59,875 bases of DNA from Actinomycetes bacterium. Lineage in GTDB: Bacteria; Actinomycetota; Acidimicrobiia; Acidimicrobiales; JAJYXR01. Numbering within the stretch: the stretch's first letter is position 1; the number at the start of each line of letters is the position of its first letter. Location: NCBI GenBank assembly GCA_021801525.1, contig JAJYXW010000159.1, positions 1 through 59,875 of the forward strand. The letters are read 5' to 3'. The notes under the pieces are model-generated. The model was not told where the DNA came from, ran no database searches, and saw nothing but the letters and a program-made list of their open reading frames with translations. Positions 1 to 59,875 of the stretch are shown here, one piece after another. The translations under genes were made by a program, and so were the position numbers.

Positions 1-2
1 GG

Positions 3-95
3 GAGTGCATGGCTCCCTGTGGCACCGGGGCCGACGGCATGGGTGGCCCGATGGCTACCCCCGGCTGGATGCGCGGCACCCTGACGGTGGCCTGA
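3..95 (+). CDS. 3' end of a cupredoxin-like protein (partial), paralog of the next gene
   Basis: Frame from nt 3 reads ECMAPCGTGADGMGGPMATPGWMRGTLTVA*, which aligns with the C-terminus of 97..849 (QCYAPCGTGMNAMGGAMSTMGWMEGKVTVLA). Confidence 0.8.
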   Translation, partial: ECMAPCGTGADGMGGPMATPGWMRGTLTVA

Positions 96-96
96 G

Positions 97-849
97 ATGG
101 GTGGCAGGCAGGAGAGCGAGAGCGGCAGCGCTTCAGGTCCCCTGGCGGCGCTCGACGCCCTCGGCCGGCGCGTCATCGTGATGATCGATCAGCTCGGCCG
201 GCCCTCCACCAGAGAGAGGGCGGCCCGTGCGAGCCGGACACCGGCGCTGGCCTTGGCAGCGTTGGTGGCCGTCCTGGGCGGGCTCGGGGTCTCCGTGGTA
301 GCCGTTGCAGGAGTGGCTACAGGCGTCCATGCCGGTGCCGCCCGCCTCGCAGGGAGCAGGTCCGATCCGCCCCGTTCGGGGAGGATCGTAGCTGAGTCCA
401 TGGAGATCCAGACCGGGAAGATGGACGGCAAGCCTGGCTGGCCGCGCTACACCAACGCGTTCTGGAGCGTAAGGAGCGGCGACACGGTCGTGCTCAGGAT
501 CACGAGCTACGACGACGGCACGGCTCCCCTCGAGGGGCCTCAGGCCGGGCTGTTCGATCGGGTGCAGGGCACGCTCGGCGGCACCGAGACAGTCGGCGGG
601 CGTCCCGTCTCCTCGATCCCGAACGGCGATGTCGCGCATACCTTCACGGTGCCGGCGCTCGGCCTGAACGTACCGATACCCGTAGCGCCGAAGGGCGGCA
701 GCGTGACCGTGGTTGCGCGCTTCGTGCCTGAACGGACCGGTGTCTTCGTATGGCAGTGCTACGCGCCCTGCGGGACGGGCATGAACGCAATGGGCGGCGC
801 GATGTCGACGATGGGATGGATGGAGGGAAAGGTGACGGTGCTCGCATGA
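97..849 (+). CDS. Membrane-anchored cupredoxin-fold protein (cytochrome oxidase subunit II C-terminal / sulfocyanin-like)
   Basis: N-terminal hydrophobic helix; HTFTVPALGLNVP and GVFVWQCYAPCG...M motifs typical of cupredoxin folds; true start may be downstream (about 178-181). Confidence 0.7.
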   Translation: MGGRQESESGSASGPLAALDALGRRVIVMIDQLGRPSTRERAARASRTPALALAALVAVLGGLGVSVVAVAGVATGVHAGAARLAGSRSDPPRSGRIVAESMEIQTGKMDGKPGWPRYTNAFWSVRSGDTVVLRITSYDDGTAPLEGPQAGLFDRVQGTLGGTETVGGRPVSSIPNGDVAHTFTVPALGLNVPIPVAPKGGSVTVVARFVPERTGVFVWQCYAPCGTGMNAMGGAMSTMGWMEGKVTVLA

Positions 850-1658
850 CAGAGGAGAAGCTCGCCAGGCGGCGGTTCCTGCACGGGGCGGCGCTCGGGG
901 CGGCCGGATTGGCCGGGATCGGGAGCCTCGGCGGCGCGTTCGAGGCGTCGACCTCGCTCGCATCCAGCCGGGATCCCGAACCCGGTGGCGCCGCGAAGCC
1001 GGTGCACCAGTGGGCCATGGTCATCGACCTCCGCTACTGCAACGGCTGCAAGCTCTGCACAGCAGGCTGCCAGGCTGCCCACGGGCTGCACGCGGACCAG
1101 ACCTGGATCGAGGTCTTCACGATGCGAAACGCCGCAGGGGAGACCTACCACATGCCGAGGCCGTGCATGATGTGTGAGGACCCGCCATGCGTGCAGGTCT
1201 GCCCGGTGAGCGCCAACTTCCGGACCGCCGAAGGGCTCACCCTCGTGGACCAGAGCCGCTGCATCGGGACGCGCATCTGCATGAACGCGTGTCCCTACCA
1301 GGCCCGCTACTTCAACTGGAGTGCGCCGAGGCCGGTGCCGCGCCAGCCCTTTCCCCAGGAACCGACCTGGCCGGTGCCCCAGGTGGAGGGCACCGTCGGA
1401 AAGTGCATCTTCTGCGCGGCGATGCTCCCTTCGGGGATGCTCCCCGAGTGCGTGACCCGCTGCCCGATGGGAGTCATCTACCTCGGTGATCTCGAGGCGG
1501 ACGTGGCGACCAACGGCATGGGAAACACGGTGACGCTCTCGAAGTTCCTGGCCGAGAACGACGCGGTGAAGTTCAAGGAGTCCTACGGGACCCACCCGAG
1601 GGTGTTCTACATTCCCGGCCACGGCCAGGACCTCGAGTCCGACACGGCGGGGGGTTGA
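846..1658 (+). CDS. Tat-exported Fe-S protein, NrfC/ActB2/QrcC/DsrO family
   Basis: ATGA overlap with previous gene; RRRFL Tat motif; Cys motifs CNGCKLCTAGC, CMMCEDPPCVQVCP, CIGTRICMNACP, KCIFC..ECVTRCP. Confidence 0.9.
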   Translation: MTEEKLARRRFLHGAALGAAGLAGIGSLGGAFEASTSLASSRDPEPGGAAKPVHQWAMVIDLRYCNGCKLCTAGCQAAHGLHADQTWIEVFTMRNAAGETYHMPRPCMMCEDPPCVQVCPVSANFRTAEGLTLVDQSRCIGTRICMNACPYQARYFNWSAPRPVPRQPFPQEPTWPVPQVEGTVGKCIFCAAMLPSGMLPECVTRCPMGVIYLGDLEADVATNGMGNTVTLSKFLAENDAVKFKESYGTHPRVFYIPGHGQDLESDTAGG

Positions 1659-1661
1659 GCG

Positions 1662-3053
1662 ATGCTCACACTCGAAGAGAACGTTGTCGCCGGGCGGGAC
1701 GACGTCGTGGCGGCTGCAATGCGGCCCGTGGTCGACACCCCATCGTGGTGGTGGCCGGCGGTGGCGGTCCTCGGCGCGGTGGTGGCCCTCGGCGTCGTCG
1801 CCTGGGCGGTGCAACTTGCTGATGGCCTGGGCGTGGCAGGTTACAACGACCGCGCGTTCTGGGCCGTGTACGAGGCCGACCTGGTGGCCTTCGTCGGGGT
1901 GAGCTACGGCGGGGCGGTGGTGTCGGCGATCCTGCGGCTCACCAATGCTACCTGGCGAGCCCCCCTCACGCGCATAGCCGAGGGGACCGCCCTCGTCACA
2001 CTTCCGATCGGGATGATCTTCATCATCCCCCACCTCGGGAGCCCCTGGCGGGTCTGGGAGCTCGTCTGGCCGCCCTACTGGAACCTCTCCTCGCCGATAT
2101 TGTGGGACTTCTTCGCTGTGAGCACCTACCTGCTCGCGACGGCAGTCTTCTTCTACCTGCCGCTCGTTCCCGATCTCCCGATCGCGAGGAGATGGCTGGC
2201 CGGCCGCGGAGGGCTCCGCACCCGTGGCTGCCGGGCGCTGTACAAGCTGCTCGGCGGAGGTTGGGAGGGCACGGAAAGCCAGCGACGGCTCCTGCACGGG
2301 TCGATCGGGCTCGTCGCGATAATGGTGATCCCGATGGCGGTGTCAGTGCACTCGGTGCTCTCCTTCGCGTTCGCATCCTCGTCGCGATCGGGGTACTTGG
2401 AGACGATCTTCCCGGTGTACTTCGTCGTGGCGGCACTGTACTCGGGTGTTGCCCTGGTTGTTCTGGCGGTCGCAGCCGGGAGGCGCCTCTTCCACTTGGA
2501 GGCATTCATCCATCCCCGCCACCTGGTGCGCCTCGGGTTTGTGATGGTCGTGTTCGGCGCCGCCTACATATACCTGACCTTCACGGAGTACCTAGTCGAC
2601 GGGTACTCCGGGACCACCGACAACGCCGCCTGGGTGCGCCAGATCCTCGTCGGCCGCTACTGGGTGCCGTTTTGGTTCTACTTCGTGGCTGCCGGGCTGG
2701 TGCCGATCATGGTGATGGCTATACGGCGCACCCGCAACGCGACCGGCGTCATCGTGGCCTCGGGGCTCGTCGTCGTGGCCATGTGGGTGAAGCGCCTCGT
2801 CATCGTGATCCCGCCGGCTACCGAGCCGCTAGTGCGCTCCCCGCTTGCCGCAGCCGGCATCGCCGGGAGATGGGGCAGCTACCACTTCACGTGGGTGCCC
2901 ATTTCCATCACCTTGGCCGCTACTGCTGCGATCCCCCTGCTGTTGCTGATCCTCTTCCGCTTCGTGCCCATCCTGCCGATATCGGAGATGGAGGAGCTCG
3001 CGGGCGACGGGGAAGGGGCGCAGGGAATGCCGATCCGGAGGGAGGGGCTGTGA
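1662..3053 (+). CDS. NrfD/PsrC/ActC family polytopic membrane subunit (quinol-interacting)
   Basis: About 10 hydrophobic segments; HLGSPWRVW, SPILWDFFAVSTY and VSVHSVLSF motifs; follows the Fe-S subunit. Confidence 0.9.
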   Translation: MLTLEENVVAGRDDVVAAAMRPVVDTPSWWWPAVAVLGAVVALGVVAWAVQLADGLGVAGYNDRAFWAVYEADLVAFVGVSYGGAVVSAILRLTNATWRAPLTRIAEGTALVTLPIGMIFIIPHLGSPWRVWELVWPPYWNLSSPILWDFFAVSTYLLATAVFFYLPLVPDLPIARRWLAGRGGLRTRGCRALYKLLGGGWEGTESQRRLLHGSIGLVAIMVIPMAVSVHSVLSFAFASSSRSGYLETIFPVYFVVAALYSGVALVVLAVAAGRRLFHLEAFIHPRHLVRLGFVMVVFGAAYIYLTFTEYLVDGYSGTTDNAAWVRQILVGRYWVPFWFYFVAAGLVPIMVMAIRRTRNATGVIVASGLVVVAMWVKRLVIVIPPATEPLVRSPLAAAGIAGRWGSYHFTWVPISITLAATAAIPLLLLILFRFVPILPISEMEELAGDGEGAQGMPIRREGL

Positions 3054-3544
3054 GATTCGAGAACATGCGCCGCCGGTTGCGACCCGTTGGTCGCAGTGCT
3101 CTCGGGGCAATGCTGCTCACGGTGCTCCTCGCCGGGGGCGCCGGGCTCGCCGCGGCGCGCTTTGCAACCGGGCCTCCGAGGAACGCTTCCCCCCAGGTCT
3201 CGAGTTCGAGTGGGTCCACGCGTGCCGCTCGCGCCGGCGAGCTGGTCTCCTGGTCTGCCGCCAGGGATGGCAGCCGACCGGACGAAGCTGTCATGGCTGT
3301 AGCCGTGGACCGCTCGGCTGCGAGCGCTGTAGCCGTGGACCGCTCGGCTGCGAGCGCTTCCCGGGATGCTGCCGCCCGTTTCGGAGGAAGGGTCGAGGCT
3401 TCGAGACCCGACGGCACGATCGGGCGGTGGGTCGTCGCCGTGTTGCTGAGCGGCGTGGTCGTTCTCTGGTTCACCCTCTTCGTGATCGTCGTGCGAGTGC
3501 GCAGGTCGCTCCGGAGCCCCGGAGAGCCGCCGGCAGCGCACTAG
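3050..3544 (+). CDS. Hypothetical membrane protein
   Basis: GTGA overlap and GGAGGG RBS; N- and C-terminal hydrophobic helices; internal duplication AVAVDRSAAS x2. Confidence 0.5.
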   Translation: MRFENMRRRLRPVGRSALGAMLLTVLLAGGAGLAAARFATGPPRNASPQVSSSSGSTRAARAGELVSWSAARDGSRPDEAVMAVAVDRSAASAVAVDRSAASASRDAAARFGGRVEASRPDGTIGRWVVAVLLSGVVVLWFTLFVIVVRVRRSLRSPGEPPAAH

Positions 3545-3613
3545 CCGGGAGGAGTCGCTGCGGGGCCCGCCGGGGGGCGCCTGAGAGGTGCCGCGAGGTG
3601 CCGGGGCTCCGGA

Positions 3614-3648
3614 GCGCCTGGTGCGCCTGGTGCGCCTGGTGCGCCTGG
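3614..3648. repeat. 9-bp tandem repeat GCGCCTGGT, about 4 copies
   Basis: Read directly from the intergenic sequence. Confidence 0.85.
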
Positions 3649-3663
3649 CGCAGATGTGGGCCT

Positions 3664-5016
3664 ATGATCGAGCCGGTGAGCGGACCTGACGCTACTGGTG
3701 CCGGAGGCGGCAACGCACACGATGCGAGGAGCGCTGCGCTTCGAGACTTCGCCCGCTACATAAACCCCCAGAAGGTCCGTGTGCTGAAGGCAGCGGGCCT
3801 CGACCTGATCGAGGGCGCGCGCGAGGGCGTGTGGGTCACCGACTTGGACGGGCGGCGCTTCCTCGATTGCTTCACCTCTGCCGGCTCCTTCAACATCGGT
3901 AGGCGACACCCCCGCGTGGTGGCTGCGATGCACCGGGCCGTGGACAGTCTCGACCACGGGAACTTCCTCCTGTGCTCGGCGCAGAAGGCCGAGCTTGGCG
4001 CCAAGCTCGCCGAGATCACCCCTGCGAAGCTCACCTGCAGCACCTTCGGGACAGGCGGGGGAGAGGCCGTCGACTTCGCGCTGAAGCTCGCACGCGGGGC
4101 CACTGGGAGGTCCAAGATCGTCTCCACTGTGAACGGGTACCACGGACATACCGGCTTCGCGCTGTCGGCAGCGGGTCGGAGCGCCTACCGGGCCTCCTTC
4201 GAGCCGCTCATGCCGGGGTTCGACCAGGTGCCCTTCGGTGACGTGGGCGCAGCACGCGCTGCCATCGACGGCGACGTGGCCGCGGTGATCGTGGAGCCGG
4301 TACAGGGAGAAGGCGGCGTAGTGGTCGCGCCCGACGGGTACCTGGCTGAGCTGCGCGAAGCCTGTGACGCATCGGGGGCGCTCCTCGTCCTCGATGAGAT
4401 CCAGACCGGCTTCGGCCGAACGGGCCGGTGGTTCGCCTCCGAGCACAGCGGCGTGCTGCCCGACGTGATGACCGTGGCCAAGTCGCTCGGCGGATCGCTC
4501 GTGTCGATATCCGCGACCATATACACCGAGGAGCTCCGCGAGTTCCTCATCCCGAACCCCTTCGTGCATTTGTCCACCTTCGGCGGGTCGGACCTCGCCT
4601 GTGTTATCGCGCTGGAGACCATCTCTGTCATAGAGGACGAGGGCCTGGTGGAGAACGCCTCGGTCATGGGTGCCAAGCTGCTTGCCGGCCTCGAGGAGCT
4701 CAGGTCTGCCCATCCCGAGGTGATGGAGGAGGTCCGTGGGATCGGTCTCATGTGCGGGATCAAGTACCGGGAAGACTCCATGGGGCCGCGCATGTCGTTC
4801 CAGCTCGCCCGCCACGGCGTGCTTGCCGTCTACACCGGCAACGACCCCTCGGTCATGAGGATCATGCCCCCGCTCGTCATCACCGAGGGAGAGGTGGCTT
4901 TCCTCCTCGAGGCGCTCGACGCGGCGATGCGCGACCTCGCCTCGGGAGCCGGGACGGAGAGCACGGCGCCGTCAGGCCCCCGCCGCCGCCCGCAGCGCCA
5001 GCCGGCTTCGAGCTGA
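3664..5016 (+). CDS. Class III PLP aminotransferase (putrescine/acetylornithine aminotransferase-like)
   Basis: GYHGHT, VIVEPVQGEGG, DEIQTGFGRTG, PDVMTVAKSLGG and STFGG motifs. Confidence 0.92.
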   Translation: MIEPVSGPDATGAGGGNAHDARSAALRDFARYINPQKVRVLKAAGLDLIEGAREGVWVTDLDGRRFLDCFTSAGSFNIGRRHPRVVAAMHRAVDSLDHGNFLLCSAQKAELGAKLAEITPAKLTCSTFGTGGGEAVDFALKLARGATGRSKIVSTVNGYHGHTGFALSAAGRSAYRASFEPLMPGFDQVPFGDVGAARAAIDGDVAAVIVEPVQGEGGVVVAPDGYLAELREACDASGALLVLDEIQTGFGRTGRWFASEHSGVLPDVMTVAKSLGGSLVSISATIYTEELREFLIPNPFVHLSTFGGSDLACVIALETISVIEDEGLVENASVMGAKLLAGLEELRSAHPEVMEEVRGIGLMCGIKYREDSMGPRMSFQLARHGVLAVYTGNDPSVMRIMPPLVITEGEVAFLLEALDAAMRDLASGAGTESTAPSGPRRRPQRQPASS

Positions 5017-5041
5017 GGCGAGCTGCCTGCACGCATTGGGA

Positions 5042-5121
5042 CCGCCCAGCCTGAACCGATCTAGCCTGAACGGATCTAGCCTGTACCGCCCAGCCTGTAC
5101 CGCCCAGCCTGTACCGATCTA
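5042..5121. repeat. Imperfect 14-15 bp tandem repeat (CCGCCCAGCCTGTA / CCGATCTAGCCTGAA), about 6 units
   Basis: Read directly; ends at the AGGAGG RBS of the next gene. Confidence 0.75.
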
Positions 5122-5132
5122 GGAGGAATGCC

Positions 5133-5492
5133 TTGGCAACCTGGGGAGAGCTAGAGGAGGCGCTCGCCGACTACACCGTGCAGTGCAATGCCAACGAGCG
5201 GCTCCGCAAGATGCAGCGTGACTGGTCGCGCCGGCTGCACTTCAGTTGCGTGGACAGTGACGTCACCTTCACCATGGTGGTGGACCACGGGGAGATAGTC
5301 GAGGTGAGCGAGGGTCACGACGGGGTGCCGGACATCGGCGTGTCGGCGTCCTCGGAGGTGTTCTGCGACATGTTCTGGGGAGACCTGAACCCGGTGAGCA
5401 AGTACCTGGCAGGCGAGATCAAGGTCCAGGGCAGCCAGGAGGACGTCATGCGCCTCGACGCCATCAGCGCCATCATCTGGCCCGACACCTGA
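5133..5492 (+). CDS. SCP2 sterol/lipid-binding domain protein
   Basis: AGGAGG RBS with TTG start; C-terminal GDLNPVSKYLAGEIKVQGS matches the SCP2 pattern. Confidence 0.8.
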   Translation: MATWGELEEALADYTVQCNANERLRKMQRDWSRRLHFSCVDSDVTFTMVVDHGEIVEVSEGHDGVPDIGVSASSEVFCDMFWGDLNPVSKYLAGEIKVQGSQEDVMRLDAISAIIWPDT

Positions 5493-5506
5493 GCGGGGGA
5501 GGGACG

Positions 5507-6988
5507 TTGACCGACGCCGCGGTGCCTGGCGCGCCCGAGGGCGCGGCTCCGGCACTCCAGCTACGGCGCGCGCTTGGGCTCGCATCCGCGACGGCCACCT
5601 CTGCTGGATTGGCCTTTGCCGCGATGGACTACCTCGCGGTCGTCTCCGTGGCGGCTTACGCCGCCGGTGACTCCGCGTGGCTCGCCATACTCGTCGCGGG
5701 CTTCCTCGCGCTCCTCGTGGCCGGGGTCTTCTCCGAGCTGAACGGGCTCTATCCGAGCGCGGCCGGCATCCGGCTCTACATGACGAGAGCCATGGGCCCG
5801 AAGAGCGCTTTGTCGGTCACGTTCACCTACATGACGACGATCGTGCTGGTGATAGCAGCGGACGCATTCATCATCGGCGCTGCGGTCCAGCACGGCCTCC
5901 ACGAGCCCGCCGTGCTCGCCTACGTCTGGATCGTGCTGCTGGTAGGCGTGGCCATGGCGGCGAACCTCCTCGGGGTGAGGCTTGCCGGCCGGGTGCAGGA
6001 TCTGGTGACGTACACGGTCCTCGGCTCCACGGTCGCCCTCTCCCTCGTCGCGATCTTCCACGTGCCTGGCCCGTTCCGCACGCCGTTCGCGGTCTTCGAG
6101 CACGGGCCACACGGGGCGATCGAGGCGGTCGCGTTCGGCGTCTTCCTCTACGCGGCCTTCGAGTGGGTGACCACCACTGCCGAGGAGGTCCGATCGCCGT
6201 CGGTGACGACGCGGGCGCTGTTCATCGCTCCGGGCATCCTTTTCGTGGTGACTGCTCTCGTGTCGTTCGCCATGAGCCACGCCGTGGCGTTCCACAGGCT
6301 CCACGGCAGCGCTTACCCGCAACTCCTGCTCGGCAAGGCCACCCTTGGCACCTTGGGCGAGCTGTGGATGCTCGCGACCACGGTGCTCACGGCTGTCAAC
6401 ACTTTCAACGGCGGGTTCCTCACTGCATCGCGCTTCATCTACGCGGCGGCGCGCGAGGACACCCTTCCGCGCTCGTTCGCACGCCTCAACCTTCGTGCAG
6501 TGCCATGGCTTGCGGTTGTGGTGCTCGGCACGACATCCATGGCAGTGGCAGCCGCGGTGTTCGCGACCCACCAGTGGCTGCTGCTCGTAGCTGTGGGCTC
6601 GACCCTCGAAGCACTCATCTACGCGTTCGCGTGCTGGTCTGTCCTGGTTCTTCGCCGGAGGGAGCCACGTAGCCGCCCGTTCCGCCTTCGCGCAGGGAAG
6701 CCGCTCGCCATTGCTGGTGTGGTCGTGTTCGCTGCGCTCGGGTTGGCGTCTGGGTTCTCGGACCCCAGGCACCCGAGCAAGCTGTCGGCGCTGCCGATGG
6801 CGGTCGTGGTCGTGATGGCAGTGCTGTCCACGTGCTACGTGCTCATGGCCGTCCCGCGCCTTCGAGCCAAGGCCCGAGCCCGCGCGGCAGCGGCTCGGCC
6901 CAGGCGCCGGCCTCAGCGCCCCGACACCGTCGCGCCAGGCGCACCTACCCCCGACCCGGCTGCATCGGACCCGGCTTCGCCGGGGTAG
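5507..6988 (+). CDS. APC family amino acid/polyamine permease
   Basis: About 12 TM segments; LRRALG, ELNGLYPSAAG, AAFEWVTTTAEE and SRFIYAAARE motifs. Confidence 0.88.
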   Translation: MTDAAVPGAPEGAAPALQLRRALGLASATATSAGLAFAAMDYLAVVSVAAYAAGDSAWLAILVAGFLALLVAGVFSELNGLYPSAAGIRLYMTRAMGPKSALSVTFTYMTTIVLVIAADAFIIGAAVQHGLHEPAVLAYVWIVLLVGVAMAANLLGVRLAGRVQDLVTYTVLGSTVALSLVAIFHVPGPFRTPFAVFEHGPHGAIEAVAFGVFLYAAFEWVTTTAEEVRSPSVTTRALFIAPGILFVVTALVSFAMSHAVAFHRLHGSAYPQLLLGKATLGTLGELWMLATTVLTAVNTFNGGFLTASRFIYAAAREDTLPRSFARLNLRAVPWLAVVVLGTTSMAVAAAVFATHQWLLLVAVGSTLEALIYAFACWSVLVLRRREPRSRPFRLRAGKPLAIAGVVVFAALGLASGFSDPRHPSKLSALPMAVVVVMAVLSTCYVLMAVPRLRAKARARAAAARPRRRPQRPDTVAPGAPTPDPAASDPASPG

Positions 6989-8649
6989 CGGACCGCGCCG
7001 GCCGCGCCAGGCGCACCTACCCCCGACCCGGCTGCCTCGGCCCCAGCCTCGCCGGGGTGCCTCACCTCGCCAGCCCTGCCGACCTCCCCAGCCTTGCCGA
7101 CCTCGCCAGCCTGGGCGGTCTTCCCAGCGTGCAAATCCAGCAAGCGCGCTTGTGCCTTGTTGCGAGGCGGCAGCACGACCAGTGCTACGAGGGCGCCTGC
7201 TATGGCTGTAGCGGCCCCGACGATCATGGCGAGGCTCATTCCCGAGACGAAAGCGGCGTCGGCCACATGAGCCAGGGCGGCGCCCAGGGTGCCCCCAGCT
7301 CGGTCGGCCACCATGAGCGCTCCTCCGAGCGACGAGACGATCGCTTGGCGGGCGGCAGGAGGCACGTGGTGCCCGGCGATCACCGCGCTCACGCGCCCTG
7401 CATAGCGAGTCGCGAGCAGGCTGCCGAGCACTCCGACGCCAAGAGCGCCGCCGACTTGGATCATGGTGGAGTTGGTGGCCGACCCCACGCCCGCGCGCTC
7501 GACGGGAAGCGATCCGAGGACAGCGTCGGTGGCGGGGGGCATGACGAGGCCTATGCCTGCTCCGAGCAGCAAGAACCGCCAGATCACCTGGCTGTAGGCA
7601 TCGCCTAGACCTAGTGCTGAGGTCGCGAGCAGACCTGCTGCCACCACAGCGAGACCCCCCGTTACGAGGAAGCGTGCCCCCAGGCGCCTGACGAGCAGCC
7701 CGGCGGCGGCGGCGGCGACGAACATCACTATCGACACCGGAGCGATGAGCAGCCCGGTGCGCAGCGCCGAGTTACCGAGCACGAACTGGAGGTACTGCGT
7801 GAGCATGAAGAGCGCGCCGGAGAGCGCGAACAAGGCCAGGGCGAGCGACGCGCTCGCACCCGCGAAGGCCCGGTGGGTGAAGAGGCGGACGTCGAGCATC
7901 GGGTGGTCGCAGCGAAGCTCCCAGACCACGAACCCTGCGAGCAGGAGCGCACCGGCGCCCAGCGCGCCGAGCGTGGAGGTTGCCCCCCACCCATGGATCG
8001 GGGCCTCGATGATCCCCCACAGCAGCGTTCCCAGGCCGCCGATGGACAGCAGGGTGCCGAGGATGTCCGGCCGCGAGTCGCGCCGGCCTGCCATGCGGGG
8101 CACGATCCAGAGGCTGCCGGCGAGCGCGATTGCCACAACCGGGACGTTCACTAGGAACACCGATCCCCACCAGTAGTGGTCGAGCAGCCACCCGCCGACC
8201 ACGGGGCCGATGGCTACTCCCAATCCCGACGTTCCCGCCCAGATGCCTACGGCCCGGGCGCGTTCGTGGGGTTCCTGGAACACGTTGGTGATAATTGACA
8301 AGGTCGCGGGCATCAGCATCGCTCCGCCTACCCCCATGAGCGCGCGCGCTGCGATCAGGGCGGGCGAGCTGCCCGAGAAGGCGCACGCGGCAGAACCGGC
8401 TCCGAAGACCGCCAGGCCTGCGACGAGCAGGCGCCGCGCTCCGAAGCGGTCGCCGAGGTTTCCGGCTGTGAGCAGCAGGCCCGCGAATATCACGGCGTAA
8501 GCGTCGACGATCCACTGGAGCTGGCTCGTCGAGGCGTGGAGGTCGCGGACGAGCGTAGGCAACGCGACGTTCAGGATCGTCTGGTCGATCCCCGTCACTA
8601 GCAGGCTCAGGCACAGCACGACGAGGACCCACCACCGTCGTGTTCGCAT
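6913..8649 (-). CDS. DHA2 (EmrB/QacA) MFS efflux transporter
   Basis: DQTILNVALPTL, LQWIVDAY, GNLGDRFGARR and WGSVFLVNVPV motifs; 14-TM pattern. Confidence 0.92.
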   Translation of the reverse strand: MRTRRWWVLVVLCLSLLVTGIDQTILNVALPTLVRDLHASTSQLQWIVDAYAVIFAGLLLTAGNLGDRFGARRLLVAGLAVFGAGSAACAFSGSSPALIAARALMGVGGAMLMPATLSIITNVFQEPHERARAVGIWAGTSGLGVAIGPVVGGWLLDHYWWGSVFLVNVPVVAIALAGSLWIVPRMAGRRDSRPDILGTLLSIGGLGTLLWGIIEAPIHGWGATSTLGALGAGALLLAGFVVWELRCDHPMLDVRLFTHRAFAGASASLALALFALSGALFMLTQYLQFVLGNSALRTGLLIAPVSIVMFVAAAAAGLLVRRLGARFLVTGGLAVVAAGLLATSALGLGDAYSQVIWRFLLLGAGIGLVMPPATDAVLGSLPVERAGVGSATNSTMIQVGGALGVGVLGSLLATRYAGRVSAVIAGHHVPPAARQAIVSSLGGALMVADRAGGTLGAALAHVADAAFVSGMSLAMIVGAATAIAGALVALVVLPPRNKAQARLLDLHAGKTAQAGEVGKAGEVGRAGEVRHPGEAGAEAAGSGVGAPGAAGAVRYPGEAGSDAAGSGVGAPGATVSGR

Positions 8650-8654
8650 GGTGT

Positions 8655-9341
8655 TCAGGCTACCGTCTCCCCCCCGGGGAGAGTCATGTCACCGTCGAGG
8701 CGGGCGAGGGCGACCGCGCTCGTGGAACCGAGCACGGCAGCCGCCTCGCCCGCTGCGCGCAGGTTCCCGGTTCCCATCCAGACGTGTTGGAGCGAGTAGT
8801 GCGGCGCCACGAGCGTCAGGGCGTCGACGTCGGGCTCCTTGCCGGCCGGTCCGGGGATCCACTTCCGGTTCAAGATCGGGAGTGCCGCGAGGTCAGCCAC
8901 CGCCGCGGGGTCGGTGTCTTCGGGGGCGGAGCCTTCGAGGTCGATGAGGAGCTCGCCCGCTCTCTCGAGTCGGGCCCGCACGTCGCCGGAGCTCCCCAAC
9001 TCGAGGTCGATGCGTGCCAGCTTCTTCGGGAAGCCCCACACCTCGCGGCCCTGGCAGAGGGCGACGTCGGTGGTCACGTAGATGAGCGAGCAGAACAGCG
9101 CGGGCTCGCCATGCCAGGTCACGGCTACGAGGACCGCCATCTCGCGATACGGGCCGATCGTGCTCTCGGGGTAGTCGGCGAAGAGGGCCAGTCGCAGGGG
9201 CATAGCCGCCGGTTGCGCTTGCTGGGGGACGACCCCGACCGGTGCGGGTCCCTCGAGGATGGCGACCGCCAACCGCGCGTCGCTGTACTCGACGGGTGGG
9301 TCAGGATACAGCGGGGAGACGAACGGGATGCTTGTCGCCAC
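8655..9341 (-). CDS. Acetoacetate decarboxylase family protein
   Basis: SIPFVSPLYP, IGPYREM and GREVWGFPKKLA (Schiff-base Lys motif); GGAGGAG RBS before the GTG start. Confidence 0.85.
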   Translation of the reverse strand: MATSIPFVSPLYPDPPVEYSDARLAVAILEGPAPVGVVPQQAQPAAMPLRLALFADYPESTIGPYREMAVLVAVTWHGEPALFCSLIYVTTDVALCQGREVWGFPKKLARIDLELGSSGDVRARLERAGELLIDLEGSAPEDTDPAAVADLAALPILNRKWIPGPAGKEPDVDALTLVAPHYSLQHVWMGTGNLRAAGEAAAVLGSTSAVALARLDGDMTLPGGETVA

Positions 9342-9451
9342 GCTCCTCCTTCCAGGGAACCATTGATCTGCACACGGGCGGGCACGCTACGGGGTAGCCC
9401 CGATGCGGCTGGCCTCAGTCTCAGTCTGGCGCTATAGCCCCCGGCGACGAC

Positions 9452-9466
9452 AGGGCCGAAAGTCCC
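9452..9466. promoter_or_regulatory. DosR/DevR-like binding box
   Basis: AGGGCCGAAAGTCCC (reverse complement GGGACTTTCGGCCCT) fits GGGACnnnnGnCCC; an identical 15-mer occurs at 28287-28301. Confidence 0.5.
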
Positions 9467-9504
9467 CTCTCGCCCAGCGAGCCTCCAAGAAAATCCTTTA
9501 GCTC

Positions 9505-9553
9505 TTGACTCGACGAACGAGACGGTTTACCATCATCTGTGACGCTGACGTCA
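9505..9553 (+). promoter_or_regulatory. Housekeeping-sigma promoter with a downstream palindromic operator
   Basis: TTGACT (9505) - 17 bp - TACCAT (9528); TGACG-N4-CGTCA at 9540-9553. Confidence 0.6.
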
Positions 9554-9658
9554 GGCAGCGATCGGCAGCAACGGCAGGTGCCCAGTCGGGTGCCCAGGTC
9601 GGGTGCCCAGGTCGGGCGTCTGCCGATGAGCAGGGGGGACCGAGGAGGGTGGTGTTGC

Positions 9659-10834
9659 ATGACTACTACCGACAGGGTGATCACCCCGGCAGACTTTGCC
9701 GAAGACCTCGCCAAGCGGCCGTACTTCGAGAAGCTGCGCAAGGGTGACCTCGATCTCAGGTGGTTCGAGGCGGAGCCCGGGGGAGGAGTCTGGGGGACTT
9801 GGGGCTCCAAGGCCGAGCCATCGCGGCGCGGGCTCACCCTCATGGACGTCGACTCCGCCTCGGGGCTCGCTGCCGGGCTGGTGGGCCCGCCGGTGACCGC
9901 CCCCAGGGGTGCCGGGCTCGACCCTGACGCCGGCATGACTCCCTGGGAGATCAACGACAAGTGGGAGCTCTGGGCGGACAATCTGACCAACCTTTACGAG
10001 GAGGCCTGCAGCCGCCAGTGGAACGCCACGGCGGACATCGACTGGCGCCATCTCGAGGCCCTGCCCCCGGACATGGAGCGAGCGCTCTGCCAGTTCTGCA
10101 CCTTCCTCACCATGGCCGAGTACCTGGCGACCGACGTGTTGGCACCCTGGCTGCCGAAGTTCAACACCTACTTCCACGAGATCAAGCTGTTCATCGCCAG
10201 CCAGGCCATGGACGAGGCCCGCCACACCGAGGTGTTCCGCAAGCGCGCTCTCGCCAACGGCGGGGGACTCGGCATGGCAATAGCCCTCGGCGGTGCCCTC
10301 AAGCTCATCAACGCGCCTGCTGCGGCGGCGGGCCGCACGGCGGGATCGACCGGGAGCCCGCTCGCGGACAACCCCCTCTTCTCCACGTGGCGCGACGTCT
10401 CCTATTGCATCCACGTCGTCTTCGAGGGGGCCGTGCTGTCGATCTTCCGCTTCGGGGAGTTCCTGGGGAAGACCGACGTCGACAAGTCGATCTTCCGCAT
10501 GGTCATGCAGGACGAGGCACGCCACGTCGCCTACGGAGCGATGCACCTGAAGTACCTGCTCGAGGGCGCGCCCGACCCCGATGCCCAGCGCGAGGACCTG
10601 CACAGGCTCGCGGATCTGGCCGAGATGTTCTTCACGGACCTCTTCTTCATGCAGCCTGCGACGGTCGAGTCGCTCGCGATCCTCGCAGGAGACGGGATCG
10701 GAGGCGTAGGGGCCGGGCTCGAGGTCTACAAGGACGTGTACCGCAAGCTGCGCGAGGAGTACCTCTCGCGCACGGCGAGGGCCGGGCTCGACCGCAGGGG
10801 GCGTTGCTTCTTCCCGGAGGAGCTTCCCTTCTGA
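9659..10834 (+). CDS. Ferritin-like diiron-carboxylate protein (oxygenase-like)
   Basis: GAGGAGG RBS; two DEARH motifs with upstream Glu residues; LYEEACSRQWNATADIDW. Confidence 0.8.
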   Translation: MTTTDRVITPADFAEDLAKRPYFEKLRKGDLDLRWFEAEPGGGVWGTWGSKAEPSRRGLTLMDVDSASGLAAGLVGPPVTAPRGAGLDPDAGMTPWEINDKWELWADNLTNLYEEACSRQWNATADIDWRHLEALPPDMERALCQFCTFLTMAEYLATDVLAPWLPKFNTYFHEIKLFIASQAMDEARHTEVFRKRALANGGGLGMAIALGGALKLINAPAAAAGRTAGSTGSPLADNPLFSTWRDVSYCIHVVFEGAVLSIFRFGEFLGKTDVDKSIFRMVMQDEARHVAYGAMHLKYLLEGAPDPDAQREDLHRLADLAEMFFTDLFFMQPATVESLAILAGDGIGGVGAGLEVYKDVYRKLREEYLSRTARAGLDRRGRCFFPEELPF

Positions 10835-10983
10835 CAGCGGAGCCGGGACAAAGGGCAGCCTGCTCGGAGCGACCGACCGGATCGGATCGACCGGCCAGGC
10901 GGCCCGACCGGAAGACGGATCGACCGGGTAGGCGCAGTGACGAGACGTTCGAATAGGTGCAGCAGCGACGAAAGGGCAAGCAG

Positions 10984-12153
10984 ATGCCGGTGAAAGCTCA
11001 TTCCCGTGACTACAAGGTTGTGTCCACCGACGACCACGTCGTCGAGCCGCCAGACGTCTGGCAGTCGCGCCTGCCTTCTCACCTGGCAGAACGCGGCCCG
11101 AAGATAGTCTCTACCGAAGATGCCGACGTATGGGAGATCGCGGGGTCGCGCCACCCGATAAGCGGGCTGGCGGCAATGGCCGGGCGATCCTTCGAGGAGT
11201 ACACGCCGAAGGCCCTCCATTTCGCCGACATGCGCCCGGGCTGCTACGACCCGGCAGCGCGCCTCGAGGACATGGACCTTGACGGCGTCGACGCGGAGGT
11301 GATGTTCGGCACCATCGCAGGCCTCGCCGGCGGCACTTTCATAGAGCTTGCGGAGAAGGAGGAGGAGCTCGCGCTCGAGTGTGTGCGCGCCTACAACGAC
11401 TGGCTGGCCACCGAGTGGTGCGCGACGGATCCGGAACGGCTGATCGCTCAGGCCATCCTGCCCTTGTGGGACTCCGGGCTGGCAGCGGAGGAGGTCGAGC
11501 GCGCCGTTGAGATCGGGCATCGCGGGGTGCTCGTCCCTGCCATTCCGCAGGCATTCGGTCTGCCGCCGCTGGCCGATCCCGTCTATGCCCCGGTGCTCGA
11601 CGCGTGCCAGGCGGCGGGCGTGCCCGTGGCGCTCCACATCGGAGGCTCGATTGCCCGCAAGCAGGCGGCCGAGCTCATAGGCGGGTTGACCCCCGGCGCG
11701 GGCGTACCGGCGGAAACGATCGTCGCTCTCACGCCCCTGGGCAACTTCGGCGTCTTCGCGAACGTGATCTTCTCGGGGATCCCGGTCCGTCACCCCGGGT
11801 TGAAGATCGTCTCGGTGGAGAGCGGCATCGGTTGGGTGCCGTACTTCCTCGAGCGGATGGACTGGACCTACACGCGGCATCGCTTCTGGACCAAGTCGGC
11901 GCTCACCGAGCCGCCGAGCACCTACTTCCGTCGCCAGATGTACGCAACCTTCCTCGTGGACGACAGCGGGATCGAGGCCATCGAGCGCATAGGTGCCGAG
12001 AACGTCATGTGGGAGTCGGACTACCCGCATACCGACACCACCTGGCCCAAGTCGCAGGAGCTGATCGAAGAGCACCTGGGAGGCCTCCCGGACGCCATCC
12101 GCCACGCCGTGCTGGCGGGCAACGCCGTACGCGTCTACGGGCTCGGCTCCTGA
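10984..12153 (+). CDS. Amidohydrolase_2 family metal-dependent hydrolase
   Basis: STDDHVVEP, RLEDMDLDGVDAEV, ALHIG, VESGIGWVP and MWESDYPH motifs. Confidence 0.9.
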   Translation: MPVKAHSRDYKVVSTDDHVVEPPDVWQSRLPSHLAERGPKIVSTEDADVWEIAGSRHPISGLAAMAGRSFEEYTPKALHFADMRPGCYDPAARLEDMDLDGVDAEVMFGTIAGLAGGTFIELAEKEEELALECVRAYNDWLATEWCATDPERLIAQAILPLWDSGLAAEEVERAVEIGHRGVLVPAIPQAFGLPPLADPVYAPVLDACQAAGVPVALHIGGSIARKQAAELIGGLTPGAGVPAETIVALTPLGNFGVFANVIFSGIPVRHPGLKIVSVESGIGWVPYFLERMDWTYTRHRFWTKSALTEPPSTYFRRQMYATFLVDDSGIEAIERIGAENVMWESDYPHTDTTWPKSQELIEEHLGGLPDAIRHAVLAGNAVRVYGLGS

Positions 12154-12236
12154 GCAGACGAGCACAGGCCAGACCGAGGCCCGGGACCGCGCCGCACACC
12201 CAGGACGAAGAACCAGGACGAAGAAGGAGTGAGGAC

Positions 12237-12716
12237 ATGCAAGTCACTTCCGTGCAGGAGCACGAGCGGGTAGCGCCACCGGAGCCGGGTACCGAGCCCC
12301 TCTTGTTCCCCTCGAGCGAGTGGTTCGAGGCGCTGGCGAGCGTCGCACGCTCCCAGCCCGAGCGCTACCGGCGCCTCGGTGCCACTGAGATCCGCATCGG
12401 GATCGACGTCGGGGACAGCGGGTGGCGGGTCGTGTTCGAGGACTACGAGGTGACCGAGGTGGCAGTACGGCACCCGGGTATGGCGGTCGACTGCACGCTG
12501 TCCGCCTCCCCGGAGGACTGGCGCGAGCTGGTCGAGCACATACGCGAGCGTGGCAGCGCGGATCCCACGCACACGCTGAACAGCCTGGTGCTCTCGGGCA
12601 CGCGCTTCACCTTGAGCGGCGAGGATCAGCTGGGCGTCGATCGCTTCTACCGCTTCAACGCGACGCTGCAGGCGTTCATCGACGGGGCCAAGGACGTCCT
12701 GACCCGCTTCGCGTAG
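12237..12716 (+). CDS. Hypothetical protein, possibly SCP2-like fold
   Basis: AAGGAG/GAGGA RBS; LFPSSEWFEALA and DCTLSASPEDWRELV resemble SCP2-like proteins; coding-like codon usage. Confidence 0.65.
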   Translation: MQVTSVQEHERVAPPEPGTEPLLFPSSEWFEALASVARSQPERYRRLGATEIRIGIDVGDSGWRVVFEDYEVTEVAVRHPGMAVDCTLSASPEDWRELVEHIRERGSADPTHTLNSLVLSGTRFTLSGEDQLGVDRFYRFNATLQAFIDGAKDVLTRFA

Positions 12717-12742
12717 GGGCCGGGGCGTACCAGGGAGATCGC

Positions 12743-12840
12743 AGAGACCGAAGAGCAGAGAGCGAAGACCGAATAGCAGAGACCGAAGAGCAACGAGCAA
12801 CGAGCAAAGACCGAAGAGCAGAGACCGAATAGCAAAGACC
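12743..12840. repeat. Imperfect 7/14-bp purine-rich tandem repeat (AGAGACCGAAGAGC)
   Basis: Read directly from the intergenic sequence. Confidence 0.75.
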
Positions 12841-12865
12841 TGCAGATGGGCAGGGAAAGGAGCCG

Positions 12866-14041
12866 GTGATGACGGCGAAGGATGCCGAGGTACGGCCTGT
12901 GAACGTAGGTGCATCGAAGAGCGAGCGCGTGATATCTACCGACGACCACGCGTTCGAGAAGCCGGACACGTTCCTCTCGCGGGTGCCGCAGAAGCACCGC
13001 GAAGAGTGCCTGCAGGTTCGCCGGCAGGACGATGGCACGGACTGGTGGGTGTTCGCCGGCCAGAAGGTGCGCGCCGTGTCCACCGGAGCCGCCGCCATGC
13101 GCACCGACCGCGGCGCGGTGAAGACCTGGGACGAGCTGCCTGCAGCGGCATACGACGCGGCAGCGCGCCTCGACGTGATGGACGCTGACGGTGTGGACGT
13201 GGAGGTCCTGTTCCCCCAGGCGTCCGGTTTCGGCGGCGGGGCGTTCATGACCGGGAGGAAGGGCGAGGAGCTGTGCCTCGCGTCCATCCGCGCCTACAAC
13301 GACTACCTGGCGGAGGAGTGGCTCGGCGTGAGCGACCGCTTCGTCCCTCAGGCGCTCGTGCCCCTGTGGGACGCGAAGCTGGCGGCCGCGGAGCTTCGCC
13401 GGGCGTTCGATCTCGGCCACAAGGCTCTCGTGTGGTCGGGAGCTCCGCAGAACCTCGGGCTCCCTCACTTCAACGAGACGAGCTGGGACCCGGTCTGGTC
13501 GACGGCTCAGGAGCTCGGCATGCCCGTGGCGCTGCACATCGGCTCGGGCGGGCTCGCCATGGACCTGTGGGAGGGCTACACCTCCATGCGAAGGCTGGCG
13601 ATGGTGTCGGTGAACGCGATCACGTCCAACATCCAGACGGTCGGCAACCTCCTGCTGTCGGGCGTGCTCGAGCGCTATCCCGACTTGAAGGTCATCTCGG
13701 TCGAGAGCGGCATGGGCTGGGTCCCCTACCTCCTCGAGACCACTGACCACCAGTTCGAGCAGCAGCACCTGGGCGACGACGGGCGCTCGATGAAGCCGAG
13801 CGAGCTGTTTCACCGGAACTGCTACGTGAACTTCTGGTACGAGCACAGCGGGATCGAGCAGCGCCACCGTGTCGGGATCGACAACATCATGTGGGAGGCC
13901 GACTTCCCCCACCCGACCTCCACCTACCCCAAGTCGCGCCAGTTCATCGACGAGTGCCTCGCCGGGGTGCCGCAGGAGGAGAGGCGCAAGATGCTTTCCG
14001 CTAACGCCGAGCGCGTCTACGGCCTCGCTCCGGCAGCCTGA
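12866..14041 (+). CDS. Second Amidohydrolase_2 family protein
   Basis: STDDHAFE, ALHIG, VESGMGWVP and MWEADFPH motifs; paralog of 10984..12153. Confidence 0.9.
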   Translation: MMTAKDAEVRPVNVGASKSERVISTDDHAFEKPDTFLSRVPQKHREECLQVRRQDDGTDWWVFAGQKVRAVSTGAAAMRTDRGAVKTWDELPAAAYDAAARLDVMDADGVDVEVLFPQASGFGGGAFMTGRKGEELCLASIRAYNDYLAEEWLGVSDRFVPQALVPLWDAKLAAAELRRAFDLGHKALVWSGAPQNLGLPHFNETSWDPVWSTAQELGMPVALHIGSGGLAMDLWEGYTSMRRLAMVSVNAITSNIQTVGNLLLSGVLERYPDLKVISVESGMGWVPYLLETTDHQFEQQHLGDDGRSMKPSELFHRNCYVNFWYEHSGIEQRHRVGIDNIMWEADFPHPTSTYPKSRQFIDECLAGVPQEERRKMLSANAERVYGLAPAA

Positions 14042-14140
14042 GCCGGGGCAACCTGAGCCGGCCTCGGCCAGGAGCGCGGCCTGAGTCGGGGCAACCTGAG
14101 CCGGGGCGGCTCGAGCCGGGGCAACCTGAGCCGGGGCGGC
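14037..14140. repeat. Imperfect 15-bp tandem repeat CCTGAGCCGGGGCAA, starting over the stop codon
   Basis: Read directly; first unit contains TGA 14039-14041. Confidence 0.8.
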
Positions 14141-14218
14141 CGGGGAGAGCCAGGCCAGCCGAGGGCACGGCCTGAAGCCCGGGACAGTCGGGGAGAGAGT
14201 GACCAGAGGAGGATCGAA

Positions 14219-16114
14219 GTGGTGAACGTGGACGCAGCAGCGCTGGCCGAGCGCAAGGGACCTGTCGGCAGTACCGGCCAGGTCGACGCAGTCACGGCGC
14301 GAGTTATCCGCTCGGCGATGGAGACCATCTGCTTCGAGATGGCCGTCTACGTGAGCCGGACGGCGATCTCTCCAATCCTCAACCAATCCAACGAGCGCAA
14401 CGCCACCATCCTCGACTCGAACGGCCGCCTCGCGGCTCTGAGCGTCGGGATCCCGCAGCTCATGCTCCAGTCCACGCTGCCGGTGCGCTTCGCCCTGGAC
14501 TTCTTCGGCAGGGACCGCTTCCACGAGGGGGATGTCTTCCTCGGCAACGACCCCTACCACGGAGCTGGCCACCTGCCCGACTACAACGTCTACGCCCCCT
14601 GTTTCGCGGACGGGCGGCTCGTCTGCTTCGCTTCCATACAGTGCCACCACGCGGATACCGGCGGGAGTGTCCCGGGCGGCTACAACGTCACCGTCGACGA
14701 GGTGTGGGGAGAAGGGACGCGCTGGCCGGCGGTGAAAGTGGTCGACCGCGGGGAGGAGCGTGACGACGTCCTCTACGCGCTGCAGGCCAATAACAGGGTG
14801 AGCGCCTTCGAGGGGGACATCCGCGCCCAGATCGGAGCGGCACAGCTGGGCGTGCGCCGCCTCGGCGAGGTGCTGGAGCGCTACGGGGCTTCGACCTTCG
14901 ATGCGGCGGTGCAGTGGAACATCGACCACGCGGCGCGGCGCTTTGCCGAGGAGGTGCGCTCGTGGCCCGACGGGCTCTACGAGTCCGACGTCTACGTGGA
15001 CCACGATCCCCGCGGGAACCCTGACATCCATATCCATCTCGCAGTGAGGGTCGATGGCGACCACCTGCATCTCGACTTCAGCGGCTCGGACTCCCGGCCG
15101 GAGCTCCAGGCGTGGTCCACTTTCGGCAACACGCGGGGCTACGCGATAGCCGCGCTGGCGGCCTTGATGGACAGCACGATCCCGAAGAACGAGGGGTTCT
15201 TCGACTCGGTCAGCCTTCACGTGCCGGCCGGATGTGTACTGAACCCTTCCCCGGGCAAGGCGGTCTCCGCGGGCACCCACCATCCCGGCATCGAGGTGGG
15301 CGAGGCGATAGCGCTGGCCCTGTCGCAGGTCCGCCCCGAGCGCTGCGCGCCGCAGGTCTACAAGACGGGGATACCCACCACGATCGTAGGCGAGCACCCC
15401 CGCTCGGGTGCAAGGTTCATCGACAACTCCGCCGAGGTCTATGCCGGATGGTGCTCTGCCGTGAAGGGGACCGACGGCTGGGGCGCGTTCAACGCCGCCT
15501 TCGGCAACCTCTGGAAGGCCACAGCGGAGATCAACGAGTCCATCTTTCCTCACCGCCAGTGGAGCCGCGACTACCGGACCGACTCGGGTGGGCCAGGGCG
15601 CTGGCGCGGAGGTCTCGGCAGTCACTACGTGAAGGAGGTGCTCGTGCCGGCCAAGGTCTACACCTACGTCGTCGGCATGAAGTACCCGATGCCCGGCATA
15701 GCCGGCGGATGTCCTGGTGAGCCGAACAAGCTGACGCTCAGGGCGGGCTCCCCCGAGGAGGTCGTGGTGAAGGACACGGCCGACTGGGTGCCCGTCGAAG
15801 CCGGCGACCGGATCGTCTACGAGTACGGCGGGGGAGGCGGATGGGGCAGCCCCCTGGAGCGGGATCCCGACGCGGTGCTCGACGACGTTCTCGACGAGTA
15901 CGTGAGCGTCGAAGGGGCGTTGCGTGACTACGGCGTGGTGCTCACGGGCTCCCTCGAGGACCTCACGCTCGAAGTGGACCTGGCGGGAACCGAGCTCGAG
16001 CGCGCGCGGCGCCGTGCCTCGGGCGATGGTGCGGCCCCGGGCACCATGGCGGTGCCCGGGAGCGGATGGAGCGAGCCTCCGAGCCCGGAGGCCGGATTGC
16101 TCGGAGGTGCATGA
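14219..16114 (+). CDS. Hydantoinase B / oxoprolinase family subunit
   Basis: RTAISPIL, NDPYHGAGHLPD, HHADTGGSVPG, DSGGPGRWRGG and GGGGWGSPLERDP motifs. Confidence 0.9.
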   Translation: MVNVDAAALAERKGPVGSTGQVDAVTARVIRSAMETICFEMAVYVSRTAISPILNQSNERNATILDSNGRLAALSVGIPQLMLQSTLPVRFALDFFGRDRFHEGDVFLGNDPYHGAGHLPDYNVYAPCFADGRLVCFASIQCHHADTGGSVPGGYNVTVDEVWGEGTRWPAVKVVDRGEERDDVLYALQANNRVSAFEGDIRAQIGAAQLGVRRLGEVLERYGASTFDAAVQWNIDHAARRFAEEVRSWPDGLYESDVYVDHDPRGNPDIHIHLAVRVDGDHLHLDFSGSDSRPELQAWSTFGNTRGYAIAALAALMDSTIPKNEGFFDSVSLHVPAGCVLNPSPGKAVSAGTHHPGIEVGEAIALALSQVRPERCAPQVYKTGIPTTIVGEHPRSGARFIDNSAEVYAGWCSAVKGTDGWGAFNAAFGNLWKATAEINESIFPHRQWSRDYRTDSGGPGRWRGGLGSHYVKEVLVPAKVYTYVVGMKYPMPGIAGGCPGEPNKLTLRAGSPEEVVVKDTADWVPVEAGDRIVYEYGGGGGWGSPLERDPDAVLDDVLDEYVSVEGALRDYGVVLTGSLEDLTLEVDLAGTELERARRRASGDGAAPGTMAVPGSGWSEPPSPEAGLLGGA

Positions 16115-16118
16115 GACC

Positions 16119-18182
16119 ATGGGTTATCGCATCGGGATCGACATAGGCGGCACCTTCACGGACCTCATCTGCGTGGGCCCCGACGGAGAGGTCCTCGTGG
16201 ACAAGGCGCTCAGCACTCCGGGGGACCAGTCCGTCGGCGTGATGAACGGGCTCGGCCAGCTCGCGGCCCGGCTCGGATGCTCGCTTGGCGAGCTCTGCAG
16301 CGGGATTGATGTGTTCGCGCACGGCTCCACCGTGGCGGACAACACGATGATAGAGATGAACGGCGCGGCCGTGGGGCTCCTCGCGACTGCGGGGCACCGC
16401 GACGAGATAGAGCTGCGGCGCTGCTTCAAGGAGGAGATCTGGGACCCCGCGGCCCCTGCCCCCCCTCCCATTGCACGTCGCCGGGCCCGGATCGGCATCG
16501 ACGAGCGGATAGGGGCTGATGGCGAGGTAGTACTGCCCCTCCCCGAGGAGCAGGTGCGCGAGGCGGCCAGGCGCTTGCGCCGCCTCGGTGTGGAGTCCGT
16601 GGCGGTTACGTTCCTGTTCTCGTACCTGAACCCGACCCACGAGCTGCGTGCGCGCGAGATCCTGCTCGAGGAGATCCCCGAGCTGTCCCAGGTGTCGCTT
16701 TCCCACGAGGTGCTCCCCAAGGCTCCCGAGTTCGAGCGGACCTCGACGACCCTGGTGAACGCCTACGTTGGACCGCGCCTCGCCCACTACGTCACCAGGC
16801 TGACGGGCGCGCTTCGGGCTGCCGGTTACGGGGGGAGGGTGCTCCTCATGCAGTCCACCGGTGGCGTGATGCACTCGGACTACGTCGCGAGGAACGCGGT
16901 CTCGCTCCTCGGATCGGGGCCGACGGCGGGGGTGCTCGGCGCTGCAAGAGTCGCGCAGGCGGCTGGCGTGGGCGACTTCGTGTCTGTCGACATGGGAGGG
17001 ACCTCCTACGACATCTGCCTGGTGCGCGCCGGTGAGCCTGAGGTTTCTCTGGACTGGAACTGGCGGCACCGCTACTACATCGGCCTGCCCATGGTGGACG
17101 TGAGGGCTATAGGCGCAGGAGGAGGGTCGATCGCGACGGTGGAGGCCGGCTCGCTGTCGGTCGGCCCGAGGAGCGCCGGCGCGGATCCGGGCCCCGCCTG
17201 CTACAGCCGAGGCGGCAGGGCAGCCACGGTGACCGACGCAGACCTCCTCCTCGGCTACCTGCCTGCCAAGGGATTCGCCGGCGGCCGCATGGAGCTGGAC
17301 CCCGACGCCGCATCGGAGGCGATACACCGCAACGTCGCCGAGCCCTTGGGCCTCGACGTGGTGGACGCAGCGTGGGCGATCAGGAGGGTCGTGGACGCCA
17401 CGATGGCGGACGCCGTGCGCCGAGTGCTCGCGGGCCGGGGTGTGGATCCCCGCGACCTGGCGCTCGTCGCCTACGGCGGCAACGGACCGGTCCATGCCTG
17501 GTCGCAGGCTCTCGAGCTCGGGGTGTCACGAGTGCTGCTGCCGCGGAGCGCGCCGGTCTTCTCGGCGCTCGGCCTGCTGGTTGCCGACTACCGCTTGGAG
17601 GGAGTCCGCGCTTACGTGACTCCCGCCGGCATGATCGAGCCGGCCAAGGTGCGCCAGGCGTTCGCGGAGATGGCCGAGCAGGCCCACAAGGAGCTAGACC
17701 CTGCCGAGGTGGAGCAAGAGCGCGTGGTCACGCAGTGCTTCGCGAACATGTGCTATCCGGGGCAGAATTTCGACGTGTCGGTTCCGCTATCCGACGGTCC
17801 TGGCTTCGGCGACGGGGACGTGGCTGGTCTCGTCGAGCGCTTCCACGAGCTCCACCAGGCTGACCGCGGCTTCTGCTTCCGCAACAACGAGCCGATGCTC
17901 AGGAGCCTCCGCGTGCTCACGGTAGCCGGGGCGTCATCCGCGCCGGCACTGGCCGCCGCGGGAGAAGCCCCGCCTGCAGGCGGCACAGCAGGTTCGCGCA
18001 GGGCTTACTTCGGTGAGTGCTTCATGGATGCGAGGGTGTTCCCGGGCGAGTGCGTCGAGCCCGGGATCTGCATCGAGGGCCCGGCCTTCATCGACGAGCC
18101 CTTCACGGTTGTGGTCGTGCCTCCGGGCGCTACGGCTGTGCTCGACGAGGCGGGCCACTTCGAGCTGTCGGCCGCCGGCTGA
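16119..18182 (+). CDS. Hydantoinase A / oxoprolinase family ATP-binding subunit
   Basis: IGIDIGGTFTD, EFERTSTTLVNAY, DMGGTSYD, IGAGGGSIA and SAGADPGPACY motifs. Confidence 0.92.
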   Translation: MGYRIGIDIGGTFTDLICVGPDGEVLVDKALSTPGDQSVGVMNGLGQLAARLGCSLGELCSGIDVFAHGSTVADNTMIEMNGAAVGLLATAGHRDEIELRRCFKEEIWDPAAPAPPPIARRRARIGIDERIGADGEVVLPLPEEQVREAARRLRRLGVESVAVTFLFSYLNPTHELRAREILLEEIPELSQVSLSHEVLPKAPEFERTSTTLVNAYVGPRLAHYVTRLTGALRAAGYGGRVLLMQSTGGVMHSDYVARNAVSLLGSGPTAGVLGAARVAQAAGVGDFVSVDMGGTSYDICLVRAGEPEVSLDWNWRHRYYIGLPMVDVRAIGAGGGSIATVEAGSLSVGPRSAGADPGPACYSRGGRAATVTDADLLLGYLPAKGFAGGRMELDPDAASEAIHRNVAEPLGLDVVDAAWAIRRVVDATMADAVRRVLAGRGVDPRDLALVAYGGNGPVHAWSQALELGVSRVLLPRSAPVFSALGLLVADYRLEGVRAYVTPAGMIEPAKVRQAFAEMAEQAHKELDPAEVEQERVVTQCFANMCYPGQNFDVSVPLSDGPGFGDGDVAGLVERFHELHQADRGFCFRNNEPMLRSLRVLTVAGASSAPALAAAGEAPPAGGTAGSRRAYFGECFMDARVFPGECVEPGICIEGPAFIDEPFTVVVVPPGATAVLDEAGHFELSAAG

Positions 18183-18729
18183 GCGTCCCGGCGCTGGTGT
18201 GGGGCTTGGCCCTCGCAGTCGGCTTGGCGTTGGCAGTCGGCTTGGCGGCAGGCTTGGCGGCTGGCTTGGGGACAGCCCGTCGGTGCGAGTCGGCGGGGAC
18301 CGGCCTCTTACCCTGGGCAAGGGCCAGGTCGTCGCCCGCGACCTGGGCAAGGGTGGCGCTCGCGAGCTCGCCGGCGAGAGCCTCCCTGGCCGAGGACCAC
18401 ACCCAGTGGAGCGCGCACACCTCTTCCCAGTGGCAGGGCCCGCCGAGCAGAGCGCAGGCGTCGTCGAGGGGGCCTTCGAGCGCCTCGACTATCTGCAGGA
18501 TGGTGATCGCCTCGGCAGGGCGCGCGAGGGCGTAGCCGCCGTTGCGGCTGGGGAGCGAATCGAGGAGCCGGGAGCGCTGCAGCTCGCGCAGCACCTGGTG
18601 CAGGAAGCCCTGGGGTATGTCCATAGCGCCCGCGATGTCCGATGCCTTGGTTCGGGTGCCGTTCTGCTCCGCCAGGTAGACCATCGCCCGAATGCCGTAG
18701 TCGGTCCGCCTGGTCGGAACCAGCTTCAT
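18130..18729 (-). CDS. Rrf2 family transcriptional regulator (IscR/NsrR-like, probable Fe-S sensor)
   Basis: DYGIRAM, GGYALARPAEAITILQIVEALEG; C-x5-C-x5-C-x2-H ligand pattern; PAAK-type repeat tail. Confidence 0.9.
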   Translation of the reverse strand: MKLVPTRRTDYGIRAMVYLAEQNGTRTKASDIAGAMDIPQGFLHQVLRELQRSRLLDSLPSRNGGYALARPAEAITILQIVEALEGPLDDACALLGGPCHWEEVCALHWVWSSAREALAGELASATLAQVAGDDLALAQGKRPVPADSHRRAVPKPAAKPAAKPTANAKPTARAKPHTSAGTLSRRPTARSGPPRRAQP

Positions 18730-18770
18730 GCTCGAATCCTATCCGGTGGCCATGGCCGCTCGACCTCTCA

Positions 18771-18930
18771 TGTGCCGGTCGCTTCAGATGCCGGTCGCTT
18801 CAGATGCCGGTCGGTTCATGTGCCGGTCGGTTCAGATGCCGGTCGGTTCAGATGCCGGTCGCTTCAGATGCCGGTCGCTTCAGATGCCGGTCGCTTCAGA
18901 TGCCGGTCGGTTCAGATGCCGGTCGGTTCA
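18771..18930. repeat. 16-bp tandem repeat GATGCCGGTCG(C/G)TTCA, 10 copies
   Basis: Counted directly; no spacers; last unit contains the minus-strand TGA (18928-18930) of the USP gene. Confidence 0.95.
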
Positions 18931-19893
18931 GATGGCAGTGAGCCGCCGCCCGGTGAACTCGGGGTTGGCGATGAGCACCCAGTTTGACCGCTCGCCCGGA
19001 GCCCATGGATCGAGCGGCAGCGCGCGTACGTGCTCGGAGAGAGCGTCTGTCGCATCGGTTATGTCCCTTCCGATTCCGCGCACCTCTACGCTCCATCCCG
19101 TGCCCGAGGACTCGTCGACTTCCTCCGCCTCGAACGCGACGTGGCCGAGGTCCGCCCAGTGGAGCTTGGTCCCCTGAGCGGTACGAAACGCGACGGTCCT
19201 GCCGTCGAGAACGTAGTTCACGGGGAAGATCTCCGGGTGGCCTTCGTTCACGACCGCGATCCTGCCGTAGTCCTTGCCAAGCAGTAGCGCCACGCACTCG
19301 TCCTCGGGGATCTCGTCGAGGCGCCTTGGCGCCGTGCCCGGCGTTTCCACATGGCCGCTCGGGCGGGAGGTCCCGGCATGCTCGCCGGCGGGACTCGCGC
19401 CTGGCGCTTCGACGGGGTCACTGTCCAGGCGGTCCCACGAGTGCACAACCAAGACCGGGCACGGAGCACGCCCGGAGAGGTAGTGGCTCACCGATCCCAA
19501 CAGCATCCCCGCAACCCGCCCGTGGCCCCGGGTGCCGACGACGAGGATGTCGGCGCCGGTACATCTCACGCGCAGCACGGTTGCGGGCGCGCCAGGCAAG
19601 ACCTCGCGCTCGATGGTCACACCTGGATCTCCGTCGTCGAGCACCGTCGAGAGCGCCTGCTCTGACGCCTCGCGGGCGTCTTGCTCGGGGTCGTCCTCGT
19701 CGGCCAGCACCGGGGCCATACCGGCGGACGCCGCGAAGTGCGGGTGCCAGACCGTCACGACTCGGAGTGTCGCGTGCCGACGGCGGGCCTCCGCGAGCGC
19801 GAAACGTAGCGCGTGGATGGAGCTGCCGGATCCGTCCACCCCGACTACAACCACTGGGTTGCGATACTCCACGGGCGCACCTGTCGTTCTCAT
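18928..19893 (-). CDS. Universal stress protein fused to a pyridoxamine 5'-phosphate oxidase-like domain
   Basis: VVVGVDGSGSS...VVGTRGHG...LLGSVS...APCPVLVV, followed by ECVALL...PEIFPVNY...FRTAQGTK...GWSVEVRG. Confidence 0.88.
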   Translation of the reverse strand: MRTTGAPVEYRNPVVVVGVDGSGSSIHALRFALAEARRRHATLRVVTVWHPHFAASAGMAPVLADEDDPEQDAREASEQALSTVLDDGDPGVTIEREVLPGAPATVLRVRCTGADILVVGTRGHGRVAGMLLGSVSHYLSGRAPCPVLVVHSWDRLDSDPVEAPGASPAGEHAGTSRPSGHVETPGTAPRRLDEIPEDECVALLLGKDYGRIAVVNEGHPEIFPVNYVLDGRTVAFRTAQGTKLHWADLGHVAFEAEEVDESSGTGWSVEVRGIGRDITDATDALSEHVRALPLDPWAPGERSNWVLIANPEFTGRRLTAI

Positions 19894-19997
19894 CGAGCAT
19901 CGTCGGCTTGCTCATGCCGCTCGCATCTCGCGCCGCTCGCATCTCGCGCCGCTCGATGTGTCTTATCTCACGCTACAAGGAAGGCACAGCGGCGGGT

Positions 19998-20031
19998 AGG
20001 GTCCAACGTCCCTTGTATGACCTTGTGCCCT
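19998..20031. promoter_or_regulatory. DosR/DevR-like boxes between divergent genes
   Basis: AGGGTCCAACGTCCCT (19998-20013) and the weaker ATGACCTTGTGCCCT (20017-20031). Confidence 0.55.
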
Positions 20032-20066
20032 GGCAATCCGGCCAGCCGGCGGATCAGAATGGGCGT

Positions 20067-20495
20067 ATGTGGATCGACGAGCACGGGTCGGAGATCCTCG
20101 GAGCTCCCGAGTGCCGCCGGCTGCTGGCGCTCGGGGCCAAACAGGGGCTCCATGGCCACCTGGGCACCCCCGGTGCGGGCGCGCCGGTGGTGTTGCCCGT
20201 TGACTACGCCGTCCATGGCTCGGATGTGGTGCTGCGCGTAGGGGAGGTGCTGTTCCACCAGGCGACCGGCAAGCTGGTTGCCTTCGAGGTCGACGGGCTC
20301 GACGGCGAGTGGCGCTGGAGCGTGCTCGTGCGTGGTCTCGCTCTTGCAGGTGACGGGCTGGCCGTCGGCACCGACACGCCCAAGCCGCATGTACCAGAGC
20401 CGGGAAGGCGGCTCCTCGTGATCCGGGTCGATCTCATCACCGGCCGGCGCATAGGGCCGAGCCTGGCGTCTCGAGCCGAGCCGGGCCGCCTGTGA
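20067..20495 (+). CDS. Pyridoxamine 5'-phosphate oxidase-like (split-barrel flavin-binding) protein
   Basis: [28 protein letters not shown] and ITGRR motifs. Confidence 0.8.
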
Positions 20496-22873
20496 TGATC
20501 GCGCAACGAAGGGCTACGGAGCCGCTCGACCCGAACGAGCTGGCCCGGCTCGATCTGTGGTGGCGGGCAGCCAACTACTTGTCGGTGGGGCAGATATACC
20601 TGATGGACAACGCTCTTCTCAGGGAGAAGCTGCGTCCTGAGCACGTCAAGCCCCGTTTGCTCGGCCACTGGGGGACGACCCCGGGGCTGAACCTCGTCTG
20701 CACGCATCTGAACCGGCTGATTCGCGAGCGGGACACGGATGTTGTCTTCGTCTGCGGTCCGGGCCATGGAGGTCCCGCCGTCGTCGCCCAGAGTTGGCTC
20801 GAGGGCAGCTATACCGAAGTCTGGAGCGAGGTGACCCGTGACGGCGCCGGGATGGCCCGCCTGTTCCGCCAGTTCTCCTTCCCGGGCGGGATCCCGTCGC
20901 ATGCGTCGCCGGAAACGCCGGGCTCGATCAACGAGGGCGGCGAGCTGGGCTACTCGCTGTTGCACGCCACGGGCGCTGCTTTCGACAACCCGGACTTGGT
21001 GGTGGCCTGCGTCGTCGGCGACGGCGAGGCCGAGACCGGGGCGCTCGCGACCAGCTGGCACGCCAACAAGTTCCTGAACCCGGCCACCGACGGGGCCGTG
21101 CTGCCAATCTTGCACCTGAACGGCTACAAGATTGCCAACCCGACGATCCTGGCCCGCATTCCCGAGACCGAGCTGCTCCGCCTCTTCGAAGGCTACGGCT
21201 GGGCGCCGACCGTCGTCGAAGCCGACGATCCGTCCCGGATCCACCAGCCGCTGGCCAGCGCTCTCGACGCAGCCTTCGACTCCATCGCGGAGATCCAGGC
21301 TGCGGCCCGGCGACCCGGTGCGGACGGCGGGCAACGTCCGTGCTGGCCGATGCTGGTGCTGCGCACTCCGAAGGGCTGGACGGGTCCGAAGACGGTCGAC
21401 GGTGTGGCCGTCGAGGGTACGTGGAGGGCCCATCAGGTGCCCCTCTCCGAGGTGCGGACCAACCCGGAGCACTTGGCCCAGCTCGAGTCGTGGATGCTCT
21501 CCTACCGGCCTGAGGAGCTCTTCGACGAAGAGGGACGTCCTCGCCCCGAGGTCGCGGCAGCGAGCCCGGTGGGAGCCCGTCGCATGGGGGCCAACCCGCA
21601 CGCCAACGGTGGGCTGCTCACCCGCGGCCTCGATCTGCCCGACTTTCGCGGCTACGGGGTGACGCTCGATCGTCCGGGCGCCATCCGTGCCGGAGCCACC
21701 GGGGTGCTCGGCGGGTGGCTACGTGACGTGGTGGCTTCCAACCGCGGGCGTTTCAGGGTGTTCGGTCCCGACGAGACGGCATCCAACCGGCTGTCGGCAA
21801 TATTCGACGTGACTAACCGGGCCTGGCAAGCCGAGCGCCTCGCGACCGACGATCATCTGGCTCCGAGCGGCCAGGTGATCGAGGTGCTCTCCGAGCACTG
21901 CTGCCAGGGCTGGCTCGAGGGTTATCTGCTGACCGGCCGTCACGGCTTGTTCAACTGCTACGAAGCGTTCATCCACATCGTTGACTCGATGTTCAACCAG
22001 CATGCCAAGTGGCTGAAGGTCACCCGGGCCATTCCCTGGCGCGCTCCGCTGCCGAGCCTCAACTACCTGCTCTCTTCCCACGTGTGGCGCCAGGACCACA
22101 ACGGCTTCTCTCACCAGGACCCAGGCTTCATCGACCATGTCGTCAACAAGAAGGCGGAGGTAGTACGCGTCTACCTGCCGCCCGACGCCAACTGCCTGCT
22201 GTCCGTGATGGATCACTGCTTGCGAAGCCGCGACTACGTGAACGTAGTGGTGGCGGGCAAGAACGACGAGGCGGTGTGGTTGACGATGGACGAAGCGGTC
22301 GCCCACTGTGCGCGGGGGATTGGCACCTTCGGCTTCGCCTGCTCGGATGGCGACGAGATGCCCGATGTCGTGCTCGCCTGTGCCGGGGACGTGCCGACCC
22401 TGGAGGTCCTAGCAGCGACGGACTTGTTGCGCCGGCACCTCCCTGGGCTTCGGGTCCGCGTGGTGAACGTGGTCGACCTGATGCGGCTCCAGCCCCCGAG
22501 CGAGCACCCCCATGGCTTGCCCGACGCCGAGTACGACGTCCTCTTCCCGCCAGGCGTGCCGACCGTTTTCGTCTACCACGGCTATCCCTGGCTCATCCAT
22601 CGCCTCACCTACCGCCGTGCCCATCACGATTGGCTGCACGTGCGCGGCTACAAGGAGGAGGGCACCACCACCACCCCCTTTGACATGGTCATGCTCAACG
22701 ACCTCGATCGCTTCCGGATCGTCATGGACGTGATCGACCGGGTGGAGAACTTGGGCGCCCGCGTTGCGCACCTGCGCCAGGCGATGACCGACCAACGCCT
22801 TGCGGCAAGGGCCTACACCAGAGCCCACGGCGAGGACGACCCCGCGATAGCGGCGTGGACATGGCCGACCTGA
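20495..22873 (+). CDS. xfp: Xylulose-5-phosphate/fructose-6-phosphate phosphoketolase
   Basis: [44 protein letters not shown] and [14 protein letters not shown] motifs. Confidence 0.97.
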
Positions 22874-23958
22874 AGCGCCTGCTCGTTGTGAATGCGGGTT
22901 CGTCGTCGACGAAGTGCTCAGTGCTCGACGAGAACGATGTCCTCGTCGAGCACCTCGGCTTGCCCGCCCCGGGCGAACCCGCGGTGGCCCAGGGGATCGA
23001 GGTGCTGCTCGACCGGTTCGCACCGGCAGCGAGCGTGCACCGGGTCGTCCACGGTGGTCCGCGCTTCCACCAGGCTGTGCTCGTCGACGCGTCAGTCGAG
23101 GCCGACATCGCTGCCCTTGGTGATCTTGCCCCGCTCCACAACCCCCCGGGCCTGGCCCTCCTGGAGCGGGTGCGCAAGGTTGCCCCGGACCTGCCAGCGA
23201 TCGCCTGCTTCGACACCGCGTTCTTCGCCGGCCTTCCCGAGACGGCATCCACCTACGCCCTGCCCGCCGAGTGGCGGTCGCGCTTCGCCATCCGCCGCTA
23301 CGGCTTCCACGGCCTGTCGCACGCATGGGCCTCGCGGCGGGTCGCGGAGCTCGTCGTCAGGCGACCAGAGGAACTACGCGTGGTGAGCGCGCATCTCGGT
23401 GCTGGCGCTTCACTCGCCGCCATCGTGAACGGGCACCCGCTGGACACCACCATGGGCTTCACGCCGCTCGATGGTCTGGTAATGGCTACACGGCCTGGCT
23501 CAGTCGACCCTGGGGTGATAACCCTCGTCCTCCGCCACAGCCGCATGGATGTCGACCAGGTCGAAGATGCGCTCGAGCGCCGCTCGGGACTGGTCGCACT
23601 GGCCGGCACTCCTGACCTCGAGGAGGTGATCGAGAGGGTCGAGGGCGGCGACCATCGGGCCGAGCTCGCTTACGGCGTCTACCTGCACCGGCTGCGTGCC
23701 GGCATTGCCGCCATGGCCGCGGCCATGGGTGGCATTGACGCGCTTGTGTTCACTGGCGGCGCTGGCGAAGCGCCGGGGCCGATGCGTAGCGACACCTGCC
23801 GCGGGCTCGGGTTCCTCGGGCTTCATGCTGACGGCCGCACCGGCGAGGGGTCTGATGACCGGCTGCTCTCCGGCGACCGGTTCCCCGCTGTCGCGGTAGT
23901 CCACTCTCGGGAGGATCTCCAGATGGCGCACCAAGCCAGGGAAGTCCTTGGATGGTGA
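22861..23958 (+). CDS. ackA: Acetate/propionate kinase
   Basis: [39 protein letters not shown] and [11 protein letters not shown] motifs. Confidence 0.95.
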
Positions 23959-24001
23959 GCGCAGTGGCTGTGGGCGGTGCGTAGAGCCGAGCCTCGAACG
24001 A

Positions 24002-24015
24002 GTGACTTTCGACCC
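24002..24015. promoter_or_regulatory. DosR/DevR-like box upstream of the radical SAM gene
   Basis: GTGACTTTCGACCC fits G(G/T)GACnnnnGnCCC. Confidence 0.45.
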
Positions 24016-24042
24016 TTCGATTCGGGATGCCGCTCCCGTAGC

Positions 24043-25248
24043 GTGGTGACAGTGGGTAGGAACGACCGGGCCGTGCCGTCGCCGCGTGCCATATCGGGAG
24101 CTCGGGCTTCCGGCGTTGCCGCACCTTCCGGCGTTGCCGCACCTTCCGGCGTTGCCGCACCTTCCGGCGTTGCCGCACCTTCCGGCGTTGCGCCGCTCGT
24201 CACGGTGGCATGGGAGATCACCCGCTCGTGTCCCCTCAGGTGCCTGCACTGCCGCGCGGACGCCCAGGTGCGTCGCGACCCCCGGGAGCTCACCCTCGCG
24301 GAGGGCCAGAAGCTGATCGGGGAGGCGGCGGCGGCCGGAGCGCGGGTGCTCGTCGTCACCGGAGGTGACCCGTTCGCGAGGGCGGATGTCTTCGACATCG
24401 TCCGCTCGGTTACCGAGCACGGCATGCACGCCGGTCTGTCTCCGAGCGCCACTCCGCGCCTCACGCCGGCTGCCCTCGATAGGGCGGCGAAGGCGGGTAC
24501 GGGCACCGTGCACCTGAGTCTGGACGGCGCGTCAGAGGCAACCCACGACTCGTTTCGGGGCGTCAGGGGATCCTTCCGGCGCACTCTGGCGGCGTTCGAG
24601 CTCGTTCGGGACCGCGGGATGAGGCTTCAGGTGGGCACCACCGTCTGCCGTCGCACCCTCCCCGAGCTGCAGGCCATCGCGGAGATGCTCGAAGGCAGGG
24701 TGGACGCGTGGACGCTGTTCTTCCTCGTCCCTACCGGAAGAGCCCCTGCCCTCGAAGCGCTGGGCGCGCCCGAGCAGAGCCGGGTGCTCCACTGGCTGGC
24801 GGGGCTGCGTGCCTCCTTTGCCGTGCGGAGCGTGGAGGCGCCAGAGCTGCGCCGTGTGCTGGCGGACGGCCGCGGTGCCGGGCATCCGCCAGGCGGTGCC
24901 GGGCCTCCGCCCAGCGGGGTCGGGGTCGGGGACGGGCGGGGGTTCTGCTTCGTGTCGCACGTCGGGGACGTCTGTCCGTCGGGTTTCCTCCAGGTTCCGG
25001 TCGGCAACGTCCGCGAGCGGTCCCTGGGGTACTGGTACGAAAGAGCGCCCCTGATGCGCGCCCTCAGGGAGCAGGCCCGTTACGGCGGGCGCTGTGGCAT
25101 CTGCGAGTGGTGGTCGCTCTGTGGCGGTAGCCGGGCACGCGCGTGGGCGGTGAGCGGCGACCCTCTGGCCGAGGACCCCGCGTGCGATTACTTCCCTGCG
25201 GCGAGCGCCCCCTCGGCGTCCCCTGAGGTTCCAGTACCTTCAGGGTGA
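24043..25248 (+). CDS. Radical SAM/SPASM protein, AhbD/NirJ-like (heme biosynthesis-related)
   Basis: WEITRSCPLRCLHCRA (CxxxCxxC); SPASM motifs VCPSGF and CGICEWWSLCGGSRARA...EDPAC; start codon uncertain. Confidence 0.85.
   Translation: MVTVGRNDRAVPSPRAISGARASGVAAPSGVAAPSGVAAPSGVAAPSGVAPLVTVAWEITRSCPLRCLHCRADAQVRRDPRELTLAEGQKLIGEAAAAGARVLVVTGGDPFARADVFDIVRSVTEHGMHAGLSPSATPRLTPAALDRAAKAGTGTVHLSLDGASEATHDSFRGVRGSFRRTLAAFELVRDRGMRLQVGTTVCRRTLPELQAIAEMLEGRVDAWTLFFLVPTGRAPALEALGAPEQSRVLHWLAGLRASFAVRSVEAPELRRVLADGRGAGHPPGGAGPPPSGVGVGDGRGFCFVSHVGDVCPSGFLQVPVGNVRERSLGYWYERAPLMRALREQARYGGRCGICEWWSLCGGSRARAWAVSGDPLAEDPACDYFPAASAPSASPEVPVPSG
24107..24191. repeat. 18-bp in-frame tandem repeat (SGVAAP), about 4.7 copies
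   Basis: CTTCCGGCGTTGCCGCAC units read directly. Confidence 0.9.
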
Positions 25249-26210
25249 TCTCCCGGCTCCTCCGCAGGGGTGATGGTATAGATGCCTGTGCGGCGGGTGA
25301 GTGTCGCCAGCACCACCACGGCGCACCAGATTGCCGCTCCGAGAGCGAGGTGAAGGTCTTCGAGGGCCTCCGGGGCGCGAAGCACTGCCACTAGGGCACC
25401 GGCAGCGACCTGCGCCGCGAACAGTGCGGCGAGCAACCACGCGACGACCCGGGCGCCTGGAGCGCACGGCCGTGAGCGAAGCGCCTGCAGCACCAGGGCA
25501 GCGACGGCGATCCCCGCCACGAGAGCCATCGAGCGATGGGCCATCTGCAGGGCGACGAGCCCGAGCGGGGCGTGGCCGAAGCTGCCGAAGGGCCATACGG
25601 GCCAGGCTTTCGCGGCCCCGCCGTTCACCACGAGCGATCCCGACACGAAGACAAGGAACACCGCGGCGGCAGCACTCCATCCGAGCCACTCCCCGCTCCG
25701 ACGGGCAGGTCCAGGGGAAGCCGCGAGGGGCGGCCTGGCGGCAGCCACTGCTGCGGCGCTCGTGACGAGGCCGAGGAGCGCTATCGCCATGAGCAGGTGG
25801 AGCGCGACGGTGACCGGTGCGTTGTGCGTCCAGACCGTGATCGCCCCGAGCACGATCTGCACCGGGATCAGCGCGGCCGCCGCCAGCGCCGGCACAGCGA
25901 GCGCCCGTGACGCCCTGTACCGCCTGGCTGCGATAGCCGTTGCTACCACCAGGATCGTGACCACCACAACCAGGTAGCGGTGGCTCTGCTCCATGAGCGC
26001 GTGGAAGTGGTCGATCGGGCCGATCTGCCCGTGGCAGAGAGGCCAGCCGGGGCAGCCCATCCCCGAGTGCGTGACCCGTACGGTGCTGCCTAGTACCACC
26101 AGGCAGTAAGTCGCGATCGCCGTGGAGAGCGCGAGCGTCGCCAGCCGGCGCCGTGCGCGCTTGTCCGGGGCGTATCCGGTCGGATCCGGTCTGTCGCTGC
26201 TCCTGTTCAC
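25188..26210 (-). CDS. ctaA: Heme A synthase (COX15/CtaA)
   Basis: SGMGCPGWPLCHG, EQSHR, ALHLLMA, QMAHR and DLHLALG motifs. Confidence 0.9.
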   Translation of the reverse strand: MNRSSDRPDPTGYAPDKRARRRLATLALSTAIATYCLVVLGSTVRVTHSGMGCPGWPLCHGQIGPIDHFHALMEQSHRYLVVVVTILVVATAIAARRYRASRALAVPALAAAALIPVQIVLGAITVWTHNAPVTVALHLLMAIALLGLVTSAAAVAAARPPLAASPGPARRSGEWLGWSAAAAVFLVFVSGSLVVNGGAAKAWPVWPFGSFGHAPLGLVALQMAHRSMALVAGIAVAALVLQALRSRPCAPGARVVAWLLAALFAAQVAAGALVAVLRAPEALEDLHLALGAAIWCAVVVLATLTRRTGIYTITPAEEPGDHPEGTGTSGDAEGALAAGK

Positions 26211-26215
26211 CTTGC

Positions 26216-26296
26216 CGCGCTCGAACTCGCGCTCGAACTCGCGCTCGGGCTCGCGCTCGGGCTCGGGCTCGGGCTCGGGCTCGCGCTCGCGCTCGG
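26216..26296. repeat. 6/12-bp low-complexity tandem repeat (CTCGCG/CTCGGG/CTCGAA)
   Basis: Read directly between ctaD and ctaA. Confidence 0.8.
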
Positions 26297-26310
26297 GGCA
26301 GCGCTCTGGG

Positions 26311-28161
<1,851 letters not shown>

Positions 28162-28281
28162 AGGTGGTCGTCGTCTCCTATGGGCTCTCGCGTCAGTGCA
28201 AACTTCCGGGCGCCGGGTCGCGGCGCGTCACGCGGAGGTCGGTACGTCCCCCGGAGGAATTGAAGCGGGACGAGATCGATC

Positions 28282-28307
28282 GCAATAGGGCCGAAAGTCC
28301 CTATTGC
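28282..28307. promoter_or_regulatory. Palindromic DosR/DevR-like box upstream of ctaD (could alternatively act as a terminator hairpin)
   Basis: GCAATAGGG-CCGAAAGT-CCCTATTGC; reverse-complement core GGGACTTTCGGCCC. Confidence 0.6.
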
Positions 28308-28373
28308 AGCGGGGCTGCCCGGATTGGCAGGCGGCTGGCGGGCATGCCCGCGGTTGCCGCCGCTCTCAGCTTG

Positions 28374-30761
28374 CTAGGAGGCTGCCACGAAGTAGCCGGC
28401 TACGTCGACCAGGACGTTCACAGTGCTCCGAGAGCCGTTGTAGATCTCGATCGAGCTGTTGGTGCCGAACGCTGCCACCGCCATGTTCGCCACGGCAGGT
28501 TCGCCTGCGGCGAAGTTGACGTCGGAGATGACCGGCCGGGTCGATCCGGCCGGGAACACCGTGAGGTATCCCGGGCCCTGAGGCCCGACGGCTGTCAGGT
28601 TGGCTACGAGAGCGCTTGCTCCGGCAGGGAACCCGGGAGCCCCGCTCACTTGGACCGTGATGGTGGCGCCAGGTCCGAGCGTGCCGAGCGATGCGTTGGC
28701 TGCGGGTAGGTTCTCGCCTGCGCAGAACGAAGGCGGTGGCGAGGCTGCGCAGCGCGTGTCGACGATGCGCGCCGGAGCGATGCCTTCGAAGAGGGCTCCG
28801 CTGCCAGTCGTGTAGGAGCCGTTCAGGTCGACCACTACGTCGACGGGAGCGGAGGATCCGTTGTATATGGAGAACGCCCCCGAGGCGAGGGGCACCTCGA
28901 TGCGGTTGGCCACGCTCTCCTCGGCGGTGAAGTTCAGGTTCGAGGCAGGGGGAACGCTCGTCCCGGCGGGGTAGGCGGTCAGGTACCCGGGTGCAGTCGT
29001 GTCCGTCACGGTCAGGTTCGCGACCACCGCCGAGGCGCCTGCGAAGCTGTTCGGCACGTCTATGGTCACCGACCCCCCCGGCGGCACTTGGCCGGCAGGA
29101 GACACCTGGTCGGGGATCCCTTTGCAGTAAGCGGTATTGGCTCCGGAATAGGAGGGGTCGAAGCAGCGGGTGTCGGCGATCCGCACGGGCGCGATCGGAA
29201 CGAACGAGTCTCCGGACGAGGTGCTGCCGGCCGACGCAACGTACCCTTCGACGTCGAGGATCACGTCAGCCGCACCGGTCGATCCACCGAGCGTTACCGA
29301 CACCTGGCCAGACGAGGAGAGTGCCACTTCCACCAGGTTCGCGACGCTGTGCCCGGCCTGGAAGTTGAGTGAGGATGCAGCCGGCGGGCTCCCCCCGGCC
29401 GGGTAGATCGCGAGGTAGCCGCCGGAAGTGGTGCCGGTAGCGGTCACGTTCAGAACCGCGTCGAGGGCTCCAGAGGGAATCCCGTCGACGCCGGCCACCT
29501 GCGCGTCGAGGGTCGGATGGCCGGCTGAGGCGTGGAGCACGAGGACGTTACCGCTGAAGTCCCCCGCAGCGCAGAAGCTCGTGGATGGGCACGAGACGGA
29601 GTCGATGCCGCCAGCGTTCGGGTCGATTGCCTGGGGGGCCGACCACCCAGACCCGTTCCACGTGAGGACATCGCTCAGGCCGTCGCCGGCCACGCAGGAC
29701 GATGCCGAGGGGCAGGACACGGAGTCGAACCCGGTCGACGGGTCGATGGACACAGGGGCAGACCACGCCGAGCCGTCGTAAGTGAGCGCTCGCCCGTAGT
29801 CGTCGACCGCTGCACAGAAGCTCGGCGAGGAGCACGACACGTACAGCGTCCCCGCTTTGGAGTCGACGAGCGCGGGAGCAGACCACGAGCCGGCGTTGTA
29901 GGCGGCAGCGTACCCGCCGGCATCGCTCAGCATGCAGAAGCTCGTGGATGGGCACGAGACCGAGTCGACGAAGCCGTTGGGGTCCACCAGGACTGGCGCC
30001 GACCACGCCGAGCCGTTCCACGTGAGCACGTTCCCGCTCACGTCGGCTGCCAGGCAGAAGGTGGTGCTCGGGCACGACACGGAGGTGAAACCGTCGCCCC
30101 CCGGGTCGATCGAGCGGGGTGCCGACCACGCCGAGCCGTTCCACGTGAGCACGTTCCCGTTGTTGTCGAGCGTCACGCAGGAGCTCGCAGACGCGCACGA
30201 CAGCGCTGCGAGGCCCGTGCCGTTCGGGTCGTTCACCGTGATCGGGGCTGACCACGTCGAGCCGTTCCAGGTGAAGACCGTGTTGTTGAAGTTCATGGCC
30301 ATGCAGAACATCGCTGACGGGCAGGAGAGGGAGTTGATCTCTGTATCCGGGTCTATTGGCTGGGGAGAGGACCAGCCCGTGGCCCCCGGGGCGGACAAGG
30401 TGGTGAGCCCGGAGTTTTGTGACGGCAGGTGCTCACCCGCGCAGAACGACGGTTGGGGCGACGCGGCGCAACGGGTGTCGACCAGGCGCTGCGGAGGGAC
30501 GGGGAAGTAAGGGCTGGCGCTCGACGATGCCCGCGACACGCTCCGCGAAGTGCTTGCCATCACGCCCCTGGTGCTGCTCGAAGCGGCGCTGGCAGTGCTG
30601 GTGGCGAGTCCCGTGCTCAGCATCGCCATCCCCAGCAACGCCGTGCTCAGTCCCGCGCCCAGCAACGCGGCCAGGACGTTCTTTGGTGCCCACCGGGGCA
30701 TGGCCATCCGCGACGACTCCTGACGCCCCGTGCTGCGCCCTATTGAGTCGGGTAGTGCCAC
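28374..30761 (-). CDS. Secreted/surface protein with three 'RIxDTR...SNLNF' domains and a Cys-containing beta-propeller-like repeat region
   Basis: Signal peptide; six SVSCPSTSFC...VLTWNGSAWS-type repeats; repeated AVVANLTVT/GYLTAYPAG/SNLNF domains. Confidence 0.8.
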   Translation of the reverse strand: MALPDSIGRSTGRQESSRMAMPRWAPKNVLAALLGAGLSTALLGMAMLSTGLATSTASAASSSTRGVMASTSRSVSRASSSASPYFPVPPQRLVDTRCAASPQPSFCAGEHLPSQNSGLTTLSAPGATGWSSPQPIDPDTEINSLSCPSAMFCMAMNFNNTVFTWNGSTWSAPITVNDPNGTGLAALSCASASSCVTLDNNGNVLTWNGSAWSAPRSIDPGGDGFTSVSCPSTTFCLAADVSGNVLTWNGSAWSAPVLVDPNGFVDSVSCPSTSFCMLSDAGGYAAAYNAGSWSAPALVDSKAGTLYVSCSSPSFCAAVDDYGRALTYDGSAWSAPVSIDPSTGFDSVSCPSASSCVAGDGLSDVLTWNGSGWSAPQAIDPNAGGIDSVSCPSTSFCAAGDFSGNVLVLHASAGHPTLDAQVAGVDGIPSGALDAVLNVTATGTTSGGYLAIYPAGGSPPAASSLNFQAGHSVANLVEVALSSSGQVSVTLGGSTGAADVILDVEGYVASAGSTSSGDSFVPIAPVRIADTRCFDPSYSGANTAYCKGIPDQVSPAGQVPPGGSVTIDVPNSFAGASAVVANLTVTDTTAPGYLTAYPAGTSVPPASNLNFTAEESVANRIEVPLASGAFSIYNGSSAPVDVVVDLNGSYTTGSGALFEGIAPARIVDTRCAASPPPSFCAGENLPAANASLGTLGPGATITVQVSGAPGFPAGASALVANLTAVGPQGPGYLTVFPAGSTRPVISDVNFAAGEPAVANMAVAAFGTNSSIEIYNGSRSTVNVLVDVAGYFVAAS

Positions 30762-33112
30762 GTGCCACCGCCAGTGTCGAAGCCGACGATCATCGAGCCG
30801 TCATAGGCCATGGAATTGTTCGCGAGCCCCGGAGGCGGGCTCGCCTCGGGGCTTTGCTGCGCCCACGTGGACCCGTTCCACAACCAGGTGTCGTCGAGGC
30901 TCGGGCACGACCCGGAGCTATTGCACGGACCCGTTCCCCCGAAGAGCACGATCGTCTGGTTGGCCGGGTCATAGGCCATCGCCGGCACGGTGCGGGCCGA
31001 GGGAGAAGCCGCCGGGGTGAGCTTCGACCACGAGGTGCCGTTCCATGCCCAGGTCTCGTTGGAGTCGGCAGTTCCCGAGATTTCCCCGCCGAAGTAGAGG
31101 AGCTGGCTCGTGGCAGCGTCGTAGGCAAGGGACCCGTCGCCGGGAGGCCCGGTGGTCGCCACCTTGGTCCAGTTGGTCCCGTTCCAGGTCCAAGTGTTGG
31201 CCGTGGGACTCAGGAACACGACCACGCCGGCTGACGCGTCGTAGGACATCTCTCCGGGGGACATGCAGCAGGCGTTGCTGGACGACGGGCTCGTGGTCGG
31301 GAACTCCTGCGTCCAGCTCGTGCCGTTCCAGGTCCAGGTCTGGACACTCTCACCGCCAGAACTGTTGATGAAGCCAGCGAACAGCACGACAGTCTGGTTG
31401 GCGGCGTCGTAGGCCATGCTCAGCGTTTCAGCTCCGGCCGGCGAGCTGGACGAGAAGGCCGCCGACCAGTCCGAGCCGTTCCACGTCCAGGTCGTGCCGC
31501 TTGCGTTGCTTGGGTTGCACGAGAACCCCCCGAACATCACGTCTTCGCCGGTTGCCTGGTCGTAGGCCATCCCCGCGCCGCAGCGAGGCGATGGGTTGCC
31601 GGCCCCCGCCGGCAGGGCTTCGGTCCAGGTCGAGGCGGCGGCGGTGAAGTACCCGAGGACGTCTATCACGACGTCGGCCGAGCCGTTGTAGTTGAAGACC
31701 TGGATGCTTCCTCCGGGAGCGAGGCTCGCCACCACCAGGTTCGCCCTCGTCTCGCCGGCACTCCAGTTCAGGTCCGAGGCCGTCGGCTGGGTCGGACCGG
31801 GGTAGACGGTCAGGTAGCTGCCGGCAGTGGTGTCGGTCGCGGCCACGTCCAAGAGCGCGGCCGTGGGTGGCGTGGTGGAGGTGGATGCGGGCACTCCGCC
31901 CTGGCCAGCTACTTGCACCTGGAGGGTAGCGCTCGACGCACCTGCAGATCCCGAGCCCAGGGTCTTTCCCGTGCACTGGTCGGGCGCGCCCGAGACGCTC
32001 GCCGGCCGGGTGTCGCAGATACGCGCGGGTGCCACCGGCATGAAGAGGTTCCCCTGGGTAGCCGACCCAGAGGGGCCGAGGTAGTAGCCGCTCATGTCCA
32101 CGACCACGTCGGTGTCGCCTGCGAAGTTGAAGACGGAGATGTCGCCGTTGGTGCCCAGCGCTACGACCACCCGGTTCGCGACCGTCTGGCCTGCCACCCA
32201 GTTGAGGTTGGATGTCGTGGGCGCGGCAACGCCCGCTGGCCAGACCGTCATGTAGCTGTTGGCCGTGGTGCCGGTCACCGTCACGTTGGCCACGACCGCC
32301 TCGACTCCCGTGACCGGTATGCCGCCCTGGCCGGCCACTGGCACGTCGAGGGTGGAGCTCGGTCCGAGGGTCTTGGACGTGCAGGGGTTCTTCGGCTGCG
32401 AGGTCCTTGTGTCGCAGATCCGGGTCGGAGCTTGCAGCGGGTAGTAGTGGCCACTGCCCGAAGACGAGGATGCTGAGACGTAGTAGCCCTCGACGTCCGC
32501 CACGACGTCAGTCGTGCCCATAGAGCCGTTGTAGATCGAAAGCGCGCCGGCCGGCGAAGCGCCGAGCTCGACGGTCGTGAGGTTGGGCACGGTCTCCCCG
32601 GTCTCCCAGTTGACGTTGGAGGAGGTCGGCTTCGAGGCCCCTGCCGGCCAGATCGTGAGGAATCCCGGTGCGGTCGTGTCGGTCACCGTGACATTCAGCA
32701 CCACTGCGGACGCACCCGATGGGACGGATCCCGAAGTGCCGGCGCAGGCTATCGCCCCGACTACGGTCAGGGTTGCGCTCGCGCCGGGCGCGAGGCTGCC
32801 GGCCGGAGATACGTTCCCGCATCCCGACGCGGAGCGGGTGTCGGCGATGCGAAATGGCGTGACGGCGACGTATGCCTGGTTGCCAGCACCCGCGGGGAAG
32901 GTGCTCGGCGGTGTGCTGTGCGCGGCACCCGCCCCGCCTGCAACGCCACGCGTTGCGTGCCCGGCTGCAAATGCGTTGCCCGGAGCAATCGGGAGGGCAG
33001 GCCCGAGCAGGGCCAGGAACCCGAGAGCCGCCAGGAGCCTGAGCGCGTGCTCCGGCCAGAGCCTTCGCGCGACCTTCCGTCGCCCGAGAGCGCTTGCGAT
33101 CATCGCCACCAC
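30740..33112 (-). CDS. Secreted/surface protein with three 'RIxDTR...SNLNW' domains and a C-terminal Kelch-like propeller
   Basis: Signal peptide; MAYD...VLFGG...TWTWNGTSW repeats. Confidence 0.8.
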   Translation of the reverse strand: MVAMIASALGRRKVARRLWPEHALRLLAALGFLALLGPALPIAPGNAFAAGHATRGVAGGAGAAHSTPPSTFPAGAGNQAYVAVTPFRIADTRSASGCGNVSPAGSLAPGASATLTVVGAIACAGTSGSVPSGASAVVLNVTVTDTTAPGFLTIWPAGASKPTSSNVNWETGETVPNLTTVELGASPAGALSIYNGSMGTTDVVADVEGYYVSASSSSGSGHYYPLQAPTRICDTRTSQPKNPCTSKTLGPSSTLDVPVAGQGGIPVTGVEAVVANVTVTGTTANSYMTVWPAGVAAPTTSNLNWVAGQTVANRVVVALGTNGDISVFNFAGDTDVVVDMSGYYLGPSGSATQGNLFMPVAPARICDTRPASVSGAPDQCTGKTLGSGSAGASSATLQVQVAGQGGVPASTSTTPPTAALLDVAATDTTAGSYLTVYPGPTQPTASDLNWSAGETRANLVVASLAPGGSIQVFNYNGSADVVIDVLGYFTAAASTWTEALPAGAGNPSPRCGAGMAYDQATGEDVMFGGFSCNPSNASGTTWTWNGSDWSAAFSSSSPAGAETLSMAYDAANQTVVLFAGFINSSGGESVQTWTWNGTSWTQEFPTTSPSSSNACCMSPGEMSYDASAGVVVFLSPTANTWTWNGTNWTKVATTGPPGDGSLAYDAATSQLLYFGGEISGTADSNETWAWNGTSWSKLTPAASPSARTVPAMAYDPANQTIVLFGGTGPCNSSGSCPSLDDTWLWNGSTWAQQSPEASPPPGLANNSMAYDGSMIVGFDTGGGTWHYPTQ

Positions 33113-33166
33113 CGCCCTTCGCCGCAGGCCCGTTCTCGCAGGCCCGTTCTCGCAGGCCCTTCGCCG
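33113..33166. repeat. 14-bp tandem repeat CGCAGGCCCGTTCT, about 3 copies
   Basis: Read directly. Confidence 0.7.
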
Positions 33167-33306
33167 TTCAGGGCCGTGAGCTGATGATAGTACCGCCGCC
33201 CTCGAGCTGCATTCGTGCCGGCAGCTCTCCGTTGCGGCGTGGGATGCGCCGTGCCCGCTGCCGCTGGCCCATGTCCGCCTGTCCGGTGGACCTCTCGTGC
33301 CGCTGC

Positions 33307-34724
33307 TCAGGACAGGCAGAGAGCCGACATGTCGAACAGCGCGTGCTCCCAGGTGTGTGGCTGGTCGTTAAGGGGGCCGGTCTTCCCGTCTCCCCAGCGC
33401 AGCCATCCTTCACCGAACAGGCCTGTGCTGGTGGTGAGGGCACTTGCCATGTAGGAGAGCGTGGCGCTGAGGGCGGCCAGCTTCGACGGGTCGGTACCCT
33501 TCCAGGCATGGCAGAGACCGAGCAGCGCAACCGCTTCGTAGAGGCCGCTGTTGCGTTCGAGCGACGCGTCCATCGACGCCTGCGTGGCGGCGGCCTCGCC
33601 CTGCATGTTCGGCGAGGAGTAGGCGTGCAGGTGGGTCGGCCAGAGCAGCAGCCCACCGTCTTCGTAGGAGACGGGCAGAGCCGAGGTCGATGACGGGCCT
33701 TCGCGATAAGCGTGGGCGGAAGAGTCGTACAGCGAGCCGATCGCAGCCTCGAGGGCGGCCGCGCGCGCCTGCCAGCTGGCGACGACCGGGCCGGAGCGCC
33801 CGAGCTCGCGGGCCGCTGCCACGGCCGAGCGCAGCGCGAGCAGGTCCGGCAGCGCGCCGTGGAGCGTCTGGCTCGGCGTGAAGTTGTCGTCCTCGCTCGC
33901 GGGGCACTGGAACCCGTTGGTGGGGTCCTTGCACGCAGTGAGCCAGTCGGCTCCGCGTGCGATCGCGGGGAACACCTTCTCGAGATAGGTGCGTCTCTGG
34001 CTGGCCGGCACGAAGCGCGCCTGGCGGGCGAGCGTCCACACGCCATAGCCCGTCTCGTCGATCTCGTAAGGGATAGGGCCGCCGGGCTGGCCGGTGACGT
34101 ACATGTTCATCGGCCAGTTGCCGAAGGGCACCCCAGGGAGGGGGTTCGTCGGCGAGGACTGGGTGCGGGCGTAGAAGAGGTCGTGGCGCGTGGCGATCCA
34201 GGTGAAGCCGTTCTCGTCGAGGGCGGCGTTGACGAAGGATCCGTCCCTGATCCAGTCCTCCCCGTAGGGGCCCTGGGTGTCCGGAGAGGCGACGATGGCC
34301 CAGGTTTTCGGGTCGACGGCAAGGAGCATGGTTATGACCGAGCGCTTGGCGACGTACACCACTCGACCGCTGTTGCTGGAGGGTACGGGCACGTGAGCGA
34401 ACAGCACCTTCCATGCACGTTCCACTTTCTCGAGCTCGGTCCGGAAGCTCTGGCGTCGTGCCTTTGCGATCTGGAGCGTGGCCGCCGCCGGGGAGGGCGC
34501 CTCGCTCACGAGCAGCCTCGTGCTCGCAACGCTGCCGGTGCTCCCCGAAGCGCCGCTTCCGGTGAGCCTTGGGGGGCCGGTGAGCCAGGGGATGCGTCAG
34601 GTGACGTCGTAGACGGGGCCGCTCCCGATAGACGAGCCGAGGCACCGGGCAGCAGGCCCAACGGCAGCCCGGCGACGGCGAGGGTGGTCCCGAGGATGCG
34701 GATGCGTGGATGTCGGGTCGGCAA
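33307..34724 (-). pseudogene. Secreted GH15-like (six-hairpin) glycoside hydrolase, apparently split or internally deleted
   Basis: Catalytic part 33307..34509 (AIVASP, WIRDGSF, YEIDETG); signal-peptide ORF 34724..34506 with an RBS lies in a different frame. Confidence 0.55.
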
Positions 34725-34851
34725 GGTGGTCCTCTTCCCTGCCCCCTGCTGCGAGAACACGTCGTGGTTTCGAACCTTGCGCAAGAACCTGGTGATCGAG
34801 TCGTTCCCTACGACAGCTCGCCTCGAGGGCAATGACCAGAACGGAGACATC

Positions 34852-36816
34852 ATGGTCCGCGGAAGGCATCTTCCGGCTCGTGCCCGGCGCCACCCCGCGC
34901 TTGGAGCGGCGGCGATTGCTGTGCTCGGGTTTGCTCTGCCACCTCTTTCGGGTGTGCTGCCAGGAGCCCATCTCCCTGTGACGGCTGCTGCCCACGTGAG
35001 ATGTCCCCTCGGCCTGAAGCCCTCGGCGCAGCTCGACCCGGCCGGTGGGGCGCGTTCCACGGTGTGCTCCGGGTACGTGAAGAGCTTCGACGGGACGCCG
35101 TTGTCCACCGACGTCACGATCCCGGACAACGCGGATGGTCCGCTCCCCCTCGTCGTCATGTTGAACGGCTGGGGGTCCAACAAGTCGAACTTCGAGGCGA
35201 CGAGCCTCGCGGGTAACGGCAGCCCATACACCTACCACTGGAACAATGCATGGTTCGCCTCCAAGGGCTTCGCCGTCCTCGATTACACGGCCAGGGGCTT
35301 CTGGCACTCCTGCGGGAAGGTCCCGGTGCCTGGTGCGCCGTCGCTGGGCGGGATGACCGCATCGGAGCCCGTCTACCTGACCGAGCCCGGGTGCGCAGGC
35401 AAGGAGAGCTGGACTCACCTGGCAAACCGCAAGTGGGAGGTGCGCGACGCACAAACCCTCGTCGGCAAGCTCGTCGATGCTGGCGTCGCGAAACCGAACC
35501 AGGTGGTCGTGACCGGCGATTCCTATGGCGGCGGCCAGAGCTGGCTGCTCGCGATGTCGCAGGACAAGGTCATGCGGCGCAACGGCACCACAGTCGCCTG
35601 GAAGTCGCCCGACGGCACCCCGATACACCTGGCAGCTGCCGTGCCGCTCTTCGGGTGGACCGATCTGCTGCAGGCCCTCGTCGACAACGGCAATGCCTCG
35701 ATCTCCCAGTACGGCGGCAGGCCGGACTCGCCGCCTGCGGGCAGCCATTCCCGCCCCTATGGAGTTGAGAAGCTCAGCTACGTGTCCGGCCTTTTCTCCC
35801 TGGGTGAGGCCACTGCGCAGTACGCCCCACCAGGGATCGACCCGGGTGCCGACCTGACCTCGTGGTTCGCGGCGATTGGCGCCGGCGAGCCGTACGGTGC
35901 GAACCCTGTGGTGGCTCGCGCCGTGTCGAGTATCGACAAGTACCGCTCGGCCTGGTACATGCCAGTGCCGCGGCCACCCGAGCAGGTGCCAGTGTTCAGC
36001 GTGCAGGGTCTGACGGACCCGCTCTTCCCGGCTGTCCAGAGCCTGCAGATGGCACAGCGCCTCCGGGCCAGGTACCCGGGATATCCCGTCTGGACCGTGC
36101 TGGGCAACGTCGGGCACTCCTACGCGAGCAACCCGCCCTCTGTCTGGGAGCGCATACTCGGCGAGGCCAACACTTGGCTGGCCGAAGTGCTCGCGGGCCA
36201 GAAGCCTGCGCAGCCGAAGATCCAAGTCGCAACCGTTGCCTGCTTGCAGGGGCAGCAGACGACTTGGTACGGCGCCGATCATCTGCGCCAGATCCCCAAC
36301 AGCATCATCGAGCTCGCGAGCAGCGCGAAGGTCGTCACCACCAGCGCCGCCGCCAATCCCGTGGGGAACGCGGAGACCGATCCGATAGCCACTTCCGGAT
36401 GCCGCACCCTCTCGGGTACGGAGGCGACGAGCCCAGGCACGGCGACCTACACCTTCGAGCTTCCCAAGGACGCGGCGAAGAACGGCGCAACGCTCATGGG
36501 TGCCCCGGTAGTGACGGCCAAGGCGCTCTTGGCCGGGAGCAATGCCGAGCTCGCGGCGAGCCTGTGGGAGCTCGATCCTTCCACTGGCTCCGAGACGCTC
36601 GTCACCCGGTGCGTGAAGCGAGTGGTCGGGCGGCCCGGCCGGTCGCTCTCCCTGGCGTTCGAGCTCTGGCCGACCGCGTGGTACGTCGCACCGGGCGACG
36701 AGCTCCAGCTGCAGCTCACGCAGTCGGACGCGCCCACGTGGCGCCCGGACAACGAGCCTTCCAGCCTCGTGATCTCGGGACTGAATCTCCGCATTCCTGC
36801 CGTCATAGCCAAGTGA
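34852..36816 (+). CDS. Secreted CocE/NonD (peptidase S15-like) alpha/beta hydrolase
   Basis: SFDGTPLSTDV, KGFAVLDYTARG, GDSYGGG nucleophile motif, C-terminal jelly-roll-like domain; signal peptide. Confidence 0.8.
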   Translation: MVRGRHLPARARRHPALGAAAIAVLGFALPPLSGVLPGAHLPVTAAAHVRCPLGLKPSAQLDPAGGARSTVCSGYVKSFDGTPLSTDVTIPDNADGPLPLVVMLNGWGSNKSNFEATSLAGNGSPYTYHWNNAWFASKGFAVLDYTARGFWHSCGKVPVPGAPSLGGMTASEPVYLTEPGCAGKESWTHLANRKWEVRDAQTLVGKLVDAGVAKPNQVVVTGDSYGGGQSWLLAMSQDKVMRRNGTTVAWKSPDGTPIHLAAAVPLFGWTDLLQALVDNGNASISQYGGRPDSPPAGSHSRPYGVEKLSYVSGLFSLGEATAQYAPPGIDPGADLTSWFAAIGAGEPYGANPVVARAVSSIDKYRSAWYMPVPRPPEQVPVFSVQGLTDPLFPAVQSLQMAQRLRARYPGYPVWTVLGNVGHSYASNPPSVWERILGEANTWLAEVLAGQKPAQPKIQVATVACLQGQQTTWYGADHLRQIPNSIIELASSAKVVTTSAAANPVGNAETDPIATSGCRTLSGTEATSPGTATYTFELPKDAAKNGATLMGAPVVTAKALLAGSNAELAASLWELDPSTGSETLVTRCVKRVVGRPGRSLSLAFELWPTAWYVAPGDELQLQLTQSDAPTWRPDNEPSSLVISGLNLRIPAVIAK

Positions 36817-36845
36817 CCGCGGCGGGTAGGCGCGGTCACTTCTTT
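36811..36845 (+). terminator. Probable intrinsic terminator hairpin between convergent genes
   Basis: AAGTGACCGCG-N9-CGCGGTCACTT perfect 11-bp stem followed by CTTT. Confidence 0.55.
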
Positions 36846-36955
36846 CCGCTTCCCGGCTCGCCGCCCGCCGCTATGCCGCTTCCGGGTTCGCCGCCCGCCG
36901 GCCACCTGCGCCGGCTCTGTCGTCCGGCCGGCCACCTGCGCCGGCTTCGACGAGC

Positions 36956-37855
36956 TCAGCCGAAGAGATCCTTCACTATGGTCTCGAGGTCGCTCCGGCA
37001 GGCGCCGAGGTGCTGCCTGGCGGCCGTGAGCTGCCTGTCGGAGCTCACGAACACCTGGTGGTTGCCGGGGTAGCCCTGAGGAGTCTGGGCGAGAACGAGG
37101 TGCGCGACCCCTGCGCTCAGGGACTCGGCGTCGGCCACGTTGATCTCGTAGTCAATGAAGGCGTTCTCCGCACCTTTCACGTCGCGGCCGTGATTGGCGG
37201 CGTCGGCTATCGCCTTCTGGATGCCGGGCTCCATGCCCACCAGCGTCCACTCGATCGCCGCCTCGGCGTCGGCTCCGATCGTGAGGTCGACCTGGGGTGA
37301 CATGACTGCGAACACTCGGTAGTCGTGGACCATGGAGTACGCGTCGGCGTCGAGCTCCTTCCAGGTCGTGTCGGAAGGGACCTTCTGGGCGAGTGCGGAG
37401 ATCCCGGCAGTCTCGGCGGAGAGACGGCTCGCGAGAACGCTTCGGTCCTGGGCAGTTAGCGTCTTGGAGGCGCTGACGTCGGCGCTGAGGCTGGACAGGC
37501 GACTCGTTCGAGTTGCGAGGGCGGCCTCGACCTTGGCCTTGGCTTCCTGGAACTTGCTGATCCCGCATACGGTTCCGGCACTGGCCGAAGCACCCGGGGA
37601 GCTCGACACTGGCGTCGGGCAAGGCGGGCAATTCGGGCTTGCCGAAGCACCGGGGGAGCTCGACACTGGCGTCGGGCAGTTGGGCTGGCTGAGAGCCACG
37701 CCAGCAGCGCTGGACCCCGAGACCGACGTGGCGAACGCCGTTCCGGGGAGCGCCAGGGCGATGGTGCCGACGAGCCCCAGCGCGCCGGCGCCAGCCAGCA
37801 ATCGGCCTGCGTACCGTGCCTCCAGGCTGCTTGCCATGAGGTTTCTTGCCTTCAT
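36956..37855 (-). CDS. Secreted helical hypothetical protein
   Basis: GGAGG RBS; signal peptide; duplicated CPTPVSSSPGASAS segment; Ala-rich helical body. Confidence 0.65.
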   Translation of the reverse strand: MKARNLMASSLEARYAGRLLAGAGALGLVGTIALALPGTAFATSVSGSSAAGVALSQPNCPTPVSSSPGASASPNCPPCPTPVSSSPGASASAGTVCGISKFQEAKAKVEAALATRTSRLSSLSADVSASKTLTAQDRSVLASRLSAETAGISALAQKVPSDTTWKELDADAYSMVHDYRVFAVMSPQVDLTIGADAEAAIEWTLVGMEPGIQKAIADAANHGRDVKGAENAFIDYEINVADAESLSAGVAHLVLAQTPQGYPGNHQVFVSSDRQLTAARQHLGACRSDLETIVKDLFG

Positions 37856-38125
37856 CTTCTGACCTCCTTGGTCAACTCCTTGGTCATACGGTCGTCGCTC
37901 TTGCGACGCTCGTCCTTGGAACCACCTCCGTCGCACTGCGAAGCCGTGCCAGCTCCTGGAGGGCCGCACCACTACGTGCTCGGGACTCGCAAGTGATGAT
38001 CGTCCTCACCTGTTCGTCCACGGTGAAGCCGGTGTTATGAGATCGTGAGGCGCGAGAATGGCGGGCTATGGTGCTGTCGTGGCACTCCTGAGGTATGTGA
38101 GCGCGAAACCGGCCGGGGTCCGCTG

Positions 38126-38695
38126 ATGGCCGACCAGGCGCGTTTCGCGGACATGGCCATGGAGCACATGTCAGCGCTCTACACGGCCGCGCTCCGTATG
38201 ACCCGCAATCGCGCGGACGCGGAGGACCTCGTGCAGGAGGCCTACCTGCGTGCTTACCGTGGATTCGGGGGCTTCCAGGAAGGCACCAACCTGAAGGCCT
38301 GGCTCTACAAGATCCTCACCAATACGTTCATCAACAGCTACCGGGCGGCTCGCCGCAGGCCCGAGAAGGCGGACGTCGAGGACGTCGAGGACCTGTACCT
38401 CTACCGTCGCCTGAGCACTGCGCCCGCGGCTGCCTCGGGCCGATCTGCCGAGGAGGAGGTGCTCGAGCGCATAACCGACGACGAGGTGAAGGAGGCGATC
38501 GAGTCCCTGCCGGAGCCCTTCCGGATAGCCGTTCTGCTGGCGGACGTAGAGGGTTTCTCCTACAAAGAGATCGCCGAGATCACCGACGTGCCGATAGGAA
38601 CTGTGATGAGCAGGATACACAGGGGAAGAAAGGCGCTGCAGAAGGCGTTGGCGCACTTTGCGGCCGAGCGCGGCCTTGTCGGCGCTCTCGATTAG
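38126..38695 (+). CDS. sigH: ECF sigma factor, SigH/SigR type
   Basis: [38 protein letters not shown] and [27 protein letters not shown] motifs. Confidence 0.9.
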
Positions 38696-38765
38696 GGGGC
38701 ACGATGCTCTCGTGCATAGCTTCGGGCGGAGCTGCCTGCTCGCCTGGGACGTGAAAGGCGTGAAT

Positions 38766-39026
38766 ATGGAAGTGGACGATCCCGGGAGTGGCTGCGAGGA
38801 GACGATCGAGCGTCTATATCATTTCCTGGACGGGGAGCTGACCGAGGAGAGGCGCCGGGAGATCGAGCGTCACTTGGACGAGTGCGCTCCATGCGTCCGG
38901 GCCTACGGGTTCGAGGCGGAGCTACGGCAGGTCGTAGCAAACCGCTGCCGCGACCACGTTCCCGAGAGCCTGGTCGAACGAGTCCACGCTGCCCTGCTCG
39001 AGGAGGAGCGCTCCCGCGGGGCATGA
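38766..39026 (+). CDS. rshA: Zinc-binding anti-sigma factor (RshA/RsrA)
   Basis: C...LYHFLDGEL...HLDECAPC (HxxxCxxC ZAS motif) directly after the sigma gene. Confidence 0.9.
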   Translation: MEVDDPGSGCEETIERLYHFLDGELTEERRREIERHLDECAPCVRAYGFEAELRQVVANRCRDHVPESLVERVHAALLEEERSRGA

Positions 39027-39096
39027 ACGTCCCCCGCGGGGACGTGCCCACGGGGACGAGCCCGCGGGGTAGCACTCGATGTACATCCGGAGCCCG

Positions 39097-39123
39097 GGAA
39101 TACGAGGGTGCTTCGCGATGGTT
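39097..39123 (+). promoter_or_regulatory. SigH/SigR-type promoter
   Basis: GGAAT-N19-GTT, 10 nt before ATG 39133. Confidence 0.6.
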
Positions 39124-39132
39124 GTGCGGGGC

Positions 39133-39339
39133 ATGGAGGATCGCTCAGGGCGCACTACGGGTTCCATAGGTGGATCGGCGTTCACGGGCAGTAACCGGCC
39201 GTCCGTGGCTTTCCCCGTAGGGAGGGTCTGTCGCGAGCCGGGGTGTGGCACCCATCTGTCTATCTACAACGACGGGGAGTACTGCTACGTGCACGAGCCC
39301 CTTACGGCACCTCGACTGCGGGGCAAGAAGATCGCCTGA
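39133..39339 (+). CDS. Small hypothetical protein with a probable metal-binding C-x4-C-x12-C-x2-H motif
   Basis: GRVCREPGCGTHLSIYNDGEYCYVH. Confidence 0.7.
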   Translation: MEDRSGRTTGSIGGSAFTGSNRPSVAFPVGRVCREPGCGTHLSIYNDGEYCYVHEPLTAPRLRGKKIA

Positions 39340-39417
39340 GGGGCCCGGCTCGCGGCTGCAGGGGCCACAGCGAGTGCGCTCTTCACGCAAGGGCCCGGTC
39401 GCACCTATGCTGGCCGG

Positions 39418-40686
39418 GTGGACCTTCCCGTGTCTTGGGAGCTGGCCGGCAGGGTCGGCACCCGCGTAGCAGGGGCGAGAGGTCTTACCCGGCTTGGCAC
39501 GGGGCAGGATCCGCAGGCGGACATGTCCTCCCTCGAGTCCGACTTCGCCGAGGTGACGGCTATCGCCGAGGAGATGGTCGCCCGTTCCACGGGCCTGCGT
39601 CCTTTGGCGGGACCGGCTCGCGCGCTGGTGGTCGATCGGCCTGCGTGGGTGCAGGCCAACCTGGCGTCGTTCCGCAGCATGCTCGAGCGCGCGCTCGCCG
39701 AGGTGGACCGTCCTCTACCCGGGGGCCTTCTCGGTGGTGCTGCTGCAGGTGCCACGCGAGCAGCCGCGGGCGCCGAGCTGGGGGCGCTGCTCGGCTGGAT
39801 GTCGAGCCGGGTGCTCGGGCAGTACGACATACTGCTGGCGGAAGCGGAGGACGAGGGAGGCGTCGTGTCTTACGTCGGGCCGAACGTGGCCGCGATGGAG
39901 CGTCGCCACGGCTTCCCCCCCCGCCAGTTCCGTCTCTGGATCGCCATCCACGAGGTCACCCATCGGGCGCAGTTCACCGGCGTGCCATGGATGAGGGAGT
40001 ATTTCGTCGGGCTGGTGGAGCGCAGCATCGCTGCCTTGGTGCCCGATCCGGCTCGAATGGGCGAGGTGTTCCGCCGGCTTGCCGATTCTCTGGGGAAGGG
40101 GGTGAACCCGCTTGGCGACATGGGCTTGCTCGGAGTGATGCTCTCCCCCGAGCAGCTAGGCGCCGTCGAGCAGGTCCAGGCGCTCATGAGCGTCCTCGAG
40201 GGCCACGGCGACGTGACCATGGACAGGGCCGGCCACGACGCCCTTCCCGAGGCCAGGTGGTTCTCGCAGGTGCTGCGCGATCGCCGCCGCCATCCTCCCA
40301 TCGGAGCGCGCATCGTTCAGCAGCTGAGCGGCATCGGGGCGAAGATGCGCCAGTACGAGCAGGGGGAGCGCTTCGTGAGGGCGGTGGAGGCCGCAGGCGG
40401 TCCCGAGCTGTTCGCGAAGGTGTGGCAGGGCGCAGAGTGGCTCCCGACGCTCGACGAGCTGCGAGAGCCGCAGAGTTGGCTCGACCGCTGCGATGGTGGT
40501 TCCGGCATGCCCTCCGCCGGCTCCGCCAACCAGGCTGACCCTGCCGGCTCCGCCAACCAGGCTGACCCTGCCGGCTCCGCCAATCAGGCCGACCCCGCCG
40601 GCTCCGCTGTCCCGGGCGCGCCGTCAGGACCGCCAGGCGCTCCGCAGGGTCATGCCGCGGCTGTCGACGTCCCGCTCGGCCCGTGA
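39418..40686 (+). CDS. Zincin-like metalloprotease (DUF2342 / 'F420 biosynthesis-associated' family)
   Basis: SSRVLGQYD, IAIHEVTHRAQF, MSVLEGHGD and KMRQYEQGERF motifs; usual position before tilS. Confidence 0.85.
   Translation: MDLPVSWELAGRVGTRVAGARGLTRLGTGQDPQADMSSLESDFAEVTAIAEEMVARSTGLRPLAGPARALVVDRPAWVQANLASFRSMLERALAEVDRPLPGGLLGGAAAGATRAAAGAELGALLGWMSSRVLGQYDILLAEAEDEGGVVSYVGPNVAAMERRHGFPPRQFRLWIAIHEVTHRAQFTGVPWMREYFVGLVERSIAALVPDPARMGEVFRRLADSLGKGVNPLGDMGLLGVMLSPEQLGAVEQVQALMSVLEGHGDVTMDRAGHDALPEARWFSQVLRDRRRHPPIGARIVQQLSGIGAKMRQYEQGERFVRAVEAAGGPELFAKVWQGAEWLPTLDELREPQSWLDRCDGGSGMPSAGSANQADPAGSANQADPAGSANQADPAGSAVPGAPSGPPGAPQGHAAAVDVPLGP
40516..40608. repeat. 27-bp in-frame repeat (AGSANQADP) x3 in the C-terminal tail
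   Basis: Read directly. Confidence 0.85.
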
Positions 40687-41615
40687 GCGACGCCGGCAGC
40701 TCGAAGTCCCCTTGGAGCTCTCCGAGGCCCGTGGGACTGCTCGACTCTCTGGCCGCCAGGTGCTCGTTTCCCCCTCCGGGCAGCGAGCTCGCTTGCGCAG
40801 TGTCGGGCGGTGCCGACTCGCTCGCCCTGCTGGCACTGGCCACCACGGCCGGTTGCGCGGTCACGGCCGTCCATGTCGACCACGGCTTGCGCCCCGGCTC
40901 GGCGGAGGACGCGAACGTGGTCGAGGGGGCGGCACGCCGCTTCGGGGCAACGTTTCGCTCCGTGAGGGTGGAGGTCGCTCCCGGCCCCAATCTCGAGGAG
41001 CGGGCACGCGTAGCGCGGCTAGCGGCGCTCCCTTCCCACGCGGCTACGGGCCACACGATGGATGACCAGGCGGAGACTGTGCTCGTGAACCTGCTCCGGG
41101 GAGCGGGGCTCGACGGGCTGGCTGCAATGAGGCCAGGTCCGCGCCACCCCATCCTGGGGTTGCGCCGGGCAGAGACCGTTGCTCTGTGTGCCGAGCTCGG
41201 GCTCGATCCTGTCGAGGACCCGTCGAACGAGGACGTGCGTTTCGTTCGCAACCGTGTCCGCCACGAGCTGCTGCCGCTCTGCTCGGCGATCGCGAGCCGT
41301 GACGTCGTCCCGGTCATCGCCCGCCAAGCCGGCATAGCGGCATCCGAGGCCGACTTCCTCGACGCCCTTAGCGCCTCCCTCGACCCTGCCGACACACGTG
41401 CTCTCGCTGCAGCGCCCGAGGTCCTCGCCCGCCGTGCACTTCGACGGTGGCTCCGCTCGGAGCTCGGCCACCCGCCTGCATCCGCCGCTGTCGAGCGTGT
41501 GATGGCCGTCGTGCGTGGCGAGGTGCGAGCTACCGAGGTGGCCCCCGGGACACGGGTGAGCCGCAGCAGCGGGCGCCTGTCGAGGCGTCCTTCGGGTAGT
41601 GTCGGCGCGCGATGA
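40683..41615 (+). CDS. tilS: tRNA(Ile)-lysidine synthetase
   Basis: [31 protein letters not shown] and RNRVRH motifs. Confidence 0.95.
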
Positions 41616-42166
41616 GCTCCTGGCCGGACGACCCAGACCTCGGGCCGGTAGTGCTTACCGGAGCACAGATCGCTGCACGAGTTGCCGAGCTCGGAGCCGA
41701 GGTTGCCGGGGACTACGCAGACCACCCACCGCTACTGGTCGGGGTCCTGAAAGGCGCGTTCGTGTTCATGAGCGATCTCGCGAGGAACATACCGCTGCCC
41801 GTGGAGATCGATGTCATGGCGGTCGCGTCCTACGGAGCCGGCACTACGACGAGCGGGGTGGTGAGGATCGTGAAGGACCTCGACACCGACCTCACCGGCC
41901 GCCATGTCCTCGTGGTGGAGGACATCGTGGACAGCGGACTTACCTTGTCTTACCTGCGCCGCAACCTCCGGGCACGCCAGCCTGAAAGCCTCGAGGTGTG
42001 CGCTCTGCTCGTCAGGGAGGGTCGCCAGCGAGCCCCTCTCGACCTGCGCTACACGGGGTTCCACATCCCACCCGAGTTCGTGGTGGGCTACGGGCTCGAC
42101 GTGAACCAGCGCTACCGTAACCTTCCGGACGTGCGCGTCTACTGCGGTCCGGCTCCGGTCGAGTAG
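41612..42166 (+). CDS. hpt: Hypoxanthine phosphoribosyltransferase
   Basis: [24 protein letters not shown] and FVVGYGLD motifs. Confidence 0.97.
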
Positions 42167-42202
42167 AGAGCAGCCGGTCGAGCAGAGAGCAGCCGGTCGA
42201 GC
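42155..42202. repeat. 19-bp tandem repeat CCGGTCGAG(T/C)AGAGAGCAG, about 2.5 copies, over the hpt stop codon
   Basis: First unit contains TAG 42164-42166. Confidence 0.8.
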
Positions 42203-42255
42203 ATCCGGTACGAGGGCTGGCATGACAGCCGGCATGACAGCGAGAGAGGAGACCT

Positions 42256-42828
42256 TTGGTGCCAGTCGACCTCGGCAGGGTCGAGCGCGCGATTTCCGAG
42301 CTGCTGGCTGCGGTGGGGGAGGACTGCGAGCGGGAGGGGCTCCGTGCCACTCCCAAGCGCGTTGCCGCGATGTACCAGGAGCTTTTCGCGGGCCTCGACG
42401 ACGACCCGGCGCGCCACCTGACGGTCACCTTCGCGGCTGAGCACGACGAGATGGTCATGGTGCGCGACATACCGTTCGCGTCTTTGTGCGAGCACCATCT
42501 CGTGCCGTTCATCGGGCGCGCCCACGTCGCCTACATCCCCGGCGGCGACGGGCGCATAACCGGCCTGTCGAAGCTCGCCCGGCTGGTGGACGCCTACGCG
42601 CGGCGGCTGCAGGTGCAGGAGAGGATGACCACCCAGATCGCCGACACGCTCGAGAGCACCCTCGAGCCTCGTGGAGCGCTGGTGGTGGTGGAGGCCGAGC
42701 ACCTCTGCATGTCCATGCGCGGGGTGCGCAAGCCAGGGACCCTCACGGTCACCTCGGCGGTGCGTGGGTTGTTCAGGGACGACCCGCGCACGCGTGCAGA
42801 AGCGATGCAGTTCCTCCGCAGCAGCTGA
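42256..42828 (+). CDS. folE: GTP cyclohydrolase I
   Basis: [36 protein letters not shown] and HLCMSMRG motifs. Confidence 0.97.
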
Positions 42829-42916
42829 CAGGCCCAGCTGACAGGCCCAGCTGACAGGCCCAGCTGACAGGCCCAGCTGACAGGCCCAGCTGACAGGCCC
42901 AGCTGACAGGCCCAGC
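42822..42916. repeat. Perfect 13-bp tandem repeat CAGCTGACAGGCC, 7 copies, starting over the folE stop codon
   Basis: Counted directly; TGA 42826-42828 lies in the first unit. Confidence 0.95.
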
Positions 42917-42967
42917 GGGCTCGTCGCCCCTGCAGCACTGTGCGCGGCGAGGGCGTACTCTACTTGC

Positions 42968-43771
42968 GTGCCGATCGACTTCGAGAGCAGGGCGCGGCCC
43001 CTGGTGATGGGCGTGCTCAACGTGACCCCGGACTCGTTTTCCGACGGTGGGCGTTACGTCGATTACGAAAAGGCGCTGGATCGCGGCCTCGAGATGGCTG
43101 CCGAGGGGGCCGACATCGTCGACGTGGGAGGTGAGTCGAGCCGGCCGGGCGCCACTCCGGTCCCAGAGGCCGAGGAGCTCCGGAGAGTGCTGCCTGTGAT
43201 CGCGGCTCTGGCGCCTCATGTGCGCGTGTCGGTCGACACGACCAAGCCAGCGGTCGCCCGCGAGGCGCTGCAAGCGGGCGCCACGGTGCTGAACGACATC
43301 TCGGCATCGATGTGGCAGCTTGCTGCCGATGCCGGCGTGGGGTGGGTGGCCATGCATATGCAGGGCACTCCACGGACCATGCAGGTCGCGCCCCGCTACC
43401 GCGACGTGGTGGCCGAGGTCTGCTCCTTCCTCGCCGAGAGAGCGCGGCGCGCCCAGGATGCAGGCGTTCCCGAGCTATGGATAGATCCCGGGATCGGCTT
43501 CGGGAAGACCACCACCGACAACCTCTCGCTGCTTGCGCACCTCGGGGAGCTGTGCTCCATGGGATGGCCCGTGCTCGTTGGCACGAGCCGCAAGAGGTTC
43601 CTCGGGGAGATCACGCCAGGAGCCGGCGGAGCTCTAGCACCGGTCGGCGAACGGCTCGAGGCTTCCCTGGCTACGGCGGCATGGGCTATGACGTGCGGTG
43701 TTTCGATGGTCAGGGTCCACGACGTCGATGCGACGGTACAGGCGGCCGCTCTGGTGGGTTGCCGGCGATGA
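42968..43771 (+). CDS. folP: Dihydropteroate synthase
   Basis: MGVLNVTPDSFSDGG, DVGGESSRPG, IDPGIGFGK, GTSRKRF and RVHDV motifs. Confidence 0.97.
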   Translation: MPIDFESRARPLVMGVLNVTPDSFSDGGRYVDYEKALDRGLEMAAEGADIVDVGGESSRPGATPVPEAEELRRVLPVIAALAPHVRVSVDTTKPAVAREALQAGATVLNDISASMWQLAADAGVGWVAMHMQGTPRTMQVAPRYRDVVAEVCSFLAERARRAQDAGVPELWIDPGIGFGKTTTDNLSLLAHLGELCSMGWPVLVGTSRKRFLGEITPGAGGALAPVGERLEASLATAAWAMTCGVSMVRVHDVDATVQAAALVGCRR

Positions 43772-44448
43772 AGGGGAAATGGGCCACCGGGATACCTCCG
43801 CGCAACTTCACGTGGGTGGTGGAGGACCACTTGGCGATGAGCGAGCGGCCTGGGGGGTTTGCACCCAATCATCGGCGGGTGCGCCGCCAGGAGGAGATCA
43901 TCTGGCTCAGGGGCCAGGGCTTCACCCGCGTCGTGTCGCTCCTCGGATCACCTCACAACCTTGCTGCGTACGAGGAGGGGCAGCTCCCCTCTGCCCACTT
44001 CGCGTTGCCGGCGAGCGGAGACGTACGTGAGATCCTCGTCAGGCTGTTTGCTGAGTTGGAGCGCTGGATCTCATCGGGCGAGAAGGTGCTGGTTCACCAG
44101 GAGGAGCTTGGTGAGAGGGTGATGGGGGTCGTGGCGGCGTACTTGATGTGGTCGGGCCGCCTGCCGGATGCCGCGCAGGCCATAGCGGCAGTCGAGCGCC
44201 TCGGGGCCCGGCGCATGGGTCTTCACGGGCGAGAGCTGGTAGCCCAGATGGAGCCGCTAGCGCGCCGTTCGCAGCCGACACACAGCGCAGCGCAGCGCCC
44301 CCCAGCTTCGGGATCTGGCCTGTCACGACCGGCGGCACCAGCTACCGGGGTCCCGGGCACCAGGGCGCGAGACACCGGGGTACCGGGTACCGGGGTACCG
44401 GGCGCGAGGGCGCGAGGGCGCGGCGCTCGTCCGGGCGAGGGAGAGTGA
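43768..44448 (+). CDS. Dual-specificity-phosphatase-fold protein lacking the catalytic Cys
   Basis: ATGA-coupled to folP; NFTWVVEDHLAMSERPG, GFTRVVSLL, KVLVHQEELGER in place of HCxxGxxR, VAAYLMW. Confidence 0.7.
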   Translation: MKGKWATGIPPRNFTWVVEDHLAMSERPGGFAPNHRRVRRQEEIIWLRGQGFTRVVSLLGSPHNLAAYEEGQLPSAHFALPASGDVREILVRLFAELERWISSGEKVLVHQEELGERVMGVVAAYLMWSGRLPDAAQAIAAVERLGARRMGLHGRELVAQMEPLARRSQPTHSAAQRPPASGSGLSRPAAPATGVPGTRARDTGVPGTGVPGARARGRGARPGEGE

Positions 44449-44804
44449 CCCGCGACTGCCTCGAGATAAGAGGGCTTAGGGTCCTCGGCGTCCACGGGAT
44501 CCTGCGCGAGGAGCGCTCCAGGCTGCAGCCCTTCGAGATCGACCTCGACATCTACCTGGTTGAGCGGCCCTCCGGCGCCGACGACCTCGCTTCGACGGCC
44601 GACTACGCCCATGCGGTGACGGTCGCGACGGAGGTCGTGGAGAAGGAGTCCTGCCGGCTGCTCGAGGCACTGGCAGAGAAGGTGGCCCAGGCGCTCCTCC
44701 AGGATCCGCGCATAGCGGAGGTCACGGTAGCGCTCCGCAAGCTCCGCCCGCCGATCGCGGCCGACCTCCTGACGGCCGGCGTCCGGTTGACCCGCTCGCG
44801 CTGA
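44445..44804 (+). CDS. folB: Dihydroneopterin aldolase
   Basis: EIRGLRVLGVHG...EER...QPFEIDL, DDLASTADY and LLEALAE motifs. Confidence 0.93.
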   Translation: MTRDCLEIRGLRVLGVHGILREERSRLQPFEIDLDIYLVERPSGADDLASTADYAHAVTVATEVVEKESCRLLEALAEKVAQALLQDPRIAEVTVALRKLRPPIAADLLTAGVRLTRSR

Positions 44805-44818
44805 GCAGGGCGTCGGAG

Positions 44819-45277
44819 ATGCGCGCGTTCCTGGGGCTCGGCTCCAACCTGGCTGACCGCGTCGGCTACCTGCGTATGGGAGTGGCAGCGTTGGAAGACC
44901 TGGTCGCCGTGTCGCCTGTGTACGAGACGGCGCCCGTCGGGGGCCCAGATGACCAGGGACCATACCTGAACGTCGTGGCTGAGCTCGACACACGATCGTC
45001 GCCACGGGAGTTGCTGGCGCGCTGCGCGAGGATCGAGAAGGCGGCTGGGCGCGTGCGCAGCGTGCGCTTTGGGCCGCGCACGCTCGACGTCGACGTCTTG
45101 CTGGTGGGAGACCTGCGAGTCCAGGACGAGGACTTGGTCGTGCCACACCCGCGGATGTGGGAGCGCCGCTTCGTCCTGGCGCCCCTGCACGACCTTGCCC
45201 CTGAGCTGGTGCCCGAAGGCTTGCTCGCTCGCGCTGGTGGCGAGGTCACGAGATTGGGTACACTGGAGCTGTCCTAA
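44819..45277 (+). CDS. folK: 2-amino-4-hydroxy-6-hydroxymethyldihydropteridine diphosphokinase
   Basis: LGLGSNL, SPVYETAPVG, GPRTLDVD and PHPRMWERRFVL motifs. Confidence 0.96.
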   Translation: MRAFLGLGSNLADRVGYLRMGVAALEDLVAVSPVYETAPVGGPDDQGPYLNVVAELDTRSSPRELLARCARIEKAAGRVRSVRFGPRTLDVDVLLVGDLRVQDEDLVVPHPRMWERRFVLAPLHDLAPELVPEGLLARAGGEVTRLGTLELS

Positions 45278-45336
45278 ATCCGATCGCCTGACGCGACCGG
45301 CACCCGCAGAGGGGCTGGAGCGCAGAAAGGGGTCTG

Positions 45337-47121
45337 GTGGTCAAAGTTCGCTTGATCGGTCCTGGTCGTGCCGGTGCCTCGATGGCAGCAGCCCTGGATG
45401 CCGTGGGTTGCCGCGTGCTCGGCGTGCTCGGTCGCGGGGATGACACCTCAGGTGCTGCCCGGGGTGCCGACGTCTTGTTCATCGCAGTTCGTGACGCGGA
45501 CATCGCAGCCGTCGCGAGAAGCGTCGAACCGGTCGACGGCTGCCTGGTCGTGCACATGTCCGGGTCGCTCGGGCTCGACGTCCTCGCGCCTCACAAGAGG
45601 AGAGCCTCTGTCCACCCCCTGGTGCCTCTGCCCTGCCCGGAGGTTGGCGCCAGCCGGCTGCTCTCAGGGGTGCACTACGCAGTGGCAGGCGACCCGGGGG
45701 CCGCCGAGCTCGTGTCGTTGCTGGCAGGTAAAGCCGTCGAGGTGGCTGATGCGAAGCGCGGGACTTACCACGCGGCGGCCTGCATCGCCGCCAATCACCT
45801 GGTGGCATTGATGGGGCAGGTCGAGCGCGTGGCTGCGAGTGCAGGGCTCGACCTCGCACCCTTTATCGACCTCGCCCGCTTTTCCCTCGACGACGTGGAG
45901 CGCCTGGGTGCTGCGGGAGCTCTCACCGGACCGGCTGCTCGCGGAGATGCCGGAACGCTTCAGGCTCACCGGCGCAGCATCGACGCTTCGGAGATTCCCG
46001 CATACGACGCCCTTTCGGACCAGGCGAGGAGGCTGGCGCGCCACGTAGGTACCAGCAGCGCGCGCATGGTCACGGCGCCGGCAGGAAAGGCGGCACCGAG
46101 GGTGGTCACCACTTGCTCGGAGTTTGCTCGAGCGATAGAAGAGGCGCGGCAGGGGGGTCTCTCGGTCGGACTCGTTGCGACCATGGGCGCGCTCCATGCC
46201 GGGCACTGCTCCCTGGTGGAGCGTTCTGCCTCGGAGTGCGGGCTCACGGCCGTCACCATCTTCGTGAACCCACTCCAGTTCGAGGATCCGTCGGACCTGG
46301 CGGCTTACCCCCGGGACCTCCAGGCGGACGTGGCGTTGGCGGCGCGAGCTGGTGCGGGGCTCGTGTTCGCTCCCCCGGTGGAGGAGATGTACCCGGGGTA
46401 CCCCGCTCCCGTTGCGACCAGGGTTCAGGTCTCTTCGCTCTCGGGTGTGCTGGAGGGCGCTTCGCGTCCGGGGCATCTTGACGGCGTCGCCACTGTGGTG
46501 ACCAAGCTGCTGGCTCTCACTGGCCGGTGCAGGGCTTATTTCGGGGAGAAGGATTTCCAGCAGCTCGCGCTGGTCAGGCGGCTGGTCGAGGATCTCTCCC
46601 TTCCCGTCGAGGTCGTCGGGTGCGCGACCGTGCGTCAGGAGGACGGGCTCGCGCTCTCGAGCCGCAACGTCCGGCTCTCACCTGCCGAGCGAGCCGCGGC
46701 ACTGGTGTTGCGCCAGGCGCTCCTCGCGGGGCGGCGCGCGATCCTGGGCGGGACACGCGACCCAGAGGCCGTCCGCTCGGCAATGCGGGCTGTGCTCGAC
46801 ACCGAGCCCCTGGTGGATACCGACTACGCGGAGGTAGTGGACGCAGTGACGCTCTCGTGCCCCGACGAGCTGCGTGGCGAGCTCCGCCTGCTGGTGGCGG
46901 CGCGCGTTGGACCCGTACGCCTGATCGACAACGAGGGGGTACGAGCCCTCGATGCCGAGCGCCATGCTTCGCAACGGCCTCCCAGTACCCGAGCTGGCAG
47001 GCTGCATGTTCTCCGACCCGCAAGTAGCGTGCTGTCGCCAGAGGTTCCAGGAGCGGCGCCCGTGCCAGGAGCGGCGCCCGTGCGGCCGGAGTACGTCGTT
47101 GCTTCCGAGACGGACCACTAG
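45337..47121 (+). CDS. panC: Fusion of a Rossmann-like/DUF2520 (PanG-like reductase) domain and pantoate-beta-alanine ligase
   Basis: N-half IGPGRAG, HMSGS, SVHPL, YHAAACIAAN, LTGPAARGD; C-half TMGALHAGH, IFVNPLQF, YFGEKDFQQ, LSSRN, RLIDN. Confidence 0.9.
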   Translation: MVKVRLIGPGRAGASMAAALDAVGCRVLGVLGRGDDTSGAARGADVLFIAVRDADIAAVARSVEPVDGCLVVHMSGSLGLDVLAPHKRRASVHPLVPLPCPEVGASRLLSGVHYAVAGDPGAAELVSLLAGKAVEVADAKRGTYHAAACIAANHLVALMGQVERVAASAGLDLAPFIDLARFSLDDVERLGAAGALTGPAARGDAGTLQAHRRSIDASEIPAYDALSDQARRLARHVGTSSARMVTAPAGKAAPRVVTTCSEFARAIEEARQGGLSVGLVATMGALHAGHCSLVERSASECGLTAVTIFVNPLQFEDPSDLAAYPRDLQADVALAARAGAGLVFAPPVEEMYPGYPAPVATRVQVSSLSGVLEGASRPGHLDGVATVVTKLLALTGRCRAYFGEKDFQQLALVRRLVEDLSLPVEVVGCATVRQEDGLALSSRNVRLSPAERAAALVLRQALLAGRRAILGGTRDPEAVRSAMRAVLDTEPLVDTDYAEVVDAVTLSCPDELRGELRLLVAARVGPVRLIDNEGVRALDAERHASQRPPSTRAGRLHVLRPASSVLSPEVPGAAPVPGAAPVRPEYVVASETDH

Positions 47122-47153
47122 ACCCCGCAGGCTGAGAGAGGAGATTGCTGGCC

Positions 47154-47579
47154 ATGCGCCGACGCATGATGAAGTCGAAGATCCATCGGGCTACCGTCAC
47201 CGACGCGAACCTCGACTACATAGGCTCCATCAGCCTCGACCCAAGATTGATGGAGCTGGCAGACATCCGTGAGTACGAGCAGGTCGCCGTGCTCGACATC
47301 GACAACGGAGCGCGCTTCGAGACTTATGCGATCGTGGGTGGGCCCGGGGAGGTCTGCCTGAACGGCGCTGCCGCCCGCCTGGTGCAGCGGGGCGATCGGG
47401 TGATCGTGCTCACCTATGCCGACTTCGAGGCAGCCGAGCTCGACGGGTTCGAGCCGCTTGTCGTCCATGTAGACGCCTCCAACCAGCCCGTTGGTGAGGA
47501 TGCGGCGCGGCTCGTGGCGCTGGAGGCGAGCTTTGCTGCTCCGGCGTCGCACAGCACTCCGAGAGGGATCACCCGCTGA
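47154..47579 (+). CDS. panD: Aspartate 1-decarboxylase
   Basis: [24 protein letters not shown] and NGAAAR motifs. Confidence 0.97.
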
Positions 47580-47592
47580 GCGGGTCCGGCCA

Positions 47593-49272
47593 GTGGCGGA
47601 GCTCGATGTCCTGGTGGTCGGAAGTGGCGTCGCGGGCCTCTCTGCTGCTGTCCGCCTGGCGGGCTCGGCGCGCCGGAGCGTAGGAGTCCTGACCAAGGCC
47701 GAGCTCGAGCAGTCGGCTACCCGCTGGGCTCAGGGAGGCGTGGCGGCCGTCCTATCGAGCGACGAGGACTCCACCGACCTCCACATGGCCGACACGATTG
47801 CAGCGGGCGCGGGTCTCTGCGACATGGACGCCGTGAGGATCTTGGTGAACGAAGGACCCCTGCGGGTCGAAGAGCTCGTGGCCCTGGGCGCCGTCTTCGA
47901 CCGCGAGGCCGGCGGTACTTTCGCACGGGCCCGCGAAGGCGGTCACTCCACCGCCCGCGTGCTTCACGCCGGCGGCGCGGCTACGGGAGCGGAGGTCGAG
48001 CGGGCGCTCGTTGGAGCGCTCGAGCAGAGCGCTGCCGCCATATACGAGCGCTGGTTCGCTCTCGACTTGCTCGTGGACGGCGGCACCTGCGTCGGTGTCT
48101 CGGCGCTCGACCCTGAGGGGGCTCTCCACGAGGTGCTCGCGAGAAACGTAGTCCTCGCGACCGGGGGAGCTGGGCAGCTCTACGCGGTCACCACCAACCC
48201 TCCGGAGGCGACAGGCGACGGCATAGCCATGGCGCTTCGAGCCGGGGTTCCGGTGGCTGACGTCGAGTTCATGCAGTTCCATCCGACGGCTCTTCATCAT
48301 CCGGCCATGCCGAGGCCATTGCTCTCCGAGGCGCTTCGCGGCCATGGCGCTCTCCTGCGCGACGTGTTGGGCGAGCGCTTCGTCGACGAGCTGTCGCCCC
48401 GTGACGTGGTGAGCCGGGCCATGGCCGAGCGGATGGCCACTCAGCACGCCGATCACCTCTGGCTCGACGCAACTGCTCTGGAGGCTTTCGAGGAGCGCTT
48501 TCCCACGCTTGCCGCGTCCATCGCCGAGGCTGGCCTCGACCCGGGCCGCGACTGGCTGCCTATTGCTCCGGCTGCTCACTACCTTTCCGGGGGCGTGCTC
48601 ACGGACCTCGACGGAGCGACAGCCCTCCCGGCGTTGTGGGCGGCCGGGGAGACCGCTTGCACCGGCGTGCATGGCGCCAACCGCCTTGCTTCCAACTCTC
48701 TGCTCGAGGGAATGGTCTTCGGCGCGCGCCTCGCAGACGCCATAGCTGCCGGCAGGTCGAAGGCCGAGCCCACCGGAGCGATGGCTGCGCTGTGGGGGTC
48801 GGGTAGCGGTGTCCCGTGCCTCGTGGTGAGCGAGCTCGCGGGCGAGGGGCTTCGCCCGCATGCAGGCGGGAGCTCACTGGCTGATCTGGGTGAGGGAGGC
48901 GAGGCTGCTACGGGCGGCAAGGATCGCACGAGCACGCCAGAGCTGCGTTCCAGGCTGCAGGACGCGATGACAGCCGGAGCGGGGGTGGTCCGCTCGGGCT
49001 CCTCGCTGCACGACGCCGAGGTCGCGCTGGAGGAGGTCTCCCGCCTTGCTTCGCAGCCGGGGCAGGGAGAGATCGTAAATCTGGTCACCGTTGCGCGCGC
49101 CCTTCTCGGTTCCGCGAGGATGCGTGAGGAGAGCCGTGGTGCACACGGGCGCTCGGACTTCCCCGAGACGAGCGAAGCGTGGCGCAGGCGAATAGTCCAC
49201 GCCCGCCACATCCCGGGTGTCCAGGTTGGCTCCGATGTCCAGCTCGGCGGAGCGGGTAGACGTGCCAGATGA
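47593..49272 (+). CDS. nadB: L-aspartate oxidase
   Basis: GSGVAGL, WAQGGVAA, REGGHS, QFHPT, HGANRLASNSLLEG and ESRGAH motifs. Confidence 0.95.
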   Translation: MAELDVLVVGSGVAGLSAAVRLAGSARRSVGVLTKAELEQSATRWAQGGVAAVLSSDEDSTDLHMADTIAAGAGLCDMDAVRILVNEGPLRVEELVALGAVFDREAGGTFARAREGGHSTARVLHAGGAATGAEVERALVGALEQSAAAIYERWFALDLLVDGGTCVGVSALDPEGALHEVLARNVVLATGGAGQLYAVTTNPPEATGDGIAMALRAGVPVADVEFMQFHPTALHHPAMPRPLLSEALRGHGALLRDVLGERFVDELSPRDVVSRAMAERMATQHADHLWLDATALEAFEERFPTLAASIAEAGLDPGRDWLPIAPAAHYLSGGVLTDLDGATALPALWAAGETACTGVHGANRLASNSLLEGMVFGARLADAIAAGRSKAEPTGAMAALWGSGSGVPCLVVSELAGEGLRPHAGGSSLADLGEGGEAATGGKDRTSTPELRSRLQDAMTAGAGVVRSGSSLHDAEVALEEVSRLASQPGQGEIVNLVTVARALLGSARMREESRGAHGRSDFPETSEAWRRRIVHARHIPGVQVGSDVQLGGAGRRAR

Positions 49273-50180
49273 GTGACGATCGCCAGGTTGATCCGCCTGC
49301 TCTGGCGGTGCGCCGCGCCGTCGAGGTCGCGCTGGCCGAGGATCTCCTGCCGCTCGGGGATCTGACCGCCTCCCTAGTTCCCGCCAGTACGCGGGCGCGG
49401 GCCGCTGTCGTGGCCCGCCAGGAAGGCGTGCTAGCGGGGAGGCTATGTGCTCTCGAGGTGTTGGCACAGGTCGACCCGGGCGTCGAGGTTCGGTGGATCC
49501 TTCCCGACGGGAGCCGGGTGCTTCCCGGCTCGGTGGTGGCCGAGATAGAGGGATCGCTGCGCTCGATCCTCACAGCAGAACGCAGTGCTCTCAACTTCCT
49601 GTGCCATCTCTCCGGCGTGGCGACGTTGGCATCGCGTTTCGTGCAGGCAGTCGCGGCGGCCAATGCGTCCACGCGGGTGCTCGACACCCGGAAGACGACG
49701 CCGGGCCTGCGCGCGCTCGAGAAGGCAGCTGTGCGCGCGGGTGGTGCGTGGAACCATCGCGCCAACCTGTCCGACGCAGTCTTGGTGAAGGACAACCATC
49801 TTGGTGGGCTGAGCATCGGGCAGGCCGTGTCGAGGGCGCGCGATGCCTGGCCTGGACGCTATGTCGAAGTGGAGTGTGACAGGTCCGAGCAAGTGGCCGA
49901 GGCGCTGCTGGCGGGTGCCTCGGCGGTTCTGCTCGACAACATGACTCCGAGCGAGGTGGCAGCCTGCGTGAGCATGGTGCGTGCTTCGGCAGGCTCGGCC
50001 GGAGTTCTAGTCGAGGTGTCGGGCGGAGTGACCCTCGAGAGCGCGCCGGCCTACGCGGCCGCCGGAGCGGACCTCGTCTCGGTAGGTGCCATAACGCACT
50101 CCGCGCCGGCGCTCGACCTTGGCCTCGACCTCGACCTCCGTCCGGCCCACGACGGTCCCCGCGAAGGCCAGGAGGGGTAG
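49269..50180 (+). CDS. nadC: Nicotinate-nucleotide diphosphorylase (carboxylating)
   Basis: ERSALNFL, DTRKTTPGLR, HRANLSDAVLVKDNH, LLDN and SVGAITHS motifs. Confidence 0.96.
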   Translation: MSDDRQVDPPALAVRRAVEVALAEDLLPLGDLTASLVPASTRARAAVVARQEGVLAGRLCALEVLAQVDPGVEVRWILPDGSRVLPGSVVAEIEGSLRSILTAERSALNFLCHLSGVATLASRFVQAVAAANASTRVLDTRKTTPGLRALEKAAVRAGGAWNHRANLSDAVLVKDNHLGGLSIGQAVSRARDAWPGRYVEVECDRSEQVAEALLAGASAVLLDNMTPSEVAACVSMVRASAGSAGVLVEVSGGVTLESAPAYAAAGADLVSVGAITHSAPALDLGLDLDLRPAHDGPREGQEG

Positions 50181-50255
50181 GGCCGGCAGGCACCGGCCAG
50201 GAAGGGTAGGGCCGGCAGGCACCGGCCAGGAAGGGTAGGGCCGGCAGGTACCGGC
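50166..50255. repeat. 29-bp tandem repeat x3, starting over the nadC stop codon
   Basis: CCAGGAAGGGTAGGGCCGGCAGGCACCGG units; TAG 50178-50180 lies in the first unit. Confidence 0.9.
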
Positions 50256-50273
50256 TACGAAGCGAAGGGAGGT

Positions 50274-51119
50274 ATGTCGGACTTGCTGTTAGCCATAGAC
50301 GTAGGCAACACCGAAACGGTCGTCGGCCTGTTCTCGACCGGGCCTGGGGACACTCCGCCCGAGGCTGCTTCCCGGCGTATGCCGTCGCTGCCCCCCGAGC
50401 CCGCCGGCCTCACGCATCACTGGCGGCTCTCCACCATCGACACCCGCACGGCGGACGAGCATGCCTTGCTGCTGACCGAGCTCCTCGGCCTGGACGGGCT
50501 CAGCACGTCGAGCGTTGTGGGCGGCATCGCCGTTACCTCGTCCGTCCCGCGGGTAACGGCTGCGCTCAGGCAGATGGCGGCCAACTGGTTCGACGTTCCG
50601 TGCCTCGTGCTCGAGCCAGGGGTTCGCTCGGGCATGCCCATCCTCTACGACAACCCACGCGAGGTCGGAGCGGACCGCATTGCGAACGCGGTGGGCGCCT
50701 ACGACCTCTATGGCGGCCCCTGTATCGTCGTCGACCTCGGCACCGCGACCACTTTCGACGCCATCTCCGAGGCCGGGGAGTACATGGGCGGGGCCATCGC
50801 CCCGGGGGTGGCGATAAGTCTCGACGCGCTCTTCGACCATGCAGCCGCGCTCCGGCGTGTGGAGCTGGTGGAACCTCGCAACGTCATAGGCAAGTCGACC
50901 GTGGAGTCCATGCAGTCCGGCGCCCTCTATGGTTTCGCTGGGCAGGTCGACGGGCTCTGCCGCCGCTTCCTCGACGAGCTGGGACCGGCTGCCGTGATAG
51001 CCACCGGGGGGCTCGCAGACGTAGTGGCGCCCTATTCGTCGTGCATAGAGCATCGCGAGCCTTGGCTGACGCTTCACGGCTTGCGGCTCATCTACGAGCG
51101 CAACCAGCAGCCTCGCTGA
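50274..51119 (+). CDS. coaX: Type III pantothenate kinase
   Basis: AIDVGNT, EVGADRIAN, VDLGTATTFD, GGAIAPG, ATGG and LTLHGL motifs. Confidence 0.95.
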   Translation: MSDLLLAIDVGNTETVVGLFSTGPGDTPPEAASRRMPSLPPEPAGLTHHWRLSTIDTRTADEHALLLTELLGLDGLSTSSVVGGIAVTSSVPRVTAALRQMAANWFDVPCLVLEPGVRSGMPILYDNPREVGADRIANAVGAYDLYGGPCIVVDLGTATTFDAISEAGEYMGGAIAPGVAISLDALFDHAAALRRVELVEPRNVIGKSTVESMQSGALYGFAGQVDGLCRRFLDELGPAAVIATGGLADVVAPYSSCIEHREPWLTLHGLRLIYERNQQPR

Positions 51120-51211
51120 TCTCGAGCGCGGAGCTGGTCCGCGACCGCCGGCCGGTAGAGCGCGCTGTCGCAACTACCTTGCCGAGCCCCGCTGTGGCAG
51201 GCTCTTCGCCC

Positions 51212-52705
51212 GTGCACGACTCTTCGCCCGCGCCCGTTCCAGGCACGTCGCCCTCGCCCGTTCCAGGCACGTCGCCCGCGCCCGTTCCAGGCACGTCGCC
51301 CGCTTCCCGGGTGCCGTACCGCTTCGAGCGAACCTCGGGTGCCTCCGAGGTGCATGCGAGGTTCGACACACTGGCGTCCGGAGAGGAGTCCGGCCAGGTC
51401 GTCTCCGTGGCAGGACGCTGCATGCTCGTGCGCCGCCAGGGCCGTCTCGTGTTCGCCACACTCCGCGACGCGTCGGGGTCAGTTCAGCTCTTCGCACGCT
51501 CGGGGGTCACCGAGGATCTCGAAGGTTTCTCCAAGCTGTCACTGGGCGACTGGGTCGGCGCGAGCGGTCAGGTCATGAAGACGCGCCGTGGAGAGCTGTC
51601 GGTGGAGGTGGCGACCTGGGAGCTGCTTGCCGAGGCACGCCGACCTTTCGGTGACAAATGGCATGGCGTTAGCGATGTGGAGACGCGCTTTCGCCAGCGC
51701 GAGGTGGACCTCTGGGCCAACGAGCGCTCCCGTGAGGTGCTGCTGCTCAGGAGCCGGGTGGTCGAGTCGCTCCGGAGGAGATTGTGGGACCGGGGCTTCG
51801 TGGAGGTGGAGACGCCGATGCTCCATCCGATCCCCGGGGGGGCGCTTGCGAAGCCGTTCGTGACCCACCACGAGGCCCTCGACTGCGACTTGTTCCTCCG
51901 CATAGCGCCCGAGCTGTACCTGAAGCGCCTCGTGGTCGGAGGTTTCGACAAGGTGTTCGAGATGGGGAGGGTGTTCAGGAACGAGGGGATATCTCCTAGG
52001 CACAATCCCGAGTTCACGATCCTCGAGCTCTATCAGGCCTATGCCGACTATACGGACCTGATGATCCTTGTGGAGGAGCTCGTCAGCGCCCTCGCTGGCG
52101 AGCTGACCGGCTCGGCGGTGGTCTCCTACCAGGGCCGGCAGGTGGACCTCTCACCGCCGTGGAGGCGTGCGACCCTGTCGGAGCTGGTGGGCGAGGCGAC
52201 TGGCGAGGAAGTCGACGTGCATACTCCGCTGGCTGACCTCCGGCGCCTGGCCGGATCGGTGGGGATCGAGGCCGAACCTGCATGGGGATCGGGGAAGCTC
52301 CTACTCGAGATCTACGAGAAGGCCGCCGAGGGCGAGCTGTGGGGACCGGTGCTCGTTCTCGACTTTCCAGCTGAAGTCTCCCCGCTTGCCCGCCGCCATC
52401 GCTCCGATCCCGACCTCGCGGAGCGCTTCGAGGTGATCGTCGCCGGCAGGGAGCTCGCGAACGCCTTCAGCGAGCTGGTGGACCCCGACGACCAGAGGGC
52501 ACGCTTTGTCGCGCAGGCCGAGGCACGTGCCAGGGGAGACGCCGAGGCAATGGCGGTGGACGAGGAGTACCTTCGGGCGTTGGAGCATGGCCTGCCACCC
52601 ACTGCAGGGCTAGGCATCGGCGTCGACCGCCTGGCCATGCTGCTAGCAGACGTGGCGAACATCCGCGAGGTGATCGCTTTTCCCACCCTTCGCCCGGAGC
52701 GCTGA
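51212..52705 (+). CDS. lysS: Lysyl-tRNA synthetase (class II); start uncertain, 24-bp repeats in the N-terminus
   Basis: VEVETPML, GGALAKPF, LRIAPELYLKRL, FRNEG...HNPEF, ELANAFSEL and GLGIGVDRL motifs. Confidence 0.96.
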   Translation: MHDSSPAPVPGTSPSPVPGTSPAPVPGTSPASRVPYRFERTSGASEVHARFDTLASGEESGQVVSVAGRCMLVRRQGRLVFATLRDASGSVQLFARSGVTEDLEGFSKLSLGDWVGASGQVMKTRRGELSVEVATWELLAEARRPFGDKWHGVSDVETRFRQREVDLWANERSREVLLLRSRVVESLRRRLWDRGFVEVETPMLHPIPGGALAKPFVTHHEALDCDLFLRIAPELYLKRLVVGGFDKVFEMGRVFRNEGISPRHNPEFTILELYQAYADYTDLMILVEELVSALAGELTGSAVVSYQGRQVDLSPPWRRATLSELVGEATGEEVDVHTPLADLRRLAGSVGIEAEPAWGSGKLLLEIYEKAAEGELWGPVLVLDFPAEVSPLARRHRSDPDLAERFEVIVAGRELANAFSELVDPDDQRARFVAQAEARARGDAEAMAVDEEYLRALEHGLPPTAGLGIGVDRLAMLLADVANIREVIAFPTLRPER

Positions 52706-52764
52706 TCGCCGACAGCGCTGGTTGTCCACAGCGCTGGTTGTCCACAGCGCTGATCGCCCACAGC
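52701..52764. repeat. 16-bp tandem repeat x4 in two variants, starting over the lysS stop codon
   Basis: GCTGATCGCC(G/C)ACAGC and GCTGGTTGTCCACAGC in A-B-B-A order; TGA 52703-52705 lies in the first unit. Confidence 0.85.
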
Positions 52765-52765
52765 A

Positions 52766-53650
52766 TCAGGCCCCGGCGCGTAGACGGCCTCGAAGAGCAC
52801 CGAGCGCGAGGGTCATTCCCACGATGCCGATGCCGCCGAGAGCCCCGAGACCTTCGAGAAGGCTTGCCGGCCGCCATCCTGCGGTTTCGAGGGACCTGAG
52901 TGCCCCGAGCAGGTACGTCACCGGGTTGTACGTGGCGATGACCGAGAACCAGCCGGTCAGTGCTGCCTTCGGGACCACGGCGTCGGTGAGGAAGAACAGG
53001 GGGAAGAAGGTGACGAAGACGGCGTTCACTGCTGCTGGGCTGCCGGTCTTCAGAGCCACGGCGTACGGGAATCCGGTGAAGGCCAGGCCCCAGAGCGCGG
53101 AGATGCCCACGAACGCTGCGATGCCGGGTATTCCCGTGCGGAAATGCACGCCGACAGCGAAGCCGACGACCAATACAGGCACGCATAGGGCAATGACTAC
53201 GACGACATCGGCCGCCATCAGCCCGAGCAGCAGGGCCACCCGGCGGACCGGTGTCATGAGAAGCCTGTCGAAGTACCCGTCCTGGATGTCGGTTACGAGA
53301 GTCGGCGCCCTGGACATTCCCGTAACGGCAAAGGCGACTGCCATCGGCAGCAAGAATGCCTTGTAGTCGAAGCCCGCTGCGCCGCTTGCCAGCTTCTCCA
53401 GGGCTCCCAGGTTCACGGCATAGAAGAACGCCGGCACGAACACAGCGGGCAGGACGGAGGACGGCTCACGTGGAACCTGGCGCAGCGCTCTTCCGGCGAC
53501 GACGCGCAAGTCCGCTAGGAAAGTCGAGCCGGCGGCCCGCCGCTCGAGATGCCGCTCGGGATGCCGCTCGGGGTGCGGCTCGGGATGCCGCGCGCCACCC
53601 GCCGTGCTTCGAAGGTCATCCGCTCGCACTCCCAACGTTCTCGCGTTCAC
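52766..53650 (-). CDS. ABC-2 type transporter permease (DrrB-like)
   Basis: DIQDGYFDRLLMTP and NPVTYLLGALR motifs; 6 TM; GTGA overlap with the ATPase gene. Confidence 0.88.
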   Translation of the reverse strand: MNARTLGVRADDLRSTAGGARHPEPHPERHPERHLERRAAGSTFLADLRVVAGRALRQVPREPSSVLPAVFVPAFFYAVNLGALEKLASGAAGFDYKAFLLPMAVAFAVTGMSRAPTLVTDIQDGYFDRLLMTPVRRVALLLGLMAADVVVVIALCVPVLVVGFAVGVHFRTGIPGIAAFVGISALWGLAFTGFPYAVALKTGSPAAVNAVFVTFFPLFFLTDAVVPKAALTGWFSVIATYNPVTYLLGALRSLETAGWRPASLLEGLGALGGIGIVGMTLALGALRGRLRAGA

Positions 53651-54684
53651 CGGAGAGCCCCCGCGTCGATGGCTGACCCTGTCGTCGCGAAGAAGACGTC
53701 GTCGAGGGAGGGTGTGCGGACCTCGAGGCTCTTCACTCGCAGTCCCGCGCTCGTCAGGCCGAGCACCAGCTCCGACAGGATGCCCGAGGCGTCTGGAGTG
53801 CCGACGGTGAAGGTGCTGCCTGACTGCGCTACGGACGTACAACCTCGCACCTGTCCGAGCGCCGCCAGCGCCTGAGAAGCTTCACCATCCACCTCCAGGG
53901 AAATGAGCTCCAGGCCCACTTCGCGTTTTAGCACTTCGGGCGGGCCTTGGGCTACGAGCCTTCCTCCGGAGATGATGCCTATCCGCCCTGCCAGCGCATC
54001 GGCCTCCTCGAGGTACTGGGTGGTGAGGAAGATAGTCATGCTCATCTCGGCGTTGAGGCGCCGGACCTCTTCCCATACCTTCGTCCTGCTCCAGGGGTCT
54101 AGCCCTGTCGTCGGCTCGTCGAGGAAGAGGACCTCGGGCTCGTGAACGAGAGCTGCGGCAAGGTCGAGGCGGCGCTTCATCCCGCCGGAATAGGTGGCGA
54201 TCCTCCGGTCGATGGCACTGCCTATGTCCACCAGGTCGAGCACTTGCTCGAGCCGCTTGCGGACTTGCGCCGATCTCATGCCGAAGAGGCGCCCCTGGAG
54301 CACGAGGAGCTCTCTCCCGGTCTGCTTGCCGTCGAGGGCCGCCTCCTGGAGAGCAGCGCCGATCCTCGTCCGCACTTCCATGGGCGCTTGCGCGACGTCG
54401 AACCCGGCTACGACTGCCCGTCCGGCACTCGGCGCGAGCAAGGTGCAGAGCATGCGGACGAGAGTCGACTTGCCCGCGCCGTTCGGTCCGAGGAACCCGT
54501 AGACCTCCCCCTTGCGCACCTCGAGGTCGAGGTGGTCGACCGCTGTCTTCGCTCCGTAGGAGCGAGTGAGGCCCTCGGCCATGACCGCGACCGGGGCGCG
54601 ACCCGATCCGCGTCCTCCAGCAGGAAGCTCTGCTTCTCGAGCGGCAGGACGCGACGAGAGTACATACTCATCATTATCTAACAT
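53647..54684 (-). CDS. ABC transporter ATP-binding protein (DrrA-like)
   Basis: GPNGAGKST, YSGGMKRRL, LDEPTTGLD and TTQYLEEAD motifs. Confidence 0.93.
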   Translation of the reverse strand: MLDNDEYVLSSRPAAREAELPAGGRGSGRAPVAVMAEGLTRSYGAKTAVDHLDLEVRKGEVYGFLGPNGAGKSTLVRMLCTLLAPSAGRAVVAGFDVAQAPMEVRTRIGAALQEAALDGKQTGRELLVLQGRLFGMRSAQVRKRLEQVLDLVDIGSAIDRRIATYSGGMKRRLDLAAALVHEPEVLFLDEPTTGLDPWSRTKVWEEVRRLNAEMSMTIFLTTQYLEEADALAGRIGIISGGRLVAQGPPEVLKREVGLELISLEVDGEASQALAALGQVRGCTSVAQSGSTFTVGTPDASGILSELVLGLTSAGLRVKSLEVRTPSLDDVFFATTGSAIDAGALR

Positions 54685-54716
54685 ACGGGACAGTATGACG
54701 TATTCTGATGAGTAGG
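54663..54716. promoter_or_regulatory. AT-rich region with probable TetR operator sites
   Basis: CATAC-N6-GTATG palindrome (54682-54697) flanked by inverted TACTCATCA (54665) and TGATGAGTA (54706). Confidence 0.55.
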
Positions 54717-54762
54717 ACAAGTCCGATGTCGCAGCCGGGTTGGCCTGCCTGCGTGTGCCTAC

Positions 54763-54866
54763 GCCAAGATGCCCAGTGCCAAGATGCCCAGTGCCAAGAT
54801 GCCCAGTGCCAAGATGCCCAGTGCCAAGATGCCCAGTGCCAAGATGCCCAGTGCCAAGATGCCCAG
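54763..54866. repeat. 15-bp tandem repeat GCCAAGATGCCCAGT, 7 copies
   Basis: Counted directly in the divergent intergenic region. Confidence 0.95.
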
Positions 54867-54920
54867 AGGATGGGCCCATAGGGTCCGAAACGATTTTCAG
54901 GGGACCTGCCACCAAGGAAC

Positions 54921-55538
54921 ATGCCGATCGAGCCCCTAACACCGGAGCGCCGCCGCCAGCAGACTCGTGAGCACTTGCTCGCGGCGGCTGCGCAAGTCTT
55001 CGCCGAGCGCGGATTTCACGGAGCGACGCTCGACGAGGTTGCTGCGGTCGCGGGTTTCACCAAGGGCGCGGTGTACTCCAACTTCGCGAACAAGGAGGAG
55101 CTGTTCCTCGCCTTGTTCCAAGCCGGTTTCGAGCGCGAGCTCGAGGCGCTCCACGCAACTCTCGCGATGTCGGCCGCTCCGCCCGAATCTCGTATCTCCG
55201 ACTTCGTGAAGCTGATAGAGGACGAATGGCAGAGCGAGCCTCGTGATCTCGGAGTCCTCTTCCAGGAGTTCTGGCTGTACGCGCTGAGAAACCCGGCAGC
55301 GCGCGAGCGCCTCGTGGATCTCGAGGAGCAGCAGGTGCGATCGATTTCCCACATCCTCCAAGAAGAGCGTCAGCGGCTCGGCTGGGAGCCTCTCGAATCG
55401 CCCGAGAGGACTGCGCGCCTCGTCGTGATGCTGTTCCGAGGAATCTCTTCGCTCAGGATCCTTCAACCCGAGGCAGTGGACAGGGATCTGGTCGAGGCCG
55501 CCATATCCTTCGTCGCGCGAGCTCTCGAGGGCGCATGA
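54921..55538 (+). CDS. TetR/AcrR family regulator
   Basis: FAERGFHGATLDEVAAVAGFTKGAVYSNFANKEELF helix-turn-helix; AAGGA RBS. Confidence 0.95.
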   Translation: MPIEPLTPERRRQQTREHLLAAAAQVFAERGFHGATLDEVAAVAGFTKGAVYSNFANKEELFLALFQAGFERELEALHATLAMSAAPPESRISDFVKLIEDEWQSEPRDLGVLFQEFWLYALRNPAARERLVDLEEQQVRSISHILQEERQRLGWEPLESPERTARLVVMLFRGISSLRILQPEAVDRDLVEAAISFVARALEGA

Positions 55539-55636
55539 CGCGGTGGTAGGTCCGGCCGGCCGAGGAGAGGCCGTGCCGCCTGGCTGGGTGCTGCGGCCGG
55601 TAAGCTTCGTCTCCCGTGCCAGGCAAGCATTCTCGG

Positions 55637-56764
55637 ATGGCGCAGAGCGCCGTGAGGTCGCGCGCAGCCGTTCACCGTCGCAGGAGGCTGACGGTCGTGG
55701 CGCTGGGCGCCCTGCTCGTGCTGGCGGTTGCTGCCCTTGCCGTTGCCGCCGGCAGGCATGGCGAGCCTGGCAGATCGAAGACCCCGCGCGTAACCGAGGC
55801 CGCTCCTAGCACTGCGGGCGACTCCACCACGACCTCGGATGCGAAGGGATCTGTGCCTCGGGCCTATGCCATCGGCTCCACGAGCATCGTCGTCAACGAG
55901 CCCGGCAAGGAGCTGCTCCCGCCCCACAGCCCGGATGGGAACCTGCCTGCTCCAAGGCGGGTGACGGCGGAGATCCTCTACCCGGCTGCGGGGCCGGCGC
56001 CTGCTCAGCCTGCTCCGGCTGTACCCGGCGCGCATCCTGCAGCGGGGGGACCGTTCCCTCTGGTGGTGTTCGGTCCCGGCTTCGACGAGCCTGTGTCCGC
56101 ATACCTCCCGCTGCTCGAAGCGTGGGCGCGAAATGGATTCGTGGTGGCAGCTCTCACGTTCCCGCTCACCAACCCTGGCGCTCCCGGGGGGCCTTACCGG
56201 CCCGACATATTGAACCAGCCGGCCGACATGGCCGCGGTCACGAGAGCACTGCTCTCCGACGCAGTATCGACCACGGGTGTCCTCCACGGCATGGTGGAGC
56301 CTTCCGAAGTGGTGCTGAGCGGTCAGTCCGACGGCGGGGACACAGCGCTGGCGCTGGCCTACAACACGTGCTGCCGTAGCATCGACGTCGCAGCTGTCGT
56401 GGTGCTTTCCGGCTCCGAGCTCCACTCTTACGGAGGCTTTCCCGGTACGTTCTTCCCCGCCGGTGCAAAGTTGCCGCCGCTGCTCGGCTTCCAGGGTACG
56501 AACGACCCGACCCTGAACCCACCGGCGTACACCGACCAGTACTTCGCCGCAGCGCCGGAGCCCAAGTACCTGGTTTGCCTGAGCGGTGCGGACCATCTCG
56601 AGGCGTACACGACGACCGACGCCTACGAGCAGGTCGTGGCGGCAGCGAGTACCGACTTCATAGATCATTACGTGCTGCACCGGCCGGGTTCGCTCGCCGC
56701 AATGCTGAAGACGGCGGAGGTACCTGGAGTGGCCTACCAGGCGTCGAGCTGCCCCCTCCAGTGA
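55637..56764 (+). CDS. Membrane-anchored/secreted alpha/beta hydrolase (chlorophyllase/PAF-AH-like)
   Basis: GPFPLVVFGPG, GFVVAA, NQPAD, GQSDGG nucleophile, QGTND and GADH motifs. Confidence 0.8.
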   Translation: MAQSAVRSRAAVHRRRRLTVVALGALLVLAVAALAVAAGRHGEPGRSKTPRVTEAAPSTAGDSTTTSDAKGSVPRAYAIGSTSIVVNEPGKELLPPHSPDGNLPAPRRVTAEILYPAAGPAPAQPAPAVPGAHPAAGGPFPLVVFGPGFDEPVSAYLPLLEAWARNGFVVAALTFPLTNPGAPGGPYRPDILNQPADMAAVTRALLSDAVSTTGVLHGMVEPSEVVLSGQSDGGDTALALAYNTCCRSIDVAAVVVLSGSELHSYGGFPGTFFPAGAKLPPLLGFQGTNDPTLNPPAYTDQYFAAAPEPKYLVCLSGADHLEAYTTTDAYEQVVAAASTDFIDHYVLHRPGSLAAMLKTAEVPGVAYQASSCPLQ

Positions 56765-57039
56765 GTTGGAGCAGCGAGCGTCACAGGCTCCAGGTAGCGT
56801 TGACAGTGATCGGATCACGCTGGTGATCCCCCTCGACCGCCGGCTGCTCGTGCCCGGGTGGGCCGGATCGGTCACTCGCCCCTAGTACTGGGGTCTCAGT
56901 GATCGCTTACCTGGCAGGGCGTCGTCCGGGTAGCTGCAAGTCCCTAGGCATGGCGACGGCTGTGCGCTTCGGGCCGCGCCGCGCCCTTGCCCTGCCTCGT
57001 TGGGTGCATCACGTTCGCACCAGATGGAGGGAGCAGGAG

Positions 57040-57855
57040 ATGACCGTCAGGAACAATCACCCAGAGCTCGTCGAGAAGTTGGCAGAGGGGATCGCGAACC
57101 TCACCTCGACTGATCAGTGGCAGCGCTACCTCGACTTCCAGAGCCGGTTCCACCGCTACAGCTTCGGGAACGTCCTATTGATCGCCGCCCAGTGCCACGA
57201 GGCGACGCAGGTGGCGGGCTTCAATGCGTGGCGGAAGATGAACCGCTTCGTCCGCAAGGGAGAGAAGGCCATCTTCGTGCTCGCCCCGATGGTCTACAAG
57301 TTCGCCGATACCGACAGCGGCGAGAACGATCGGGTGATCCGTGGGTTCAAGTTCGTGCCGGTGTTCGACGTCGCCCAGACCGACGGCGAAGAGCTGCCTT
57401 CCGTCTGCAGGCGGCTCGACGGTGACGATACCGGAGGGCACTACAGCCAACTCCTCGGTGTTGCCCAGTCCCTCGGATTCAAAGTGGTGGACCAGGAGCT
57501 CGACGGATCCACCAACGGCGATTGCGACCACGCCGAGCGCCGCATCCGGGTCGAGGTACGGAACACTCCCGCCCAGCGATTGAAGACGCTCGCTCACGAG
57601 ATCGCCCATGCACTTCTCCACGAGACCTTCGACAGCCGCCCCGTCGCAGAGCTGGAGGCGGAGTCCGCTGCCTACGTCGTCTGCCAGTCGCTCGGGGTCG
57701 ACACGAGCGACTACTCCTTCGGGTACGTGGCATCCTGGGCTGGCGGCGGCGACCGGGCGATCGCCGGGATCAAGGCGTCCTGCGAGCGTATCCAGAGGGC
57801 AGCAGCGACGATCCTCTGTGCTTTCGAGCCTGTCGAACGCGAGGAGGCAGCATGA
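57040..57855 (+). CDS. ArdC-like ssDNA-binding protein with an ImmA/IrrE-type metallopeptidase domain
   Basis: RFHRYSFGNVLLIAAQ, VAGFNAW...VRKGEKAI, VFDVAQTDG, TLAHEIAH, ELEAESAAY and SFGYVASW motifs. Confidence 0.88.
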   Translation: MTVRNNHPELVEKLAEGIANLTSTDQWQRYLDFQSRFHRYSFGNVLLIAAQCHEATQVAGFNAWRKMNRFVRKGEKAIFVLAPMVYKFADTDSGENDRVIRGFKFVPVFDVAQTDGEELPSVCRRLDGDDTGGHYSQLLGVAQSLGFKVVDQELDGSTNGDCDHAERRIRVEVRNTPAQRLKTLAHEIAHALLHETFDSRPVAELEAESAAYVVCQSLGVDTSDYSFGYVASWAGGGDRAIAGIKASCERIQRAAATILCAFEPVEREEAA

Positions 57856-58169
57856 GCTGGGTGCGCGACCGTGAGCTCGAGGATGCGATCTTCGAGCAGC
57901 TATCCCGGGTTGCAGCGTCAACCGGCCCGTCGTCAACCGGCCCGTCGTCGTCCGGCCCGTCGTCAACGGGCCCGCTTGGCGCGGCGTCCGCCCGGGGGCG
58001 CTTCGAGCCCCACGTCACGGCAAGGCACATGAAGGATCGGCCTCTACTTGTCACCTCGACGCTTTGGCTGCGTGCGATCACTCACTGCTCGCGGACGAGG
58101 ATGGAGCAGATCACGTCCTCGGGGCAGGCTGCTGGATCGACCGAGTCTGCGTGTCGGAGCAGCCCCTGA
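57852..58169 (+). CDS. Possible short or remnant ORF coupled to the ArdC-like gene
   Basis: ATGA overlap and GAGGAGG RBS, but it contains a 15-bp repeat and runs into the convergent MerR gene. Confidence 0.3.
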   Translation: MSWVRDRELEDAIFEQLSRVAASTGPSSTGPSSSGPSSTGPLGAASARGRFEPHVTARHMKDRPLLVTSTLWLRAITHCSRTRMEQITSSGQAAGSTESACRSSP

Positions 58170-58483
58170 AGCTCGCGCTTTGCCGCCCGTAGCTCGGCGA
58201 GCCGGGCGTCGATCTGCTCGAGGTGGTGGTGGAGGAGGTTCTGGACATGCACACACGGGGCTCGGCCCTCCGAGCGAATGGCAAGGACCTGGGCTATCTC
58301 CCGCAGCGTCAGACCCGCCGACCGGGCGTGCTGCACGAAGTGCAGGCGCTGTGCCGCGTCCGTGCCGTAGGAGCGGTAGCCGTTCGCTTCCCGTTCCGGC
58401 GCTGCGAGCAACCCGATCTGTTCGTAGTACCGGATCGTCTTTGTCGGGAAACCCGTGACATCCGCCAGCTCGCCGATCTGCAT
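58082..58483 (-). CDS. MerR family heavy-metal-responsive regulator
   Basis: MQIGELA...TIRYYEQIGLL...NGYRSY; Cys ligands in PCVHV and ACPEDVIC; GGAGG RBS. Confidence 0.93.
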   Translation of the reverse strand: MQIGELADVTGFPTKTIRYYEQIGLLAAPEREANGYRSYGTDAAQRLHFVQHARSAGLTLREIAQVLAIRSEGRAPCVHVQNLLHHHLEQIDARLAELRAAKRELQGLLRHADSVDPAACPEDVICSILVREQ

Positions 58484-58494
58484 GCGATACCTCC

Positions 58495-58526
58495 TTGACC
58501 TTCCACCCTGATGGAAGGTTTACCCT
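58495..58526 (+). promoter_or_regulatory. MerR-type promoter/operator
   Basis: TTGACC - 20 bp - TACCCT with dyad ACCTTCCA-N6-TGGAAGGT overlapping the spacer. Confidence 0.85.
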
Positions 58527-58545
58527 CAGTGTAGGAGGTATCACC

Positions 58546-58860
58546 ATGAACGTAACCGTCTTGTACATCGACGGCTGCCCGAACCTGGAGCCACTCTTGG
58601 CCGAGCTGGACGACCTGCTTGCTGACCGGGCCGGTACCGTCGTCACTTCGACCATCGTCCGCACCGAGGACGAGGCTCGGCGCCTCGGCTTCCATGGGTC
58701 GCCAACCGTGCTCGTGGACGGGCGCGACCCTTTCCCCGCGCCGTCTGGGCCGGTCGGTCTGTCGTGTCGTCAGTACCCGTGCTGCAGCGAAGACGGTGGG
58801 CGAGTGCCTGGGTTTCCGTCGCGGGCGAGGCTGGCAGAGGTGCTAGGGCTCACCGCCTGA
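58546..58860 (+). CDS. Thioredoxin-like small protein of the type found beside mer genes
   Basis: AGGAGG RBS; LYIDGCPN, FHGSPTVLVDGRDPF and LSCRQY motifs. Confidence 0.8.
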   Translation: MNVTVLYIDGCPNLEPLLAELDDLLADRAGTVVTSTIVRTEDEARRLGFHGSPTVLVDGRDPFPAPSGPVGLSCRQYPCCSEDGGRVPGFPSRARLAEVLGLTA

Positions 58861-58995
58861 CAGGGAGACGGGGTCGTCAGGTAGGGGAGACCGTCGAGCC
58901 ACATCCCTTCGATGTCGGCGCGGCTCGGCGTTACGGACGAGCACGCGGTTCGCGCCCGTTCTGATCGCCAATGCGAAGGCACAGGTCAGGATCCA

Positions 58996-59023
58996 GGTGG
59001 GCCGTAGTCACTCGTATTCGAAC
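58996..59023. repeat. 28-bp direct repeat, copy 1 (candidate recombination site, tRNA-3'-end-like on the minus strand)
   Basis: GGTGGGCCGTAGTCACTCGTATTCGAAC; 27/28 identical to 59698-59725. Confidence 0.9.
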
Positions 59024-59083
59024 CTCGACGACGTCTGGAGACGTCTCGCCTGCAGGCTCCCCCGCGGTGATATAGTCTTAGTT

Positions 59084-59374
59084 ATGGTCACTTCTGCTTC
59101 CGAACAGGTCTCCCTGGCCGATGCCAAGGCACGTCTGTCCGAGGTCGTCGAAGGGATCGAGACCGAGCACCGTCGGGTGGTTATCACCAAGCACGGCCGC
59201 CCGAGCGTGGTAGTGCTCGCGGTCGAGGACCTCGAGGCGCTCGAAGATACGCTCGACGTACTGTCGGATGCCGACGCGATGGCCGACCTCCGGGAGGCGG
59301 CAACCGCTCGGCGAACCGGCCAGACGATCGAGCTGACCAAGGAGGCCGCGGTCGCCCGCTGGTCGCGTGGATGA
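59084..59374 (+). CDS. Phd/YefM family antitoxin
   Basis: SLADAKARLSEVV, VVITKHGRP and LEALEDTLDVLSD motifs; TGnTATAGT extended -10 just upstream (probably leaderless). Confidence 0.92.
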   Translation: MVTSASEQVSLADAKARLSEVVEGIETEHRRVVITKHGRPSVVVLAVEDLEALEDTLDVLSDADAMADLREAATARRTGQTIELTKEAAVARWSRG

Positions 59375-59645
59375 GTATGGCCTCCGGTGGTCGCCGCCCG
59401 CAGTTCGCCAACTCGACCATCTCGCGAAATCCTCGCCACGTGTCGTGGGCGCAGTCGTCGAGTTCTGCTTCGGACGCCTGATCGCCAACCCGCACCGAAT
59501 CGGTCATCCTCTAGGACGGGAGCTCGAAGGCTGGTACAGCGCGCGTGTCGGGGCGTATCGCGTCATCTACTGGATCGACGAAGACGAGCGCGTCGTCTAC
59601 GTCGACCGAGTCGACCATCGAAGCGACGTCTACCGTCCGAAGTGA
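59367..59645 (+). CDS. RelE/ParE family toxin
   Basis: NPHRIGHPLGRELEGWYSARVGAYRVIY...VDHRSDVYR; overlaps the antitoxin stop. Confidence 0.92.
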   Translation: MDEYGLRWSPPAVRQLDHLAKSSPRVVGAVVEFCFGRLIANPHRIGHPLGRELEGWYSARVGAYRVIYWIDEDERVVYVDRVDHRSDVYRPK

Positions 59646-59697
59646 GCATGTCCACCGGGCTCTCACGGGCCGAATAGCGACGCAAGGCCTCCTCGCT

Positions 59698-59725
59698 GGT
59701 GGGCCGTAGTCGCTCGTATTCGAAC
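59698..59725. repeat. 28-bp direct repeat, copy 2
   Basis: GGTGGGCCGTAGTCGCTCGTATTCGAAC. Confidence 0.9.
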
Positions 59726-59771
59726 TCCGATGACATGCGGCAAACTCAAAGTGCTCGAGCCCGCTCAGGAG

Positions 59772-59791
59772 ATGATGTAAGCTTACATCAT
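59772..59791. promoter_or_regulatory. Perfect 20-bp palindrome, probable autoregulatory operator
   Basis: ATGATGTAAG|CTTACATCAT overlapping ATG 59790. Confidence 0.75.
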
Positions 59792-59875
59792 GCAGCGGAC
59801 TCAGATCTCTTTGACCGACGAGGAGCGGCGTGCCCTGGATGCCGCCGCGCTGCGGACTGGTCGATCGCTCTCATC
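59790..59875 (+). CDS. Ribbon-helix-helix (CopG/VapB-like) protein, probable antitoxin (partial)
   Basis: Translates MQRTQISLTDEERRALDAAALRTGRSLS..., an RHH pattern; runs off the window and is not in the ORF track. Confidence 0.7.
   Translation, partial: MQRTQISLTDEERRALDAAALRTGRSLS

Follow-up and report, generated by a model that had tools for sequence, protein, structure and literature searches.

What does a 28-nucleotide repeat do in front of two unrelated toxin-antitoxin (TA) modules, and how did such modules come to lie side by side? This question is raised by the right-hand end of a contig from an Acidimicrobiales bacterium (GCA_021801525.1, JAJYXW010000159.1), which we analyzed over its full length of 59,875 nucleotides, referred to here as the window, and which carries the 28-mer GGTGGGCCGTAGTC(A/G)CTCGTATTCGAAC twice on the forward strand, the two copies being identical at 27 of 28 positions and spaced 702 bp apart. 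A sequence-only reading of this DNA had described a repeat pair enclosing one TA module, and our analysis bears this out: allowing up to three mismatches, the 28-mer matches the window twice, versus no match in 100 dinucleotide-preserving shuffles, and the interval between the copies consists of one Phd/ParE module. All of the genomes that we used, including this one, are metagenome assemblies.

Repeat pair and the two cassettes of the window

The features of the locus are collected in Table 1, in which each copy of the 28-mer is called a core. A weak likeness between the two copies runs on to about position +45 (89% identity over 37 nt). The start codon of the first antitoxin gene lies 60 nt past core copy 1, and an unrelated RHH antitoxin-like gene with its own operator had been noted after core copy 2, where we find an RHH_1-like open reading frame 64 nt downstream together with the palindrome GATGTAAGCTTACATC. 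Since the window is the whole contig, the array is cut 150 bp past copy 2, and no other contig of the same genome overlaps the window end. The junction of the U element, core copy 1 and phd is bridged by independent assemblies of other studies in X2 and X3, and the junction of parE, core copy 2 and the RHH gene by independent assemblies in X1, X2 and X5, which shows that the arrangement of the repeat is not an assembly artefact of this genome.

Table 1. Features of the window around the two copies of the 28-mer
Feature	Position	Strand	Description
U element	58935..58995	+	Conserved ~60 nt directly left of core 1; hairpin (GTTCGC..GCGAA); ends GG; left arm of junction 1
Core copy 1	58996..59023	+	P′ half-site, by its anatomy, of LSR attP; mimics reverse complement of tRNA-Val 3′ end; start of cassette 1
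LSR C-terminal tail-codon remnant, cassette 1	58997..59056	+	Frame GTG GGC CGT.. = VGRSHSYSNLDDVWRRL..
Phd/YefM-family antitoxin, cassette 1	59084..59374	+	PF02604 (PhdYeFM), E 2.2e-18
ParE/RelE-family toxin, cassette 1	59367..59645	+	PF05016, E 1.7e-12
Right arm of cassette 1 (L-type)	59646..59697	+	CCGAATAG at 59670-59677, short GC-rich stem, then ..CGCTGG
Core copy 2	59698..59725	+	P′ half-site, by its anatomy; start of cassette 2
Tail-codon remnant, cassette 2, and operator-like palindrome	59699..59789	+	Palindrome at 59774-59789
RHH (CopG-like) antitoxin gene, 5′ part, cassette 2	59790..59875	+	RHH_1 E 0.0017 on 28 aa, below Pfam cut-off; cut by contig end

Several parts of the two cassettes recur elsewhere. 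Copies of the U element, 75-83% identical, lie left of the cores at C173:36971 and C187:6016, another copy lies directly against tRNA-Val(TAC) at C173:40672-40740, and the element is also present in L035, L081 and L036. The tail remnant of cassette 1 contains the inverted repeat GACGTCT-GG-AGACGTC at 59030-59045. The L-type right arm of cassette 1 is found behind the same parE gene in L098, L070 and L058 and, more diverged, in L049, where it is joined to three different cores, to tRNA-Val(TAC) or to tRNA-like sequence. Among the L-type arms listed, 9 of 23 have TTCGAATAG beginning 32 nt before GGGCC, versus 20 nt in the LSR-encoded arm.

The second cassette is 91-95% identical over 59697-59875 to RHH/PIN cassettes in L106, L074, L076 and L110, and in the cassettes homologous to it a PIN toxin gene comes after the RHH gene. 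Its tail frame leaves that of its homologues (L074, L106 and L076, with S(D/P)DVR(Q/K)RL(E/Q)(A/V)LE(S/P)AQEMM*) past about 59743, and contigs of other runs carry one or two extra letters at 59743/59744. The X3 contig runs past 59875 and carries another core-like 37-mer, and its joint that goes back 880 is best read as a further core past the contig end. In the contigs of four runs from four studies that cover 57500-59875, where rare forms would be invisible, neither a 702-bp circle nor an empty site was seen; the X2 joint that skips 674 was discounted as an empty site, since one of its sides has only 26 nt, all inside the repeat.

Searches against known elements gave no match. ARAGORN found no tRNA in the window, Rfam at E values up to 1 gave no match on 57500-59875 or on the C1 flank, and blastn of 58990-59060 against known plasmid and phage collections found no match in either. 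With no cloverleaf by ARAGORN and no Rfam match, we rejected the reading of the repeat as an RNA gene or a tRNA-like RNA. We also rejected the end of an IS or MITE, since the core and the right arm, which form the ends of the Phd/ParE unit, do not resemble each other, six aligned copies of the unit lack a flanking duplication, and insertion is always at the same tRNA-type sequence; the repeat is thus no IS or MITE end, and it is no CRISPR repeat and no attC, as the sequence-only reading had judged.

Site anatomy and linkage to a large serine recombinase

No gene for a large serine recombinase (LSR) is present in the window itself. Another contig of the same genome, C1, encodes a full LSR of 531 aa at C1:4622-6217 on the reverse strand, containing the domains PF00239 (Resolvase), PF07508 (Recombinase) and PF13408 (Zn_ribbon_recom), and this is the sole full close LSR of the genome. 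Its end, ..TTCGAATACGGCGATGTGG|TGGGCCGTAGAGGACTCGAACC, runs into tRNA-Val(GAC) on the opposite strand, and a copy of the core lies 7 kb away at 11750-11777. The junctions P|tRNA-Val(GAC) at ~4700 and x|core at 11750-11777 are hybrid sites flanking an integrated element, the interval between them encoding the LSR, a Replic_Relax protein and a DNA methylase. A three-domain LSR with its 3′ end as the left arm of the site is present in C1, in 17 metagenome loci and in most of 80 database homologues.

In C73, L074 and L186 the same LSR 3′ end is joined to a core, giving the dyad-symmetric site TTCGAATACG-24 nt-CGTATTCGAA. This attP of ~50 bp has imperfect inverted-repeat arms, and its geometric centre in these three loci is the GG of GGTG[GG]CC; we infer the crossover, and its exact dinucleotide, to lie within GGTGG(G). 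The motif TTCGAAC occupies +17..23 in the P and P′ arms, versus CTCGAAC at +12..18 in the tRNA (B′) arm. In the excerpted text of PMC3783163, an outer (zinc-ribbon) motif that lies 5 bp closer to the centre in attB than in attP is the rule for LSRs, and this shift accounts for the observation that the repeat resembles a tRNA end yet is “5 nt too long”: with its outer motif 5 bp farther out than in the tRNA, it matches the geometry of an attP half-site. The half-site copies the tRNA acceptor end (GGTGGGCCGTAG), with core and tRNA identical over 13 nt (Val-GAC) or 5 nt (Ala-CGC) and then diverging with the 5-bp offset. By this anatomy, the 28-mer represents the P′ half-site in the attP of an Acidimicrobiales LSR family, and it includes the opening codons of a short conserved tail.

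The linkage between core and LSR extends beyond this genome. Close LSR homologues (at least 64% identity) are present in 4 of the 7 core-bearing genomes, with a remnant in a fifth, and in 1 of 54 core-less genomes. Among 17 metagenome matches to the LSR arm, 14 adjoin tRNA 3′ ends (matched by eye), two adjoin degraded tRNA-like sequence and one adjoins a core. The targets of this LSR family are tRNA-Val with anticodons GAC, CAC and TAC, as well as tRNA-Tyr, tRNA-Leu and tRNA-Ala, and insertion is antisense at the 3′ end.

The left side of the core is far less uniform. There is no conservation left of position 1 (entropy ~1.8-2.0 bits), and a search for a recombinase-type inverted motif found GTTCG within 60 nt in 36 of 125 left flanks versus 13 of 125 controls; because most left flanks lack it, most junctions look one-armed. 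Nine loci whose divergent cores were judged to be chance or other-phylum matches (L038, L048, L090, L091, L092, L096, L144, L148 and L158), were omitted from the left-flank counts and from the conservation and tail-frame counts. Right arms fall into several classes. A conserved flank, ..GACCAG..GGACTCTCGCGAAATT.., was considered as the chromosomal B arm of attB and rejected, since it is the right arm of a cassette with unknown cargo (L034, L103 and C1).

Units form arrays and are modular

The sequence-only reading had expected further copies with different cargo, and we identified six copies of the core in this genome, with the core present in 7 of 61 related genomes and on at least 128 public contigs, each copy preceding different cargo, mostly TA modules. 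Arrays ending at a serine recombinase and/or at a tRNA 3′ end (..ACGGCCCACCA, that of tRNA-Val(GAC)), also anticipated, are seen in C1, L022, L160 and L095. Among 43 closed units, the unit runs up to another core in 21 cases and to an antisense tRNA in 22 (tRNA-Val in 17, tRNA-Tyr in four and tRNA-Leu in one). TA families are present in 34 of these units by hand tally, with the operons in either orientation relative to the core; LSR remnants are present in three, and none in the remaining units. Between the three TA pairs of C173, searching with a profile turned up no degenerate core.

The units are modular, in that cassette order and neighbours vary between genomes, as predicted, with breakpoints located exactly at the repeat. 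Five other loci carry the Phd/ParE unit of the window, bounded by the same two ends but set among different neighbours. For example, L098 is 94.2% identical to it over 58996-59702 and has unrelated flanks, and L070 contains the RHH and Phd/ParE units in reversed order. In all, no left flank is shared among six copies of this unit, and no right partner among five. The same holds for at least seven other cassette families, which lie beside different tRNAs or cores. In addition, two genomes share an 861-bp cassette block at 99.3% identity, the LSR of one adjoining tRNA-Val(GAC) and that of the other tRNA-Ala(CGC).

Our preferred reading, to which we assign a probability of roughly two in three, is that the repeat represents the P′ half-site in the attP of a tRNA-targeting LSR, and that TA units without a recombinase of their own are stacked beside tRNA genes and exchanged whole, most likely in trans by such an LSR. 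In this reading, the LSRs integrate DNA antisense at tRNA 3′ ends; each TA unit of the window consists of a core, the remnant of a tail, a single TA operon under its own control region and a short right arm; and such recombinase-less units are stacked head to tail next to tRNA genes. Whole units would be exchanged, most likely in trans by an LSR like the intact one at the tRNA-Val(GAC) of C1, and each new insertion would probably reuse the tRNA half-site. That the LSR moves single cassettes, and how, we infer from the way these units are joined. Points that weigh against this reading are that canonical LSRs need a directionality factor for hybrid sites (see below), yet most junctions look one-armed; that neither a circle nor an empty junction turned up in the contigs; that the contig ends before any tRNA or recombinase of the window's array; and that decay of LSR elements contributes to the pattern.

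An alternative that we consider unlikely is that the units are fossil scars, i.e., that integration of a complete LSR-bearing element at a tRNA gene left each core behind as its attL, that later deletions spared only the addictive TA module, and that single cassettes are immobile and arrays are graveyards. Decayed LSR elements do occur among array members (L076, L095 and L022), with truncated LSR genes fused directly to core and tail inside arrays (L160/L076, L095 and L022), and, relative to G064, the genome G062 has lost 4,048 bp internally, comprising cargo and half of the LSR; such plainly decayed elements indicate that decay contributes to the pattern. Tail codons behind every core are also the expected leftover of a former whole element. 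In addition, canonical LSRs act on hybrid sites of the attL or attR kind only if a directionality factor is present, according to the excerpted text of PMC3783163, and this directionality forbids reactions on attL-like sites. The modularity described above, however, argues against scars: both ends of the Phd/ParE unit are kept exactly in six genomes while the neighbours differ on both sides and the order is once reversed, and the other cassette families behave likewise. Independent deletions should moreover leave LSR-arm remnants of variable length left of the cores, and such remnants are seen in only a few (C73, L074, L125 and L103).

Homologous recombination is a yet less probable source of the pattern. 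Here the 28-60 bp of core and tail would serve as portable homology for RecA-dependent swaps between arrays or with incoming DNA, the LSR having made only the first insertion. Cores and tails are indeed 85-100% identical over 30-60 bp between units, and breakpoints inside the repeat would look alike. The same right arm is, however, also joined directly to tRNA genes at GTGGGC, where identity to the core extends over only 5-13 bp, which is too short for RecA, and the absence of conservation left of position 1 confines exchange to a very short stretch.

The conserved tail and relation to known systems

In 125 of 126 cores the tail frame stays open for 20 codons or more, conservation with a period of three extends to about +61, and LSR genes in the attP state end in this same frame. 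Among 66 LSR homologues that carry an FEY motif near the end, eight end in frame with the tail (three clear and five variant) and 44 have tRNA-antisense tails. The LSR gene spans attP, so that its last ~25 codons are those of the conserved tail following the core when in the attP state, and tRNA-antisense codons once integrated. The open frame and its periodic conservation could also mark a small conserved gene, i.e., a peptide or leader of 22-29 aa (VGRRHSYSN.DVR.RL..L..) that heads TA operons and is unrelated to recombination. We regard this as very improbable, since the unconserved upstream stretch holds no conserved promoter or ribosome-binding sequence, the frame continues LSR genes, the DNA mimics a tRNA end and replaces one at LSR junctions, and the TA operons lie in either orientation relative to the frame.

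Serine integrases are prized as tools because of their short sites and one-way reaction. A bolder version of our reading, which we offer tentatively and regard as possible but rather doubtful, is that the arrays represent an undescribed gene-cassette system of Acidimicrobiales built on an LSR and tRNA 3′ ends, in which TA or defence cassettes of a single operon, marked only by the P′ half-site, are captured, stacked and permuted beside tRNA-Val, tRNA-Tyr, tRNA-Leu and tRNA-Ala. The right half-site of each partner would suffice for the enzyme, and a switch of the ~25-residue tail, between a conserved amphipathic tail supplied by the core of the following unit and a tRNA-antisense tail, could set direction without a separate directionality factor. 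If true, there would be a natural LSR family that is directed to tRNA ends, accepts nearly any left arm and produces arrays, which would widen the view of these enzymes; integron- or SCC-like cassette stacking would have arisen independently in an uncultured actinobacterial order; and the spread of TA and defence modules among acid-mine and soil Acidimicrobiales would be explained. The 28-mer antisense to a tRNA would serve as an annotation marker for such islands, and the exchange of tails across attP offers a hypothesis, open to experiment, for how direction is controlled.

Integrons use the tyrosine recombinase IntI, an attI site and folded attC sites with the core sites RYYYAAC..GTTRRRY, and chromosomal superintegrons contain TA cassettes. 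Like integron cassettes, the Acidimicrobiales units form arrays of single operons with one recombination site each and TA modules as frequent cargo; the enzyme differs in being a serine recombinase, the site in being a double-stranded half-site and not a folded attC, and the arrays in having no common promoter and cassettes in both orientations. A true integron, with folded single-stranded attC-like sites and an IntI-type tyrosine recombinase, is hardly credible, because, despite the tandem small cassettes with one site each and some right arms that form a short hairpin beside inverted TTCGAATA, the enzyme to which the site is physically fused belongs to the serine recombinases, the core lacks attC core sites (..TTCGAAC, whose reverse complement GTTCGAA does not fit GTTRRRY), most units have no second inverted core site at a fixed distance, the cassettes carry their own control regions in both orientations, and the hairpin region is conserved in sequence (..CGACGTACGGTCTC..) and not only in pairing. 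Given this conservation of the stem region in sequence, the L-type right arms gained no support as folded single-stranded sites. The “integron-style” stacking by a site-specific recombinase proposed in the sequence-only reading therefore holds only as an analogy, whereas the kinship is with LSR systems, i.e., SCC-like tandem cassettes at a fixed chromosomal target.

The closest tested precedent for tandem LSR cassettes is SCCmec. As described in the excerpted text of PMC11470126, SCCmec and SCC composite islands of staphylococci, which include tandem cassettes without a recombinase, owe their insertion at the rlmH 3′ end to large serine recombinases of the Ccr type. In both systems, an LSR inserts at the 3′ end of a conserved gene, tandem cassettes are bounded by att sites and the cargo is enriched in defence or accessory genes; in SCC, recombinase-less cassettes are moved by a neighbour's enzyme, and we propose that the Acidimicrobiales units may resemble them in this. 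The systems differ in that the Acidimicrobiales target is tRNA 3′ ends and not rlmH, the units are far smaller (0.5-0.9 kb with one TA operon), the repeat is a tRNA-mimicking P′ half-site that also encodes an alternative C-terminus of the recombinase, and the host is uncultured.

The phage-type LSRs phiC31, Bxb1 and A118/LI, as far as they are covered in the excerpt of PMC3783163, share with the Acidimicrobiales enzymes a three-domain structure, an attP of ~50 bp with dyad symmetry, an attB outer motif 5 bp closer to the centre and hybrid attL/attR sites flanking the element (here in C1). The Acidimicrobiales LSRs differ in targeting tRNA genes, and several tRNA species, in a left (B) arm that seems barely constrained, in repeated insertion at one target that gives rise to arrays, and in having attP inside the recombinase gene.

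Tycheposons (bioRxiv 10.1101/2020.12.28.424599) and Islander islands (PMC4383910), in the portions of these sources that we draw on, are alike in that each new insertion at a given tRNA displaces earlier elements outward, the units are set apart by partial tRNA-like repeats, and degenerate elements build up. Their repeats, however, are true tRNA fragments and not a mimic shifted by 5 bp, and their units are kilobases long with an integrase of their own; these islands rely almost exclusively on tyrosine recombinases (910 of 937 tycheposons), whereas the recombinase here is a serine recombinase. The pdif modules of Acinetobacter plasmids, as outlined in the excerpt of PMC13141974, are likewise small, frequently comprise a TA pair, have 28-bp recombination sites at their boundaries and move between replicons by shuffling, but their sites are XerC/XerD sites of alternating orientation on plasmids, whereas the Acidimicrobiales sites are direct repeats at chromosomal tRNA genes and are linked to an LSR.

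A precedent for the gene-spanning site is the integration-dependent immunity of mycobacteriophage BPs, in which, according to the excerpted text of PMC4557955, attP lies inside a gene and integration alters the C-terminus of the protein; the gene there is a repressor gene and the integrase belongs to the tyrosine family, whereas here the gene is the serine recombinase's own. An LSR gene that spans attP would also explain the odd “..VGRRGLEPLT..” C-termini of many predicted recombinases.

Toxin-antitoxin units bounded by a 28-mer

In the window, which is the whole of contig C177 in a genome of 3.38 Mb in 193 contigs (68% G+C), the 28-mer GGTGGGCCGTAGTC(A/G)CTCGTATTCGAAC, here termed the core, has two matches at up to 3 mismatches, spaced 702 bp apart, vs. 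none in 100 shuffles, which confirms the pair enclosing one toxin-antitoxin (TA) module described in the sequence-only reading. No tRNA is present in the window, and no Rfam family matched around the repeats. Both core junctions are spanned by contigs of sequencing runs from other studies, demonstrating that this arrangement of TA genes and cores is real. One contig, from run X3, extends past the right end of the window and contains a further core-like 37-mer. In four metagenomes, contig depth summed across the first part of the RHH cassette (59740-59875) was 2 to 16 times that of neighbouring strain-specific DNA, as expected if this cassette occurs in many community members or contexts. The stretch directly left of the array (56899-58860) looks like mobile-element cargo, with no core to its left within the window. 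A tandem repeat of ~15 bp (..ccggcccgtcgtcaa..), one frame of which reads as STGPSS repeats, is located just past the ArdC-like gene. The U element, ~60 nt of conserved sequence including a hairpin (best copies, GTTCGCGC..GCGCGAAC), directly adjoins the left side of cores and, on contig C173, also that of tRNA-Val(TAC).

Features of the window and of other contigs (C numbers) of the same genome
Feature	Position	Remark
ArdC-N/IrrE-like protein	56899-57855	left of array
Tandem repeat	57919-57975	
MerR-family regulator	58082-58483	minus strand; left of array
Small Cys-rich ORF	58546-58860	left of array; no Pfam match
U element	58935-58995	
Core copy 1	58996-59023	
Phd/YefM antitoxin	59084-59374	between core copies
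ParE/RelE-family toxin	59367-59645	between core copies
Core copy 2	59698-59725	
RHH-type ORF	starts 64 nt past core copy 2	after 16-nt palindrome; cut by contig end
U element copies	C173:36971-37021, C173:40672-40740, C187:6016-6071	
tRNA-encoded tail	C1:4622-4701	predicted
attR (P|tRNA)	C1:~4700	
attL-type junction (x|core)	C1:11750-11777	
Right arm with T-arm-like stretch	C1:11778-11860	locus L009
ORF with C-terminal half of LSR	C174:774-1502	locus L010
Second LSR	C105:476-1963	

The further copies predicted from the window alone were found, with six in this genome (two in the window and one each on C173, C187, C1 and C73) and others in related genomes and public contigs. Scanning a single genome for each species gave at least 128 stretches with a core, and among the matches listed nearly all of these are labelled Acidimicrobiales, Acidimicrobiaceae or unclassified actinobacterial MAGs. 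After duplicate removal, the 139 core occurrences among the matches listed gave 43 closed units, i.e., segments of up to 4 kb that start at a core and extend to whichever core or antisense tRNA comes next. These end at another core (21), antisense tRNA-Val (17; CAC 7, GAC 6, TAC 4), tRNA-Tyr(GTA) (4) or tRNA-Leu(TAA) (1), and most are 477-890 bp long. By hand tally, 34 of the 43 contain TA families (Phd/ParE, Phd/PIN, RHH/PIN, TacA-like/PIN, HicAB, CcdA/MazF, MNT, AbiEii and DUF1778/GNAT), with operons in both orientations relative to the core, 3 contain truncated large serine recombinases (LSRs), and 6 have no Pfam match (E ≤0.001). For example, C173 carries a core, three TA pairs and tRNA-Val(TAC), and C73 carries tRNA-Val(CAC), VapBC, a core and an LSR fragment. 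One cassette of ~850 bp with no Pfam match has a right arm with a conserved T-arm-like stretch (..GGCAGTTCGAGTCCGGCAGGGAGTGCCC..), which ARAGORN and Rfam did not recognise and which is also present in public loci L034, L103, L057, L133 and L134.

The Phd/ParE unit is present in public locus L098 at 94.2% identity over 58996-59702, a span that begins exactly with the first base of core 1 and stops 5 nt inside core 2, with unrelated flanks, and in L070 (84.7%) together with the RHH unit (96%), in the order opposite to that in the window. Alignment of Phd/ParE unit ends showed GGTGGGCC abutted by six different left flanks, and a right arm (..TTCGAATAGcgacgcaagg..cgcgGGTGG) followed by three different cores, tRNA-Val(TAC) or tRNA-like sequence. 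Other cassette families, with 81-97% identity between units across no less than 80% of the shorter one, likewise have members lying by Val-CAC (L050) and Val-TAC (L164), by a core (L076) and tRNA-Tyr (L106), by Val-GAC (L034) and a core (L103), and by Val-CAC (C73) and a core (L054). Genomes G062 and G064 share an 861-bp block (core, RHH/PIN, core plus 50 nt) at 99.3% identity, with unrelated left flanks. Motif position 1 is an abrupt limit of conservation, with entropy of ~1.8-2.0 bits leftward, in a profile where positions 4-28 are partly fixed by the search pattern. The same units with different neighbours, and breakpoints at the core, uphold the earlier proposal of tandem TA cassettes bounded by the repeat; judged by these comparisons of sequence, the TA units behave as cassettes.

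Anatomy of the site and the recombinase C-terminus

On C73, a serine-recombinase fragment has its stop codon inside the motif. A full LSR of 531 aa (Resolvase, Recombinase and Zn_ribbon_recom domains) with the same 3′ end is present on C1, where the gene past GGTGGGCCGTAGA enters the reverse complement of tRNA-Val(GAC). This replacement of the gene end demonstrates that the motif (GGTGGGCCGTAGnCnCTCGTATTCGAAC when aligned with the tRNA, GGTGGGCCGTAGAGGACTCGAACC) is a look-alike of the antisense tRNA-Val 3′ end. The junction of the LSR 3′ end with the motif on C73 and in L074 and L186 forms a dyad-symmetric site, TTCGAATACG, 24 nt, CGTATTCGAA, centred on the GG of GGTG[GG]CC, with TTCGAAC at +17..23 from the centre in both arms; the tRNA arm has CTCGAAC at +12..18. 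In serine-integrase attB half-sites, the zinc-ribbon-domain motif was shown to lie 5 bp nearer the centre than in attP (Rutherford et al., PMC3783163), and this shift accounts for the tRNA-like end noted earlier as 5 nt too long. We thus assign the motif to the P′ arm of attP and the LSR 3′ end to the P arm, with the tRNA end as B′. The C1 element between attR and the attL-type junction is 7 kb and encodes the LSR, a replication-relaxation protein and a DNA methylase.

Conservation right of the core reaches ~+61 with period 3, in the frame G|GTG GGC CGT.., i.e., VGR(R/S)(H/R)SYSN(L/F)x(D/E)(V/L)RxR(L/V/I)xxL. In 125 of 126 cores, this frame has no stop within its first 20 codons, and the stop mostly follows after 21-29; the other two frames stay open that far in 4 and 100 of 126. 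It is the LSR frame, and L074 and L186 continue in it through attP to the tail. Of 80 LSR database homologues, 66 have an FEY motif near the end, and 44 of these have a tRNA-antisense tail (..G(L/F)EP..), since LSR frames traverse the tRNA antisense strand, with 3 tails clearly core-encoded, 5 variant core-encoded and 14 other. Predicted tRNA-encoded tails, e.g., ..VGRRGLEPLTPCASCKCATNCANGP, occur on C1 and among these homologues (P0001-P0080). The frame running through attP and the two tail types place attP inside the recombinase gene, where integration would swap the predicted last ~25 residues. The tail codons are conserved in cassettes with no recombinase as well.

Proposed mechanism and precedents

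We propose that an LSR, acting in trans, would insert units beside a tRNA whose half-site could be used again. Relatives vary widely in the natural flanks of their tRNA-Val(GAC), and several tRNAs are used, so that the left arm of the target seems loosely constrained; the tRNA-side junction could then accept the next unit, and multi-unit circles, excised and re-entering at another junction, would give permuted orders. Against this mechanism, canonical LSRs do not recombine hybrid sites unless a directionality factor is present (PMC3783163), GTTCG is present in only 36 of 125 left flanks among the matches listed (control 13 of 125), neither a circle nor an empty site appears in the contigs aligned to the array, decay is evident as truncated LSRs and a 4,048-bp deletion in G062, and the window's own array is truncated where the contig stops. 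The closest tested precedent is SCCmec, where Ccr LSRs are reported to excise defence cassettes that lie in tandem, have att sites at their ends and lack a recombinase (PMC11470126). Tyrosine recombinases are known to form tRNA-seeded islands with successive insertions, e.g., tycheposons, of which 910 of 937 are reported to use one (bioRxiv 10.1101/2020.12.28.424599). We found no paper on this system in a literature search confined largely to openly accessible journals, and no match to the site among known plasmid and phage records.

Linkage of the core to the recombinase

A metagenome scan for the P-arm pattern identified 17 loci, with the P arm joined to a tRNA 3′ end in 14 (by-eye assignments: Val-CAC 6, Val-TAC 2, Val-GAC 2, Tyr 1, Leu-TAA-like 3), to degraded tRNA-like sequence in 2, and in an intact attP in 1; LSR frames upstream of these arms are open up to 666 aa. 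In G064, the same LSR lineage adjoins tRNA-Ala(CGC), which has only GGTGG in common with the core. Across 61 genomes of the order, each from a different family or genus, the core (≤3 mismatches) is present in 7 and the reversed control pattern in none. LSR homologues of at least 64% identity are present in 4 of these 7, with a remnant in a fifth (G037), and in 1 of the 54 genomes without a core, counts that are descriptive only since kin are not independent.

In the ORF on C174, an unrelated N-terminal part is fused to sequence matching the LSR's C-terminal half (84-88% identity). Behind the ORF lies the 3′ portion of a tRNA-Val-like sequence not called by ARAGORN, and the locus is probably a rearranged, decayed element. 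A second LSR, on C105, with 44-46% identity to the C1 enzyme, enters tRNA-like antisense sequence (..GGTGGAGGTGAAGGGACTCGAACCC..), so that tRNA targeting may be wider within this LSR clade.
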